This document shows positions 1 to 64,000 of a stretch of DNA of 64,000 nt, in pieces. This DNA comes from Thiobacillaceae bacterium. Its GTDB lineage: Bacteria; Pseudomonadota; Gammaproteobacteria; Burkholderiales; Thiobacillaceae. The stretch covers positions 43,928-107,927 of the forward strand of contig JANLZE010000116.1 in the NCBI GenBank assembly GCA_031366105.1, given 5' to 3'. The translations under genes and the position numbers were made by a program. The stretch's first letter is position 1; each line of letters starts with the position of its first letter. The notes under the pieces were generated by a model. It ran no database searches. It had not been told where the DNA came from and was given only the letters and a program-made list of their open reading frames with translations.

Positions 1-2454
1 GTGATGCTGGACAGTTTGCGCGCGCAAGGCGGATGGACGAAACGCGCGCAAAACGTGGTGTTCACGTTAAACCAGATGGAGTTTGCGAACGCTGATGCGG
101 CAGGTTCGGCGCAAGGCAGTTACGAAACAGTCAAAAACCATGCGGGCCGAATCAATTTAACCGGACGTTTGAGCCGAGGTAAAGGCACAGCGGTTTATCG
201 TTATCTGCCGCTGATAGTGCATGACGATACAGTGAATTGGGTGAAGCACGCGGTGGTGGCGGGCAGTACCAATGACACCCGCCTGACTCTCGCTGGCGAT
301 CTTGAACGTTTTCCGTTCCACAATGATCAAGGCGGTGTTTTCAAAGTGGTGGTGGGGCTTAAAGGCGCAATACTCGACTATGCAGAAGGATGGCCACGTA
401 TCGAGGGTGCTAACGGACAACTAATTTTTCAAGGTAACCGGATGGAAGTGCACGCGGATCATGCGCACATTTTTAATGCACAGTTGGGACCGGTCAATGC
501 GGTGATACCGGATTTACACATTCACGAAAAAGTCCTCGAAATCAGCGGCCAAGCGGTCGGCGAGGCACCGAGTTTTATTCGTTATGCTAACTCGAGTCCG
601 GTTGGCAAACGGCTGAAGGGGTTGACCGAAAATGTGAACGGTAGCGGTGGGATGGCACTGGCGCTTAATCTTAAAATTCCGCTCCATCATTCTCGCGACA
701 CCACGCTGGGGGGGCGTCTGAGCTTTCGCGGCAATACTCTATTAGCGCCCGCCTTGCCGCGTCTCGATCAAGTCAAGGGCGATATTGTGTTCACGCAGGA
801 TGGGCTGACTTCGCAAAGCTTGAGTGCGCAATTTTTGGGTGGCCCAGTCAGCATTATTGCCTCGACGCGTGAGGGCAACGCGCTAGTCCAGGCGCAAGGG
901 CGCGTCACCGTCGCGGGCCTTACCCCTTGGCTGGGCAAGACCTGGAGCAGCCGACTGACGGGAGAAACGCGCTGGCGTGGTCAGATAGTGCTGGACCCGG
1001 AAAACCCTCAATTGCGGATCGAATCCGATTTGGTTGGACTGGAGTCACGTTTACCCGCGCCGTTAAATAAGGCTGCAGCGCAGCCTTTACCGCTGGTCGT
1101 CACACGCGTGCCGCAGCCCGGCAAAACCCAGCTGGTCGAAATTCAACTGGAGCATACCCTTGGCGCGATATGGCAAACTACTGCGGATAATCGCATCAGT
1201 CGGGGCGAGATTCGATTTGGCGGTGCGGCCAAACTCCCGCGCGAGGCGGGTTTGCGTTTGGCCGGCAGTGGCCGCGGGCTGGCGTTGTCAGAGTGGATAC
1301 GCTTGATGCCGGACAATAATGGCGCAGCTGAGCTGCCGATTTCGTTTATCGATTTGAGTTTTGGCACGCTCGATTTGATGGGGCGGCGCTTCCCCGATGT
1401 GCGCGTTCAAGGGCGAACACGCGGCAATGTGTTGCATTTGGCAGTGACGGGGCGCGACATGAGTGGCACGCTGTCGTATCGGCCTGCGGACCGTTTGGCA
1501 GCCGCCAGTTCGGCACGGGTGAATGCGCAATTCAAGCAGTTGACCATCCCTGCAGCCGAACCTGTAAAAGCCGTAATAGCAGGCATCAATCCCGAAACCA
1601 GCACGAATACGAAAGCCAGTGATATCCCCATGCTGGATTTAACGGTCGATGATTTCCGCTTGGAAGGCCGCGCACTAGGCCGACTTGAAGCGCAAGCGCA
1701 TGGCTCGCCGCAAGGCTTGGTGATCGAAAACCTGCAACTTTCGCATCCTGACAGTTTGGTCCATATGAGTGGGTTATGGACCGATACCGGCAACGGCGAA
1801 ACGCGCGCCAACTTACAGGTAAATGTAGTGGATGCAGGCAAAATGCTAACTCGCTTTGGCTTTAAGGATGCGGTCAAACGCGGTAATGTCAACATCAACG
1901 GTGACGTGAATTGGGAGGGCACGCCGGTCGATTTTGATTTTAAAACCTTGAGTGGCACGCTCAATTTCAAAGCAAAAAGTGGCCAGTTCCTTAAAGTCGA
2001 TCCGGGTGCTGCGAAATTGCTCGGCGTGCTGAGTTTGCAATCGTTGCCGCGTCGGTTGTCATTTGATTTTCGCGATATTTTCAATGACGGATTCGCCTTC
2101 GATGAGATTTCCGCTACGATGCGTATCGCACGCGGCGTGGTCTATAGCGACGATTTACACATGAAAGGTCCGGCGGCAAAAGTGACCATGTCCGGCCTTG
2201 CCAAGCTGGCCGACGAAACGGTACAAATGCGTGTCAGGGTCACACCCAAACTGTCGGAAAGCGTGGCAGTGGCGAGCGCTTTAATCGGTGGCCCGATTGC
2301 GGGACTCGGGGTGCTGGCGGCACAAAAATTGTTCCGCGACCCTTTTGAAGAAGCGACCAGTAAGGAATATATGGTGACGGGGCCCTGGCGCGAGCCGCAA
2401 GTGAATAAACTAACCAAAACCAAAAAACAAGACGCCAAGGATAGCGACGGATGA
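1..2454 (+). CDS. yhdP: YhdP/AsmA2-family phospholipid-bridge protein (5'-truncated by window edge)
   Basis: Long beta-rich ORF with C-terminal 'LLGVLSLQSLPRRLSFDFRDIF..GF.FD' and 'Y.VTGPW.EP' motifs. Conserved yhdP-nitrilase-tldD order. Confidence 0.88.
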   Translation: MMLDSLRAQGGWTKRAQNVVFTLNQMEFANADAAGSAQGSYETVKNHAGRINLTGRLSRGKGTAVYRYLPLIVHDDTVNWVKHAVVAGSTNDTRLTLAGDLERFPFHNDQGGVFKVVVGLKGAILDYAEGWPRIEGANGQLIFQGNRMEVHADHAHIFNAQLGPVNAVIPDLHIHEKVLEISGQAVGEAPSFIRYANSSPVGKRLKGLTENVNGSGGMALALNLKIPLHHSRDTTLGGRLSFRGNTLLAPALPRLDQVKGDIVFTQDGLTSQSLSAQFLGGPVSIIASTREGNALVQAQGRVTVAGLTPWLGKTWSSRLTGETRWRGQIVLDPENPQLRIESDLVGLESRLPAPLNKAAAQPLPLVVTRVPQPGKTQLVEIQLEHTLGAIWQTTADNRISRGEIRFGGAAKLPREAGLRLAGSGRGLALSEWIRLMPDNNGAAELPISFIDLSFGTLDLMGRRFPDVRVQGRTRGNVLHLAVTGRDMSGTLSYRPADRLAAASSARVNAQFKQLTIPAAEPVKAVIAGINPETSTNTKASDIPMLDLTVDDFRLEGRALGRLEAQAHGSPQGLVIENLQLSHPDSLVHMSGLWTDTGNGETRANLQVNVVDAGKMLTRFGFKDAVKRGNVNINGDVNWEGTPVDFDFKTLSGTLNFKAKSGQFLKVDPGAAKLLGVLSLQSLPRRLSFDFRDIFNDGFAFDEISATMRIARGVVYSDDLHMKGPAAKVTMSGLAKLADETVQMRVRVTPKLSESVAVASALIGGPIAGLGVLAAQKLFRDPFEEATSKEYMVTGPWREPQVNKLTKTKKQDAKDSDG

Positions 2455-3392
2455 CAGTAACGACGACCAAGAAAACCAGCAAAACCAGCGTGGCCCGGTC
2501 CAAGGGCGCACAGGTTAAAAAATCGGCAGTTCAGGTAGGGGCGGTGCGAGTGGCTGCCATTCAAATGGCCTCCGGCTCAAACGTGGCGGCCAATCTTGCC
2601 GAGGCGCAACAACTCATTGAATTGGCGGTGGGTGCAGGCGCAAAGCTCATTGCATTGCCGGAGTTTTTTCCGATCATGAGCAAAAAAGACGGCGACGTTT
2701 TTGCAGCGCGCGAGCAGGAAGGCAGCGGACCGATTCAGCGGTTTTTATCGCGCATGGCCAAAAAACATCAGATATGGTTGATCGGTGGCTCGATTCCGCT
2801 CGAAGCCCATTCCTCCACTAAGGTTCGCAGTGCGTGCTTGGTATTCGACGAGCGTGGTAAACAAGTTGCCCGCTACGACAAGATCCATTTGTTTGGCATG
2901 GATCTCGGTAACGAGCATTATCAGGAATCCAAAACGATAGAGCCTGGCAATACCGTGGTCGTCGTCAACAGCCCTTTTGGCCGTATTGGCCTGTCAATCT
3001 GCTACGACTTGCGTTTTCCGGAGCTGTTTCGCGCGATGCCGGGGGTAGACATCATCGTCGTGCCGTCGGCGTTCACAGCGACCACCGGGCGCGCGCATTT
3101 CGAAACCTTGATTCGAGCGCGTGCCATCGAAAATCTTGCATATGTGATCGCGCCAGCGCAAGGCGGCTATCATCTATCGGGACGCGAAACGCACGGCGAC
3201 AGCATGATTGTCGATCCTTGGGGCGTGGTGCTGGATCGCTTGCCGCGTGGCTCGGGCGTGGTGATTGCAAATGTAAACACCGCCTATCAAAGTAGTTTGC
3301 GTAAAAGCCTGCCTGCGTTGAAACACCGTTTAACCGACTCCGGCAAAATTTCGGTCAAAGTGGTGGAACGTCGCGCAACTGAAAAGCGTTGA
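2451..3392 (+). CDS. Carbon-nitrogen hydrolase (Nit1/deaminated-glutathione-amidase-like)
   Basis: E-K-C triad motifs LPEF, YDKIHLF, ICYDLRFPE. ATGA overlap with yhdP. Confidence 0.9.
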   Translation: MTVTTTKKTSKTSVARSKGAQVKKSAVQVGAVRVAAIQMASGSNVAANLAEAQQLIELAVGAGAKLIALPEFFPIMSKKDGDVFAAREQEGSGPIQRFLSRMAKKHQIWLIGGSIPLEAHSSTKVRSACLVFDERGKQVARYDKIHLFGMDLGNEHYQESKTIEPGNTVVVVNSPFGRIGLSICYDLRFPELFRAMPGVDIIVVPSAFTATTGRAHFETLIRARAIENLAYVIAPAQGGYHLSGRETHGDSMIVDPWGVVLDRLPRGSGVVIANVNTAYQSSLRKSLPALKHRLTDSGKISVKVVERRATEKR

Positions 3393-3438
3393 GCCTGTCT
3401 CACCACATCGCCCTTCATTAATTTGAGACCCATGCGCC

Positions 3439-4911
3439 ATGAACCCTGTTGATTCTTTTGTTCCCATTCAATCCGCTGAGCAGCTTTTTAATTCGGCAGA
3501 GTCCACACTGTTACTGCCGAACGGGCTAGATGCCAGCCAGTTGCAGCCGGTGTTTAATCGTCTACTGGCGCATGATGTCGACTATGCCGATTTGTACTTT
3601 CAGTATTCGCGCTCCGAGGGCTGGAGTCTGGAAGAAGGCCAGGTCAAGTCGGGCAGTTTCAATATCGATCAGGGCGTGGGCGTCCGCGCAATCTCGGGCG
3701 AGAAAACCGCGTTTGCCTATTCCGATGATATTAGCTTGAGTGCACTTGACGCCGCGGCAGACGCCACGCGCGCCATCGCCCGCGCCGGCCAGTCACGCAC
3801 CGCTGCGCTGCTCGCGCGTGGGCAAAGTCGCCAGCTGTATCAAGCCGTCGATCCGCTAGCGAGTCTGCAGGACGCCGACAAGGTCGCGTTGCTGGAGCGC
3901 CTGGAGCGCCGTGCGCGGGCGTTAGATACACGCGTCATCCAGGTGATGGCAAGCCTCGCCTCGGAATACCAGGTGATTTACATCGCGCGTTCTGATGGCC
4001 ATTTGGCGGCTGACGTGCGCCCCTTGGTGCGCTTGTCGCTGCAAGTGATTGTCGAGCAGGATGGTCGCCGTGAGCAGGGCGCGGGCGGTGGCGGCGGACG
4101 TTTCGATTACAGCTATTTCACCGACGATATTCTCGACCTCTACGCGCATCAGGCGGTGCATCAAGCCACCGTCAACCTCGACGCTCGCCCGGCGCCGGCC
4201 GGCAGCATGACAGTGGTGCTCGGCTCCGGTTGGCCCGGTATTTTGCTGCACGAAGCGATCGGGCACGGTCTGGAAGGTGACTTCAATCGCAAAGGCAGCT
4301 CGGCATTTGCTGGGCGTATCGGCGAGCGCGTAGCCGCCCCGGGCGTTACGGTGATTGACGACGGCACGATTCCGCTACGTCGCGGCTCGCTGAATGTTGA
4401 CGACGAAGGCAATCCCACCCAGCGCACCGTGCTGATCGAAGATGGCATTCTCACCGGCTATATGCAGGACATGATGAACGCACGACTGATGGGTGTGCCG
4501 ATTACCGGAAACGCGCGACGCGAATCGTATGCGCATTTGACGATGCCCCGCATGACCAACACGCTGATGCTAAACGGCGATAAAGATCCGGAAGAAATTA
4601 TCGCTTCGGTCAAAAATGGTATTTACGCAGTCAACTTCGGCGGGGGACAAGTGGACATTACTAGCGGCAAATTTGTGTTCTCAGCCGCTGAAGCCTACAT
4701 GATCGAAAATGGCAAAGTCACCTACCCGGTTAAGGGCGCGACATTAATCGGCAATGGCCCCGACGCCTTGACCCGCGTGGCGATGATCGGCAACGACATG
4801 GCGATGGATTCGGGGGTGGGTACTTGCGGCAAAGAAGGCCAAAGCGTGCCCGTGGGTGTTGGTCAGCCGACCTTACGCATCGATGGTTTGACGGTGGGCG
4901 GCACCGCCTGA
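3439..4911 (+). CDS. tldD: Metalloprotease TldD
   Basis: [22 protein letters not shown] and C-terminal [16 protein letters not shown] motifs. Confidence 0.96.
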
Positions 4912-4954
4912 GGCATCACTGAGTGTTAGCGGCGCCTGTCTCCTTCAGGCTCCC

Positions 4955-5251
4955 TCAGGTATTTTTGCGTTCCTGCTTTTTCAGAAAAAGGATGATGGCC
5001 GCAGGAACATGCACCAGCCCCCATGCCGCGAGAAAAATGAATAACTGCATTAAGTGGCTTTCGGTGCTTCCGATTTGTCTCACCGCTACTAATCCGAACG
5101 AAATGCCTGTCATCATCAGGACTCCGCGCGCCCACCACGCCTGATTACGGTTGACCGTCAAGAACGGCAGCCGATACTGCGTATAAGCCGCGGCAGCTAC
5201 GGTGAAAACCGTTAAGAAAAATACTGAAGGCCATTCCATTTTTCTCTCCAC
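4955..5251 (-). CDS. Hypothetical small membrane protein (about 3 TM)
   Basis: 98-aa ORF with three hydrophobic segments and a basic C-tail, filling the intergenic space. Confidence 0.65.
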   Translation of the reverse strand: MERKMEWPSVFFLTVFTVAAAAYTQYRLPFLTVNRNQAWWARGVLMMTGISFGLVAVRQIGSTESHLMQLFIFLAAWGLVHVPAAIILFLKKQERKNT

Positions 5252-5295
5252 AGAATAAACGAAGTACTCTCAGCATAATTCACCTCAAACGGAGT

Positions 5296-5601
5296 TCAAT
5301 CCCACATCACATTTTCGTTGTCGGCGTGAGCGGCCTCCAATAGTTGTATCAGCGGCAAAGCCCGTTGCGCCAGGCCTATAGAACGTTCTGCATCGTCGTT
5401 TCGTGCATTCTCCTTAGGCTGAATGTCTGCAGAGGTATCGCCCAAGCCTGCACGCAAGCGTGCCAGTGCATTTGCGAGATCGTCGGCCACAATAGCGCCG
5501 GGTACGTTGGGGGTATGGCCCATCAATGTAATGAGCTCCTTACCGACGTCACTCAAAAAAGTAAGGTCGGCATAAGATTTGGTGTGAAAGGTAATCGGCA
5601 T
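5296..5601 (-). CDS. DUF1840-family protein
   Basis: N-terminus MPITFHTKSYADLTFL..VG..LI.LMGH...VPGAI. AAGGA RBS before the ATG at 5601. Confidence 0.8.
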   Translation of the reverse strand: MPITFHTKSYADLTFLSDVGKELITLMGHTPNVPGAIVADDLANALARLRAGLGDTSADIQPKENARNDDAERSIGLAQRALPLIQLLEAAHADNENVMWD

Positions 5602-5630
5602 TGCTGTCCTTTGTAAGTTTAGTTCAGTGA

Positions 5631-6068
5631 TTATTGACCACGCCCCAGCTTGGCATCCAAACATTGTAAATACGCCAGCGGATCATAGCCGGCACCGCTT
5701 CGTTGCGACTGCCAGATCATTTCCGCTAGGCAGTCCATCACCTCGTGTTGCGCTTGCATTACCTCCCCAGTTTGCGCCAGCAGTTGTTGATAGCGTGCGC
5801 GCATACCTGCGGGTTGATCAATCGAAACTTGTTCGACAATCGATAGATGCATCGACAAATGCAAAAACGGATTTGTTTCACCCTGCGCCGGCGGATAGTC
5901 GCGTTCGAGATAGCGGTCTGGATCGTCGAGCATGGCGTGATATTCCGGATGCGCCAGAATTGCTTCAAGCGCGATCTGCTCGGCCCCCGCCAATGCCTGA
6001 CCCGCGCGGTATTTGCCCCACACGTCGAAGAAAAACTGGCGAACCTGCTCGCGACTAGGATTAAACAC
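5631..6068 (-). CDS. DUF1841-family protein
   Basis: GTG start MFNPSREQVRQFF, plus HPEYH and NPFLHLSMHLSI.EQ.SIDQP.G motifs. Confidence 0.85.
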   Translation of the reverse strand: MFNPSREQVRQFFFDVWGKYRAGQALAGAEQIALEAILAHPEYHAMLDDPDRYLERDYPPAQGETNPFLHLSMHLSIVEQVSIDQPAGMRARYQQLLAQTGEVMQAQHEVMDCLAEMIWQSQRSGAGYDPLAYLQCLDAKLGRGQ

Positions 6069-6087
6069 AGCAGGTCTGGGCTTGCGT

Positions 6088-6780
6088 TTACGCCCTCTCC
6101 GGCAAGCGGGGGAGGGCCGGGGAGGCGGTGTTGTCCGCATTACTGACAGTAGCAGTTTTAAACTTGTACTCACACAAATCCACAAGCAAGCACGCTGCGC
6201 ATTTCGGCGTGCGCGCCTGGCACACATAGCGCCCATGCAAAATCAGCCAGTGGTGTGCATCCAGCAAAAATTCTTTGGGCACGTGCTTCATTAACTTGCG
6301 CTCGACTTCGAGCACGGTTTTACCTGGCGCCAGGCCGGTGCGGTTGGATACGCGAAAAATATGCGTGTCGACCGCCATTTCGACATGCCCGAACGCCGTG
6401 TTCAGCACCACACTCGCCGTCTTGCGGCCGACGCCAGGCAAGGCCTCAAGCGAAGCGCGATCCTCTGGAACCTGGCTGCTATGAACGTCGATCAACATCC
6501 GACAGGTCGCGATCAGGTGGCGCACTTTGCTCTTGTACAAACCAATGGTCTTAACGTATTCGGTTAAGCCCGCTTCCCCCAGCGCGTAAATCGCTTCCGG
6601 CGTGTTGGCCACCGGAAAGAGTTTCCGCGTCGCGAGATTCACCCCCTTATCGGTAGCCTGTGCGGACAGGATTACCGCAACCAGTAGTTCGAAGGGACTG
6701 TGGTACTCAAGCTCAGTCTTGGGGTGTGGGTTAGCTGCGCGAAAGCGGCGGAAGATTTCGTGGCGACGTTGAGAATTCAT
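6088..6780 (-). CDS. nth: Endonuclease III
   Basis: HhH motif LPGVGRKTA, VDTH, and 4Fe-4S motif C-x6-C-x2-C-x5-C. AGGTG RBS. Confidence 0.97.
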   Translation of the reverse strand: MNSQRRHEIFRRFRAANPHPKTELEYHSPFELLVAVILSAQATDKGVNLATRKLFPVANTPEAIYALGEAGLTEYVKTIGLYKSKVRHLIATCRMLIDVHSSQVPEDRASLEALPGVGRKTASVVLNTAFGHVEMAVDTHIFRVSNRTGLAPGKTVLEVERKLMKHVPKEFLLDAHHWLILHGRYVCQARTPKCAACLLVDLCEYKFKTATVSNADNTASPALPRLPERA

Positions 6781-6808
6781 TATCAATCACCTTCGCTACC
6801 AGCGTAGC

Positions 6809-6961
6809 TCATGCCGTCCCGAGCGCTTTTTTCAATGCGATTTTTTCGGCCCGGCGCAGCGCACGTGCAGACTTTTGATGCGGGCCCGCAACCCGTGCCC
6901 GCGCCAATGCAACGAAAGGATTCCGCGGCTTGGGCACGCGTTTTTGGAGCGGCGGTTTCAT
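6809..6961 (-). CDS. Uncalled 50-aa highly basic small protein
   Basis: Hand translation: [50 protein letters not shown]. Its ATG overlaps the rsxE stop (ATGA) and it ends just before the nth RBS. Confidence 0.65.
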   Translation of the reverse strand: MKPPLQKRVPKPRNPFVALARARVAGPHQKSARALRRAEKIALKKALGTA

Positions 6962-7671
6962 GGCGAGAACCTGCTATCGCCTGATCGGCTCAGCCGCTGC
7001 TCGGCGCGAGCCTTCATCCAATTGCGCGCGGCGATTAACAAACCGAATGTAATAAATGCACCCGGCGGAAAAATCGCCAGTAAAAATCCCTGATCGTGGG
7101 GCAGCACATGTAGCACCCCAGGCTTGGCGCTTTCGCCAAACACTAGCTCGATTCCAGCGAATAGCGTGCCTTCGCCAGCGAGTTCGCGGACCCCGCCCAA
7201 AATCAGCAATACGCCTGTCATCCTCAAGCCCATAACGAATGCATCAAGCATGGAATACCACGGATTTTTTGACACAAACGCCTCCGCACGCGCGAGCACG
7301 ATGCAATTGGTGGTGATGAGGGGAATAAAAATCCCGAGCGCGAGATAGAGCGGATGCACAAAAGCGTTCATCACCAGGTCAATCGCGGTAACCCATCCAG
7401 CAACGATCAGTACAAACACCGGAATGCGGATTTCAGTCGGCACGAAATTACGCACAGTCGAGACCGCAGCGCTTGAGGCCACCATCACGAACGTGGTCGC
7501 CAGCCCCAGCGAGAGGGCGTTCATTACGCTATTGCTGATGGCCAGCAAGGGGCACAAGCCGAGCCATTGCACCAGCCCGGCATTTTGTTTCCACCAGCTA
7601 TTGTTAAAAATTCTGTGTGACGATGTTGCGCTGATCATGCTGTCATCTTGATCATGCACCGACTCCATCAT
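6958..7671 (-). CDS. rsxE: Rnf/Rsx electron-transport complex subunit E (start 7671 or 7638)
   Basis: [22 protein letters not shown] and [15 protein letters not shown] motifs. Multi-TM. Upstream of nth as in rsx operons. Confidence 0.88.
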
Positions 7672-10298
7672 GCTGCGGCGCTCTCCAGTTTGGCTGACAC
7701 CCATGCTGCCACGGAGGCGAGCGCACTTGCGAGCTTCGCGGGTTCTGTGCCGCCTGCCATCGCGAGGTCCGCCTTGCCGCCGCCTTTGCCGCCGACTTGC
7801 AGCGCCACAAAATTTACGAGCTCACCGGCTTTGATGCGGCCAACCAAATCCGGTGTAACAGCGGCGATCAAACTAACTTTGCCGTTTATCGCAGTGCCCA
7901 GCACCAGCACGCAGGATTGGAGTTTGTCGCGCAACTTGTCGGCGGTCTCGCGCAGCGTTTTGGCATCGGCGCCTTCAAGCTGCGCCGCTAGCACCCGCGT
8001 ACCGGCGATTTCTATCGCTTGCTGCATTAACTCGCCCCCGCGACTTGATGCCAATTTGGCTTTTAGTTGGTTGAGCTCTTTTTCCAGGCTGCGGTTGGTT
8101 TCGGTTAACTGCGCCACGCGTGCTGCGGCATCGGCGGGCGCTGCGCGCACGAGTCCCGCGATGCTGGCGAGATTTTTTTCGGTCTCGCCCAGGTAGTCCA
8201 GCACGCCGGTGCCGGTGGTGGCCTCGATCCGCCGGATGCCCGCCGCCACGCCGGTTTCCAGCAGGATTTTGAACGCACCGATGTCGCCCGTGCGCGTCAC
8301 GTGGGTGCCGCCGCAAAGTTCGCGCGAATTACCGATATCCAGCACCCGCACTTCGTCGCCATACTTCTCGCCGAACAGCATCATCGCGCCGGTTTTTTGC
8401 GCGTCTTCGATGCCCATTACGCGCGCCTGCGTCGGGGTGTTGGCGAGGATTTCTGCGTTGACGCGCGCCTCGACCTCACGAAGCTGCGCGGCAGTCATCG
8501 GCACGGGCTGGACGAAATCAAAGCGCGTTTTCTCGGCATCCACCAGCGAGCCTTTTTGCTGCACGTGGCCCCCGAGTACGTCACGCAGCGCTTTGTGCAT
8601 CAGGTGGGTCACCGAGTGGTTGCGCATGGTGCGTGCGTGCGCGGCTTCGTCGACCTTGGCGGCGATCGCGTCACCTATCTGGATGACACCGGTTTTGACT
8701 ACGCCGTGATGACCAAACACCTGCGCCTGAAGTTTGAGCGTGTCTTCCACCGCAAACAGCCCGCCCGCCGCGTGCAATACGCCGCGATCACCGACCTGGC
8801 CGCCCGACTCGGCATAAAAAGGCGTGTGATCCAGCACCACCACGCCTAGCTCGCCCTCACTCAGCGCCTTGACACTCGCGCCGTCGCGGTAAAGCGCGAG
8901 CACGATGCCATCATGCGCCAGCGTGTCGTAGCCGTGAAAAGTCGTTGCCGCGCCGGTATATTCGAGCCCCGCGCCGAGCTTGAATTTGCCCCCCGCGCGC
9001 GCTTGATCCTTCTGCCTTTTCATCGCGGCGTCGAATGCGTCGGTATCGACTGCCACGTTCGCCTCACGGCAAATGTCGGCAGTCAGATCGAGCGGAAAGC
9101 CGTAGGTGTCGTGCAGCTTGAACGCCAGCTCACCGTCAAACACGCCATTCGTCGGTAGGGTTTTCAATGCGGCGTCCAGAATGCTCATGCCGTTTTCGAT
9201 GGTCTCGAAAAAGCGTTCTTCTTCCTGTTTTAGTGTGTCCATCACACGCGTTTGCGCCGCGACAAGTTCGGGATACGCGTCGCCCATCACCGCGACCAGA
9301 TCGGGCACCAGGCGATGAAAGAAAGCCACGCGAACATTGAGTTTGTAGCCATGCCGAATCGCCCGCCGAATGATGCGGCGCAGCACATAACCCCGCCCTT
9401 CGTTGCCGGGGATCACGCCGTCGACGATCAAAAAAGCGCACGCGCGGATGTGATCGGCGATGACTTTAAGCGAGTTGTTTTGTGTGTCGGAGGTTTTGGT
9501 TTCGCGCGCCGCAGCCAGAATCAACGCCTGAAATAAATCGATGTCGTAGTTGGATGACACGTGCTGCATCACCGCCGAAATCCGCTCCAGTCCCATGCCG
9601 GTGTCCACGCTTGGTTTGGGCAGAGGGTGCATCACCCCCGCAGCGTCACGATTAAACTGCATGAACACGTTATTCCAGATTTCGATATAGCGGTCGCCGT
9701 CCTCATCGGGCGAGCCGGGCGGACCGCCCGCAATCTCGGGGCCGTGATCGTAGAAAATTTCCGAACACGGCCCGCAGGGTCCGGTGTCGCCCATCGCCCA
9801 GAAATTATCGGAAGCGTACTTCGCGCCCTTGTTGTCACCGATGCGGACGATGCGTTCTTTCGGCACGCCGATGTCGCGGTTCCAGATGTCAAACGCCTCG
9901 TCATCCTCGGCGTATACCGTGACCCACAACTTATCCGCAGGCAATTGCAAGGTCTGAGTCAGAAATTCCCACGCGTACGCAATCGCTTCATGCTTGAAAT
10001 AATCGCCGAAACTAAAATTACCCAACATCTCGAAAAACGTGTGGTGGCGGGCGGTATAGCCGACATTTTCCAGGTCGTTGTGCTTGCCCCCCGCGCGCAC
10101 GCAGCGCTGCGACGACACCGCGCGGGTATAGGCGCGCTTATCCTGTCCGGTAAAAACGTCCTTGAACTGCACCATGCCCGCGTTGGTGAACAGCAGCGTC
10201 GGGTCGTTGCCGGGCACGAGCGGGCTCGATGGGACCACGGTATGCCCTTTGGAGGCGAAGAAATCGAGAAAACTCTGACGGATGGCGCTACTTTTCAT
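7668..10298 (-). CDS. alaS: Alanine--tRNA ligase
   Basis: [42 protein letters not shown], editing-domain ELCGGTHV and C-terminal GGKGGG. Confidence 0.98.
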
Positions 10299-10424
10299 GA
10301 TCGGGAAACACACTGAGAATCGCCGCATTTTAACCCGGATGGTGGTACTCATTGCTGGCCGGGGACGACTCTGAGGAAATCCCCTATCCGGCGTAATTTT
10401 GTTTGTCGCGCCCGACATCAACCA

Positions 10425-10611
10425 GCTGTGGAACTGTCCGGGGAAACGGGTCAAGTCCAGCTTCAACATGAGAGGCCGCGTGCAACACGGCCGGCGCGCT
10501 AGTGCACTATCGCGGGTGTCCCCACGCTCGGCAGTTACTCATACTAGGGATCCCAAAATTCCGCGACTTAAGGAGGGTGGATAGCGCGGCCAAATGGCCG
10601 CATTACTCATA
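10425..10611. other. Palindrome-rich non-coding segment upstream of alaS (possible IS-end remnant or structured RNA)
   Basis: Hairpins at 10474-10492 and 10586-10601, palindrome TAGTGCACTA at 10500-10509, and a strong SD AAGGAGG at 10570-10576 with no downstream gene. Confidence 0.35.
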
Positions 10612-10826
10612 GGGCCAAGAGTTTTTAGTATTTATGTATGATGTGCGAATAACTCGGGCACTCGCCGGAATTAGTGTTGATAACGCGGGTCTCCTATCTC
10701 GTAAGCGCGATGATTTCTGTTAGCACGTTAACTCGCCGCCATAATTGCTAACTAGCGCGTAAACTTCAGTGTTTTAAAACGCCACTGTTGATGGTCTCAG
10801 GCGGATATTGGAAAGCAAATAATGAT

Positions 10827-11780
10827 TCACGATTTCAAAGATTGACGCAGAGCGCGGAGCATATGGCGGGGGTTTAATACCCCCAAGCTAAATGCGGGAC
10901 TCCTTATTAAATGCGTCAAAGCTTGGCTATAGGGCTTAAAGCCGTCGTTGGAGGCGGAATACATTAGACTTTCCCCGACGCGCTGCAACTCCTCACGAGT
11001 CAGCCGGACCTCCTGCGACGACAAGTTGAGCTGAGCCGCATTGCTCAGGGTTTTGTTCAAGGTTCTTAAAGCAAAGTAGTTATTTTTTGTCACATTACTA
11101 GGATGTGACAAATTACTTTCATGGATGCGAATTTTTACAAGCGCCTGGTCTACGAAGGCAAATTGCCCGAGGCGTGATAAGCGCAAAATAAACTCCCGGT
11201 CTTCCGATGCTCTAATCGATTCATCGAACAAACCCACTTTCAGGGCGGCCTCCCGCTTAAATATTAAAGAGCTAGGCGGAAAAAAAAGTCCGGGGAGCAA
11301 AACTTCAAAAAATTTTGCTCCGAGCCGATGCACCTTATTGCCCTGCTTGGCCTCCGACACGCGCAAAGCTTTGACGCGAGCAATGGGCGAGCTTTTCGAT
11401 TTTTTTTCACTATCAAAGTAAACGCCATCTGCAAATACCGCAATTAAGTCGGCATAAACGTGAACTGCCCCAGCCAGACGTGTTAAATGCTCGGCTAGCC
11501 AAATATCATCGGCATCCAATAACGCTATCCAGTTTCCGGTTGCGTTTCGAATGCCATGGTTGCGTGCCGCGGAAACCCCTTGATTAGCTTGCTTTAGTAA
11601 AGTTATATTAAGTTTGGTTTTCGCTTGCCAATGCTGGATGCGTTCAAAGGTGTCATCCGTGGAACCATCATCGATAATAATAATTTCGCGCGGTGCTAAA
11701 GTTTGTGCGACCACACTATCCAAAGCGGCTTCGATAAACCGGCTGGAGTTGTAAGCTGGCACAACGACACTAATGTCCAT
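10827..11780 (-). CDS. Family 2 glycosyltransferase (AT-rich)
   Basis: ISVVVPAYN, IDDGSTD, NQGVSAARNHGI, LLDADD and SED motifs. Visibly AT-richer than alaS. Confidence 0.92.
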   Translation of the reverse strand: MDISVVVPAYNSSRFIEAALDSVVAQTLAPREIIIIDDGSTDDTFERIQHWQAKTKLNITLLKQANQGVSAARNHGIRNATGNWIALLDADDIWLAEHLTRLAGAVHVYADLIAVFADGVYFDSEKKSKSSPIARVKALRVSEAKQGNKVHRLGAKFFEVLLPGLFFPPSSLIFKREAALKVGLFDESIRASEDREFILRLSRLGQFAFVDQALVKIRIHESNLSHPSNVTKNNYFALRTLNKTLSNAAQLNLSSQEVRLTREELQRVGESLMYSASNDGFKPYSQALTHLIRSPAFSLGVLNPRHMLRALRQSLKS

Positions 11781-12005
11781 TAGCGTTTGAACTGAGCTAG
11801 CACAGTACTTTTTATTTTCGCTAATAAATTTTTCACGTCGGCGCACATTCCATGTTTAATCAAAAAATTCTGCGAACCACTCTATCGCAGATACTACACT
11901 CGTCGCTATTAGAGGCAACTATAGGCCATTGGACCAATAACTATAGTCAACAAGTAATGTGGGCGCGATTAATAACGAGTAAGGTTGAGTAAGGCTGCCA
12001 GAAGA

Positions 12006-12440
12006 GGATAGGAAATTCAACGGGACGATAAAAAATTCAACCGCACAAATCAAATTAACTTCGCTCCACCTCGCCTAGTCAATCCGATTACATCGTCAAA
12101 ACTTGACTGACACCCCGCTCCCCTCAACCCACATGGCAAGAATTGACCACGTCAATGCCTAAAATCTTCACACGCTAAACTCTGCGCACAAGCCATCCAA
12201 GGTGAGCAAAAAATTGCTCGTCACCAAGCGTTGCGCTGATCGAATTCGAACTTAGGTACGGGCTGCGCCGATTCGCCGGCGTGATCCAGAGTTTTCCGCA
12301 CGGTACCGACATCGGTAATAAAAGCGATGATCCGCATCTGCGCCCGGCAAATCGAGCAGACCAGCGGTACCGTTTTATAGATGCGCGCCTGCAACATCGC
12401 CCACAGATAGTGTTAAGCGGCGCGGAGCGGTGGGGCGTCC
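12006..12440 (-). mobile_element. IS91-family/ISCR-like element remnant: transposase C-terminal fragment plus oriIS-like end
   Basis: Minus strand 12412-12221 translates HYLWAMLQARIYKTVPLVCSICRAQMRIIAFITDVGTVRKTLDHAGESAQPVPKFEFDQRNAW*, matching the ISCR transposase C-terminal pattern (LWA.L.ARIYE..PL.C..C...MRIIAFIT, FEFDQR..W). In-frame TAA just upstream. Terminus CCGTTGAATTTCCTATCC at 12023-12006 resembles oriIS (..TTGAA.TTCCTAT). Confidence 0.8.
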
Positions 12441-12515
12441 GCTTCTGTTAGAGCAACGGTCGCAACTCAACTACGAGGATTCTAATCCTACGTTGGCTTG
12501 TGATGGTGTTGAACT

Positions 12516-12559
12516 CTGAAAAACCCTCAATTTCCAGGTACACTCTAATATTCTTTAGA
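12516..12559 (+). promoter_or_regulatory. Putative sigma70 promoter with overlapping operator-like inverted repeat
   Basis: CTGAAA(12516)-17 nt-TACACT(12539). Inverted repeat TCTAA-N6-TTAGA at 12544-12559. GAAGGA RBS before the TTG start. Confidence 0.45.
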
Positions 12560-12572
12560 TTGAAGGATTATT

Positions 12573-13265
12573 TTGGCTAACACGAATCGCCAAACCAAAA
12601 ACCAGCTTTACGGCCAAGTAGCCCGAATCGGAAAAGCCATCGCCAGCCCCAAGCGCTTGGAGCTGATCGAAATTTTATGCCAGGGCGAAAAAACCGTAGA
12701 GCAACTGGCCAACGACGCCGAAATTTCAGTCAAGCTCGCCAGCGCGCATCTAAAGGAATTGCGTATCGCGCAAATGCTGGAAACGCGGCGCGACGGTAAG
12801 TATGTGTTTTATGGGTTGGCTTCCCACGCAGTAGGTGATTTTTGGGTGGCGCTGCGCGCGCTGGCGGAAGACCGGCTGGTCGAGTTGCAATTGGCGCTGT
12901 CGCAACTGGCAGCGCACGCGGACGAGCTTTCGCCGGTGCCGCACGACGAATTGCTGGCGCAAGCGTCGCGCGGCGAGGTGGTGGTGATCGATGTGCGTCC
13001 GCACACCGAGTATGCGAATGCGCATTTGCCGTACGCGATTTCACTGCCGCTTGCAGAACTGCGTCAGCGCATTATCGAATTGCCTATCAACCTGCCCATC
13101 GTCGCTTACTGTCGCGGACCGTTTTGCCTGTGGGGCAAGGAGGCAGTGAGTCTATTGCGCGAGCACGGTTTTAACGCAAGTCGGCTGCAAAGCGGCGTCA
13201 GCGAGTGGCGAGCGCAGGGGCGGCAGATAGAAAAACTGGATCAGGGAGAAAAAAATGTTCTTTAA
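12573..13265 (+). CDS. ArsR/SmtB-family regulator fused to a C-terminal rhodanese domain
   Basis: N-terminal wHTH (ASPKRLELIE.L, S.HLKELR...LETRRDG..V.Y). C-terminal rhodanese (VIDVRP..EY...H.P.A, AYCRGPFC). Confidence 0.9.
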   Translation: MANTNRQTKNQLYGQVARIGKAIASPKRLELIEILCQGEKTVEQLANDAEISVKLASAHLKELRIAQMLETRRDGKYVFYGLASHAVGDFWVALRALAEDRLVELQLALSQLAAHADELSPVPHDELLAQASRGEVVVIDVRPHTEYANAHLPYAISLPLAELRQRIIELPINLPIVAYCRGPFCLWGKEAVSLLREHGFNASRLQSGVSEWRAQGRQIEKLDQGEKNVL

Positions 13266-13995
13266 ACAAATCGCGAGTAAGGATGCGTCGCTGTCTTATC
13301 TGTTTGGTTGTGGTTCGTGCCATGTCGCTATCGTGGTGGACCCGGTGCTGGGCGACGAGGATAGTTTTATCGCGGAAGCGGCCAACCAGGATGTAAAAAT
13401 TACTCACGTGATCGATACCCATTTGCACGCCGACCATTATTCCGGCGGACGTGCGCTGGCAGCGCGCGCGGGCGCGGTTTACGCAATGCACGAAAGCAAT
13501 ACCGACCGATTCGACGCGCCATTCACCCCTTTGCACAACGGCCAGCAGATTGTGCTGGGCAATGTGGTGGTGGAGGTGTTGCATACGCCGGGCCATACGC
13601 TTGACTCAATCTGCCTACTGGTCACCGACAAGCGACGGGCGGAGGTGCCGTGGTTTGTAATTACCGGCGACACGCTGTTCGTCGGCGCGGTGGGGCGGCC
13701 CGATCTGGCGGGCAAAGAGATTGAAATGGCGGGGCAGTTGTACGACAGCCTGCATGGCAAGTTGCTCAGCCTGCCGGGCGAAGTTGAGATTTATCCGGGC
13801 CATCAGGCGGGCAGCGCATGTGGTGCGGGTATCTCGGGCAAGCCCGGCTCGACCATAGGCTTCGAAAAGCGCTGGAACCCAATGCTTGCAATGGATAGAG
13901 CAGGCTTTGTGCACGCCTTGACCGCAACGCTGATGCCCCCTCCAGCGGAGATGGCGCGCATTGTGGCTGCAAACCTGGGGCGTCCAGTTGGGTGA
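13255..13995 (+). CDS. MBL-fold metallohydrolase, persulfide-dioxygenase-like (Blh/CstB-type N-domain)
   Basis: DTHLHADH, HTPGHT, TGDTLFVG.VGRPDL and YPGH..GS.CG motifs. Confidence 0.85.
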   Translation: MFFKQIASKDASLSYLFGCGSCHVAIVVDPVLGDEDSFIAEAANQDVKITHVIDTHLHADHYSGGRALAARAGAVYAMHESNTDRFDAPFTPLHNGQQIVLGNVVVEVLHTPGHTLDSICLLVTDKRRAEVPWFVITGDTLFVGAVGRPDLAGKEIEMAGQLYDSLHGKLLSLPGEVEIYPGHQAGSACGAGISGKPGSTIGFEKRWNPMLAMDRAGFVHALTATLMPPPAEMARIVAANLGRPVG

Positions 13996-15271
13996 TCTAC
14001 AGCACGGCATTCGCGTCAATATCCGGCAATTTTCGCATCTGGTCGCGCAGGTATTTTTTGTGGGTTTGACGCTGGGGATGATGCGCACTGTGTTGCCGGC
14101 GCTAGCCGAATCCGAATTCGGCGTGCCGCGCGGCTCGTTCATGCTGCTCACCAGCTTTGTCGTGGCGTTTGGCGTGGTCAAGGGCACGCTAAATTTCGTC
14201 GCGGGCCGGCTCTCCGAACGCTTAGGCCGACGGCGGGTGCTGCTGCTGGGGTGGGTCTCCGCGCTGCCGATTCCATTCATGGTGTATTACGCGCCGTCGT
14301 GGGGGTGGATCGTCGCGGCTACGGTATTGCTCGGCGTGAATCAGGGCTTTACCTGGTCGATGACGCAAACCGCCAAGCTTGACCTTGCGCGCGGCGACCA
14401 GCGTGGCTTTGCTATCGGCATCAACGAATTTGCCGGTTACGTCGGCGTGGCCGTGGCGGGCATTGTCACCGCTTATCTTGCACAGCATCTGGGTGCGCGT
14501 CTGGGCTTACTGGTGTTTGGTTTGACGGCGATTGGCGCGGCGGGTGCAGCGACGTTGCTGTGGGTCAGGGAAACGCTGGCGTGGGCGCGCCTTGAAGCCG
14601 CACGCCACGGTAGTCTCACTGGGCCGGGCGCGCGCTACCCTCAAGGCGTATCCGCCCAGCCGTCCACTTGGGAAATGTTCACGCTGATGTCGTGGCGTGA
14701 TCGACGCATGGCCGCATTCAGCCAGGCCGGATTAGTCGAAAAATTCGTCGATGCGCTGATGTGGGTGATCTACCCTATATGGCTGTATCAACGCCATTTT
14801 TCCTTGCCCGAAATTGGATGGATCATCGGCAGCTACGGCATCGTTTGGGGCGTCTCGCAGTTCTTTACCGGGCGCTTGTCAGACCGCATCGGGCGTCTCA
14901 AACCCATCGTCTGGGGCATGCTGTTATGCGGTGTGGGCGTGGGGTTGATGCCGCTATTTGATACCGCTATTTGGCAGGCGGGATCTGCCATGTTGACGGG
15001 GTTTGGCATGGCCTTGCTTTACCCCAATTTGTCCGCAGCGGTGGCCGATATCGCGCACCCCGACTGGCGTGGCTCGGCCATTGGCATCTACCGCTTCTGG
15101 CGTGATCTCGGCTATGGCGTAGGCGCGTTAGTGCTGGGCATCTCTGCGGCGATGAGCGGCACGCTAGAATGGACTTTTTGGCTGGTGGCCGCCGCGATGA
15201 TTATTTCCGGACTCACCGTCGCGTGGCTTGCAGAGGAAACTTTGCCACGTTTGAACCCTGCACGAGGATAG
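13988..15271 (+). CDS. MFS transporter (probable TTG start at 13988)
   Basis: About 12 TM segments with two MFS motif-A copies (GRLSERLGRR, GRLSDRIGR). Overlaps the upstream stop. Confidence 0.9.
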   Translation: MGDLQHGIRVNIRQFSHLVAQVFFVGLTLGMMRTVLPALAESEFGVPRGSFMLLTSFVVAFGVVKGTLNFVAGRLSERLGRRRVLLLGWVSALPIPFMVYYAPSWGWIVAATVLLGVNQGFTWSMTQTAKLDLARGDQRGFAIGINEFAGYVGVAVAGIVTAYLAQHLGARLGLLVFGLTAIGAAGAATLLWVRETLAWARLEAARHGSLTGPGARYPQGVSAQPSTWEMFTLMSWRDRRMAAFSQAGLVEKFVDALMWVIYPIWLYQRHFSLPEIGWIIGSYGIVWGVSQFFTGRLSDRIGRLKPIVWGMLLCGVGVGLMPLFDTAIWQAGSAMLTGFGMALLYPNLSAAVADIAHPDWRGSAIGIYRFWRDLGYGVGALVLGISAAMSGTLEWTFWLVAAAMIISGLTVAWLAEETLPRLNPARG

Positions 15272-15278
15272 ACGTTAG

Positions 15279-15818
15279 ATGCAGCACGACACGGTTATCG
15301 CCGCAACCCGCCTATGGCTCGAAAAAGCCGTCATCGGTTTGAATCTATGCCCGTTCGCCAAAGCGGTCTATCTGAAAGACCAGGTGCGTTTCGTTGTGAG
15401 CGCCGCGCCGCATCTGGACGGCCTGCTGGAAGACCTGGACCGTGAGCTTGATTTCTTGGCCGCGGCAAGCCCGGAAGAAGTCGAAACCACATTGTTGATC
15501 CACCCCACCTTGTTACCAGACTTTAGCGACTTCAATGATTTTATGCAGTTGGCCGAAGCCGCAGTTGATGAGCATGATCTGGCGGGGGTGATCCAAATTG
15601 CGAGTTTTCATCCCAAGTTTCAATTCGCCGATACTGAATCTGAGGACATCAGCAATTACACTAACCGTGCGCCGTATCCTGTCTTGCATCTGCTTCGAGA
15701 GGTGAGCATTAGCAAGGCGGTAGCAACATTTCCCGACACGGAAATCATTTACCAGCACAATATTATTACGTTACAAGGTTTAGGGATTGCAGGTTGGAAT
15801 GCGTTGTGGCGCACTTAG
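15279..15818 (+). CDS. DUF1415-family protein
   Basis: WLEKAVIGLNLCPFAK, ETTLLIHP, QIASFHP.FQF and NYTNRAPYP.LHLLRE motifs. Confidence 0.85.
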   Translation: MQHDTVIAATRLWLEKAVIGLNLCPFAKAVYLKDQVRFVVSAAPHLDGLLEDLDRELDFLAAASPEEVETTLLIHPTLLPDFSDFNDFMQLAEAAVDEHDLAGVIQIASFHPKFQFADTESEDISNYTNRAPYPVLHLLREVSISKAVATFPDTEIIYQHNIITLQGLGIAGWNALWRT

Positions 15819-15888
15819 TGGTATTAAGTGTACGAAGTTCTAATCCTGAGGCTGTCGAAACCTGGCCTTTTTTTACTTGGAGATCGCA

Positions 15889-16638
15889 TTGATTTTTAAA
15901 CAACTGTTCGAACCTATTTCCAGCACTTACACGTATCTAATTGGTTGCGAGGAAACCGGGCAAGCGCTATTGATTGACCCGGTGTTGCCCAACTGGGAAC
16001 GCGACTTGGCCGAAGTGAATGCGCTCGGTATGAAGCTCGCATTCACTGTGGAAACGCATATTCATGCGGATCACCTTACGTCAGCCAAAAAGCTTCAGGA
16101 AATCACCGGTAGCCAAATCGCTGGACCAGCATTGGATCAGTTGCCCTGTACTAACGTGGGCGTGGTGGAAGGCACACCTTTCAAAATGGGTTCAGTCGAG
16201 TTAACGCCTCTGCATACGCCGGGCCATACTGACAATCATTTCGCCTATTTTCACCAAGGCCGTATCTACAGCGGCGATGCGTTATTGATTGACGCGTGTG
16301 GTCGAACCGACTTTCAGAATGGCGATGCCGCTGCGCTTTATCACTCGGTCCGCGGCAAGCTGTTCGCGTATGCGGATGACACACTGGTGTATCCCGCCCA
16401 TGACTACGAAAAACGCCGCATTACCACCATAGGCCAAGAAAAATCCCGTAATCCGCGCTTAGGGGGAGATCGCACTTTGGAGGAGTTTGTAAAACTAATG
16501 AACGAACTGAAACTCGCGTATCCCAAATTTATCGACTACGCGGTGCCTGGCAACCGCGCATGTGGGGTTTGTCCTCCGGATGTGCCGGGGCACTTGCAGG
16601 AATATTGTGCGCAGATTGCGGAAAGCCGCCAGGGCTAA
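15889..16638 (+). CDS. ETHE1-type persulfide dioxygenase
   Basis: MIFKQLFEP.SSTYTYL, ETHIHADH, GDALLI..CGRTDFQ, YPAHDY and C-terminal AVPGN..CG. GGAGA RBS before the TTG at 15889. Confidence 0.88.
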   Translation: MIFKQLFEPISSTYTYLIGCEETGQALLIDPVLPNWERDLAEVNALGMKLAFTVETHIHADHLTSAKKLQEITGSQIAGPALDQLPCTNVGVVEGTPFKMGSVELTPLHTPGHTDNHFAYFHQGRIYSGDALLIDACGRTDFQNGDAAALYHSVRGKLFAYADDTLVYPAHDYEKRRITTIGQEKSRNPRLGGDRTLEEFVKLMNELKLAYPKFIDYAVPGNRACGVCPPDVPGHLQEYCAQIAESRQG

Positions 16639-16768
16639 GCGGATTTTTCAAAACTTCCGGATTTCTCTTTCCTTTGTAGGCCTATCCCGTAACCGCTTGA
16701 ATTTTGAACTCAAAGCTTCGATTAGCTGCCAAAATGGACTGTCAATTAGTCCTTAGAAAGAATCCACT

Positions 16769-17347
16769 ATGACTACCCTTATTGCAGGTCGATTCAGTCA
16801 ACAAACTCAAGCCGAAACCGCCTCGGCCGAATTATTGCGCTCTGGGTTTTCTCCGAGAGACATGACCTTGTTCTATGTGAACCCACAAGGCCAACATGAT
16901 CTATATCCGGTCGGTGGCGATGTGGACGAGTCTGAGGGTACCCACGGGGCCAGTAGTGGCGCAATGCAAGGCGCAGCTGGCGGAGTGGGCATGGGCGCAC
17001 TCGTAGGTGCAGCAACGATACCTGTGTTTGGGCCGGTAGGGCCGTTGTTAGGTGCCGCCGTGGGTGCTTACACCGGGTCGTTGGTGGGGGCTTTGAATAA
17101 AATGAAAAAATCTGAGGACCACTCTGACGGCTCAAATCGGGAAGAGGATATGAATCCTCCCAACGAGCCTATCGCCCGCAAAGCGGGAGTGTTATTGGCG
17201 GTAGCCGTCGCAAGCCCTGAGCAACGCGAAAATGCGATTCAAATTTTGCGAGTGTCCGCGCTAGAAATAGAGGAAGCAGAGGGCACGATGAACAATGGCG
17301 AATGGACTGATTTCAATCCATCAAAGCCGATAAAAATTGCGGAGTAG
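16769..17347 (+). CDS. Glycine-zipper membrane protein, function unknown
   Basis: GAxxGAxxG repeats (GAAGGVGMGALVGAA, GAAVGAYTGSLVG) flanked by soluble domains. Confidence 0.7.
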   Translation: MTTLIAGRFSQQTQAETASAELLRSGFSPRDMTLFYVNPQGQHDLYPVGGDVDESEGTHGASSGAMQGAAGGVGMGALVGAATIPVFGPVGPLLGAAVGAYTGSLVGALNKMKKSEDHSDGSNREEDMNPPNEPIARKAGVLLAVAVASPEQRENAIQILRVSALEIEEAEGTMNNGEWTDFNPSKPIKIAE

Positions 17348-17440
17348 GGTTAAAGGTACTTAAGGCTAGCTTGACTATATGGTCAAGCCCCCTAACTCAT
17401 TTATGTCCGCAATTATTTTTGCGTAATGTGAGCAAGTTAA

Positions 17441-19183
17441 TCAAGCAACCTTACCCGGATAATCTGCGATCCCGGGGTTTTTGTTTCCCACGCCAACGAT
17501 AGTCGGCGTGTTCAATTTGACATTTTTGATGACTTTTTTGTCACGTAAATAAGCCGCAACCACATCCCAGACTGGTTCCCCTTGCACCCCCTCAGCAACC
17601 GGTGCCCAGCCAGCAACCTTGTAAGTTTTTTTCGCTTCAATCTGCTTCCCTTTAAGCGTCATATTGGAAATACGTTTGCCAATTTTTTGGGTCGCGTTCA
17701 TGGTGTACTGTATGCCGCCTACACGCACCATGTCGCCCCCCTGCTGGTAATACGGGTCTTCATTAAAGAGATTGTCAGCGACATCTTCCATAATGGTTTT
17801 GATGGTTTCACCGGTCATATTGGTGAGGGTGGTTTGGGGGTAAGTAATCGCAGTCTGGTCCATCAGACGCTCCATCGTAATCGCATCGCCGGGTAATAGC
17901 GTGGTGCCCCAGCGGAAGCCTGGCGAAAACGCGGCATCTGCGCCTTTAACAGCCATCAGTGCATCGACAATGAGTTGATCCCATGTGCCATTGAAGTTGC
18001 CGCGGCGATAGAGGAAATCATCGGTCACAGCAAGTTTCTCGCTAAGTTTTTTCTCGAAAGGCGCACGCACACTATTGATGTGCTGGGTCATCTTGGCGTC
18101 AGCGGGCAGCAGGTTGGAAAATACCGGCAACAGACGGTATTTATAACTTTGGACCTTGCCTCCCCGAACGTCAAAATCCATCACGCCAAGAAACTTACTA
18201 TTCGACCCGGCATTAGTGACTAGCGTGATGCCTTTAGCATTCTTGACTTCTACCGGCTGCGGTACGCCATCATGGGTATGGCCGCCAAAGATGGCATCGA
18301 TGCCGGTAACGCGGCTGGCCATTTTCAGATCAACGTCCATACCGTTGTGCGAAAGCAGAATAACGACCTTCGCGCCTTTTGCGCGCGCCTCGTCCACCCA
18401 CTTTTGCATGCTATCTTCGCGAATACCAAAGTTCCAGTCCGGCACCATATGCCGCGGATTGGCAATGGGTGTATAGGGGAAAGCCTGACCCAGAATCGCA
18501 ACGGGTACCCCGTTCATTTCTTTCATCACATAAGGCTTAAATACCTGATCGCCGAAATCGCTGGTGACAATGTTTTGTGCAACAAAATCAACCCCGGCCT
18601 TCTGTAAATCACCGTTGATAATTTCTGTCATGCGCTTGGCGCCAAACTGGGCTTCCCAGTGCGAGGTCATCACGTTAACGCCGAGCAGGATATCGGCATC
18701 GACCATATCCTGAGCGTTGGTCCACAAGGATGTAGCCGATCCTTGCCATGTGTCACCCCCATCAAGCAACAAGGCCCCAGGACGTTGGGCGCGTATCTTG
18801 TCTACCAATGTCTTCAAATGAGCAAAACCACCGACTTTGCCATACACCTTAGCTGCTTCTGTGAAATCTAGGTAAGTGAATGCGTGCGCCTCCGGGCTCC
18901 CCGGTTGAATCCCGTATTGCTTAAGTAAATAAGGGCCGACTAAATGCGGGGCTTTTCCTAAAGATCGTCCCAAGCCGATATTGACATTGGGTTCGCGAAA
19001 CCAGATGGGCAATAACTGCGCATGACAATCGGTAAAGTGCATGAAAGAGACGTTGCCATGACGCGGCACGTCATAAAAATTGGCGGGGGCCTTACCCATG
19101 AGTGCGGCTTTGCTGTCCAAGGTCATCCCTGACGCGCTGGCAATGGCGAGCATCTGAAGAAATTCACGACGATTCATGTGCAT
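17441..19183 (-). CDS. soxB: Thiosulfohydrolase SoxB
   Basis: Tat signal NRREFLQML, HFTDCHAQL, LLDGGDTWQG, GGHTHD and PGFRWG motifs. Confidence 0.97.
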   Translation of the reverse strand: MHMNRREFLQMLAIASASGMTLDSKAALMGKAPANFYDVPRHGNVSFMHFTDCHAQLLPIWFREPNVNIGLGRSLGKAPHLVGPYLLKQYGIQPGSPEAHAFTYLDFTEAAKVYGKVGGFAHLKTLVDKIRAQRPGALLLDGGDTWQGSATSLWTNAQDMVDADILLGVNVMTSHWEAQFGAKRMTEIINGDLQKAGVDFVAQNIVTSDFGDQVFKPYVMKEMNGVPVAILGQAFPYTPIANPRHMVPDWNFGIREDSMQKWVDEARAKGAKVVILLSHNGMDVDLKMASRVTGIDAIFGGHTHDGVPQPVEVKNAKGITLVTNAGSNSKFLGVMDFDVRGGKVQSYKYRLLPVFSNLLPADAKMTQHINSVRAPFEKKLSEKLAVTDDFLYRRGNFNGTWDQLIVDALMAVKGADAAFSPGFRWGTTLLPGDAITMERLMDQTAITYPQTTLTNMTGETIKTIMEDVADNLFNEDPYYQQGGDMVRVGGIQYTMNATQKIGKRISNMTLKGKQIEAKKTYKVAGWAPVAEGVQGEPVWDVVAAYLRDKKVIKNVKLNTPTIVGVGNKNPGIADYPGKVA

Positions 19184-19305
19184 AAGGTTTTCCTTAAATA
19201 AAGGTAAGCATGTAGCTAAGTAGAAATCTTGGTAAGTTTAAGGATTAAGTCGCAGTAATCTTTAACGGATAGATTTAGATATCAATCAAATTTTGCTTTT
19301 TATAA

Positions 19306-19336
19306 ATAACAAGCCCGGGAGACCCGGGCTGTTATT
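19306..19336 (-). terminator. Intrinsic terminator-like hairpin after soxA
   Basis: AGCCCGGG-AGA-CCCGGGCT stem flanked by AATAAC/GTTATT. Confidence 0.65.
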
Positions 19337-19368
19337 AGGTTCAACATCCGGTTTCCCGTGATTAACGG

Positions 19369-20199
19369 TTATTTGCGGAATACTGAGGCTTTCATAGGTA
19401 AACCGTTAGACAGTGAGGAGTGGAAATACTCCAAGTTGTTCATAACGTCGCCCCCTTGTGGAGGAGGAACCGCGCGTACCTGTTTGAAACATCCGTCATA
19501 ACGTTGTTGGAGTGTAACTAAGGTGTCGCCACCGCGGAATACTGGCCAATGAACCGCCTGTCCCACCGCAGGCGAAATCAATTCCGACCGCAAACGAGTG
19601 CCGGCATTTTGCACGTGGCAATTGGCACACGCAAAATTCAATTGCCCTTTGCGTGTGAAGAAGGTTTTTTTACCGTCTTCATAAGCCGCCATGGCTTTAG
19701 GACCTTCCACTTTAACGTTCATCAACATACCATCAGACAGGGTACGCATATAAGAAGTTAACGTCCCCATCGTCTTCATATCATTGATTTTGTAAGCTTC
19801 TTCACCATTAGCGACACGGCATGCATTGATAGCATCCTGCAGCGTAACTACCTTGCCCTTAGCTTCATCAAATTGGGGATAGTTGCCTGCAATCTGTTTG
19901 CCACCATTAGGAAAGCAGTCACTATATTTTTTGGCGTTTTTAAAAGGGGCTTCCCACATTTTTCGCCCCTGGTCCACTACAGACTCGTAGGGAGGAAACT
20001 CCATGATGGAGTTATATTGCGCGCGACTATCATCATCAAAAGCCAGAGCTCCATAAACGTAGTCATCAACCTTGATGTTGGGATACTTCTGTGTATAAAG
20101 CTTGATAAAAGCCTGTCGATCTTGTTCAGGTGTGGCCATTGCATCAACGGTGCCTAGCAACACAACCAACCCTAACAATCCTGTTAGCAGTTTATTCAT
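19369..20199 (-). CDS. soxA: SoxA cytochrome c (one CxxCH)
   Basis: Signal peptide, single CANCH, and active-site QQRYDGCFKQVR. Confidence 0.95.
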   Translation of the reverse strand: MNKLLTGLLGLVVLLGTVDAMATPEQDRQAFIKLYTQKYPNIKVDDYVYGALAFDDDSRAQYNSIMEFPPYESVVDQGRKMWEAPFKNAKKYSDCFPNGGKQIAGNYPQFDEAKGKVVTLQDAINACRVANGEEAYKINDMKTMGTLTSYMRTLSDGMLMNVKVEGPKAMAAYEDGKKTFFTRKGQLNFACANCHVQNAGTRLRSELISPAVGQAVHWPVFRGGDTLVTLQQRYDGCFKQVRAVPPPQGGDVMNNLEYFHSSLSNGLPMKASVFRK

Positions 20200-20232
20200 T
20201 ATGCGTCCTCCGAAACCTGGTGAAAAAGTTAC

Positions 20233-20269
20233 AGGGCAACCCTGTTTAGAATGTAAACAGGGTTGCCCT
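20233..20269. terminator. Perfect 16-bp inverted repeat between soxZ and soxA (terminator, attenuator or mRNA stabiliser)
   Basis: AGGGCAACCCTGTTTA-GAATG-TAAACAGGGTTGCCCT, followed on the sox strand by GTAACTTTTT. Confidence 0.6.
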
Positions 20270-20293
20270 CATATTGCGTCCGAGATAAAGCAA

Positions 20294-20608
20294 CTAGCTA
20301 ATGACGGCGTCGGCAGAGTTTTTATCACCCGCACTATCAACCCAGCTGACATTGATTTTGTCACCAGCCTTGGCTCCTTTTACTTTGAACCCCAGGTAAG
20401 GGTTTTTGGAAATACCCGTACCAAAGTTGGCAGTCATTACAGGCGTACCATTTAACGTGGCGACTACTTCTTGAATGAACAGAGCGGGCACAAGTTTGCC
20501 AGTTTTGGCGTCTTTGCGTTGGCCCGTTTCCATTGGGTGATTCATTAGTACTTTGATGTCTGCAACATCGCCGGCCATAGTGGCGCGGATTTTCATGGGT
20601 TCAGCCAT
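20294..20608 (-). CDS. soxZ: Sulfur carrier SoxZ
   Basis: MAEPMKIRA, HPMETG.RKD, SKNPY.GF and W.DS.G motifs. GGAG RBS. Confidence 0.96.
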   Translation of the reverse strand: MAEPMKIRATMAGDVADIKVLMNHPMETGQRKDAKTGKLVPALFIQEVVATLNGTPVMTANFGTGISKNPYLGFKVKGAKAGDKINVSWVDSAGDKNSADAVIS

Positions 20609-20648
20609 TTTGTTCTCCTGATTTAAATATTGGATGTTCGAAAAGAGG

Positions 20649-21116
20649 CTAACCGCCGCAGCCGCCAATGGTGACTTTTACTTCTTTAGCCGCCGTATAG
20701 GTTTTACCGCCGGCTGTTACAACAGCACGAACTAGAGAAGTAGTACCCATCTTAATGCGCGTAGAAACAAACCCGGGAGCACCGTTAGACAAACTGTAGC
20801 TACCTACCAGTGGGGTGCCGTTCTTTTCAGCAAAGATCGAAATATTGGTGGTGTTAGGCAAAGTACTAGTCACTTCAACCGGAACCACCGCACCGTTTTC
20901 TGCAATGTCAGGCGCTTTGATTGTGATACTTTTACTATCGACAGCGGCTCCCGCTCCCAGCCCCTTCATTGCCTCGTCCATGCTTTTAGACTCAAAAGCA
21001 GGCTTATTCCAGGCAGCCAGCACTAATGTAGGCTTGAGTAAGCCAGCAGCAACAGCCATAGCTACAGCACTCGCGCTACTGGCACCTTTTAATACGTTTC
21101 TACGAAGTGTATTCAT
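20649..21116 (-). CDS. soxY: Sulfur carrier SoxY
   Basis: Tat signal RRNVLK, AENGAVVP and C-terminal VKVTIGGCGG. Confidence 0.97.
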   Translation of the reverse strand: MNTLRRNVLKGASSASAVAMAVAAGLLKPTLVLAAWNKPAFESKSMDEAMKGLGAGAAVDSKSITIKAPDIAENGAVVPVEVTSTLPNTTNISIFAEKNGTPLVGSYSLSNGAPGFVSTRIKMGTTSLVRAVVTAGGKTYTAAKEVKVTIGGCGG

Positions 21117-21134
21117 GAGCACATCTCCTAATAG

Positions 21135-21521
21135 TCAAAGACCGTAAACAAAATCTACTACTTTATCGATTTCCTGTTCCGTCAACACTTTATGCTTGCC
21201 GAACGGAATCATGGAACTGGAAGGGTTCGCTGCTGTGGCGTCCCAAATCTGGGCGCGTAATTTAGCTTTGTCTGGATAGCGCGCACTCATAGCAATAAGG
21301 GGAGGACCATACAAGCCCGTGGATTGCGCGTCGGGTACGGTAGGCATTCCGTGACAAGCCAGACAGTTTCCTTTCTTATTATTGAATGCAATCTGCTTAC
21401 CGGTTTCCTCCTTGGCAGGATCCTTAGCGGGATCCTTTGGGGGGTCAGCGGCTAAAACACTGCCCGACAGTGCGATGGCACTGATCGCACAGGCTGCGAT
21501 TACCTGATGTAACTTCCGCAT
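21135..21521 (-). CDS. soxX: SoxX cytochrome c
   Basis: Signal peptide, KGNCLACH, GPPL..M and S.MIPFG. GGAGG RBS 6 nt before the ATG at 21521. Confidence 0.93.
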   Translation of the reverse strand: MRKLHQVIAACAISAIALSGSVLAADPPKDPAKDPAKEETGKQIAFNNKKGNCLACHGMPTVPDAQSTGLYGPPLIAMSARYPDKAKLRAQIWDATAANPSSSMIPFGKHKVLTEQEIDKVVDFVYGL

Positions 21522-21752
21522 AATCATCCTCCGTTATAAATTAAATATTAATGTTTCTTTCGGTTAGCGGTTACCTCGGGACTCAATCTTAAGAGATATA
21601 AATCTGTCATTTAGTTCACGCCATCCATCACTGGATGTTGCGTAGCATAGTTGAAACTCCTTTTTTAATGCAATACCCCGGCATCAATGATGACGTCCAA
21701 ATCCTACTAACTAATAGGCATACTTGATGGGCTAGCCACTTGAAGGCCGATA

Positions 21753-23177
21753 TTATTTTGGTTTTCGCTGAGACTTCTCCAGCTCTTGCCACTCACGGCG
21801 ACGCGCTTCCGCCGTTGAAAGTTCATAAAATCCGCCATCGCCGGCCTTGATGGCTAAATTTATTTGCTCGATTGCGGCGGTCAAATTCCCGGATAAAGCG
21901 TAGCCTTCAGCAATCGCGCGGTGACCTTGCGAGCGCTGATTCAGTCGCATGTGCGCCTGTGCAGCTAAACGCCACAACCGAATATCGCGTGGCCATAGGC
22001 TAAGTTGGGCGGCCAGAAAAGAAGAGCTTTCCTGGGCTCGATTGGTTTTAAGCAGGCTATCGGCATAACCATACAACAGGGGTCGATAGCCGGGATATGC
22101 CGCAATGCCTGTGCGATATCTTTCCAGCGCCAGCTTATCTTGTCCGCCTTCTTGCGCGACGCGTCCGGCCAGCGTAGCAAGCATTGGGTTATGTATTTTC
22201 AAGGCGCTGAGTTTTTGGATTTCGCTTTCAGAGTTGACGTAGGCGCGCGCACGCAAAAATGCCAATGCCAAACCGTAATGAACCGTGGCAGCCTGGGTGT
22301 ACCGTTTGTCTTGCAATTGCCCCTGAAACACTTTGACCGCTTCCTGTGGCGTGCCTTCACGTGCACGCAGGCGAGTACGCACTAATTGGAAATCCAGGCT
22401 GTCTGGAATTTGCAGATAAGGCGTAGATTCAGCTCGTGCCTCCATGTCCGCTATGCGTTCCGAGGTCAGCGGGTGAGTGCGCAAATAAGCCGGTGCGCTG
22501 TTGTCGTATAAACGGTTGGTGCGTTGCAATTTGGTAAAAAAGCTGGGCATACCGCGCGGATCGAAGCCTGCTTTGGTGAGCGTTTCATAACCGATGCGGT
22601 CTGCTTCCCGTTCATAATCGCGCGTGTAATTAAGTTGGTTTTGAATTGCCAATGCCTGGGTGGAGGCGATAGCGGCGCTCGCCACATTGGAGTTGGAGCG
22701 GGAAGCCAAAATGGCCAATGCAAGTGCAGCAAGGGTCGGCCAATAACTCTGTGATTGCGCGGCCACCATGCGCGCAATGTGATCCTGCGTAACGTGGGCA
22801 ATCTCATGCCCTAGCACGCCCGCCAATTCGGATTCATTTTGAGCCGCCAGCAATAAGCCAGTATGCACGCCAATGTTACCGCCGGGCAGCGCAAAGGCAT
22901 TGATACTATTATTCTGAATAACAAAAAAATTGAAATCGCGCTGATTGCGTGAAGTGACCGACACCAGACGATAGCCGAGGTGCTCAAGGTAGGCTTCAAT
23001 TTCGGGATCGTCCAAATATGAAGCATCAGCATAAATGTCGCGCATGATGGTGCGGGATAAGAGCTGTTCGTCCTGATCAGAAAAATATTGACGCGAGACT
23101 TCACCGAGGTCGGGGAGATCAGCCGCGGCCAAAGAGTTACAAGCCAGGCTGAGTACGAGCAGGGATCGTATAAACAC
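21753..23177 (-). CDS. bepA: M48 metalloprotease with TPR (BepA/YfgC-like)
   Basis: INAFALPGG, HEIAHV, EREADR.G, YLRTHP and TPR-like C-terminus. Confidence 0.85.
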   Translation of the reverse strand: MFIRSLLVLSLACNSLAAADLPDLGEVSRQYFSDQDEQLLSRTIMRDIYADASYLDDPEIEAYLEHLGYRLVSVTSRNQRDFNFFVIQNNSINAFALPGGNIGVHTGLLLAAQNESELAGVLGHEIAHVTQDHIARMVAAQSQSYWPTLAALALAILASRSNSNVASAAIASTQALAIQNQLNYTRDYEREADRIGYETLTKAGFDPRGMPSFFTKLQRTNRLYDNSAPAYLRTHPLTSERIADMEARAESTPYLQIPDSLDFQLVRTRLRAREGTPQEAVKVFQGQLQDKRYTQAATVHYGLALAFLRARAYVNSESEIQKLSALKIHNPMLATLAGRVAQEGGQDKLALERYRTGIAAYPGYRPLLYGYADSLLKTNRAQESSSFLAAQLSLWPRDIRLWRLAAQAHMRLNQRSQGHRAIAEGYALSGNLTAAIEQINLAIKAGDGGFYELSTAEARRREWQELEKSQRKPK

Positions 23178-23216
23178 AGTGCTAAGATGGCCTTATGAGG
23201 CTCAGGTTCCAAAAAC

Positions 23217-23708
23217 ATGAATAACTTTACCCATTTTGATACACATGGCCGCGCGGTGATGGTGGACGTCGCCGATAAACCGGACACACGTCGAATTGCT
23301 GTGGCGATGGGGCGTATCCACATGTTACCCGATACCCTCGCGCGCATTTTGGCAGGGCAGGCAGACAAGGGGGATGTGCTTGGCGTGGCGCGGATTGCCG
23401 CTATTCAGGCAACCAAGCGCACCTCCGATTTAATTCCTTTGTGTCACCCGATTGCGTTAACACGGGTGGAAGTGGAGTTTGTTAACCACAAAGACCCAGC
23501 GTGCATTGAGTGTCGGGTAACCGCAGAGACAGTGGGAAAAACGGGTGTGGAAATGGAAGCCATGATGGGTGTAAGCGTGGGCTTATTAACGATCTACGAT
23601 ATGTGCAAAGCCATGGACCGCGGCATGCGTGTCGATACTTTGCGCCTGTTGGAGAAGCAGGGGGGGCGTTCTGGGCATTGGCGAGCTGGTGAAATGCAAA
23701 ACTTGTAA
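23217..23708 (+). CDS. moaC: Cyclic pyranopterin monophosphate synthase MoaC
   Basis: THFD..GRA.MVDV, KGDVL, LIPLCHP, TGVEMEA, YDMCKA and KQGGRSG motifs. Confidence 0.96.
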
Positions 23709-24021
23709 CTCCTGGCTTGCATGGACGAGCTCAAGTGGACGGCATGAATAGGTTTTCACGCGCGTTTTATCGCGTTTTATTAAACTGACGAATGTTTTAT
23801 TAATCAAGCTTATCGGCATATCAAGTTTCTAATTTGCACAGATGGGCTTGGCCCGTGCAAAATATCGTTATATTCGTAATTATTAATATAGATCCGCTGA
23901 ATCGTTGCTGTGCGCGATCGTTCAGTACAGATCACCTAAACTTCTTTATTTAAGCGCAAGCTAAGCTATACACAATCGATCCGTTTCTGGATTGAGGATG
24001 CCTTTGGTTTTGAAAGACGGA

Positions 24022-26892
24022 ATGAACGCCAGAATAGATATCGAAAACCACGATCAGCAAGAAATCAAATTTACCACTTGCTATATGTGCGCCTGTCGCT
24101 GCGGCATCAAAGTGACCTTGGAAGACAATAAGGTTCGTTTCATCCAGGGCAACCGTAACCATCCGACCAATCAGGGCGTGCTATGCGCCAAAGGCTCGGC
24201 GGGGATCATGAAGCAGTATTCAACCGCTAAATTGACCCAGCCTCTGATGCGCAAGCCGGGGACAGAGAGAGGCGAAGGAATTTACGAGCCTGTGTCGTGG
24301 GAACAAGCACTGGACGTACTGACCGATCGCCTGGCGGATATACGCGCAACCGATCCCTCCAAGCTCGCGTTCTTTACGGGGCGCGACCAGATGCAGGCCT
24401 TAACCGGATTATGGGCACAGCAGTTTGGTACGCCGAACTGGGCCGCGCACGGCGGGTTTTGCTCGGTCAATATGGCGGCAGCGGGACTGTATTCAATTGG
24501 CTTTTCATTTTGGGAATTTGGTGCGCCGGACTGGGATTACGCGAAATATTTCATCCTGTGGGGCGTGGCAGAAGACCACTCGTCCAACCCGATCAAAATT
24601 GGATTGGAAAAGCTCAAACGCCATGGCGGCAAATTTGTCACCGTCAACCCGGTGCGCACCGGTTACTCGGCCATTGCCGACGAATGGCTGCCCATCAAGC
24701 CCGGCATGGACGGCTTGCTGGCGATGTCTATGGTGCATGTGCTGTTGCAACATGAAAAATTCGATTACGAGTTTTTGGTGCGCTATACCAATGCGTCTTG
24801 GCTGGTAATCCAATCGCCAGGTCAACCAGGTGATGGCCTGTTTTTGCGCGACGAGAATGATCACCCGCTGATTTGGGATATCAGTAAAGAAATATTCAAA
24901 AATGGCTTGGACGGGGATATCTCGCCGGCATTGTTCGGCGAATACGTGGCCCCAGACGGTCGCAGAGTCAAGACCGTGATGTCGCTGATGGTGGAGCGTT
25001 ATCTCGACCCGCGTTATGCGCCCGAAAACGTCGCGCTAGAATGCGGAGTATCGGCTGAAACGATTACCCGCATTGCGCTGGAGATGGCGCATATTGCGTT
25101 CAAAGAAACGGTCGAGCTACCGATTGAGTGGACCGATGTCTGGGGCCGCAAGCACGACAAAGTGGTAGGTCGCCCGGTCGCGATGTATGCGATGCGCGGG
25201 ATTGCTGCGCACTCCAATGGCTTTCATGCCTGCCGTGCGATTCATATGATTCAGATGCTGCTGGGCGCGCTGGACTCACCGGGCAATTTCCGCGCACGTG
25301 CGCCGTACCCCAAGCCGATCCCACCGCATCAGCTGCCGGAAAACAATATCGACATCATCAACGCGCCAAATACGCCGCTGTCGCGGCCCCCGCTGGGCTT
25401 TCCCACGCGGCCGGAGGATTTGGTCATCGACGAGTTCGGCAATCCGCTACGTATCGATAAAGCCTATTCGTGGGAAGTCCCGATCGCGTCCCACGGCCTG
25501 ATGCACATGGTGATTACCAACGCCACCAATCACGATCCTTACGGAATCGATACGCTGATTTTGTTCATGGCCAACATGGCGTGGAATTCCAGCATGAACA
25601 CTGCCAACGTGCAGGACATGTTGCGTGCTAAAGACCCCGAATTCGGTGAATACAAAATTCCATTTCTGGTGGTGATCGATGCATTCCATTCGGAAATGAC
25701 CAACTTTGCCGATTTGATTTTGCCGGATACCACGTATCTTGAGCGGCACGATTGCATCTCGCTGCTGGATCGCCCGATCTCCGAGCCGGACTCGGCGGCG
25801 GACGCGATTCGTTACCCGCTGCTGCGCCCGGAGCGCGATGTGCGCCCTTGGCAAGAGGTGATGGTCGAGCTGGCTTCGCGGCTTAAATTCCCGGCGTTCA
25901 CCAAGCCCGATGGCACGCGCAAATTCAAAGACTATCCTGACTTTATCGTGAACTACGAGCGCTCGCCGGGCGTGGGGTTTCTCGCTGGCTGGCGCGGCAA
26001 AGATGGCGAAAAATCCTTGAAAGGCGAGCCCAATCCCAAGCAGTGGGAAAAGTACATCGAGAACGAAAGCTTCTTTGCGCACCACTGGCCCGACAACCAA
26101 AAATACATGCGTTTCGCGAATAAGGAATATCTGGATGTTGCGGCGGATGTTGGATTCATCGGCAAGCCCGAGCCCATCATCATGCAGTTTTACTCCGAAC
26201 CGCTACAGAAATTTCGTCTGGCCGGGCAGGGTTTATACAATGGCCCACAGCCGAAAAATCCGGTGGACCGCGAGCGCCTGGTCAAATACTTTGACCCCTT
26301 GCCAATGTGGTATGAACCGCTGGAGCAACAGCGCGTGGACAAGGAAAAATATCCCTTCTTCGCGCTGACGCAACGCCCCATGTTTATGTACCACTCGTGG
26401 GACTCACAAAACGTGTGGCTACGCCAGATCCTTGCGCAAAACTATATGTATATGAATGCGCGCAAAGCACGCGACATGGGTCTCGCAGACTTTGACTGGA
26501 TATGGGTCGAGTCGCATAACGGTAAATTGCGTTGCCAACTCAAAACGATGGAAGGCTGCCAGGAAGATACGGTGTGGACCTGGAACGCTATCGGTAAACA
26601 AAAGGGCGCATGGGGTTTGAAAGACAATGCATCCGAAGCCACTAAAGGTTTCCTGCTGAACCACCTGATCTCCGAACTACTCCCAGAGAAAATGGGCGAG
26701 CGCCGGATTACCAACTCGGATCCGGTAACCGGGCAAGCTGCATGGTTTGATCTACGCGTGCGCATCTGGAAAGCCGAACCAGGGGAAATAGGTTCCTGGC
26801 CTCAGTTCGACGCGCTGAAAAAATTGCCGGGCGATAACTACGAACGCCCGGATGTCCTGCGTTTTGATGCGCGTACCCATTCTAAAAAATAA
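24022..26892 (+). CDS. soeA: Sulfite:quinone oxidoreductase molybdopterin subunit SoeA
   Basis: TTCYMCACRCG Fe-S motif, AAHGGFCSVNMAA and MYAMRGIAAHSNGF. No Tat signal. Followed by Fe-S and DmsC-type subunits. Confidence 0.9.
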   Translation: MNARIDIENHDQQEIKFTTCYMCACRCGIKVTLEDNKVRFIQGNRNHPTNQGVLCAKGSAGIMKQYSTAKLTQPLMRKPGTERGEGIYEPVSWEQALDVLTDRLADIRATDPSKLAFFTGRDQMQALTGLWAQQFGTPNWAAHGGFCSVNMAAAGLYSIGFSFWEFGAPDWDYAKYFILWGVAEDHSSNPIKIGLEKLKRHGGKFVTVNPVRTGYSAIADEWLPIKPGMDGLLAMSMVHVLLQHEKFDYEFLVRYTNASWLVIQSPGQPGDGLFLRDENDHPLIWDISKEIFKNGLDGDISPALFGEYVAPDGRRVKTVMSLMVERYLDPRYAPENVALECGVSAETITRIALEMAHIAFKETVELPIEWTDVWGRKHDKVVGRPVAMYAMRGIAAHSNGFHACRAIHMIQMLLGALDSPGNFRARAPYPKPIPPHQLPENNIDIINAPNTPLSRPPLGFPTRPEDLVIDEFGNPLRIDKAYSWEVPIASHGLMHMVITNATNHDPYGIDTLILFMANMAWNSSMNTANVQDMLRAKDPEFGEYKIPFLVVIDAFHSEMTNFADLILPDTTYLERHDCISLLDRPISEPDSAADAIRYPLLRPERDVRPWQEVMVELASRLKFPAFTKPDGTRKFKDYPDFIVNYERSPGVGFLAGWRGKDGEKSLKGEPNPKQWEKYIENESFFAHHWPDNQKYMRFANKEYLDVAADVGFIGKPEPIIMQFYSEPLQKFRLAGQGLYNGPQPKNPVDRERLVKYFDPLPMWYEPLEQQRVDKEKYPFFALTQRPMFMYHSWDSQNVWLRQILAQNYMYMNARKARDMGLADFDWIWVESHNGKLRCQLKTMEGCQEDTVWTWNAIGKQKGAWGLKDNASEATKGFLLNHLISELLPEKMGERRITNSDPVTGQAAWFDLRVRIWKAEPGEIGSWPQFDALKKLPGDNYERPDVLRFDARTHSKK

Positions 26893-26904
26893 ACGAGAAA
26901 AAAT

Positions 26905-27600
26905 ATGAGACTGGGATTAGTTATCGATCTAGATGTATGCGTGGGCTGTCACGCGTGCGCGATTGCCTGCAAAGAGTGGAATGCCTCTGGCACCATCGGC
27001 CCTTTATCAGACTATGAGCCCTATGGCGCGGAGCCATCCGGAGTTTGGTTTAATCGTATTCGGCATTACGAGATGGACGAATACCCCAACAATAAAACCA
27101 TTAATTTTCCAATGTCCTGCATGCACTGCGAAGATGCTGCTTGCGTGAGCGTGTGCCCCACGGGCGCATCTTATAAGCGCCCTGAAGATGGCATCGTGCT
27201 GATCGACCAAGACAAGTGCATGGGTTGTAACTATTGCTCGTGGGCATGCCCTTACGGGGCGCGCGAGCTGGATCGTTCCAGTGGCACAATGAAAAAATGC
27301 ACGTTGTGTGTGGATCGAATTTATGATCAGAAACTGCCGATAGAAGAACGCCAACCGGCGTGCGTGCTTTCGTGTCCCGCGCATGCGCGCATGTTCGGTG
27401 ATTTTGACGATCCGGATTCTGCAGTATCGCGCACCGTACGTGAGCGCGATGGCTATCCGCTCATGCCCGAACTGAACTACCAGCCCACCAACCAGTATTT
27501 GCCTCCCCGCCAAAAGCCGGTGATCCACGTTGATGCAGCGCCCAAAGGGGGCTTGAAAGAAAGCATCAAGCAGTTCGCTAACCGCTTGGTTCGGCGCTAA
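26905..27600 (+). CDS. soeB: SoeB 4Fe-4S subunit
   Basis: Four Cys clusters: CVGCHAC..AC, CMHCED..C..VC, CMGCNYC..AC, CTLC...C...C. Confidence 0.9.
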   Translation: MRLGLVIDLDVCVGCHACAIACKEWNASGTIGPLSDYEPYGAEPSGVWFNRIRHYEMDEYPNNKTINFPMSCMHCEDAACVSVCPTGASYKRPEDGIVLIDQDKCMGCNYCSWACPYGARELDRSSGTMKKCTLCVDRIYDQKLPIEERQPACVLSCPAHARMFGDFDDPDSAVSRTVRERDGYPLMPELNYQPTNQYLPPRQKPVIHVDAAPKGGLKESIKQFANRLVRR

Positions 27601-27611
27601 GGAGATTTGAA

Positions 27612-28550
27612 ATGCATCCCGCTTTATCTGTTATTTTTTTTACCGTTGCCTCTGGCGCAGGTTTTGGTCTTTTTTCGCTGCTCTACATTGCCGATGTGTT
27701 CAGCCTGGGAGGCGGATTTAATCGCGAGCAGCTGATTATTGGCGGGTTAATGGCCATGGCGCTGATCGTAATGGGGCTATTGTCCTCCACGCTCCATTTA
27801 GCCAACCCTAAAAATGCGTGGCGCGCATTCAATCGCTTTCGCACCTCGTGGCTGTCGCGAGAAGGCGTATTTGCAGTCATATTCATGCCACTAGCACTCG
27901 CTTATTTGTTGTGCATCTGGTTTGACGCACCTGCAATATTGCGCATAGGCGTGGGTTTCATTGTGGCGGTACTGGCCTGGATTACCGTGTTTTCCACCGG
28001 CATGATCTACGCTTGTCTTAAAACAATTCGTCAGTGGCATACACCGTTGGTGCCCGCCAATTACCTTGCACTGGGGTATGCCAGCGGGAGCCTTCTACTG
28101 CTGTTGGGGGCGGTAGTGGCGAAGTTGGATACGGTGCCTTACCTTGCGATGTCGGCGCTTATCGTGTCTGTCGCGGCAGTACTCAAGGCCATCTACTATT
28201 TCTGGATTGGAAGCCCGAGTGTGACACCTACTATCAATACCGCCACTGGCCTCACCCGCGCAGGTGTAAAGATACTGGATACGGGCCACACACATGGCAC
28301 ATTTTTGACACAAGAATTTGGCTTCCAACTCGCACGCAAGCGGGCCGGTATTCTCCGTTTAGCAGTCTTTGTCGTGGGTTTTGGCGTACCGGGATTAATG
28401 TTAATTTCGATATTTCGACAGCCCGATGCGCTATGGGCTGCAGCGGTGGCTTTATTCGCTGTCATGCTCGGCGCTGCAATCGAACGGTGGCTGTTTTTTG
28501 CAGAAGCGCGGCACGTAGTCAATCTTTATCACGGCGCACAGCGTTGCTAA
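27612..28550 (+). CDS. soeC: SoeC DmsC/NrfD-type membrane anchor
   Basis: MHPA.SVIFFT, HLANPKNAW, SWLSREG, MIYA.LKTI.QW and ERWLFFAEA.H motifs. Confidence 0.9.
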   Translation: MHPALSVIFFTVASGAGFGLFSLLYIADVFSLGGGFNREQLIIGGLMAMALIVMGLLSSTLHLANPKNAWRAFNRFRTSWLSREGVFAVIFMPLALAYLLCIWFDAPAILRIGVGFIVAVLAWITVFSTGMIYACLKTIRQWHTPLVPANYLALGYASGSLLLLLGAVVAKLDTVPYLAMSALIVSVAAVLKAIYYFWIGSPSVTPTINTATGLTRAGVKILDTGHTHGTFLTQEFGFQLARKRAGILRLAVFVVGFGVPGLMLISIFRQPDALWAAAVALFAVMLGAAIERWLFFAEARHVVNLYHGAQRC

Positions 28551-28552
28551 GC

Positions 28553-28581
28553 TTGAATTATGAACGTACCGTGTATATTAT
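28553..28581 (+). promoter_or_regulatory. Putative sigma70 promoter of rhd-tusA-dsrE2
   Basis: TTGAAT-17 nt-TATTAT in the AT-rich gap after soeC. Confidence 0.5.
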
Positions 28582-28612
28582 TAAATACTAATTAACTTCA
28601 GATATAAACGTT

Positions 28613-28933
28613 ATGCAAGGTTTTAGGGAAGTTGATCCAGATTTTGTAGTTGAAGCCGCTGCAAATGGCGCACATATTATTGACGTGCGTACAGAGGCGG
28701 AGGTCGCTCAGGGAGTGATTAGCGGAGCGACGCATATTCCTCTCCATCTCTTACCTTTGCGGGCGGCCGATGTGCCGCAGGACAAACCGGTTGTAATTTA
28801 CTGTCGTACGGGGGCACGCTCCGCGCAAGCTTGCGCGTTTATGGCGGCGCAAGGGTTTGAGAATATGCATAATCTGGCGGGCGGGATCGTTTCTTGGGCG
28901 CGTTCAGGTAATTCGCTCAGTAGTCCCCGCTAA
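28613..28933 (+). CDS. rhd: Single-domain rhodanese Rhd
   Basis: IIDVR..AE, VIYCRTGARS and NLAGGI..W motifs. Sits in a rhd-tusA-dsrE2 array. Confidence 0.9.
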   Translation: MQGFREVDPDFVVEAAANGAHIIDVRTEAEVAQGVISGATHIPLHLLPLRAADVPQDKPVVIYCRTGARSAQACAFMAAQGFENMHNLAGGIVSWARSGNSLSSPR

Positions 28934-29033
28934 CTGTAGGCAGGCATTATTCACTTTGTTGCAAACAAGTTCCAACTGGTTTACTGTACGTAAGCTTTTT
29001 TAGCCTGTTTTGATTGATAGTAAGGAGAGACGA

Positions 29034-29261
29034 ATGAACTTTGATAAAGAACTAGACGCGCGTGGTCTGAATTGCCCATTACCTATTTTGCGTGCAAAGA
29101 AATCCCTGAGTGAAGTTACCAGCGGTCAAGTATTGAAAATCCTGTCAACTGATCCAGGCTCGGTTAAAGATTTTGCCGCGTTTGCCAAACAAACGGGTAA
29201 CGAATTACTGTCGACCGCCGAAGCGGCGGGAGAGTACACATTTTTTATGAAGAAAAAATAA
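29034..29261 (+). CDS. tusA: Sulfur carrier TusA
   Basis: LDARGLNCPLP and TDPGSVKDF motifs. AGGAG RBS. Confidence 0.95.
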   Translation: MNFDKELDARGLNCPLPILRAKKSLSEVTSGQVLKILSTDPGSVKDFAAFAKQTGNELLSTAEAAGEYTFFMKKK

Positions 29262-29331
29262 CAAGTTGTATAACCCAGAGGGAGGCAATTTGACGCCTCT
29301 TCAACCCACCGGAATCAGGAGACAGTAGACC

Positions 29332-29841
29332 ATGGATACGAAAAAACTTGCCATTATCGCCACTAAAGGCACCCTGGATTGGGCTTACCCCCCATTCATT
29401 TTGGCATCTACTGCCGCCGCGTTGGGTTATGAAGTACAGATCTTTTTTACTTTCTATGGACTGCAACTCTTGAAAAAAGATGTGTCGGGTCTGAAAGTCA
29501 GCCCGCTCGGAAATCCTGGTATGCCGATGAAAATGCCCTTTGGTCCGAAGTGGTTCAAAGGCATTAACTGGAATATCCCTAACGCCATCCAATCCTTGGT
29601 TCCGGGTTATGAAAATGTAGCGTCATCTTTGATGAAAATGACCATCAAGAATAATGGCGTAGCGACCATTCATGATTTGCGTGGCCTATGCATGGAAGCG
29701 GATGTGAAATTTATTGCCTGCCAAATGACGGTTGAGCTTTTTGGATTTGAGCATAGCGATTTTTTAGACGGTATTGAATACGGCGGCGCAGCGACATTTT
29801 TCGAATTCGCAGGTGAAACGGATATTTGCTTGTTTATATAA
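29332..29841 (+). CDS. dsrE2: DsrE2-type sulfurtransferase
   Basis: KGTLDWAYPPFILASTAAA, FFTFYGL and IACQMT motifs. Confidence 0.9.
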   Translation: MDTKKLAIIATKGTLDWAYPPFILASTAAALGYEVQIFFTFYGLQLLKKDVSGLKVSPLGNPGMPMKMPFGPKWFKGINWNIPNAIQSLVPGYENVASSLMKMTIKNNGVATIHDLRGLCMEADVKFIACQMTVELFGFEHSDFLDGIEYGGAATFFEFAGETDICLFI

Positions 29842-29854
29842 GTATTTCCCAGCC

Positions 29855-29889
29855 AATAAAAAAGCCGACCTAAGGTCGGCTTTTTTATT
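29855..29889. terminator. Bidirectional intrinsic terminator after dsrE2
   Basis: AATAAAAAAGCCGACC-TAA-GGTCGGCTTTTTTATT. Confidence 0.9.
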
Positions 29890-30035
29890 GCAACACTGTT
29901 ACAAATTAACCACATTTTTAAAGAACCCCGCTTATTAAGCCGTTATTCGCTTGTCTGGAACCCATGACAAACAGTAGTCTTCACATCACCAACAATGATT
30001 AAAAAATAATCGTAAACTTAACCTAGGAGAGACCA

Positions 30036-31319
30036 ATGAAATTAACACGCGTACTTGCACTTATGACCTTAGCGGGCTTGGCCACAGCGGCCCATGCGAC
30101 CAACGGCTATTTTTCTCACGGTTATGGTATGAAAGCCAAAGGAATGGCGGGTGCTGCTACAGCCAGCTCTGACGACGCTTTCGGTGGTGCCAACAATCCG
30201 GCTTCAATGGCGTTTGCAGGTAACAGGCTTGATCTGGGTGTGGATCTGTTCAGCCCTCGTCGCGAGGCCTCCAATACTGGCGGTGCTTTTGGTCCAGGAA
30301 CAGTAAGTTCAGATAGCAGCTCTAAATATTTTGCGATTCCAGAGCTGGGCTATAACCATATGATGAACAATAACTTGGCGCTTGGCGTTACGGTTTATGG
30401 CAATGGCGGCATGAATACGAATTACCGTGCACTGGGAGGTGTATATGGCAATACCAATCTATTGGGTGGACAAGGTTCATTGGGTGTTGACCTGATGCAG
30501 TTGATTATTGCGCCCACGGTAGCATTTAAAATCGCTCCCAATCATTCGATTGGCATCTCTCCGCTATTAGGTTATCAGCGCTTCAAAGCTGAAGGGATAC
30601 AACCCTTTTCGGGCTTTTCGAGCAGCCCTACGAATGTAAGTAATAAAGGCTACGACGACGCATTTGGTTATGGTGTACGCATTGGCTACATGGGCAAGAT
30701 CACGCCCACCATATCTATCGGCGCAGCGTACGCTTCCGAGATGAATTTTCAAAAATTCGGCAAATATGCAGGCTTATTTGCCGAGCAGGGTAATTTCGAT
30801 ATTCCCGAGAATTACAACCTTGGCGTAGCGTGGCAGGCCACGCCAGCAATTAAACTGGCCTTGGATTACCAGCGCATCAATTACAGCCAGGTTAGCGCCG
30901 TAGGCAATCCAGTATTGCCTAACTTTGCAAACGGTATGGGCGCAAGCAATGGCCCAGGCTTTGGCTGGGAAGATATGGATATCTGGAAGTTTGGCGTCGA
31001 ATACAAACCGAGCCAGAATTGGACCGTGCGTGCAGGTTACAGCCACGCAGACAGTCCGATCAAGGGTAATTTGACCTGTGCAACTTTGACGAATTGCGGC
31101 GAAGTCACCCTGAACATCTTAGCGCCTGCGGTAGTTGAAGATCATGTCACATTCGGATTTACGTACACCCTTCCTACTGGCAACGAGTTGACGATGTCCT
31201 TTATGCATGCATTCGATAACAATGTGAGTGGCGCACGTCCGGCAGCCTTCGGCGGTGGCGTCGACAAAATCAAAATGTATCAGGACTCCTTGGGTATTCA
31301 GTACAGCTGGAAAATGTAA
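30036..31319 (+). CDS. FadL/OmpP1/TodX-family outer-membrane channel
   Basis: Signal peptide, then GYG.K..GMAGA and NNPASM hatch motifs, YG.GG..T.Y, WTVRAGYS and an aromatic C-terminal beta-strand. Confidence 0.88.
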   Translation: MKLTRVLALMTLAGLATAAHATNGYFSHGYGMKAKGMAGAATASSDDAFGGANNPASMAFAGNRLDLGVDLFSPRREASNTGGAFGPGTVSSDSSSKYFAIPELGYNHMMNNNLALGVTVYGNGGMNTNYRALGGVYGNTNLLGGQGSLGVDLMQLIIAPTVAFKIAPNHSIGISPLLGYQRFKAEGIQPFSGFSSSPTNVSNKGYDDAFGYGVRIGYMGKITPTISIGAAYASEMNFQKFGKYAGLFAEQGNFDIPENYNLGVAWQATPAIKLALDYQRINYSQVSAVGNPVLPNFANGMGASNGPGFGWEDMDIWKFGVEYKPSQNWTVRAGYSHADSPIKGNLTCATLTNCGEVTLNILAPAVVEDHVTFGFTYTLPTGNELTMSFMHAFDNNVSGARPAAFGGGVDKIKMYQDSLGIQYSWKM

Positions 31320-31332
31320 GGTTAAGAGGTTT

Positions 31333-31366
31333 AAAAAAAGCCGGGGTTAAAAGCCCCGGCTTTTTT
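31333..31366. terminator. Bidirectional intrinsic terminator between the fadL-like gene and valS
   Basis: A7-GCCGGGG-TTAAAAG-CCCCGGC-T6. Confidence 0.88.
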
Positions 31367-31386
31367 GTTGGGTAACATACCAGCGA

Positions 31387-34125
31387 TTAATCCAAACGTT
31401 GGTGCTGCATCTCCAACTTTTTGAGCATGCCGACAAAATCCGCTAGTCGCGCCTCCTCCTGTGTAACAACCGCAGCTGGAGCTTTATCGATGAAGCTGGT
31501 ATTAGCCAACTTGCTTTGGGCTTTGTTAATTTCGTGATTGATGCGCGTGATTTCCTTTGACAATCGTGCGCGTTCTTCATCTTTGTTGATTTCAACTACC
31601 AGCATCAGTCGCATATTTCCTGCAAGCGCAACGGGCGCATCCATATTGCTCAGCGTACTGACAGCACTGATGGCTGAAAGTTTGCCAAGCGCGCTGATGT
31701 AGGGCGCGAGAGCACCAATGACAGCAACATCGCCTTCGATCACCAACGGCACCCGTTGGGCAGGCGATAGGTTCATTTCACTACGCAGGGTGCGGCAGGC
31801 ATTAACCAACTCTTTCAATGTGTGAAGGCGTGCAACACTGTCGGGATGGTACTGCGCCGCATCGTTCTGTGGGTAGGACGCGAGCATGATGCTGTCCCCC
31901 AACTTAGTGGCCAGTGGGGCTACTTTCTGCCATAACTCTTCGGTGATAAAAGGGATGATTGGATGAGCAAGGCGTAATGTGGTTTCGAGCACGCGGGCGA
32001 GGGTATAGCGTGTTGCGCGCTGCTGTTCAGGCGTGCCGTTGTTGAGTTGCACCTTGGCGAGCTCCAGATACCAGTCACAGTATTCATCCCATACAAATTC
32101 GTAAATGGCACGTGCCGCCTGGTCAAAGCGATAGGCCTTGAACCCCGCATGCACTTCGCCGATGGCTTGTTGCAGGCGCGCCGCAATCCAACGGTCGGCG
32201 TCCGAAAATTCCATCGGCAAACGTGAGTCTTGCCCACAGTCGTGGCCTTCCAGATTCATCAGCGCAAAGCGAGTGGCGTTCCACAGCTTGTTGCAAAAAT
32301 TGCGATAGCCTTCGGCACGTTGCAGGTCGAATTTGATATCGCGGCCGTGGGTTGCGAGCGAAGCAAAAGTGAAACGCAGTGCATCGGTGCCGAACGCGGC
32401 AATGCCGTCGGGGAATTCGCGGCGGGTGCGTTTTTCGATGCTGGGCGCTTTGCGCGGGTCCATCAAACCGGTGGTGCGTTTGGCGACCAATGCGTCTACT
32501 GCAATGCCGTCGATCAGGTCGATCGGATCAAGCACGTTGCCTTTGGATTTGCTCATCTTCTGGCCTTCTGAGTCGCGCACCAGGCCAGTCACATAAACTT
32601 CGCGGAACGGGACTTTGTCGGTAAGGTGCAGCGACATCATCACCATGCGCGCTACCCAGAAGAAAATAATGTCAAAGCCCGTGACCAGTACGGAGGTCGG
32701 CAGATAGCGTTCAAGTTCGGGCGTTTGTTCCGGCCAGCCTAGCGTAGAAAAAGGCCATAACGCCGACGAAAACCAGGTGTCGAGCACGTCGTTATCTTGC
32801 GTGAGTTCACGCCCCGCTGCTTGCTTTTTGGCCTCGGCTTCAGTATGCGCGACGTAATAATTGCCCTCCGCGTCGTACCAGGCCGGGATGCGATGGCCCC
32901 ACCAGAGTTGTCGCGACACGCACCAGTCCTGGATATTTTCCAGCCATTGACGATAGGTGCTGGCCCAGTTCTCGGGCACAAATTTCAGCTCGCCACTGTC
33001 GACTACATCCAGTCCGCGTTTCGCTAAACTTTCCATGCTCATAAACCACTGGTCGGTGAGCATGGGCTCGATCACCGCATGCGTACGGTCGCCGCGGGGG
33101 ATCATTAATTTGTGCGGTTTGGCGGAGACTAGCAGGGCTTTAGCTTGCAACTCATCCAGCACTTTTTGGCGCGCAGCATAGCGATCCAGACCTTGATATT
33201 CGGTTGGGGAAAGGTCGTTCATCTTGGCATCCAGCGTGAATACGCTGATAGCCACCAGATGATGTCGCTGGCCCACTTGCCAGTCGTTAAAATCATGCGC
33301 GGGTGTAATTTTAACTACGCCCGTGCCGAATTCCGGATTAGCGTAATCGTCCGCAATAATTGGAATGGACCGCTCAGCAATAGGCAGCCGCACTTGTTTG
33401 CCGATTAAGTGCGTGTAGCGTTCGTCGTGAGGGTTGACCGCGACGGCGGTATCGCCCAATAAAGTCTCCGGTCGCGTGGTGGCTACCGTCAAAAACCCCG
33501 AACCATCCTCCAGTGGATAGTTGATTTCCCAGATGAAGCCGTCTTCTTCCTCGCTAACCACTTCCAGATCGGACACCGCGGTTTGCAAAACCGGGTCCCA
33601 GTTCACCAGTCTTTTGCCGCGATAGATCAGGCCTTCACGATACAGCCGCACAAAGACCTCGGTGACCGCTTTGGACAGCCCCTCGTCCATTGTGAAGCGT
33701 TCACGACTCCAGTCAGGCGAGGTGCCTAGACGCCGCATTTGCTGCGTGATGGTCGAGCCGGATTGCTCCTTCCACGCCCAAACTTTTTCCAGAAATTGTT
33801 CGCGTCCGAGGTCGTGGCGCGAAATATTTTGTGCGTCGAGCTGGCGCTCCACTACGATCTGCGTAGCAATGCCGGCATGATCGGTACCGGGTTGCCACAG
33901 CGTGTTGTCGCCCATCATGCGGTGGTAGCGGGTGAGCGCATCCATTAGCGTGTGCTGGAACGCATGCCCCATATGCAGTGTGCCGGTGACATTAGGGGGC
34001 GGCAACATGATGCAGTAGGCCGGCTGTTCGGGTTGATCACTGGCTTTGAAATATCCAGCGGCTTCCCAGCGGGCATACCAACGGTGTTCTATCTCACCGG
34101 GTTCAAAAGATTTAGCGAGTTCCAT
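31387..34125 (-). CDS. valS: Valine--tRNA ligase
   Basis: [13 protein letters not shown] (HIGH), [20 protein letters not shown] and C-terminal coiled coil. Confidence 0.98.
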
Positions 34126-34221
34126 GGAGGCTGAGCAAAGGCGCGATTATCCCAAAGAAACCCGAAGACGTCCCAGAAAACAGTACAGGCCCAAGTCCAG
34201 AAAGCCGGGTTGGCTGGCGTT

Positions 34222-34656
34222 TCAGGAATCCGGTTTATGTGATTTTAGTTTTTCGGCTACTGCATCGCGCACAATTTCACGCACGTTTACATCCAATTGC
34301 GACAGCAGCGTGGCGACGGTCTCATCCAGATTTTTGCGTAATTCGGTGGCGACCTGCTTCTCCATTACTTCAGAGAGTTTGGGCGCGAGTTCGCTGAGCA
34401 ACTGTTCTGCCAAGGTATCAGTCACCTGTTGCTCTGAGGCCGCAGGGGCTGCCACGCCGGGGGTGGGGGGGATGGGCGCTGGGCACGCAGCAGGCACAGC
34501 AACCGGTGGCGTCCCGCGTTGAACCACATCGGTAAGGACGGGTAACCAGCCTTCAGGTGCGGCGTCAGGTTTAGTATCCCCAGGTCCACGATGTTTTTTC
34601 ATCAACGCGTCCATCTTATCCAGCAATGGATTGGCTGGTGATGAATCGGTACTCAT
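34222..34656 (-). CDS. Hypothetical protein between holC and valS (DUF2486-like)
   Basis: P.LTDVV motif, Pro-rich linker and helical C-terminus. Overlaps the holC stop. Confidence 0.65.
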   Translation of the reverse strand: MSTDSSPANPLLDKMDALMKKHRGPGDTKPDAAPEGWLPVLTDVVQRGTPPVAVPAACPAPIPPTPGVAAPAASEQQVTDTLAEQLLSELAPKLSEVMEKQVATELRKNLDETVATLLSQLDVNVREIVRDAVAEKLKSHKPDS

Positions 34657-35081
34657 TGCGCGGCACTCCTGAGATCGACAGTGTTTAGCGCATAACCGCG
34701 TTCGCGGTAAAAGCGATAGCGCAGTCGCCCTTGTTCGACATCTTCGGCATCCATGCTGACAATTTCCAGCAAGCGTTGAAATCTCGAAAACGCTGGCGGG
34801 CGCTCGTGATGGAGGTTGATCATCACGTCAGCTTGAGTGACCGCATCCACGAGTTCGCCAATCAGCACCGGCGTTTCTGCAGCAAGGCTGTGGGTATCAC
34901 GGCAGTGCGGCAAGAAGCTTTGTGGCGGAGTGGTCCATAGCAGCACATCAATAGCGTCGGCGACCGTCGTATCCGGCGCGTAAATCATCACGCGCAAGCC
35001 GCGGGCCGCTGCTTTGGCTGCCAGTTGTCGCGCCACTGCCAGCCTGTTTTCAGCAAAGGTGTAAAAGCTGATTTCCGTCAC
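34653..35081 (-). CDS. holC: DNA polymerase III chi subunit
   Basis: MTEISFY, LLWT....FLPH and R.RYRFYRERGY motifs. pepA-holC-valS order. Confidence 0.93.
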   Translation of the reverse strand: MTEISFYTFAENRLAVARQLAAKAAARGLRVMIYAPDTTVADAIDVLLWTTPPQSFLPHCRDTHSLAAETPVLIGELVDAVTQADVMINLHHERPPAFSRFQRLLEIVSMDAEDVEQGRLRYRFYRERGYALNTVDLRSAAQ

Positions 35082-36589
35082 TTGTCCGCGCGATTGATTA
35101 GCAGGTTCACTAACAGCGGCACTGGGCGTCCGGTAGAACCTTTGTCGCGCCCGCCTTTGTAAGCCGTGCCAGCAATATCGAGGTGGGCCCAGGGATAGTT
35201 TTTAGCGAAGCGCCATAAAAAGCACGCGGCGGTGATTGAGCCGCCCGGGCGACCGCCAATATTTGCCATATCGGCCAGACTGCTTTTGAGCTGCTCTTGA
35301 TAATCTTCCCACAACGGCATGCGCCATACGCGGTCCCACGCGGTGTCTGCTGCACGTTGGATTTCGAGTGCCAGCGGCTCATCGCTGCTAAATAGCGCAC
35401 TCGGATGGGAGCCCAGCGCGATCACACAGGCGCCGGTCAAGGTGGCGAGATCAATCACTGCATCGGGTTTAAAGCGTTCGGCATAAGTTAACGCGTCGCA
35501 CAAAATCAAGCGGCCTTCAGCATCGGTATTCAGGATCTCAATCGTTTGACCCGACATGCTGGTAACGATGTCACCGGGCTTGTTGGCAGCAGCGTCAGGC
35601 ATGTTTTCACAGGCAGGAATCAAGCCCACTACATTTAGCTTTAAACCCAACTCGCCCAATGCCCGGAAAGTGCCCAGCACCGCACCGCCGCCACTCATGT
35701 CGTAATTCATTTCGTCCATCTCGCCGGGCGGTTTTAACGAAATCCCGCCCGCGTCAAACGTGACTGCCTTGCCGACTAACACAATAGGCTTCACATTTTT
35801 TTTGCCAGCGTGGTGTTGCAGCACAATAAAGCGCGACGGCTTGTCGCTGCCTTTACCTACCGATAAGAACGAGCCCATGCCCAGTTTTTCGCAGGCTTTC
35901 TCGTCGAGAATTTCACATTTGAACCCATACGTTTTAGCCAGCGCTTTGGCTTGGGCCGCCAAATATTCGGGCGTGCAGATATTGGAAGGCGTATTGCCCA
36001 GATCTTTGGCCAGATGCATGCCTCCAGCAATGGCCAAACCTTGCACCAAACCGGCTTTTGCAGCTTTGGTATTGTTCGCCTCAGTCAGTGCAAAGCCGAT
36101 TTTTTTTAGTGGGCGCTTCACGTCCGCAGGCTTGCTTTTCATGCTGTCAAAGCAATACAGCACTTCGTGGGCGACAGTCACGGCCTGGGCAATATTCCAG
36201 CGGATGTCACGCCCAGTCACCGGTTGATCCACCAGGTAAATCACGGCGTCCTGAGCGCCACTGCCACGCAGTGCTTTGATGCTGGTGCCGATCGCATCGC
36301 GAAAGGCCTTTTCATTGAATGCGCTCTGTTTACCCAAGCCCACCAGCAGTACCCGTTCAGAAAGCGTGCCGGGTAAGTTGTGCAGCATTAAAGTGCTGTT
36401 AGCTTTGCCAAGCATGTCTCCGCTACGTAAAATCCCGCTCAGAAAACCCGCGCTGGCCTGATCAAGCGCAGTGATGGTCTCTAAAGGTTCGCCGTCCTCG
36501 AATATCCCCACCACCACACATGCGCCACGCTGCTTTTCGGGCGGGGTGTTTTTTATGCTAAATTCCAAATCGGTTTTTTTGTTTGCCAT
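35078..36589 (-). CDS. pepA: Leucyl aminopeptidase
   Basis: GKAVTFDAGGISLKP, NTDAEGRL, ATLTGAC and WAHLDIAG motifs. Confidence 0.96.
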   Translation of the reverse strand: MANKKTDLEFSIKNTPPEKQRGACVVVGIFEDGEPLETITALDQASAGFLSGILRSGDMLGKANSTLMLHNLPGTLSERVLLVGLGKQSAFNEKAFRDAIGTSIKALRGSGAQDAVIYLVDQPVTGRDIRWNIAQAVTVAHEVLYCFDSMKSKPADVKRPLKKIGFALTEANNTKAAKAGLVQGLAIAGGMHLAKDLGNTPSNICTPEYLAAQAKALAKTYGFKCEILDEKACEKLGMGSFLSVGKGSDKPSRFIVLQHHAGKKNVKPIVLVGKAVTFDAGGISLKPPGEMDEMNYDMSGGGAVLGTFRALGELGLKLNVVGLIPACENMPDAAANKPGDIVTSMSGQTIEILNTDAEGRLILCDALTYAERFKPDAVIDLATLTGACVIALGSHPSALFSSDEPLALEIQRAADTAWDRVWRMPLWEDYQEQLKSSLADMANIGGRPGGSITAACFLWRFAKNYPWAHLDIAGTAYKGGRDKGSTGRPVPLLVNLLINRADK

Positions 36590-36703
36590 GAACGTGCCTA
36601 AAATAGTTCAATTACGAATACGCCCTGCATTGATTATTGGCGTATGTCGGGATGATTGTCAAAACGACTTTCACAGGTCTCCTCCTTCAAGATGGGTTCC
36701 TCC

Positions 36704-37786
36704 ATGCTTTATCGCCGCACCCTGATCCGTGATCTAGGTTTATCCACTGCCGCTGTTCTGGTGGTGCTGATGGGGATTGCACTGGTGACGCTCTTTATTC
36801 GTTTGCTGGGTGATGTGGCGCGCGGCAATTTAGCTAACGAAGCCATCTTCACGTATCTGGGGTTTTCGTTGCTGTACTTCATGCCAGTGCTGATGTCCAT
36901 TTCGCTCTTTGCCGGCGTATTGCTGTCACTCTCGCGAGCTTGGCGCGATAGCGAGATGATTATCTGGTTCAATTCGGGATTGTCATTAGTGCAATGGATA
37001 CGCCCAGTCCTCAGTTTTGCGCTCCCGATTACCTTGGTGATCTTCTTTTTAACCGTGGTACTAATCCCGTGGTCTTTAAGAGAAAAGAATACATACAAAG
37101 AAGAGCTGAAAAGCCGCAGTGAAACCGCAGCCATGGCACCCGGATTGTTTGCAGAAAATGATGCCGGCAAACGCGTGTACTTTGTCGAAGCGCTCAATCC
37201 GCTGACCGGAACGGTCAAGAATGTGTTTATGCAGTCACTGGAAAATGGAAAGATGGGTTTGGTCGTCTCCAAGCAAGGCAAGCACACCCAAATGCCTGAT
37301 GGTTCACGCTATCTGGTATTAAGCTCAGGGCGGCGCTATGAAGGCATACCGGGGAGCCTGGAATATCGCGTGACCAACTTCGAACATTATTGGATGCGGC
37401 TTGATCCCATGCCGGTTGAGGGCAGCGAGTTAACCATCAAGCAAGCCACTTTTTCCTCCTTATTGAATAAGCCGTCTGCGCAAATGCAAAGCGAAATATT
37501 GTGGCGCCTGGGTGCGCCGTTAAGCGCGCTTATTTTGTCGGTGATGGCGATACCGCTTAGCTTCGTCAATAGCCGTGCGCGTCGGTCCTACAGTTTGATA
37601 ATCGCGTTGTTGCTGTATTTCACCTACAACAATTTGTTATCGCTAAGCCAAGCGTGGGTGGGGTTGGGAAAACTCAATTTTGTTATCGGCTTGTTGGGCA
37701 TTCATACGCTGATGATTAGCGCGGCCGGCTTACTTTTTTATTCCAGAATTCGCATCAGTCGCGTATTCCCCTGGCGCAAAAAATGA
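36704..37786 (+). CDS. lptF: LPS export permease LptF
   Basis: YjgP/Q pattern (DSEM.IWF.SG, PL..V..R). Divergent from pepA and paired with lptG. Confidence 0.92.
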   Translation: MLYRRTLIRDLGLSTAAVLVVLMGIALVTLFIRLLGDVARGNLANEAIFTYLGFSLLYFMPVLMSISLFAGVLLSLSRAWRDSEMIIWFNSGLSLVQWIRPVLSFALPITLVIFFLTVVLIPWSLREKNTYKEELKSRSETAAMAPGLFAENDAGKRVYFVEALNPLTGTVKNVFMQSLENGKMGLVVSKQGKHTQMPDGSRYLVLSSGRRYEGIPGSLEYRVTNFEHYWMRLDPMPVEGSELTIKQATFSSLLNKPSAQMQSEILWRLGAPLSALILSVMAIPLSFVNSRARRSYSLIIALLLYFTYNNLLSLSQAWVGLGKLNFVIGLLGIHTLMISAAGLLFYSRIRISRVFPWRKK

Positions 37787-38856
37787 GCACGCTAGCACGG
37801 TATTTGGCCTCGCAAGTGCTCATAGCCATGGGCTTTGTGCTGCTTGCCTTACTGGTGCTATTTGCGTTTTTTGACGTGATACAAGAGCTGGATCAGCTAG
37901 GGCGTGATAACTATGGCCTGTCGCAGCTGGCTTTATTTATTCTGTTGAATATGCCAGGCCACCTGTACGAGACATTGCCAGTCGCGGCACTGATCGGCAC
38001 CTTGTTCACCCTGTCGCGTTTGGTTGGAAATTCGGAATACGCCGTCATGCGAGTATCGGGGCTTTCCAATTGGCGTGTGGCAACGTATTTCACGTTAACC
38101 GGTAGCGTGTTGGCGTTGCTAGTACTGGCGATGGGCGAGTACGTATCGCCCTGGTCTGAGCAAGCGGCGCAACGCTTAAAACTTTCCGCCACGCATTCGT
38201 TGGTGGCGCAGCAATTTCGCTCCGGCTTATGGGTTAAGGATGGGCACACTTTTATCAATGCGCGCGAAGTCATGCCCGACAATACGCTGGCCGACATCAA
38301 TATTTATGAGTTTGACGAGAGCGGACGCTTGAATCTGATACGACGCGCCGAAAAGGCGACCTGGAAAGCGGGGCAAAATTGGGATTTGCTCAAGGTCGTC
38401 GAGACCCGTTTTGACGCCAGCGGCGTGCATGCAGGAATGCTTCCCATCCAGCCGTGGCACTCGATATTGTCGCCCGATATGTTGGGCGTGTTACTCATCG
38501 CCCCCGAAAAAATGTCTGCGCGAACGCTCTATAGTTATATCGTTCATCTGAAAAAAAATGGCCAAAAAGCCGCGCGTTATGAAATTGCACTGTGGTCAAA
38601 ATTCATCAACCCCTTTGCCATTCCGGTGATGATGTTGCTGGCAATGCCGTTTGCATTGCACCGCCCGCGCGCGGGTAGCGCCAGCACCAAAGTGTTTATT
38701 GGCATTTTGGCAGGCCTGGGGTTTCATTTGCTCACCCGAATGTTTGGGCATCTGGGTTTGCTCAATGAATGGCCCGCATATGCGGTATCGACCTTGCCGC
38801 TCGTCGTGTTTCTGTCGATTGCATTGGCTGCGATTAGATGGGTGGATCGCAGGTAA
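37783..38856 (+). CDS. lptG: LPS export permease LptG
   Basis: LPVAALIG.L..L..L..NSE..VMR.SG, G.WVKDG and W.K...P motifs. Confidence 0.92.
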   Translation: MSTLARYLASQVLIAMGFVLLALLVLFAFFDVIQELDQLGRDNYGLSQLALFILLNMPGHLYETLPVAALIGTLFTLSRLVGNSEYAVMRVSGLSNWRVATYFTLTGSVLALLVLAMGEYVSPWSEQAAQRLKLSATHSLVAQQFRSGLWVKDGHTFINAREVMPDNTLADINIYEFDESGRLNLIRRAEKATWKAGQNWDLLKVVETRFDASGVHAGMLPIQPWHSILSPDMLGVLLIAPEKMSARTLYSYIVHLKKNGQKAARYEIALWSKFINPFAIPVMMLLAMPFALHRPRAGSASTKVFIGILAGLGFHLLTRMFGHLGLLNEWPAYAVSTLPLVVFLSIALAAIRWVDRR

Positions 38857-41800
38857 AAAGGGGGCTGAACCCCAGTCCCCCCAATATCCGGTTTTACCCG
38901 CCGATCACCTATCCCGACCTCCCCGTCGCCGCACGGCGAGAGGATATTCTTGCCGCGTTGGCCGCGCACCGCGTGCTGATTTTGTGTGGCGAAACGGGCT
39001 CGGGTAAAACCACGCAAATCCCCAAAATGTGTCTTGAAGCGGGCCTGCGCCCGGGCAAGCTGATCGGTTGCACACAGCCGCGGCGGATTGCCGCACGCAC
39101 TGTCGCCGCGCGCATCGCACAGGAGCTGGGCGGGGAATTGGGCGGTGTAGTCGGCTACAAGGTGCGCTTCACCGACAAGGTGCGCCACGACACCGCGATC
39201 AAAATCATGACCGACGGCATTTTGCTCGCCGAGAGCCAGGGCGATCCGCTGCTGTCGCGCTACGACACGATCATCATCGACGAGGCGCACGAGCGCAGCC
39301 TGAATATTGATTTTTTGCTGGGCTATTTGAAAGGGCTGGTCGAGCGGCGGTCTGACCTGCGGTTGGTGATTACTTCCGCGACCATCGACGCCGACCGGTT
39401 TTCCAAGCACTTCAACGATGCACCGGTGATTGAAGTCTCCGGGCGCACCTATCCGGTGGAAATGCGCTGGCGGCCGATTGAAAAAGAAGACGTCGCGGCC
39501 AACGCCAAACCCATCCCCGCGGCGCAAGCCAAAAAAGACGACGCGCTGGATTTGACCACGGCGATTCTAGATGCGACCGACGAACTCGCGCGGCTGGGCT
39601 CGGGCGATATCCTGGTGTTTTTGCCGGGCGAGCGCGAAATTCGCGACACCGCCGAAGCGCTACGCAAACACCATCCGCCCAGCACCGAAATCCTGCCGCT
39701 GTTCTCGCGTCTGTCGGTAGCGGAGCAGGACGCCATCTTCAAACCCTCGCACCAGCGTCGCATCGTGCTCGCGACCAACGTCGCCGAAACCTCGCTCACC
39801 GTGCCAGGCATTCGTTATGTTATCGACCCGGGCATCGCGCGGGTGAAACGCTATTCGGCACGAAATAAAGTCGAGCAATTGCTGAGCGAAAAAATTTCGC
39901 AGGCGTCTGCCAACCAACGCGCCGGGCGTTGCGGACGGGTGGCGGACGGCGTGTGTATCCGCTTGTACGACGAAGCCGATTACAACGCGCGTCCGCGCTT
40001 TACCGATCCCGAGTTGCTGCGTTCGTCGCTCGCCGGCGTGATTCTGCGGATGAAGTCATTGGGGCTGGGCGATGTCGTCGGCTTTCCGTTTATCGACCCG
40101 CCGAGCACGCGGTTGGTCAGTGACGGCTACCTGCTGCTGGCGGAGCTGCACGCGCTGGATGAAGCCGGACAGCTGACCGAGATCGGCAAAAAACTTGGTC
40201 AGCTGCCGCTTGACCCACGCATCGCGCGCATGCTGCTCGCCGCCGACAAACTGCGCTGCGTGAACGAAGTGCTGATCATCGCCAGCGCGTTGTCGGTGCA
40301 GGACCCACGCGACCGGCCGATGGAGCGCGCGCAGGCTGCAGACGAAAAGCATAAGTTGTTTAGTGATGAACGTTCCGACTTCATGGGTTGGCTGAAGTTG
40401 TGGCAATGGTACGAGGAACAGGTCAAACACAAAAAAACCAATCGCCAATTGCAGACGCTGATCCAGGACCATTTTTTGTCGCCGCGACGCATGCGCGAGT
40501 GGCGTGATATTTACAGCCAGCTGCACTCGCAGGTAAGCGAGATGGGGTTGCAAGAAAACGCCACCGCGGCGAACTACGATGCGGTTCATCAGGCGCTGTT
40601 GACTGGGTTGTTGGGGAATATCGGCTTTAAATCAGACGACATTAAAGCGCGGTCCAAACCCGGCGAAGGCAATTATCAGGGCGCGCGTGGCATCAAGTTA
40701 TCGATCCACCCCGGTTCGGCGCTGGCAAAGAAAGCACCCGCAAGGGGTACGCCGCCAGACGCTCGCCCTGCGGGCGGTCTTGGCGCAGCCCCGAAATGGA
40801 TCATGGCGGCCGAGTTGACCGACACCGGCCGCCTGCTGGCCCGCACCGTTGCTGAGATCCGCCCGGAGTGGATCGAGGCGGCGGGGCAGCATCTGCTGAG
40901 TCGTAGTTATGCTGAACCGCATTGGGAAAAAGACGGCGCGCGCGTGGTGGCGTATGAGCGCGTGAGTCTGTACGGCATTACGCTCGTGGCGCGTCGCAAG
41001 GTTAATTTTGGCACTATCGATCCGGTGCAGTCGCGGGAACTTTTCATACGCGGCGCGCTAGTGGCGGGCGAATATGACACGCGCGCGCCGTGGTTTGTGC
41101 ACAACCGCGTGTTAATTGCCGAGATTGAAGACCTCGAGCACAAAGCGCGCAAATCTGGAGTATGGCTGGACGAGGAGCGCATCTACTGCGTATTCGACGC
41201 ACGCATTCCCCCGGGTTTACACAATGGTGCTGCGTTTGAGAAATGGCGGACTGAGGCCGAGAAAAGTAAACCCGAAATTTTATTTCTGCAGCGCGAAGAT
41301 ATCCTCGGCGAAGGCCTGGGAGCCGACCACAACTTGTTTCCGGAAACGCTCACGGTGGACGGAGTGGTGTGTGCGTTTAAATACCGCTTCGAGCCAGGTC
41401 ACATGCTTGATGGCGTTAGCCTGCACCTACCGCTGTATTTGCTGAACCGGATCGAGGCCGCGCAGATTGACTGGCTGGTGCCAGGCTTGATACGCGAAAA
41501 AATCACGCTGCTGTTGAAGTCCTTGCCCAAGGAGAAGCGCCGCCCGCTGATTCCATTGCCGGATACGGTGACCGCGTTTCTGAGCCAAGCGAGGCCCAAC
41601 GAACTCGTGCTCACCACAGAGTTGGGCGCGTATATCCGCAACAAAACCAGCGCCGATATACGCACCGAGGATTGGAGCGGCGATCTGCCCGCGCACCTGC
41701 GGATGAATCTAGTCGTGGTGGACGACGCTGGGCAGGAACTGGCAAGTGGCCGCGATTTGAATGCGTTGCGTCAGCAATTGGGGGGCGCGGCGCGGATTAC

Positions 41801-42704
41801 CTACGGCGGCGGGGCTGAAGACAGTAGCTTTGAGCGCAGCGGATTGATCGCGTGGGATTTCGGCGATCTGCCCGAGCAGGTGAAGTTTAAGCGCGCTGGC
41901 CGGGAGCTGGTGGGCTTTCCCGCGCTGGTCGATAGCGGCGAAACCGTCGATTTGCGTTTGCTGGACGATGCGACGGTAGCCGCACAAGAAACGCAACGCG
42001 GCGTGGTGCGGCTGTTGCGCATTGCGCTTGCTACCCAATTTAAGCAGCTCGATAAAGACTTGTCGCGCGAGACCGCGTTGGCGTTGAAGTACCGCAGCCT
42101 CGGCGACGCTGACGGTTTGCGCCGCGAGTTGCTGGATGCGATTGCCGCGCGTGCATTATTGGGCGACGACGACATCCCGCGCAATCAACGAGTGTTCGAG
42201 CAACAAAAAGAGCGTGCCAAACCGCGTATTGCCGTTGTGCGCCAAACCTTGCTGCGCGATTTGGGCGAGATTCTGGACCTCACGGCCCAAGTGCACGCGA
42301 GACTTAATGCTAAACCGCAGTTCACCGCGGTGATGCGGGATGAACATAGCCATCTGACGGCACTGGTGTACCCAAGATTTATGACCCATACCCGTTGGCC
42401 GCACCTGCGTGAGATGCCGCGTTATCTCAAAGGCATTCTGAAGCGACTGGAAAAGTTGCCGGCCTCCGAACAGCGGGATGCGCGCAATATGGCCAGCGTA
42501 CTCACGTTGCAAAATCGCTACCTAACACGCAAAGAGCAACAAAAAATATCGCCGGGGATTGATGAAGCGTTGGAAGATTTTCGGTGGCAACTGGAAGAAC
42601 TACGCATTTCCTTGTTCGCGCAGGAGCTCAAGACGCCCTATGCCGTATCGGCCAAACGCCTGGAAAAAACCTGGGATGAGCTTGCCAGGCGGCCGCTAAA
42701 CTGA
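38838..42704 (+). CDS. hrpA: ATP-dependent RNA helicase HrpA
   Basis: GETGSGKTTQ, DEAH, SAT, QRAGRCGR, DUF3418-type C-terminus and EELRISLFAQEL. Confidence 0.96.
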   Translation: MGGSQVKRGLNPSPPNIRFYPPITYPDLPVAARREDILAALAAHRVLILCGETGSGKTTQIPKMCLEAGLRPGKLIGCTQPRRIAARTVAARIAQELGGELGGVVGYKVRFTDKVRHDTAIKIMTDGILLAESQGDPLLSRYDTIIIDEAHERSLNIDFLLGYLKGLVERRSDLRLVITSATIDADRFSKHFNDAPVIEVSGRTYPVEMRWRPIEKEDVAANAKPIPAAQAKKDDALDLTTAILDATDELARLGSGDILVFLPGEREIRDTAEALRKHHPPSTEILPLFSRLSVAEQDAIFKPSHQRRIVLATNVAETSLTVPGIRYVIDPGIARVKRYSARNKVEQLLSEKISQASANQRAGRCGRVADGVCIRLYDEADYNARPRFTDPELLRSSLAGVILRMKSLGLGDVVGFPFIDPPSTRLVSDGYLLLAELHALDEAGQLTEIGKKLGQLPLDPRIARMLLAADKLRCVNEVLIIASALSVQDPRDRPMERAQAADEKHKLFSDERSDFMGWLKLWQWYEEQVKHKKTNRQLQTLIQDHFLSPRRMREWRDIYSQLHSQVSEMGLQENATAANYDAVHQALLTGLLGNIGFKSDDIKARSKPGEGNYQGARGIKLSIHPGSALAKKAPARGTPPDARPAGGLGAAPKWIMAAELTDTGRLLARTVAEIRPEWIEAAGQHLLSRSYAEPHWEKDGARVVAYERVSLYGITLVARRKVNFGTIDPVQSRELFIRGALVAGEYDTRAPWFVHNRVLIAEIEDLEHKARKSGVWLDEERIYCVFDARIPPGLHNGAAFEKWRTEAEKSKPEILFLQREDILGEGLGADHNLFPETLTVDGVVCAFKYRFEPGHMLDGVSLHLPLYLLNRIEAAQIDWLVPGLIREKITLLLKSLPKEKRRPLIPLPDTVTAFLSQARPNELVLTTELGAYIRNKTSADIRTEDWSGDLPAHLRMNLVVVDDAGQELASGRDLNALRQQLGGAARITYGGGAEDSSFERSGLIAWDFGDLPEQVKFKRAGRELVGFPALVDSGETVDLRLLDDATVAAQETQRGVVRLLRIALATQFKQLDKDLSRETALALKYRSLGDADGLRRELLDAIAARALLGDDDIPRNQRVFEQQKERAKPRIAVVRQTLLRDLGEILDLTAQVHARLNAKPQFTAVMRDEHSHLTALVYPRFMTHTRWPHLREMPRYLKGILKRLEKLPASEQRDARNMASVLTLQNRYLTRKEQQKISPGIDEALEDFRWQLEELRISLFAQELKTPYAVSAKRLEKTWDELARRPLN
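40740..40793. repeat. 54-nt palindromic in-frame insertion inside hrpA
   Basis: Adds ARGTPPDARPAGGLGAAP between KKAP and KW. The DNA folds as CCC-GCAA-GGG plus a nested CGCCAGAC..CGCCC-TGC-GGGCG..GTCT(T)GGCG hairpin. Confidence 0.55.
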
Positions 42705-42716
42705 GAATGTTGCGGG

Positions 42717-43280
42717 ATGCATGAACGCATAGTGAATCTTCCCAACGCCATTACCTTGTTGCGATTGCTCGCCGCCCCGATCGTCGTGTGGCTGATATGG
42801 CAAACGCAGTGGACGGCTGCCTGCTGGCTATTCCTGGTTGCGGCACTCTCGGATGGCATCGACGGTTATCTCGCACGGCGACTTAAGCAAACCACGGCGT
42901 TGGGGGCAGCACTGGATGCCGTCACCGATAAAATATTGGGCTTGGCCACGCTGGTGATGCTGACGCGCATGAGTGCGATTCCGTTCTGGGTCACGCTCAC
43001 GATACTGCTGCGCGATGGTGTGATTGTGCTCGGCGCGCTCAGCTACCGCAGCCTCGCCGGTCATCTGGAAATACAACCGACCTGGTTAGGCAAACTGTAT
43101 ATTCTGATGGAGTTTGTGTTGCTGGTGGGTGTACTGGCAGACAAAGCGCGAATCATTCAGCTCGGGACCTGGCAGTCGCCGTTATTCATGCTGGTATTCG
43201 CGATTGCCGCGGTATCCGGGATTCAGTACGTATGGATATGGAGTGCAAAAGCGCGTGGGCCCCACGAGCCTACGCAGTAA
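42717..43280 (+). CDS. CDP-alcohol phosphatidyltransferase (PgsA-like)
   Basis: NLPNAIT..R and the D-x2-DG-x2-AR-x8-G-x3-D-x3-D signature. Confidence 0.9.
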   Translation: MHERIVNLPNAITLLRLLAAPIVVWLIWQTQWTAACWLFLVAALSDGIDGYLARRLKQTTALGAALDAVTDKILGLATLVMLTRMSAIPFWVTLTILLRDGVIVLGALSYRSLAGHLEIQPTWLGKLYILMEFVLLVGVLADKARIIQLGTWQSPLFMLVFAIAAVSGIQYVWIWSAKARGPHEPTQ

Positions 43281-44475
43281 ATACCAGGGGGGTTTGCCGG
43301 TCGGATACGCTGCCGCTTTTTATCCGGTACATCGCCGCATCCGCTGCACGGATTAAGGCGTCTTCATTATCGCCATCATCTGGAAATAACGCTTGCCCAA
43401 TACTGGCAGTGATATCTACCGGCAAGCCATAGAAGCTGCTGTCCTCGGCGAGCGTTCGCTCGATATTGACCGCGGCGGCAATGCAGTCTTCACGCCCGCT
43501 CACATTCGCCAATAGCACCACAAACTCGTCGCCGCCCAGACGCGCGATGGAGTCAGACTCGCGCACGCTTCGCGAAAGCCGCCTCGCCACTTCGGTCAAT
43601 ACCGCGTCGCCCACATGATGCCCGTGTATATCGTTAATTTCCTTGAAGCGATCCAGGTCTAAAAACAATACGCCCACTTTGCAGTTATAGCGCCGGGCGT
43701 GATGGATGGCTTTTTGCAGGCGATCATAAAACAGGCGGCGATTCGCTAAACCGGTGAGAGGGTCTTGTGAAGCCTCTTGTTTAAGTGCTGCACGCGAGGC
43801 TTCGAGTTCAACAAATTGTGCCTCAATCTGACGTGATATTTGTGCCAGCCGCAGCCAGGTCAGCCAGCCCACGATCGCACCCAGCAACCCAGCAACGATG
43901 CCCAGTGCTAAAGTCAAGCGACGCGCATACGCATAACGCTTACTGGCAAAAATTTGGGTGCGCAAGGTTTCGTTTTGAAAGCGCGTGCGCATTTGCGCCA
44001 ACTCCTGGTTATAGATTCTTTGCAACGGAATCACTTGGTGCTCCAGTGACGCGTATGCCTCGTGTATTGAGCCACGTGTCAACAAATCGGCGATGTCTTC
44101 CTGAAGCCCACGGATTCTCTCAACCAACTGCGTTTGTCGATCAAACTGGGCTCGCTCTTCCCGGGTCAGGCCTAGTTGCCTGAATTCATTTCGGCCATTG
44201 CCCACTAAATATCCGGCATGATTAAATTCCAGATAAATGGCATCTCGCTCGAACGGGTCTCGCGTAAGGGCCATTCGGAGCAGGCTCTCAGTGCGTTGAT
44301 GGGCTGCCACCTGGATTTGGATAATCAAACCGACCTTGCGATTTTGCGCCTGCACGTCGGCGTTGAGTTGGCGATGCTGTTGCAACTGAATAATGCTGTT
44401 GACCGCTAGCACAATGATCAAAGTGACTAACGCGAAGAAAGCCGCGCCCACTGCAATCAGAGAAGTGCGCCGCAT
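43270..44475 (-). CDS. Membrane diguanylate cyclase (periplasmic helical sensor plus GGDEF)
   Basis: Two TM segments, DPLTGLANR, DLDRFKEIND..GH..GD, RESD I-site and GGDEF. Confidence 0.93.
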   Translation of the reverse strand: MRRTSLIAVGAAFFALVTLIIVLAVNSIIQLQQHRQLNADVQAQNRKVGLIIQIQVAAHQRTESLLRMALTRDPFERDAIYLEFNHAGYLVGNGRNEFRQLGLTREERAQFDRQTQLVERIRGLQEDIADLLTRGSIHEAYASLEHQVIPLQRIYNQELAQMRTRFQNETLRTQIFASKRYAYARRLTLALGIVAGLLGAIVGWLTWLRLAQISRQIEAQFVELEASRAALKQEASQDPLTGLANRRLFYDRLQKAIHHARRYNCKVGVLFLDLDRFKEINDIHGHHVGDAVLTEVARRLSRSVRESDSIARLGGDEFVVLLANVSGREDCIAAAVNIERTLAEDSSFYGLPVDITASIGQALFPDDGDNEDALIRAADAAMYRIKSGSVSDRQTPLVFTA

Positions 44476-44521
44476 AGCGAGGCGCGGGATTAGCAAAGAG
44501 TTTCCATTTGCTTGTTATAGC

Positions 44522-45088
44522 TCACTTATGGGGCTCGGACAAACCCGCCGGTAGCTGCTGGTTTTGCAACTCCTTCAATGCCTGAGCGACTTCTGTAACA
44601 TGGCGCGTGGGATTTACGTGCCGGTAGACACGCCCAATGCGCCCCTCTGGCGTCACAATAAAAGTCTGACGACGCGCCACCCGCAAGGGGCCCAGTTGGA
44701 ACAATGCGCCATAGGCAGCGGCCGTATGCCCCTGGGGGTCGGACAGTAACGGAAAGGGAAGATGATAGCGAGTCGCAAACCGCGCGTGTGAGGCGGTGTC
44801 GTCCACGCTGATCCCGATTATTTCGGCATTTAATGCGCGCAAATTGTGGATGTCATCGCGAAAGTTACAGGCTTCGCGGGTACAGCCCGGTGTATCGTCC
44901 TTGGGATAAAAATAAAGTACCAGCCAGCGTCCCCGATACTCCGCCAATTGGTGAAGGGTAGTTTGTTGATCATTGAGGTGAAATTCGGGTGCGGTATTGC
45001 CTTCAACCAGGCGGGGCGTGATACGCAACCAGCGCCAAGCCAGTAACCCCACTATGATTAAAGCTAGTATCAGCGCGCCCCATTTCAT
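44522..45088 (-). CDS. bcp: Peroxiredoxin BCP/PrxQ with N-terminal membrane anchor
   Basis: YFYPKDDTPGCTREAC motif. N-terminal hydrophobic helix. Confidence 0.88.
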   Translation of the reverse strand: MKWGALILALIIVGLLAWRWLRITPRLVEGNTAPEFHLNDQQTTLHQLAEYRGRWLVLYFYPKDDTPGCTREACNFRDDIHNLRALNAEIIGISVDDTASHARFATRYHLPFPLLSDPQGHTAAAYGALFQLGPLRVARRQTFIVTPEGRIGRVYRHVNPTRHVTEVAQALKELQNQQLPAGLSEPHK

Positions 45089-45171
45089 ATTATCCCTATT
45101 CAACAACTACACCCCCCTATGAGTGCAATTAGTAAGCGACTCGCTTAGGGTTTAGGTAGAATGCCCGCCTC

Positions 45172-45247
45172 GCCCCGGTAGCTCAGTGGATAGAGCAATC
45201 CCCTCCTAAGGGATAGGCCACACGTTCGATTCGTGTTCGGGGCGCCA
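45172..45247 (+). tRNA. tRNA-Arg (anticodon CCT)
   Basis: Full cloverleaf: acceptor GCCCCGG/TCGGGGC, D arm GCTC/GAGC, anticodon arm ATCCC-CTCCTAA-GGGAT, T loop TTCGATT, encoded CCA. Confidence 0.97.
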
Positions 45248-45286
45248 GTCTTAGCGGGCTATTTTTAATACAACAGCAGATAACAA

Positions 45287-45814
45287 TTAATCGTCGTTTG
45301 TTTTAATGCAAGCTTTGCCGCTCAGCGTGAAATTGTTCAGATTTTTAGTCGGGCATGCACTTACAGTGCCTACTGCGGTGATGTTTACAGCGCCGGTTTT
45401 AAAAATGCCCGTCGCCGACGATATCTGGGTAATTTTTTCGATGACATTAAACGCACAGGGCACTCCGGCTGCATCTACTGCCACCACTCCGGTAATTTGT
45501 GCCACGTCATTTTTGGTCGTAAAGGATTGCGCATCGCTGAATACGGCGGTGTGGCTCAGTGTGTTCATGCCAGTGGCCGGATTCGAAGTAAGCACAGTGC
45601 CTAATATGGCCCCGCATTGGTCAAATACGTCCTTGCCATTGGCGCCCGTCAGCGTAATGCAAATCTGGCCAGCTTGACGCGTGGGCGAGGTATTGATCGT
45701 GGTAAGACGGCCACTGACGTTTACCAGTGAGCCGCCATCGCATATCGAATCGGCATGAGCAAAAATAGGTAAAACAAAAATGGCGCCAGACGCCAAGATG
45801 TGAGAGATACGCAT
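45287..45814 (-). CDS. Secreted beta-rich hypothetical protein with six Cys
   Basis: Sec signal ending AHA. Mature chain is Thr/Gly/Val-rich with 6 Cys. No family recognised. Confidence 0.75.
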   Translation of the reverse strand: MRISHILASGAIFVLPIFAHADSICDGGSLVNVSGRLTTINTSPTRQAGQICITLTGANGKDVFDQCGAILGTVLTSNPATGMNTLSHTAVFSDAQSFTTKNDVAQITGVVAVDAAGVPCAFNVIEKITQISSATGIFKTGAVNITAVGTVSACPTKNLNNFTLSGKACIKTNDD

Positions 45815-45927
45815 GTTAAATCCTCTAAATTAGTGTAATTGGGCAGTTTTTACCGACGTACCGCATTTCGGCATCGGTAAGATATAGGATTGTTTGCGCA
45901 ATGTCTGTCGGTGATAGACATAAATTT

Positions 45928-46779
45928 TCACAATTGGGACGTTTTGAAGGTATCGCATTGTTCGGGATCGCCAGCCTTCATGCCGGTTGAAAACCAGCGC
46001 ATGCGTTGTTCCGAACTCCCGTGCGTAAACGACTCGGGAACGACATAACCGCGCGCTTGTTTTTGGAGTCTGTCATCGCCCACGCCTGAGGCGGCGGCGA
46101 GCGCTTCTTCCATGTCGCCGGGTTCCAGTATCTGACGCGTTTGGTTGGCGTGGTAAGCCCATACCCCGGCGTAACAATCAGCCTGCAATTCCATCCGGAC
46201 TTGGAGTTGATTGGCTTGTCGCTCTCCACCGCGTTGACGAGCCGTATTGACCTTTTCGGCGATGCCTAACAGGTTTTGCACATGGTGCCCCACTTCGTGC
46301 GCCACGACATAAGCCTGCGCAAAATCACCCGGTGCGCCCAGGCGTTTGGATAGCTCGGTGAAAAAGCTCATGTCCAAATAAAGCTTGTGGTCACCCGGAC
46401 AATAAAATGGACCCATCGCGGCTTCAGCATAACCGCAGGCAGATTGCACCGCGCCCGAAAACAGTACCAGTTTAGGTTGCTCGTAAGTCTTGCCGCCATT
46501 TCGGAATAAGGTGCCCCACACCTCCTCGGTAGACGCTAGCACCACTGACATGAACTCCTTCAGGTGTTCCTCTTCAGGACTGAAGTGGGTCTGGGTTTGT
46601 TGCTGCCCAGGTGCCAGCGTATTAGTCTGATTCAGGATGACCGAAGGATCCACACCGAAATACATCGCAATCAATGCAATCACAATGGTGCCGATGCCGC
46701 CGCCCGCCAGACCGCGTCCGCTCACGCCCATCCCGCGTCGGTCTTCAATATTGTCGCTACGCTCGCTTCCCCAACGCAT
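45928..46779 (-). CDS. ypfJ: Neutral zinc metallopeptidase (YpfJ-like)
   Basis: S.NIEDRRG, GPFYCPGD, HEVGHHVQ, ELQADCYAG and THGSSEQR motifs. Confidence 0.9.
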   Translation of the reverse strand: MRWGSERSDNIEDRRGMGVSGRGLAGGGIGTIVIALIAMYFGVDPSVILNQTNTLAPGQQQTQTHFSPEEEHLKEFMSVVLASTEEVWGTLFRNGGKTYEQPKLVLFSGAVQSACGYAEAAMGPFYCPGDHKLYLDMSFFTELSKRLGAPGDFAQAYVVAHEVGHHVQNLLGIAEKVNTARQRGGERQANQLQVRMELQADCYAGVWAYHANQTRQILEPGDMEEALAAASGVGDDRLQKQARGYVVPESFTHGSSEQRMRWFSTGMKAGDPEQCDTFKTSQL

Positions 46780-46789
46780 GTGTTTCTCC

Positions 46790-48271
46790 TTAACGTTTAT
46801 TACCGAATAGACTGCCCATGACACCCCGAATAATTGACCGTCCCACCTGGCTGCCAATCGCGCGTGCGGCGGATTTTGCCAAGGCTTCGGCTACCCCTTC
46901 TCGTTGTCCGCCACGCCCGCCCAGCATATCGCCCAATATACCGCCTAAGCCGCCACTGTTCTGGGTTGTGTGGTTTGTGGCAGCTTCGGCAGACTTTACC
47001 GCACGGCTTTTCAAAATCTCGTATGCTGATTCGCGATCAATTTGTTTTTCATAATGTCCCGCGATCAGCGAATTCTGAATTAGCGCGGTGCGTTGGGCAA
47101 GCGTAATAGGTCCCAGCTGCGCTTGCGGCGGCAGGATGAATACGCGCTCGGTGATGCTCGGTTTTCCCTTTGCATCCAGCATCGACACCAGTGCTTCGCC
47201 CACGCCCATATCCATGATCGCCGCCATCTCATCCAGAGAGGCGTTATCGCGCATGGTGTCTGCCGATGCACGAACGGCTTTCTGATCGCGCGGGGTAAAT
47301 GCGCGTAACGCGTGCTGAACGCGGTTGCCCAACTGGGCGGCGATTTTGTCGGGGATATCGGCTGGGTTCTGCGTCACAAAAAACACTCCCACCCCACGTG
47401 AGCGGATTAGCCGCACCACTTGCTCGATTTTTTCGATCAATGCCGGGGGGGCATCGTCAAACAGCAAGTGCGCTTCGTCGAAGAAGAACACTAACTTGGG
47501 TTTATCCAGATCGCCCACCTCGGGTAGCGTTTCAAAGAGTTCCGATAACAGCCATAACAGCAGCGAGCCGTATACCTTGGGTGAATTCATTAACCTGTCG
47601 GCAGCCAGAATGTTGACGACGCCACGTCCGTTATCGGTCTGCATCAAGTCCGCGATATTCAGCATGGGTTCGCCGAATAGTTTCTCGCCGCCCTGTGATT
47701 CGAGCGTAAGTAGCCCCCGTTGAATCGCACCAATCGATGCCGCTGAAATATTGCCGTAGGCGGTGATGTAATCGCCTGCGTGGTCGCCCACAAATTGCAG
47801 CATCCCGCGCAAGTCTTTCAAATCGAGCAATAACAGCCCGCTGTCATCGGCCACTTTAAATACCAGATGCAGCACACCGCTTTGCGTTTCGTTCAGGTTT
47901 AACATGCGCGCCAGCAATAGTGGGCCCATATCTGAAATGGTGGCGCGGATCGGATGACCTTGTTCGCCCCACACATCCCAGCAAGTGACCGGATAGGCAG
48001 TGGGTTTAAAGTCGGTCAACTTCAGTTGCGCAACGCGTTCGTCTACTTTGGCGTTACCTTGGCCGACTTGCGAAATGCCAGATAGATCGCCCTTAACATC
48101 CGCCATAAAACACGGCACGCCTATCCCTGAAAAATGCTCAGCCATAACTTGTAAGCTCACGGTTTTGCCGGTGCCGGTTGCACCGGTAATCAGCCCGTGG
48201 CGATTAGCCATTTGCGGCAATAAAAAAACTTCGGTTTGATCGTTTTTGCCGATCATGAGGGCTTCGGGCAT
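46790..48271 (-). CDS. yjgR: DUF853/HerA-like ATPase (YjgR-like)
   Basis: [33 protein letters not shown] and [14 protein letters not shown] motifs. Confidence 0.88.
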
Positions 48272-48318
48272 TTAATACTCCTGGGTCGAATCGATAGCGT
48301 AGTAGCTTGCTGCCGGAA

Positions 48319-49647
48319 TTATGTTTCTGGCGCCTTTGGCGACAGCGGGATCTCCAGTGTCGCAGTTAAGCCGCCGCCGGGCCTCGCCAATAGCGCAATC
48401 TGCCAATAGTGCACTCGGCAAATTTCCTTCACGATGGCAAGGCCAAGTCCGCTGCCGCCCGTGGCCGGATTGCGCGAAGCTTCGAGCCGTACGAAGGGCA
48501 AAAAAACGCGCTCGCGTTCCGCTTCAGCAATGCCGGGACCCCGATCATGAATCTCAATGACAGCGCTGTTAGCGCGCGAAGATAACACCACCTCGATGAT
48601 GCCCGCGTGACTGTAGCGCTGTGCATTTTCGATCAGATTCCGTATCACACGTTGCAGCGCAGATAAATTGCAGATTGCGTGCAACTGTTTGCCGGTGAAA
48701 TATACGGGCGAAGCGTTGACAGATAATTCTCGACACACCTGCGTCACTATTGCAGATAACTCCAATGAGGTGTCGGCGTCGGTAACCACGCCGCGGCTGA
48801 AATCCAGGAATTCAGCAATCAAATTTTCCATCTGCGCGAGATAACGCCCCAGGTCGTTGAGCGTGGCGGCATCGGGCATCGTTTCCGCCAGTTCCAACGC
48901 GATTTTTGCGCGCGTCAGCGGCGAGCGTAGATCGTGCGAAATACCCGCCAACAGCGTCGTGTGGTTTTGTAACAAGGCCTGAATGCGCGTCGCCATATGA
49001 TTGAAGCTACGCACCAGCTCGTCGAGTTCTTCTACACCTGCATGCGCATCGAGTTGCAACGCATGGCCCTGTCCCACCCGCGACGCCGCGCGCCCCAGAT
49101 CACGTAAATGCCCGGTTATCGTATAAGCAATGCTGACCGCAGCGCCAAAGCTGAGTAACACGGTAAGCCCAAACATCAGCCCTAGGGCCAAGACCGGGTC
49201 GGTGCCAATCCGGCTATGCGGAAAACTGAATCTGATCACGCGTTCAGCGGCGGGAATATCCACACAATAACGGTCCCCCTTTTTAAACACTTGGATGGGC
49301 TGCTCCAGCCTTTTTGTCAATGCATCCTGCAATAACTTTGCAAAGGGTAGCTGAGAAGCTACCGTCGTTTTTTCCGTATTGACGATGTGCATATCGAAGT
49401 GATAACGCGCGACGATTTGGGCGCGTATGCGTTCATATTGCTCGGGCGGGGCGGTCGCTACGGTGTGAGCCGATAACTCGATCAACGAAGCCATGTCTTC
49501 AGCAGAGCTGCGGACCAGCGGCCACACAATCAGGTTGGCGGTAATGTAATAGCCAATTATCTGGAACAGCAGCATGAAACTCAGGATCGCAAACACACTG
49601 CGCCCAAATAGTGAACGCCGGGTGAGCCGGGGCCAATTCACCCGCAT
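48319..49647 (-). CDS. Sensor histidine kinase (EnvZ-like, HAMP)
   Basis: Two TM, HAMP, H-box ISHDLRSPL, N-box NLIENA and G boxes DRGPG and GSGLGL. Confidence 0.93.
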   Translation of the reverse strand: MRVNWPRLTRRSLFGRSVFAILSFMLLFQIIGYYITANLIVWPLVRSSAEDMASLIELSAHTVATAPPEQYERIRAQIVARYHFDMHIVNTEKTTVASQLPFAKLLQDALTKRLEQPIQVFKKGDRYCVDIPAAERVIRFSFPHSRIGTDPVLALGLMFGLTVLLSFGAAVSIAYTITGHLRDLGRAASRVGQGHALQLDAHAGVEELDELVRSFNHMATRIQALLQNHTTLLAGISHDLRSPLTRAKIALELAETMPDAATLNDLGRYLAQMENLIAEFLDFSRGVVTDADTSLELSAIVTQVCRELSVNASPVYFTGKQLHAICNLSALQRVIRNLIENAQRYSHAGIIEVVLSSRANSAVIEIHDRGPGIAEAERERVFLPFVRLEASRNPATGGSGLGLAIVKEICRVHYWQIALLARPGGGLTATLEIPLSPKAPET

Positions 49648-50333
49648 CCTTCGGGCGAGAATAAATACCCTGATCCGCGTACGGTGCGAATGAAACAGGG
49701 CTCCTCCGGATGTTCTTCGATTTTGCGACGCAAACGCGTAATGCGCACATCAATCGAACGATCATAAGGCAGTCGCCCGTCGTCACCTGCCAATGCCACC
49801 AGCTCCTCACGCGACAATACCTGCCGGGGGTGTTCACAAAAAACTTTCAACAACAAGCGGTCACCCGACGTGATGCGCACGGGTTCGCCTTGCCAGGTGA
49901 GAGTATGGTTGGCCGCATCAAAGTGATAGTCGCCAAAAACGTGGGATGACGTTGGAGCAGGCGGTCGAGTTTTTTCGTATCGACGCAATACAGCCTGAAT
50001 GCGTGCCAGCAATTCATGCGCACTAAAGGGCTTGGGCAAATAATCGTCTGCGCCTAAATCGAGTCCAGCGATACGGTCAGCTTCTTCGCCGCGCGCGGAC
50101 AAAATAATGACGGGATAGTGAGACGCGATGCGACGGGTAATCGAGAGCCCATCTTCACCTGGCAGCATTAAATCCAGCACGATCAAGTCAAAGTGTTGCT
50201 CGGCGAGCAGGCGATCCATCGTGACGCCACAATCGGCGTTTGCCGCTTCCATACCCTTTTGGCGCAAATAGCGCACAAGCATTGCCGCCAACTCCTGGTC
50301 GTCATCTACTACGAGGATGCAAGTCTTGTTCAT
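49638..50333 (-). CDS. OmpR-family response regulator
   Basis: VVDDD, LDLMLPGEDG, GADDY..KPF and wHTH RSIDVRI.RLRRK. Confidence 0.95.
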   Translation of the reverse strand: MNKTCILVVDDDQELAAMLVRYLRQKGMEAANADCGVTMDRLLAEQHFDLIVLDLMLPGEDGLSITRRIASHYPVIILSARGEEADRIAGLDLGADDYLPKPFSAHELLARIQAVLRRYEKTRPPAPTSSHVFGDYHFDAANHTLTWQGEPVRITSGDRLLLKVFCEHPRQVLSREELVALAGDDGRLPYDRSIDVRITRLRRKIEEHPEEPCFIRTVRGSGYLFSPEGCG

Positions 50334-50425
50334 CGTGTAAATCTATCATGGTGGCGGCACAACGGCGAGGCTAGGCTACCCTGCAAAGGTATGATAATGA
50401 CGCATTCAATAGAAGGAATACTTCT

Positions 50426-51739
50426 GTGTCGGGCAACGCAATACATCAAATAGTTATCGTGGGCGGCGGCGCAGGCGGGCTGGAATTGGCTACACGTTTG
50501 GGCGACACCCTAGGGCGAAGCGCTCGGGCTAAAATCACATTGATCGATGTGTCGCCTTCGCATCTGTGGAAGCCGCTGCTCTATGAAGTGGCCGCGGGCA
50601 GCCTCGATTCGTACGCCGAACGTCTAGAGTATCTGGCACAGGGGCACTGGCATCATTTTGACTTTCGCCTTGGCCGCATGGATGGGCTGGATCGCAGTCA
50701 ACAAACGATTAGCGTTGCGCCGACGCTGGATGAGAGCGGCGCTGAAATTATTCCGCGCCGCAGCTTTCGGTATGACACGCTGATTTTGGCGCTGGGTTCC
50801 TGCGGCAATGACTTTAATGTACCCGGCGTGCGTGAGCATTGCATCATGCTGGATACGCCGGGGCAGGCACGCCAGTTTCATCGTCGTCATATCAATGCGT
50901 GCTTACGTGCGAATACGCAGACGACGCCTATTACCCCAGGGCAACTCACCGTGGGCATCGTGGGCGCAGGCGCGACCGGCGTAGAACTTGCAGCTGAATT
51001 GCACGACACAACGCGCGAATTGTCGACGTATGGCCTCGAGAAAATCGACCCCGATAAGAATTTGCATCTATTGCTGGTCGAATCTGCGGACCGCATTCTA
51101 GCGGGGTTGCCATCGCGCTTATCGTCAGCCGCAGCCGAACGATTGCACGAACTGGGCGTGCAAATTCATACTGGCGAACGCGTGGTCGAAGTCCGAAAAG
51201 ATGGCATGCTCACCCAGAGTGGCAAGTTTTTTCCAGCCAGCATGATGGTGTGGTCAGCGGGCATCAAGGCACCCGATTTTTTGGCTACGCTGGGTTTGGA
51301 AACCAATCGCATTAATCAACTGGTAGTACGGGCCACGCTGCAAACGAGTGATGACAATATCTTTGCGTTCGGCGATTGCGCCGAATGTCGGCTGCCGGAT
51401 GGCAAAGGCGTTGTTCCACCCCGTGCGCAAGCCGCGCACCAACAAGCTTCGATGTTGGCCAAATCGATACGCCATCGCTTGCGCGGGAAGCCTTTGCCGA
51501 ACTATGTTTATCGTGATTATGGCTCGCTGGTTGCGCTGGGTCGCTTTAGTACTGTGGGTAATTTAATGGGCGGGCTGACTGGCGGCAGCTTGATGATCGA
51601 AGGCCAGCTCGCCCGGTTTGTGTACTGGTCGCTACGCAAAATGCACGAAATCGCGTTGAACGGCTACCTCAAAACCCTCCTCGCAACCTTGGCCTCACTG
51701 ATTAATTCCCCCAATAAGGTGACGATCAAGTTGCATTGA
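50426..51739 (+). CDS. ndh: Type II NADH:quinone oxidoreductase
   Basis: GGGAGG, HLWKPLLYEVAAG, GAGATGVELAAE, FAFGDCA, PPRAQAAHQ and Y.DYGSLV motifs. Confidence 0.93.
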   Translation: MSGNAIHQIVIVGGGAGGLELATRLGDTLGRSARAKITLIDVSPSHLWKPLLYEVAAGSLDSYAERLEYLAQGHWHHFDFRLGRMDGLDRSQQTISVAPTLDESGAEIIPRRSFRYDTLILALGSCGNDFNVPGVREHCIMLDTPGQARQFHRRHINACLRANTQTTPITPGQLTVGIVGAGATGVELAAELHDTTRELSTYGLEKIDPDKNLHLLLVESADRILAGLPSRLSSAAAERLHELGVQIHTGERVVEVRKDGMLTQSGKFFPASMMVWSAGIKAPDFLATLGLETNRINQLVVRATLQTSDDNIFAFGDCAECRLPDGKGVVPPRAQAAHQQASMLAKSIRHRLRGKPLPNYVYRDYGSLVALGRFSTVGNLMGGLTGGSLMIEGQLARFVYWSLRKMHEIALNGYLKTLLATLASLINSPNKVTIKLH

Positions 51740-51756
51740 TTGGGCACGCAATCACA

Positions 51757-52749
51757 TCAGGGCGAATTCCAAAGCCACGCCGCGCCTCGCACTCCGCTCG
51801 CGTCACCAAATTTGGGTGCAACCAGCCGGGTGCCGATGTGGTCAGAAAATACATACCGTGGCCACAGGCGTGGCACCGTGTCATACAGCCGGGCGATATT
51901 CGACAGGCCACCGCCGAGTACGATTACATCCGGGTCTAACAGGTTAATCACGCCGGCCAACGCGCGCGCAAGCCGTTCTTCATAACGAGCCAGGGTCTTG
52001 CTGCACGCGCCGTCTTCAGAGGTGGCGCGTTGCGCGATTTCGGGAGCGGGCAGTTCTTCTCCGCCGTAGCGAATATGGTCGGCCACGAGGGCTGCACCCG
52101 AGAGCCAGGTTTCGATACAGCCTTTTTTGCCGCAATAGCACGTGGCGCCATGGACCTCACGTTCGTTAGGCCACGGGTGAATGAGGGCTTCGCCGGTTGC
52201 AGGGTGTGCGCTGGTGGGCTCATGGTCCGCCTGGCTGTGCGCGAACTGAAAGTACGGCAGCGGCGAATGTCCCCATTCACCCGCAATCGCGTTGGCGCCG
52301 GTTAACACTTGGCCGCGTACGACGACGCCGCCTCCGACCCCGGTGCCGATAATGACACCGAACACGACTTGTGCTCCCGCAGCTGCACCATCGGTGGCCT
52401 CGGACAGCGCAAAGCAGTTCGCGTCGTTGGCCATACGGATATCACGATTAAGCGCGCGCTCGAGATCAAGTTGCAACGGCTGACCATTTAGGCAAGTGGA
52501 GTTGCAATTTTTCATCAGCCCCGTGGCTGGCGAAATAGCACCCGGCGTGCCGATGCCGACGGTGCCGGTCTGGCCGAGCGTGGCTTCTGCCGTAAGCACC
52601 AATTCGGTGAGCTTGGCGACAGTGGCGGCGTAGTCGTTTTGCGGCGTGGCGATTCGACGGCTCAACAGCGTTTGCCCGCTTGCATCGAGCGCGATCAATT
52701 CGATTTTTGTACCGCCGAGGTCGATGCCCAAGCGAAGAGAGGTCTTCAC
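51757..52749 (-). CDS. mak: ROK-family sugar kinase (fructokinase Mak-like)
   Basis: GIDLGGTK, NDANC, GTGVGGG, GEWGH, CYCG..GCIE and GDASGVRGAA motifs. Confidence 0.88.
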   Translation of the reverse strand: MKTSLRLGIDLGGTKIELIALDASGQTLLSRRIATPQNDYAATVAKLTELVLTAEATLGQTGTVGIGTPGAISPATGLMKNCNSTCLNGQPLQLDLERALNRDIRMANDANCFALSEATDGAAAGAQVVFGVIIGTGVGGGVVVRGQVLTGANAIAGEWGHSPLPYFQFAHSQADHEPTSAHPATGEALIHPWPNEREVHGATCYCGKKGCIETWLSGAALVADHIRYGGEELPAPEIAQRATSEDGACSKTLARYEERLARALAGVINLLDPDVIVLGGGLSNIARLYDTVPRLWPRYVFSDHIGTRLVAPKFGDASGVRGAAWLWNSP

Positions 52750-52789
52750 AGTGTTAATATTTCCTGATTATTTCTAGTCGGATCAAGTC

Positions 52790-53521
52790 ATGGCAGGACA
52801 TTCAAAGTGGGCCAACATTCAGCACCGCAAGGGCCGTCAGGATGCCAAGCGCGGCAAGTCGTTCACCAAGCTTATCAAGGAAGTGACGGTTGCCGCCAGA
52901 ACCGGCGGCGGCGACTTGAACTTTAACCCGCGTTTGCGGCTGGCAATCGAAAAAGCCAAGGCCGAAAACATGCCGGGCGACAATATTGACCGCGCGGTAA
53001 AGCGCGGCACCGGCGAGCTCGAAGGGGTGAATTACGAAGAAGTGCGCTATGAGGGTTATGGTATCGGCGGCGTAGCGGTGATGGTCGATTGCCTAACCGA
53101 CAATAAAACTCGCACCGTCGCCGATGTGCGTCACGCCTTTACCAAGTATGGCGGCAACATGGGCACCGACGGCTGCGTCGCGTTCCAATTTAAACACTGC
53201 GGCCAGATCGTGCTGGCACCGGGTGCGAATGAAGGCGCGGTGATGGAAGCCGCGCTCGACGCGGGTGCCGAGGATGTGATCAGCGATGAGGACGGCTCGA
53301 TAGAAATCCTGACTGCACCCGACCCCAAAGAATTTGCGGCCGTTAAAGAAGCGCTGGAGAAAGCCGGGTTCAAACCCGTGCTTGCCGAAATCATCATGAA
53401 GCCGGAAGTGGAGGCCGAACTCGATGGCGACGATGCGGTGAAAATGCAAAAAATTCTCGATGCGCTGGACGCGTTGGACGACGTGCAAGAGGTTTATACC
53501 AACGCGGTGATGCCGGAATAG
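52790..53521 (+). CDS. yebC: YebC/PmpR-family protein
   Basis: [14 protein letters not shown] and YEGYG.GG motifs. Confidence 0.97.
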
Positions 53522-53524
53522 TTG

Positions 53525-53569
53525 TGACGGTTGTCATGTCCTGATAGAGTGGTCATAATTAAATGACCA
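53525..53569 (+). promoter_or_regulatory. TA promoter with overlapping operator palindromes
   Basis: TTGTCA(53531)-17 nt-CATAAT(53554). Inverted repeats TGGTCAT-N6-ATGACCA (53550-53569) and TGAC-N4-GTCA (53525-53536). Confidence 0.7.
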
Positions 53570-53581
53570 TATGGAGCCACC

Positions 53582-53806
53582 ATGGACGTTCCTGCAACCG
53601 AATTCAAAGCCAAATGCCTGTCCTACCTTGATCAAGTCGCGCAAACACGCGCCAGCATCACGCTGACCAAACACGGCCGAGCTGTTGCGCGACTAGTGCC
53701 TATAAACGATGCCGACCCAGCCGTGTTTGGCCGTTTGGCGGGCACGATACAAATACAAGGGGACATCGTAGGCTCGCTGGCGGAACGCTGGGACGCCGAT
53801 GCCTGA
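53582..53806 (+). CDS. Phd/YefM-family antitoxin
   Basis: ATEFKAKC..YLD.V......ITKHGR.VARLVP motif. Confidence 0.92.
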   Translation: MDVPATEFKAKCLSYLDQVAQTRASITLTKHGRAVARLVPINDADPAVFGRLAGTIQIQGDIVGSLAERWDADA

Positions 53807-54227
53807 CAAGGCTGATAATGGGCTGTTGCTCGATACGCATGTCTGGTTGTGGCTCGAAGCCGAACCCGGGCGTCTGAATAAATCCGCGTATTCCCGTATT
53901 GAACGCAATGCACGGTCAGGTGAGTTGTGGGTGTCGGTCATGTCGGTATGGGAAATCGGCATGCTGGTAGCAAAGGATCGTATTCGTTTGACGATGCCTG
54001 TGGACGAATGGGTGCGTCAGGCCTGTGCCACGCCGGGTCTGCAAATGCTCGGCGTTACCCCTGAAATCGCGCTGGAGTCGACGCGCCTACCTGAGCCCCC
54101 GCACGGCGATCCAGTTGACCGTATGCTGATCGCCAGCGCGCGCCAACATAACCTCATGCTGGTGACGGCCGATGAAAAAATCCTGGTCTATGCCAAGCTT
54201 GGGCACCTGAAAGCGCAGCCAGCGTGA
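53799..54227 (+). CDS. vapC: PIN-domain (VapC-like) toxin
   Basis: [15 protein letters not shown] and H.DP.DRMLIA motifs. Overlaps the antitoxin stop. Confidence 0.92.
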
Positions 54228-54748
54228 ACGCCCATCGCATCCTCGGCATCGACCCCGGCCTGCGCACCACTGGCTTTGGCATTATCGAGCAAAGCGGACA
54301 AACGCTCGCCTATATCGCCAGCGGCATTGTCAAAAGTGGCGACGGAGAATTGCCTCTGCGGCTGGGTGTGCTGTTTGCGGGCTTGAACGAAGTCATCGCC
54401 ACGTATCAGCCCGACACTTGCGCGGTCGAGATCGTGTTCGTCAACGTTAATCCGCAGTCCACACTGCTGCTCGGACAGGCGCGCGGTGCGGTGATCTGTG
54501 CAGCGGTTTCGAGCCACATTCCCGTCGCGGAATACACCGCGCTGCAAATCAAACAGGCGGTCGTCGGTCACGGCAAAGCCGCCAAAGAACAGGTACAGCA
54601 AATGGTCAAACGTTTATTAAACCTACCAGTCGCGCCTACTGCCGACGCGGCCGATGCGCTCGCGTGTGCGATTACGCACGCGCATGGTAGCCGCCTCGGC
54701 GCGCACTCCACAGCAGGGTATCGGGTCAAGGGCGGTCGCCTGGTATGA
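54224..54748 (+). CDS. ruvC: Holliday junction resolvase RuvC
   Basis: [29 protein letters not shown] and DAADALA motifs. GTGA overlap with vapC. Confidence 0.97.
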
Positions 54749-54836
54749 GCGCGCCAAACAACTGGATAGTCCGCGCTATTTTGGGTGGATTCCCGCGATG
54801 ATCGGGGGAGCCATTTTGATTGGAATCGCTCCATGA
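54745..54836 (+). other. Two ATGA-chained mini-ORFs (18 aa and 12 aa) linking the ruvC stop to the ruvA start
   Basis: [18 protein letters not shown] at 54745-54801 and [12 protein letters not shown] at 54798-54836. Confidence 0.3.
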
Positions 54837-55411
54837 TCGGGCGAATCGCTGGCATCCTCGCTGCCAAACAGCCACCGCAAGTGCTGGTCGACGTCGGCGG
54901 CGTCGGCTACGAAATCGACGTGCCGATGAGCACCTTCTACAACCTACCCGCAATCGGCGAAAAGATCAGCCTGCTCACGCACCTAGCAATCCGCGAAGAC
55001 GCGCATCTGCTCTACGGCTTTGGCTCAGACATCGAGCGCACCGCGTTTCGCGAGCTGCTCAAGGTCTCCGGCATCGGCGCTAAAACCGCACTGTCGGTAC
55101 TGTCGGGCTTGTCGGTAAACGATCTATCGGTCGCGATCGCTTCGCAAGAAATCGGCCGCATCATCAAAGTCCCCGGCATCGGCAAAAAAACCGCCGAGCG
55201 GTTGCTGCTCGAACTCAAAGGCCGCCCGGTATTTGCAGGCGCGATAGCAGATGTGAGCGGACCCGCAAGTGTGTCGGATGACGTGCGGCAGGCCTTGCTG
55301 GCTTTGGGGTACAACGAGCGCGAGACAACTGAGACGATGCGACGACTGCCTGCGGATTTGCCGGTGTCGGATGCGATTCGGCAGGCGTTGAAGTTGCTGG
55401 GGAAAGCCTAA
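54833..55411 (+). CDS. ruvA: Holliday junction branch migration protein RuvA
   Basis: MIGRI.G, GVGYE, LYGF, VSGIG.KTA and [14 protein letters not shown] motifs. Confidence 0.97.
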
Positions 55412-55487
55412 GAACCCAATCTGTTTACCGTGGGTAGCCGGTTAGACTAGGGCCCTCAGAAATGTCTATTGCAGCGGGTGATATTCA

Positions 55488-56741
55488 TCATGCATCATCA
55501 GACCAGCGCAAATAAAAAAGGAGATATGGGTCTCGGATATCGAAGACATCATTATTCGAATCCCACTCGACAATCTTCTCACCAACGGCGTAATTTACAA
55601 TTGACGCTGTTTGATAACAGGCACTCGTGATGCTTGAACCGCTTGGCGGATCACCGATACAAATGGTTAAGATACGGTCGAGCAGGGCTTGATACCGAAA
55701 AGTTAGCTGAGGAGGATCGAGAGACAGAGACTTTACGAGCAGTCTGTAAACATCACCCTGCCATCCCGCCGTTGTTGTATGTATTTTTCTGTCAGAGCCT
55801 CTAGTCTTTGGCCCCTCCTTCATCTTCTCTACGACCGATCCATAATCTGCAGATAGGGCTGTTTGCCTACAGATTTTTTCTAGTAAAGATTGGTTATCAA
55901 AGAAATCGATAGGGTCTGTTGGTCGTTCGCGGATGTCTAATGCATAACAGGCATTTAAACAAAGATACTGCATCAATTGAGGAGAGCCAGCAGCCTCGGT
56001 AGCCAGCCTTTTTATCATTAGCGCGCGATGAACAATGTTTAGCTCATAAAACCCCTTGTAGGCTATTTTTTCAAGGACGTCTGATTTCCAGTAGTCAAAA
56101 TCGATTGAAAGAACTCGACCCCTGAGATCAGGATTTCCTCTTAGGACATCATCAGAGTGATATGGAACGGATGCGCAAATAAATTTCACACCATTCCTAA
56201 TTGCTTCCTTTATGTGTTGCGCTACCTCTCTCTGAACTTCGCGTGGGACGTAGTGAAAGTCATCAATGAATATCACAAAGTCGCTTTGACTGAGTTCCTT
56301 GATGAGCAGTTGCAGGTGGTCAATCGCTTGGCCTTCTGTTCCACTCGATTGAGTAATATATGTGCCAGTTCCCGACAGTTCGGCCTTACCTTTTGCAATA
56401 ATTACTCCACCTTCTACACTCCCTTTCGCTGAAATCGAGCCTGCAATTGAAGAACCTAATGTTTCGGTTTTTGAAATTGGCGTGCCGATAATGTCGAACA
56501 CTCTCATCCAAAGATCGGCGGCGGATTTTGCACCTGCACCAGTTATCTGAATCAGGTTCTGCTTGCCAAGACATTGTTCGACAAATACAGTCTTTCCAGA
56601 CTTTGAGGGGCCAGAAATCGAAATAAGCATAGAGCCAGCATCAAGAGTGTCTTCCAGCAGCTTCTTTTTTTCCGTCAAGTGATCTTCAACAAAGGTCACT
56701 GTTGGGAATCGACCAGGTGTAAATACATCTTTTGCTTTCAT
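55488..56741 (-). CDS. Stand-alone P-loop ATPase (STAND/AAA-like, AT-rich)
   Basis: N-terminal FTPG..P, Walker A GPSKSGKT, Walker B IFIDDFH, sensor-like GSPQLMQ and C-terminal DPYLLFYLRW. Confidence 0.8.
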   Translation of the reverse strand: MKAKDVFTPGRFPTVTFVEDHLTEKKKLLEDTLDAGSMLISISGPSKSGKTVFVEQCLGKQNLIQITGAGAKSAADLWMRVFDIIGTPISKTETLGSSIAGSISAKGSVEGGVIIAKGKAELSGTGTYITQSSGTEGQAIDHLQLLIKELSQSDFVIFIDDFHYVPREVQREVAQHIKEAIRNGVKFICASVPYHSDDVLRGNPDLRGRVLSIDFDYWKSDVLEKIAYKGFYELNIVHRALMIKRLATEAAGSPQLMQYLCLNACYALDIRERPTDPIDFFDNQSLLEKICRQTALSADYGSVVEKMKEGPKTRGSDRKIHTTTAGWQGDVYRLLVKSLSLDPPQLTFRYQALLDRILTICIGDPPSGSSITSACYQTASIVNYAVGEKIVEWDSNNDVFDIRDPYLLFYLRWSDDA

Positions 56742-56888
56742 GATTAACCTACTCATCGAATCAACAAAATCAAAGGCTTTGACTCTTGCCATATCCCGCG
56801 CAATCGTTTCTGGGCCGGATGTGTGAAGCCTAAATAGTAATCGCAAACGTTCCGTTACCACCGCCCTGCTTTTGGCCTCCACCTTCCA

Positions 56889-57101
56889 GCCCCGCCGAAG
56901 TCTGAGTCTGCCGAGCGGATCAGTGGCGAAGGTGTTTGAGGCCTGCTCTCCTTAAACATCAATAAAAGCAGGCCGAGTTCTTCGCCGCCCGCCCGGCGGA
57001 TTCAGACTTCGGGAATTCGGGGATGTAGGGTCGCCTTTTCTTTGGTTACTTTTCTTTTGGCGAAGCAAAAAGAAAGTAACTTGCCGCCGGGCAACCCCCG
57101 G
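56889..57101. repeat. About 210-nt multi-hairpin palindromic element (REP/MITE-like)
   Basis: Nested inverted repeats CCGAAGTCTGA/TCAGACTTCGG, GGCGAAG/CTTCGCC and GGCCTGCT/AGCAGGCC. Second hairpin at 57045-57080 capped by GCGAAGC. Third hairpin at 57087-57101. Confidence 0.75.
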
Positions 57102-57135
57102 CCAACGATCCGTAATATTCCTGGGCCGACAAAAA

Positions 57136-58224
57136 CTAGGTGTTAAATTTTTTAGGCACCAAAGTCAACCGCAAATCCCCTCCCACCTGCCGCACACCCT
57201 GCAAATTAAACCGCGCTGCGTGTTCCAGCGATTCCAGCGGCGGGTTCTTGAATATGCCGCGAGCATCATGCCCCAGTGCCATCGGCGCGAGGTAGGCAAT
57301 CCATTCATCGATCAGGCCCGCTTCGAGCAAGGCGCCACTTAGCGCCGCGCCGGCTTCGACGTGGACTTCGTTGATGCCGCGTCGGGCGAGCTCGCTCATT
57401 AATGCGGCGAGGTCGACGCGGCCGTGGGCGTCGGGGAGCTCAACGACTTCCGCTCCGGCGGCGCTCAATGCGTCGCGCGTGTCGGGCGGGCTGGCGGCAC
57501 AGGCAATGAGCGCGGGCAGGATCGCGGCGCTGGGAGACGTGCGCAATTTGGAATCGACGATCACGCGCAGCGGTTGCCGCCCGATGTCGAAATCGCGAAC
57601 GGTCATGCGCGGGTTGTCGATGAGCAATGTGCCGCTGCCGGTGAGGATGGCGCAGGCGCGGGCGCGCAGTTTTTGCACGTCGGCGCGCGCGGCTTCGCCG
57701 GTGATCCATTGCGACTGGCCATTGGCAAGCGCGGTTTTGCCGTCCAGCGTCGAGGCGGTTTTGAGGCGCACCCACGGACGATGTCGGGTCATGCGCGAGA
57801 TGAAGCCGGGGTTCAGCGCGCGCGCGTCGGTCTCTATCAAGCCCGTTTCCGCCTGTATGCCGGCCTGCGTCAGAAGTTGAATGCCTTGCCCGGCAACCAG
57901 TGGATTGGGGTCGGCCATCGCGGCCACAACGCGGGCGACACCCGCGCTGATGAGCGCCGCGACACACGGCGGCGTGCGGCCATGATGCGAGCAGGGTTCG
58001 AGTGTGATGTAAACGGTCGCGTCGCGCGCGGCGTCAGCTGCCATCTTCAGGGCGTGGATTTCGGCGTGCGCAGTGCCGGCACGCTGGTGCCAGCCTTCAC
58101 CGATGATCTTATTGTTTTTGACGATCACGCAGCCGACGCGCGGATTGGGGGTGGTGGTGTACAGCCCGCGTGCGGCGAGTTGCAACGCGCGCGCCATGTA
58201 GCGGTGATCGTCTGCTGAAAACAT
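57136..58224 (-). CDS. ribD: Riboflavin deaminase/reductase RibD
   Basis: PNPRVGC, HAE, TLEPCSHHGRTPPC, K.ASTLDG and VEAG motifs. Confidence 0.97.
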   Translation of the reverse strand: MFSADDHRYMARALQLAARGLYTTTPNPRVGCVIVKNNKIIGEGWHQRAGTAHAEIHALKMAADAARDATVYITLEPCSHHGRTPPCVAALISAGVARVVAAMADPNPLVAGQGIQLLTQAGIQAETGLIETDARALNPGFISRMTRHRPWVRLKTASTLDGKTALANGQSQWITGEAARADVQKLRARACAILTGSGTLLIDNPRMTVRDFDIGRQPLRVIVDSKLRTSPSAAILPALIACAASPPDTRDALSAAGAEVVELPDAHGRVDLAALMSELARRGINEVHVEAGAALSGALLEAGLIDEWIAYLAPMALGHDARGIFKNPPLESLEHAARFNLQGVRQVGGDLRLTLVPKKFNT

Positions 58225-58228
58225 TGGA

Positions 58229-58681
58229 TTAGGGTTTGTCGATGTCCCGAATCACATCACGAAAATCGTCCACGTCCTGAAAACTGCGATAGACCGATGC
58301 GAAGCGGATGTAGGCGATCTTGTCGAGTTTTTTTAGTTCGCTAATGACTTGCTCGCCGATCTCGCGTGCAGAGACTTCGCGTTCACCCAAGGTTAGCAAG
58401 CGCTGGCGGATACGGGCGACCGCGGCGTCGACGAGCTCGGTGGGTACGGGGCGTTTATGCAGCGCGCGACGGAAGCTTTCTCGTAGTTTGTCCTCGGAAA
58501 AATCCTGACGTGTGCCGTTCGTTTTGACGATTTGCGGCGGGCGTAGCTCGGCGGTTTCCCAGGTGGTAAAGCGCTTGTCGCACGTTGCACAGCGCCGGCG
58601 GCGGCGAATGGCGTCGCCGGGCTCATTGACGCGGGAGTCAATCACCTGCGTGTCGAGCGAGCCGCAAAAGGGACACTTCAT
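58229..58681 (-). CDS. nrdR: Transcriptional repressor NrdR
   Basis: MKCPFC, RRRR.C..C..RFTT.E, ATP-cone and YIRFASVY. Confidence 0.97.
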
Positions 58682-58686
58682 GTTCG

Positions 58687-58741
58687 GAAGACTGAAGACA
58701 GAAGACGGAAGACAGAAAAGAACCCAGTCATTTCAGTCTTC
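58687..58741. repeat. Heptamer tandem repeat (GAAGACN x4) within a 10-bp inverted repeat
   Basis: GAAGACT-GAAGACA-GAAGACG-GAAGACA. GAAGACTGAA (58687-58696) pairs with TTCAGTCTTC (58732-58741). Confidence 0.7.
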
Positions 58742-58750
58742 TGACTACGA

Positions 58751-59995
58751 TCAACCATACACCGGAAATTTCGTCGTCAGTGCTCGCACTGCTTTGACAG
58801 TACGCGCAATCACCGCTTCGTCGGTTGGGGCGTCGAGCACGTCAGCGATTAGATGCGCGAGTTGTTCTGCTTCGAGTTCCTTGAACCCGCGCGTGGTCAT
58901 CGCCGGTGTGCCGATGCGGATGCCGCTGGTCACCATGGGCTTTTGTGGGTCGTTCGGAATCGCGTTTTTGTTAACGGTGATGTGTGCACGTCCGAGCAGC
59001 GCTTCGGCTTCTTTTCCGGTGAGATTTTTGGCGCGCAAGTCCACCAGAAACATATGCGATTCAGTACGACCGGAAATAATGCGCAGGCCACGCTCGACTA
59101 ACACTTTGCACATCACCAACGCGTTGTCGATAACTTGTTCCTGATAGTGCTTGAATTCTTTGGACGCGGCTTCCTTAAAAGCCACGGCCTTGCCTGCGAT
59201 CACGTGCATCAGCGGACCGCCTTGCAAGCCCGGGAAGATCGCGGAGTTGATCGCCTTCTCGTGTTCAGCCTTCATCAAAATGATGCCGCCGCGCGGGCCG
59301 CGCAAGGTTTTGTGCGTGGTTGAGGTAACGACGTCGGCGTGCGGCACCGGGCTAGGGTAAACGCCCGCGGCAATAAGCCCCGCGTAGTGCGCCATGTCGA
59401 CCATGAAAATCGCGCCAACGGCTTTGGCGACTTTGGCAAAACGCTCGAAGTCGATGCGCAGTGCATACGCCGAGGCGCCGGCGATGATGAGCTTGGGTTT
59501 GTGCTCGTGCGCGAGTTTCTCCATCGCGTCGTAATCGATTTCTTCTTTTTGGGTCAAGCCATACGCCACCACGTTAAACCACTTGCCGCTCATGTTCAGC
59601 TTCATTCCGTGTGTCAGGTGGCCGCCTTCGGCGAGACTCATGCCCATGATGGTATCGCCGGGTTTCAGGAAGGCCATAAACACCGCCTGGTTGGCCTGCG
59701 AGCCAGAGTTGGGCTGCACGTTGGCGGCCTCCGCGCCGAACAGCGCTTTCACGCGATCAATGGCTAACTGCTCAGCGATGTCGACATACTCACAGCCGCC
59801 GTAGTAGCGCTTGCCGGGATATCCCTCGGCGTATTTGTTCGTGAGTTGCGAGCCCTGCGCTTCCATCACCGCCGGGCTGGTGTAGTTTTCTGACGCGATC
59901 AGTTCGATGTGGTCTTCCTGCCGCTGCACTTCTTTTTGCATGGCGGCCCAGAGTTGAGGGTCGGAGTGGGCAAGGGTGTCTTTACGGTTGAACAT
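58751..59995 (-). CDS. glyA: Serine hydroxymethyltransferase
   Basis: [24 protein letters not shown] and [14 protein letters not shown] motifs. Confidence 0.98.
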
Positions 59996-60084
59996 GGCGT
60001 GAGGAGGGCGGACGAAAGCGCGGATTTTATCACGCAGCTCTACCGATACCGTTCCGTATAATCTGCAACAAACGGGAGAAGACT

Positions 60085-61158
60085 ATGCAAAGACGACAGT
60101 TTATAAGCGGTGCAGGATTGGCCGCGATGCTTCCCGTATCAAGCGCGATGGCGGCGGATTTGCCCGCGGTGCGCTGGCGCTTGGCGTCGAGTTTTCCTAA
60201 AAGTCTCGATACGATTTATGGTGCGGCCGAGACCTTATCCAAACGCGTGTCGGCGCTAACCGGCGGCAAATTTCAGATTCGCGTATTCGCCGGGGGTGAG
60301 CTGGTGCCAGGTTTGCAGGTGCTCGATGCGATCGGCAACGGCACTGCAGAATGCGGACACTCGGCTGGCTATTATTACGTTGGCAAAAACATGGCGCTGG
60401 CGTTCGATACGGCGCTGCCGTTTGGCTTAACGGCGCGCCAGCAAAACGCCTGGATGCTGGCGGGTGGCGGGCTGGCGGCGATGCGCAAGGTGTATGCACA
60501 ATACGGCGTGATTCAATTTTTGGGCGGTAATACCGGCACGCAAATGGGGGGCTGGTTTCGGCGCGAGATCAAATCGCTGTCGGATTTGAAGGGCTTGAAA
60601 ATGCGCATCCCCGGCATCGGTGGCAAGATCATGGCGCGGCTGGGCGCGGTGCCACAAACCTTGCCCGGCGGAGATATCTATCCCGCATTGGAGCGGGGCG
60701 CGATCGATGCGGCGGAATGGGTGGGGCCGTATGACGATGAAAAACTCGGCTTTTATAAAATCGCGCCCCACTATTATTACCCCGGCTGGTGGGAGGGCGG
60801 GCCACAGCTGTCGTTTTATGTGAATTTGAAGCAGTGGCAGGCATTGCCCGAGATATTCCGCCAGGCGTTTGAAGTGGCGACTGCAGAAGCCAACCAGTTG
60901 ATGCTGGCGCAATACGATGCGAAAAACTCGCCCGCGTTGTTGCGGCTAGTGGGGCAGGGCGTGAAGCTACATCCGTTTCCAAAGGACATCATGCTCGCCG
61001 CGCGTCGCGCTGCGTTTGAGCTGTATGAAGAGGAGGCGCGCGCGAATCCACTCTTCAACGAGATTTATCGCCCGTGGAAAGCCTTTCGCGATACCGAGTT
61101 TCAGTGGTTTAAAGTCGCGGAGGCGGCGTATTCGAATTTCAATTATTACGTGAAGTAA
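60085..61158 (+). CDS. TRAP transporter substrate-binding protein (DctP/TakP-like)
   Basis: Tat-like RRQF signal, W.L.SSFP.SL, GNTG.QMGGWF, LKMRIPG and EWVGPYDD motifs. Confidence 0.9.
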   Translation: MQRRQFISGAGLAAMLPVSSAMAADLPAVRWRLASSFPKSLDTIYGAAETLSKRVSALTGGKFQIRVFAGGELVPGLQVLDAIGNGTAECGHSAGYYYVGKNMALAFDTALPFGLTARQQNAWMLAGGGLAAMRKVYAQYGVIQFLGGNTGTQMGGWFRREIKSLSDLKGLKMRIPGIGGKIMARLGAVPQTLPGGDIYPALERGAIDAAEWVGPYDDEKLGFYKIAPHYYYPGWWEGGPQLSFYVNLKQWQALPEIFRQAFEVATAEANQLMLAQYDAKNSPALLRLVGQGVKLHPFPKDIMLAARRAAFELYEEEARANPLFNEIYRPWKAFRDTEFQWFKVAEAAYSNFNYYVK

Positions 61159-61575
61159 TCAGGCTTCCAGCACTTCGAAATCGTGGGTGATCTCGGCGAC
61201 TTTGCCGAGCATGATCGAGGCCGAGCAATACTTTTCCGCCGACAATTTCACCGCCTGCTCAACTCGCTTGGGGTCCAACGCAACGCCTGTGACGATGAAA
61301 TGGACGTGAATTTTGGTGAATACCTTGGGGTCGGTGTCCGCGCGCGTGGCGTCGATTTCGGCGACGCAATCGCGTATGTCGAGCCGACCTTTGCGCAGGA
61401 TATGCACCACATCAAACGCCGAACAGCCGCCCAAACCGAGTAGCAACATCTCCATCGGTCGCGGGCCGATATTTTTGCCACCAGAGTCGGGCGGCCCATC
61501 CATCACGACTGCATGGCCGCTTTCGGTGTGGCCGACGAAGCTGACGCCTTCGATTAATTTAACGCGTGCTTTCAT
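61159..61575 (-). CDS. OsmC-family protein (YhfA-like)
   Basis: PRPMEMLL.GLGGC..FDV and AV.LS..KYCSAS motifs. Confidence 0.9.
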   Translation of the reverse strand: MKARVKLIEGVSFVGHTESGHAVVMDGPPDSGGKNIGPRPMEMLLLGLGGCSAFDVVHILRKGRLDIRDCVAEIDATRADTDPKVFTKIHVHFIVTGVALDPKRVEQAVKLSAEKYCSASIMLGKVAEITHDFEVLEA

Positions 61576-61576
61576 G

Positions 61577-62341
61577 TTATTTGCCCAATTGATTACGGAT
61601 GCGGTACCACAGAATACCCACCCATTCATGCATCGCATAGGTGCTGTCGCGCAGACCGGTCGCGTTGGGGAGCAGGCTCAAGGGCGAATCGATCCGGGTA
61701 TCCGAAAAATCGGTTCCGGCCGGAATGACGTGTAAACCTTGTTGCTCGAATTGGGGCACAGCCCGGCGCAAATGCCAAGCGTGACTCACTAAAAAAATGC
61801 GCTTGATGCCTGCTTTTTTGAGGATAGGCGCGGAAAGCCGGGCGTTATCCCAGGTCGTGAGCGCGGCATCTTCAACCCAGCGTACCGGGATGCGCATCTC
61901 TTCCGTTAATGCGTCGCGCATCAGCGCAGCTTCGGTCCGCACGCCGCCACTGGGCATACCTCCTGTCACTAGAACAGGCAATTGCGTAGCGTTATGTAGT
62001 CGCGCGGCATAACGCACGCGCTCATAAGAAAAGCTATTCAGCGTATCGCTGCCATATTCCGCCGCGTGTGTACGCTTGCCGCCCGCAAGGATAACAATCG
62101 CATCGGCTTGCGGTGGGGCGTGCAAATTGATGGGGCCCGCGACCTCCAGGCTTTTCTTCAACACGCTACCCATCCAGGGCGTGGACAATGCATACAAAGC
62201 GGTAGCCGTAAACGAGATCAAAAACATGGACAGGCGCGGCTTTGCGCGGTAGAGAAGCAGTGCTACTAATAGCAAGATCACCAGCGAGAACGGTGGCAGT
62301 AGCGCGCTTGCCAGGATATTGGTGAAGAGCCAATTGGACAT
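61577..62341 (-). CDS. YdcF/ElyC-like DUF218 membrane protein
   Basis: AIVILAGG, R..YAARL, VTGG, T.DNA, LVS.AWHLRRA and HEWVG motifs. Confidence 0.88.
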   Translation of the reverse strand: MSNWLFTNILASALLPPFSLVILLLVALLLYRAKPRLSMFLISFTATALYALSTPWMGSVLKKSLEVAGPINLHAPPQADAIVILAGGKRTHAAEYGSDTLNSFSYERVRYAARLHNATQLPVLVTGGMPSGGVRTEAALMRDALTEEMRIPVRWVEDAALTTWDNARLSAPILKKAGIKRIFLVSHAWHLRRAVPQFEQQGLHVIPAGTDFSDTRIDSPLSLLPNATGLRDSTYAMHEWVGILWYRIRNQLGK

Positions 62342-62385
62342 GGCGGCTATTGTATTCGACGGCTGAGATCAACTCTATGTAGTGT

Positions 62386-62415
62386 TTGACACTCTGGGGG
62401 CTGAGCGGGTAAAAT
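62386..62415 (+). promoter_or_regulatory. Putative sigma70 promoter of rplM-rpsI
   Basis: TTGACA-18 nt-TAAAAT. Confidence 0.65.
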
Positions 62416-62458
62416 GCCCGGCTTTCCGAGACACTCCCTCAGTACTGAGGATGGATTA

Positions 62459-62893
62459 ATGAAAACCTTTTCCGCTAAATCTCATGAGGTCACGCACGAC
62501 TGGTTCGTGGTTGACGCTGACAATAAAGTGCTGGGGCGCCTCGCGTCCGAGATTGCACGTCGCCTGCGCGGCAAGCATAAGCCTATCTATACGCCGCACG
62601 TCGATACCGGCGACTACATTGTGGTCGTCAACGCGGGCAAAATGCGCGTGACCGGCAACAAGGCGCTGGACAAAATCTACTACACGCACACCGGCTACCC
62701 AGGCGGCATTCACGAGACCAACTTCGGTAAAATGCAGGAGCGTTTCCCCGGTCGCGCGCTGGAAAAAGCGGTGAAGGGCATGTTGCCTAAAGGCCCGTTG
62801 GGTTATGCAATGATCAAGAAAATGAAAATCTACGCGGGTGCAGACCATCCGCACGAGGCGCAGCAACCGCAGCCTCTTGTCATTAACGGATAA
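62459..62893 (+). CDS. rplM: 50S ribosomal protein L13
   Basis: [32 protein letters not shown] motifs. Confidence 0.98.
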
Positions 62894-62902
62894 GGTCACA
62901 CT

Positions 62903-63295
62903 ATGATCGGTAATTTCAACTACGGTACGGGGCGTCGCAAATCATCGGTTGCCCGTGTATTTCTCAAGGCAGGTAGCGGCAAGATTGTCGTTAACGACAA
63001 GCCGGTGGACGAGTATTTCTCACGTGAAACCGGCCGCATGATCGTGCGTCAGCCGCTGGTGCTGACCGACAATATCGGTAAGTACGACATCATGGTCAAC
63101 GTCGCCGGTGGCGGTGAATCCGGCCAGGCCGGTGCAGTACGCCACGGTATTACTCGTGCATTGATCGATCTGGACGCCGGCATGAAACCGGTATTGAAAC
63201 AGGCCGGTCTCGTGACCCGCGATGCCCGAGAAGTCGAACGTAAAAAAGTCGGCTTCCACAAGGCGCGTCGGCGCAAGCAATTCTCCAAGCGTTAA
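62903..63295 (+). CDS. rpsI: 30S ribosomal protein S9
   Basis: [22 protein letters not shown] and C-terminal QFSKR. Confidence 0.98.
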
Positions 63296-63307
63296 TCGCT
63301 GGATTGC

Positions 63308-63334
63308 AAAAGCCGCCGCAAGGCGGCTTTTTTT
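63308..63334 (+). terminator. Intrinsic terminator after rpsI
   Basis: AAAAGCCGCC-GCAA-GGCGGC-T7. Confidence 0.92.
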
Positions 63335-63390
63335 ATGGCGCGCATTGGCGGGCGCGTTAAAATCACATCCATCAATGGACAGGAAATAAC

Positions 63391-64000
63391 ATGATTAAAG
63401 TCGGGATCGTAGGCGGCACAGGTTACACCGGCGTCGAGTTGTTGCGCCTGCTGGCGCGTCACCCGGACGTCGAATTGCGCGCAATCACCTCGCGCAAAGA
63501 AGCGGGCATGCCGGTGGCGGAGATGTTTCCCAATCTGCGTGGGCGCGTCGGACTCAAGTTCGTCGAGCCTGAAGCGGCGGGGCTCACGCAATGCGATGTG
63601 GTTTTTTTTGCGACGCCCAATGGTATCGCGATGCAGCAGGCGCGCGCATTGCTCGATGCAGGCGTTAAGGTAATTGACCTGGCTGCGGACTTTCGGATCA
63701 AAGATGTGGCGGTGTGGGAGCAATGGTACAAGATGGAGCACGCCTGCCCGGACCTGATAGCGGAAGCCGTCTATGGCTTGCCGGAGATCAACCGCGCTCG
63801 CATCCGCGGCGCGCGCTTGATCGCAAATCCAGGGTGTTACCCCACCGCTGTCCAACTTGGCTTTTTGCCGCTGCTTGAAGCGGGGGTGGTGGACACTGCA
63901 TTTTTAGTGGCTGACGCCAAATCCGGTGTGTCTGGCGCCGGGCGCAAAGCCGAAATCGGCACCCTTTTTGCTGAAGCTGCTGATAACTTCAAAGCCTACG
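63391..64000 (+). CDS. argC: N-acetyl-gamma-glutamyl-phosphate reductase (3'-truncated by window edge; absent from the ORF track)
   Basis: Hand translation: [48 protein letters not shown]. Confidence 0.96.

Follow-up and report, generated by a model that had tools for sequence, protein, structure and literature searches.

A cassette of three genes, coding for an ArsR-rhodanese regulator, a CstB-type MBL protein and an MFS transporter, forms the conserved core of a five-gene block found in the window (the whole stretch of DNA that was analyzed, 64 kb in length). Sequence comparisons suggest, with a probability that we put at roughly 0.6, that the cassette responds to reactive sulfur and that its repressor uses its own rhodanese loop for sensing. 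This core is smaller than the persulfide-disposal operon of five genes in the original prediction.

The block consists of five co-directional ORFs, all on the + strand, and Pfam and NCBIfam searches recovered the domains that had been claimed for them (Table 1). As had also been claimed, the first four genes overlap or are 7 bp apart. The regulator and MBL genes overlap by 11 nt. The listed start of the MFS gene (13961) gives a 35-nt overlap with the MBL gene, and an alternative TTG at 13988, located at the MBL stop codon, gives an overlap of 8 nt and a protein whose length is close to the 425 aa of its relatives. DUF1415 then follows after a gap of 7 nt. For the ETHE1-type PDO, the listed start is 15877; the ATG of its relatives aligns with the TTG at 15889, which leaves a 70-nt gap after DUF1415. 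No convincing terminator was found inside the block. The surroundings of the cassette are rich in sox genes, and the organism is a Thiobacillus-like sulfur oxidizer.

Table 1. Features of the five-gene block, in positions of the window
Feature	Coordinates	Strand	Basis and remarks
Candidate operator core, TCTAA-N6-TTAGA	12544..12559		Sole strict match in the window; family conservation
Regulator, ArsR HTH_5 + Rhodanese	12573..13265	+	Pfam, NCBIfam; TTG start, AAGGA 6 nt upstream
CstB-type (type III) PDO domain, Lactamase_B, 246 aa	13255..13995	+	Pfam; solved relatives 3r2u, 3tp9
12-TM MFS transporter, MFS_1, 427 aa	13988..15271	+	Pfam MFS_1 1.1e-47
DUF1415	15279..15818	+	PF07209 4e-67
ETHE1-type (type I) PDO, Lactamase_B, 249 aa	15889..16638	+	PDB matches; TTG start

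The regulator is 230 aa long and comprises a winged helix-turn-helix (HTH) domain (residues ~14-100), a helical linker and a rhodanese domain (~125-220). The DNA-binding domain is of the ArsR/SmtB winged-helix type (Pfam HTH_5, 7.5e-9, 35.8 bits with a cut-off of 22; NCBIfam HTH_metalloreg, 64.7 bits with a cut-off of 55), and Pfam detects the rhodanese domain at 4e-14. Its cysteines include C36, in the HTH part, and C180 and C185, which bound the predicted loop C180-R-G-P-F-C185. As in rhodaneses, the presumed catalytic Cys stands first in a loop of six residues that follows the central beta-strand: the catalytic Cys residues of 3tp9 (VYCRTGG) and of the CoA-persulfide reductase 8a56 both align with C180 (IVAYC180RGPFC), and the CxGPxC loop recurs in BH2092 (3nhv). 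Positions +5/+6 of the loop do not carry the usual Arg/Thr, and sulfurtransferase activity is therefore only putative.

Conservation was assessed among 118 representatives of the regulator family that are at most 50% identical to each other. C180 is present in 93% of them (110/118), R181 in 96%, G182 in 94% and C185 in 89%, and just 14% (17/118) retain C36 of the HTH part. The cysteines conserved across the family are those of the rhodanese loop, not that of the HTH part, a pattern that fits the prediction that the regulator senses on a Cys of its own rhodanese domain. No classical ArsR metal site (alpha-3 CXC, ELCVCDL; alpha-5 His/Cys/Asp/Glu; alpha-5 Cys3) was found in an alignment of the regulator. 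Its alpha-3 region reads GEKTVEQL in place of ELCVCDL, and alpha-5 (DFWVALRALAEDRL) has no Cys or His.

Among solved structures, the first MBL protein is most similar to S. aureus CstB (3r2u, 3.8e-41, residues 1-237) and to 3tp9 (3.9e-38). It combines an MBL fold bearing Fe ligands with the Cys-Gly loop specific to CstB: the ligand motifs HxHxDH (THLHADH), HTPGH, GD and GH and the loop C189-G190 are invariant in 47 orthologues. The role of this loop in CstB (C201-G202) has been described (PMC12934615). Pfam finds only Lactamase_B in the protein here and no fused rhodanese domain; a homologue from Rhodococcus RHA1 has two rhodanese domains. CstB needs its rhodanese C408 for turnover and shows no activity when this Cys is missing (PMC12934615). 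The first MBL protein has no such Cys, which weighs against the preferred reading and makes any product or partner named for it tentative. For the MFS protein, no solved relative was found, and the best NCBIfam matches, which are weak, are drug-efflux-type MFS models; the protein is probably an exporter.

An operator-like repeat overlapping the promoter of the regulator gene had also been proposed. The repeat at 12544-12559 reads TCTAA-TATTCT-TTAGA and is part of a wider family consensus, approximately AACAWTCYAAY-N4-RTTRGAWTGTT, that covers 12540-12563 here. TCYAA-N6-TTRGA matches once in the window, with 0.15 matches expected, and at least one match occurred in 13 of 100 shuffles, which is not significant alone. 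We take the repeat as real because it is conserved across loci, not because it is rare in the window. In 63 of 87 loci, the family motif occurs between -500 and +20 relative to the regulator start; the rest of the locus DNA, 1.175 Mb, has two matches, which amounts to a local enrichment of about 850-fold. The promoter is less clear: a sigma-70 scan of the window found none on the + strand at the repeat. In relatives, the motif lies over or just after the -10 element, and in L082-L087 the promoter TTGAAA-N16-CATAAT precedes it, ending at a distance of 1 nt.

Gene neighborhoods were surveyed within 4.5 kb of the regulator in 80 species loci; these were retrieved by the patterns E[IL]LCQGEK and AYCRGPFC and therefore sample a single clade. 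An MFS gene is present in 48 of these loci, a CstB-type MBL gene in 47, DsrE in 40, a separate rhodanese in 12 and TauE in 9 (DsrE and TauE were confirmed by Pfam), and 72 loci have at least one of these partners. These neighbors uphold the proposed link to sulfane-sulfur handling and also the idea that an MFS protein stands in for TauE, because the two alternate as the membrane partner. The trio of regulator, MBL and MFS also occurs on plasmids of Rhodococcus, Deinococcus, Azotobacter and Hydrogenophaga. DUF1415 and the ETHE1-type PDO are each found near the regulator in only one of the 80 loci, and the five-gene architecture is kept only in close relatives whose regulators are 83-94% identical. 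More broadly, the regulator family comprises about 300 clusters at 50% identity (E <= 1e-30). In a one-genome-per-species collection, at least 586 stretches encode a relative, among 599 pattern matches listed, and the family is present on 76 plasmid records from many phyla. Some members adjoin arsenic- or selenium-related genes.

The persulfide sensors characterized so far are of three types, CstR, SqrR/BigR and FisR, all defined in a few model organisms. The cassette is best read as a variant of BigR/SqrR/CstR-type systems in which sensing would take place in a fused rhodanese loop. It resembles the systems of BigR, SqrR, YgaV and HlyU, which constitute SSN cluster 4 of a large ArsR survey (PMC10054925), in its ArsR winged-helix repressor, palindromic operator at the repressor's own promoter, and regulon of PDO, sulfurtransferase and sulfur-anion exporter. 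The best specific NCBIfam matches of the HTH part, which are weak, are TsoR and BigR. However, the regulator differs from BigR and SqrR in its greater length, its fused rhodanese and its lack of an alpha-5 Cys, so that their alpha-2/alpha-5 tetrasulfide Cys pair is absent. The BigR equivalog NF040642 scores 44.5 bits, below its cut-off of 155, and C36 is three residues away from the Cys of a BigR-like stand-alone ArsR protein of the same genome in a by-eye alignment.

The S. aureus cst operon likewise places a thiol-based repressor over a CstB-type Fe(II) PDO and an anion exporter, but its repressor is of the CsoR type, its PDO has two rhodanese domains, and its exporter is TauE; the operon here has no SQR and no CstA. 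As predicted for the cassette, the bigR-blh operons of Xylella and Agrobacterium co-transcribe an ArsR repressor with a type III PDO-like MBL protein and membrane proteins. There, the enzyme (Blh) carries the sulfurtransferase domain, whereas here the repressor does, and the NCBIfam model for Blh scores 59 bits, with a cut-off of 625. Among solved structures, the HTH part comes closest to 2kko/3gw2 (1.1e-14), a mycobacterial protein described as "possible ArsR-family," which has Ala at the position of C36. Rv0324 of M. tuberculosis presumably has a C-terminal rhodanese domain. In the accessible part of its description (PMC9480834), it is an ArsR-family regulator with a reported role in bedaquiline tolerance, and no sulfur link is described. 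We found no paper on the ArsR-rhodanese regulators as a class.

The following mechanism would account for these features. Given the conserved operator position, a dimer of the regulator would bind the palindrome at its own promoter and repress the regulator, CstB-type PDO and MFS genes. When cytoplasmic sulfane sulfur rises (persulfides, polysulfides and possibly thiosulfate), the catalytic Cys180 would accept a sulfur atom, and Cys185, five residues on, would close a di- or trisulfide with it. The linker helix would relay this change to the winged helix, and the repressor would come off the DNA. The MBL protein would then oxidize persulfide sulfur with Fe(II) and O2 by way of its Cys189-Gly190 loop, as in CstB, and the MFS protein would export the resulting oxyanion (sulfite or thiosulfate). 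Insertion of the cassette in this genus took place between alaS and the resident DUF1415 gene, with the ETHE1-type PDO gene next in order.

The original prediction instead joined all five genes into one persulfide-disposal operon; as weighed here, it would have DUF1415 as a new pathway component and the two PDOs in series. In its favor are the common direction of the genes, the 7-nt gap before DUF1415, the lack of a convincing internal terminator and a gene order that is kept in relatives with differing flanks (one has sox genes there, others MoxR/BatA genes). As for the identity of the two additional proteins, PF07209 matches DUF1415 with 225.7 bits (cut-off 26) over model positions 2-170 of 171, and the ETHE1-type PDO is similar over nearly its full length to solved and assayed PDOs (8zbd, 7.6e-87; Myxococcus 4ysb, 2.4e-66; human ETHE1 4chl, 4.1e-54). 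Against the five-gene version, alaS and DUF1415 are adjacent without the module in two relatives (L115 and L117), and in another (L113), DUF1415 and the ETHE1-type PDO persist although most of the module is deleted. Of 61 genomes of the order, 25 carry DUF1415, as a single copy and without a conserved neighbor, and in the 24 other than this one it has no PDO or other sulfur gene, MFS gene or regulator gene beside it. GC3 is 0.65-0.70 in the module versus 0.56-0.59 in DUF1415 and the ETHE1-type PDO. We therefore consider a five-gene system improbable. Synteny shows that DUF1415 is the ancestral, divergent neighbor of alaS, that the three-gene module was inserted upstream of DUF1415, and that neither DUF1415 nor the ETHE1-type PDO, which is lineage-specific, belongs to the conserved system. 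The proposed operon is therefore better described as three genes plus two unrelated resident ones; because DUF1415 begins 7 nt downstream of the inserted module, both resident genes may be read through from the cassette promoter.

Two other readings concern what the regulator detects. In one, its rhodanese domain is the in-trans catalytic partner of the rhodanese-less PDO, as in a CstB split in two: the Cys180 persulfide would resolve a Cys189 S-sulfonate to thiosulfate, and the repressor, as a "trigger enzyme," would read enzyme flux and not free persulfide. The dependence of CstB on C408 and the retention of the Cys-Gly loop in an MBL protein without a rhodanese are consistent with this arrangement, as are the 11-nt gene overlap, the match of the regulator rhodanese to the C-terminal rhodanese of the CstB-like 3tp9, and the lack of any rhodanese but the regulator's within 4.5 kb in 35 of 47 short-MBL loci. 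Yet the regulator retains its rhodanese where the MBL protein has two of its own (Rhodococcus RHA1) and where there is no MBL gene at all (MFS-only, DsrE-only and TauE loci), an additional, separate rhodanese is encoded in some loci, and loop position +5 is Cys, not the Arg (R413) that CstB requires for electrostatic steering (PMC12934615). We regard this reading as unlikely. Somewhat more doubtful still is a metalloid or selenium sensor, whose rhodanese Cys pair would bind Se or As(III) and whose cassette would detoxify selenide, perselenide or arsenic-sulfur species. NCBI names all members "metalloregulator ArsR/SmtB," the cassette of Hydrogenophaga pBPS33-1 lies between an "arsenic resistance protein" gene and selenoneine genes, a SAM methyltransferase ends the Azotobacter copy, a distant member adjoins a radical-SAM/DUF3641 gene, and the regulator has weak NCBIfam matches to selenoprotein-type rhodaneses and MnmH. 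Against it, the regulator lacks an ArsR metal or As site, the commonest partners are CstB-type PDOs, sulfur carriers and sulfite-exporter-type proteins (47, 40 for DsrE and 9 for TauE, of 80), and the cassette here lies among sox genes of a sulfur oxidizer.

With its operator defined, two cysteines as candidate sensors and a regulon of only three genes, our preferred reading, sensing of reactive sulfur by the rhodanese loop, lends itself to direct tests in laboratory strains such as Cupriavidus necator or Rhodococcus jostii RHA1. With the operon model corrected, this locus alone gives no ground for annotating DUF1415 as a sulfur gene. A bolder proposal, to which we give little credence, is that ArsR-rhodanese proteins are a large, unrecognized class of reactive-sulfur sensors with the C-R-G-P-x-C active-site loop as the switch, and that in the betaproteobacterial branch they also supply the rhodanese half that a split CstB lacks, which would make the repressor a trigger enzyme with expression set by PDO flux. 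The only label on database records of this large family is the generic "metalloregulator," and the main ArsR survey left out proteins of more than 150 aa (PMC10054925) and thus regulators of this length. A sensor built on the rhodanese loop, if that is how the regulator works, could react not only with persulfides but also with thiosulfate, which would widen the known range of bacterial sensing.

The feature identified here is a three-gene cassette comprising a regulator, a metallo-beta-lactamase (MBL)-fold enzyme of CstB type and an MFS transporter. It lies under the control of a predicted repressor, the regulator itself, in which an ArsR HTH domain is fused to a rhodanese domain. In the original prediction, five plus-strand genes, a CRGPFC loop in the regulator and a nearby repeat were reported. 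These observations were confirmed by open reading frames, domain assignments and direct reading of the sequence, on which the gene junctions of the five-gene block were also checked. The interpretation of the block as one persulfide-sensing and disposal operon is partly supported, as a reading of the three-gene cassette with its rhodanese-fused ArsR; the other two genes, encoding a DUF1415 protein and an ETHE1-type persulfide dioxygenase (PDO), are local neighbours and not conserved parts.

Coordinates of the cassette, its neighbours and associated elements in the window
Feature	Position	Strand	Remarks
alaS	7668-10469	-	upstream flank of the five plus-strand genes
Family-2 glycosyltransferase gene	10827-11846	-	low GC; GC3 0.48
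63-codon frame	12221-12412	-	by eye, resembles C-terminal end of IS91-type transposase
Operator repeat	12544-12559		TCTAA-TATTCT-TTAGA
ArsR HTH fused to rhodanese	12573-13265	+	TTG start
MBL-fold protein (first)	13255-13995	+	shares 11 nt with regulator gene
MFS transporter	13988 (or 13961)-15271	+	start overlaps MBL stop codon
DUF1415	15279-15818	+	7-nt gap before gene
Hairpin	15848-15869		
Motif upstream of second MBL gene	15853-15860		CTGTCGAA
MBL-fold protein (second)	15889 (or 15877)-16638	+	70-nt gap, counted from preferred start (TTG 15889; ATG at aligned position in relatives)
Gly-rich protein	16769-17347		192 aa; Gly-zipper E 2.3e-4, below cut-off
soxB	17441-19183	-	downstream flank of the five plus-strand genes

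Conservation of the locus was assessed by using the regulator alignment as query against a collection with one genome per species, in which at least 586 regulators were confirmed among the 599 matches listed. For a sample of 80 loci, genes within 4.5 kb of the regulator were counted. The most common were those for an MFS transporter (48 loci), a CstB-type MBL (47) and a DsrE-family protein (40), followed by a separate rhodanese (12) and TauE/SafE (9); at least one of these was present in 72 of the 80 loci. DUF1415 (not adjacent to the regulator) and the ETHE1-type PDO each appeared in one locus. On the basis of this survey and of synteny, the five-gene unit was rejected as a conserved architecture. 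The five-gene order is confined to close relatives with regulators 83-94% identical to that of the window, and in these the downstream flank consists of sox genes or a MoxR/BatA cluster. Among the matches listed, the closest regulator (94% identical) belongs to a Nitrosomonadales/Thiobacillus-like MAG. Operons are oriented either co-directionally with the regulator or divergently from it, and annotated plasmids of Hydrogenophaga, Azotobacter, Rhodococcus jostii RHA1 and Deinococcus carry the trio as well. None of these regulators has an annotation more specific than "metalloregulator ArsR/SmtB family transcription factor."

The flanks of the block vary. In the window, the DNA upstream of the regulator has been replaced by the glycosyltransferase gene and an apparent transposase relic. 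In two close relatives (L082 and L087), about 145 bp separate the alaS start from the regulator; compared with these, the window has about 2.1 kb of extra DNA, which holds the glycosyltransferase gene and the 63-codon frame, together spanning 10827-12412. On the other side, the Gly-rich protein between the ETHE1-type PDO and soxB is found in the 94%-identical relative (L081), and other genes occupy this place in L082 and L085.

Several observations bear on the origin of the two additional genes. In other Thiobacillaceae (loci L115 and L117), alaS and the DUF1415 gene are directly adjacent and divergent, with no module between them. In a metagenomic relative (L113), the DUF1415 and ETHE1-type PDO genes are both intact, and a relic between alaS and DUF1415 (positions 5459-5950 of that locus) joins regulator residues 1-81 to MFS residues 359-434. 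The deletion behind this relic took out the rhodanese domain together with the MBL and most of the MFS transporter, and the scar shows that the cassette is dispensable in nature. The three genes of the module have GC3 values of 0.65-0.70, and DUF1415 and the ETHE1-type PDO have values of 0.56-0.59. The most parsimonious account is insertion of the three-gene module upstream of a DUF1415 gene that was already resident. Read-through from the module into DUF1415 is plausible, given the seven-nucleotide gap, but this gap alone is insufficient to make DUF1415 a component of the pathway, as had been proposed. Of the 61 genomes of the order, 25 have DUF1415, as a single-copy gene; in the 24 other than the host genome, neither a PDO, an MFS or a regulator gene beside it nor any conserved neighbour was found. 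Within the Thiobacillaceae, it is kept as a divergent neighbour of alaS.

Assigning a function to DUF1415 from its fold was unsuccessful: the AlphaFold model, although confident (alpha/beta, pLDDT 91.8), has no significant solved match, and the best structural match is AglA (9ub3; E 8e-3, TM 0.54/0.43). The literature found on this family consists of passing mentions. Its invariant residues include C24-P-F-A, H111-P112, N126, N129-R130 and H137, possibly the residues of a metal-binding or active site. A terminator between DUF1415 and the ETHE1-type PDO was considered and rejected, as the hairpin there is not conserved and is unexceptional in stability against shuffled sequences (z = 0.58). A short motif, CTGTCGTA, located some 30 nt before the start of the ETHE1-type PDO gene, is kept in all five aligned relatives (alignment A3), within a spacer that is otherwise not conserved. 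This motif may be part of the gene's own promoter or a regulator site.

The two MBL-fold proteins are distinct enzymes. The second is a type I (ETHE1-like) PDO, with matches to 8zbd (7.6e-87), Myxococcus PDO 4ysb (2.4e-66) and human ETHE1 4chl (4.1e-54). The first best matches Staphylococcus aureus CstB (3r2u, 3.8e-41), followed by the CstB-like protein 3tp9. In CstB, Cys201-Gly202 in a CstB-specific loop becomes persulfidated and is then S-sulfonated at the iron site; thiosulfate release requires persulfidated Cys408, which lies in the rhodanese domain of the same enzyme, and a C408A substitution abolishes activity (2026 preprint, PMC12934615). The Cys-Gly loop is common to CstB and the first MBL of the window, whereas the rhodanese domain occurs in CstB only, the window protein (246 aa) having none. 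Its metal ligands and Cys189-Gly190 are invariant among 47 orthologues. The MBL of the R. jostii RHA1 trio has two rhodanese domains, like CstB. The host genome encodes at least three PDO-like proteins, because a further PDO-like MBL (C119:31132-31797), which shares 36% identity with the ETHE1-type PDO and 33% with the CstB-type MBL, adds to the two in the window.

The rhodanese loop of the regulator reads C180-R-G-P-F-C185, and the HTH part contains a further cysteine, C36. Cysteine conservation among the 80 loci is circular, because these were retrieved by the peptide patterns E[IL]LCQGEK and AYCRGPFC. When 1.84 billion representatives were scanned independently with HMMER, about 300 clusters were obtained at E <= 1e-30; 118 full-length representatives, sharing 35-50% identity with the query, were used to measure conservation. 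In these, C180 is conserved in 110, R181 in 113, G182 in 111 and C185 in 105. C36, present in 17 (14%) and commonly replaced by Ala or Ser, was rejected as a family-wide partner cysteine, although it may have a role inside the regulator's own clade. In alignments with the rhodanese domains of 3tp9 and the CoA-persulfide reductase 8a56, C180 falls on their catalytic cysteine, and a CxGPxC loop is also found in BH2092 (3nhv). Classical ArsR metal sites are absent from the regulator. The regulator also differs from BigR, scoring 44.5 bits against the BigR model (cut-off 155) and lacking the BigR-type Cys pair, as it has no alpha-5 Cys.

Our literature search returned no paper on ArsR-rhodanese fusions. 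Mycobacterium tuberculosis Rv0324 carries a rhodanese domain. This ArsR-family regulator has been linked to bedaquiline tolerance (PMC9480834). [quoted passage not shown]

The operator-like repeat of the window is unremarkable by itself, with 0.15 matches expected per window and at least one match in 13 of 100 shuffles. Across loci, however, 63 of 87 have TCYAA-N6-TTRGA between -500 and +20 relative to the regulator start (63 matches in 43.6 kb), versus two matches in the other 1.175 Mb of the same loci. It is embedded in a longer palindrome, approximately AACAWTCYAAY-N4-RTTRGAWTGTT. In divergent loci, the motif adjoins the first gene of the divergent operon, and in relatives with a recognizable promoter, it starts at or directly past the -10 element; our scan of the window found no sigma-70-like promoter. 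An inverted-repeat scan of 12400-12620 at seed 6 gave no match, the 5-nt arms of the repeat being too short for that seed. A genome-wide regulon was rejected: the eight strict matches in 3.2 Mb of the host genome approximate the chance expectation, and a suitable position is seen for just two of them, the window copy and one that precedes another ArsR gene.

The host genome has another ArsR locus linked to a rhodanese (L126, C49:137396-142866), in which a 107-aa stand-alone BigR-like ArsR (75 bits against the BigR model, cut-off 155) is followed by an RND adaptor, an RND permease and a 160-aa rhodanese. TCCAA-N6-TTGGA lies about 95 nt upstream of its ArsR start, and cross-talk with the cassette regulator is possible because this motif is of the same type as the cassette operator.

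The mechanism that we propose builds on the directly observed domain make-up, conserved operator, conserved loop cysteines and sulfur-handling neighbourhood. The regulator would repress at the palindrome until C180 is persulfidated and then closes with C185. Derepression would follow, the CstB-type enzyme would oxidize persulfide sulfur, and the MFS transporter would export sulfite or thiosulfate. Solved relatives did not indicate the MFS substrate, as there was no PDB match, and all NCBIfam matches fell far under cut-offs.

The data also allow a "split CstB" reading, in which the regulator's rhodanese would supply the domain absent from the short MBL, because 35 of the 47 short-MBL loci have no other rhodanese domain within 4.5 kb. 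However, the regulator retains its rhodanese even where the MBL has its own, as well as in loci without any MBL. Parts of the regulator family may instead have a metalloid or selenium role. A cassette on Hydrogenophaga sp. BPS33 plasmid pBPS33-1 (L122) is flanked by arsenic and selenoneine genes, but such a role is a poor fit to the commonest partners. In that cassette, the order is regulator, MBL, MFS and rhodanese; one flank has an annotated "arsenic resistance protein" with several thioredoxin/redoxin genes, and the other has selenoneine biosynthesis genes (SenB and an EgtB-like enzyme). A distant regulator (41% identity; L119, 2676-5684) lies near radical-SAM/DUF3641, purine nucleoside phosphorylase-family and carboxymuconolactone decarboxylase-family genes. 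These are not sulfur genes, so the targets of the regulator family are heterogeneous. For the putatively persulfide-responsive cassette, control by a rhodanese-fused ArsR would add a new form to the known persulfide-sensor systems.
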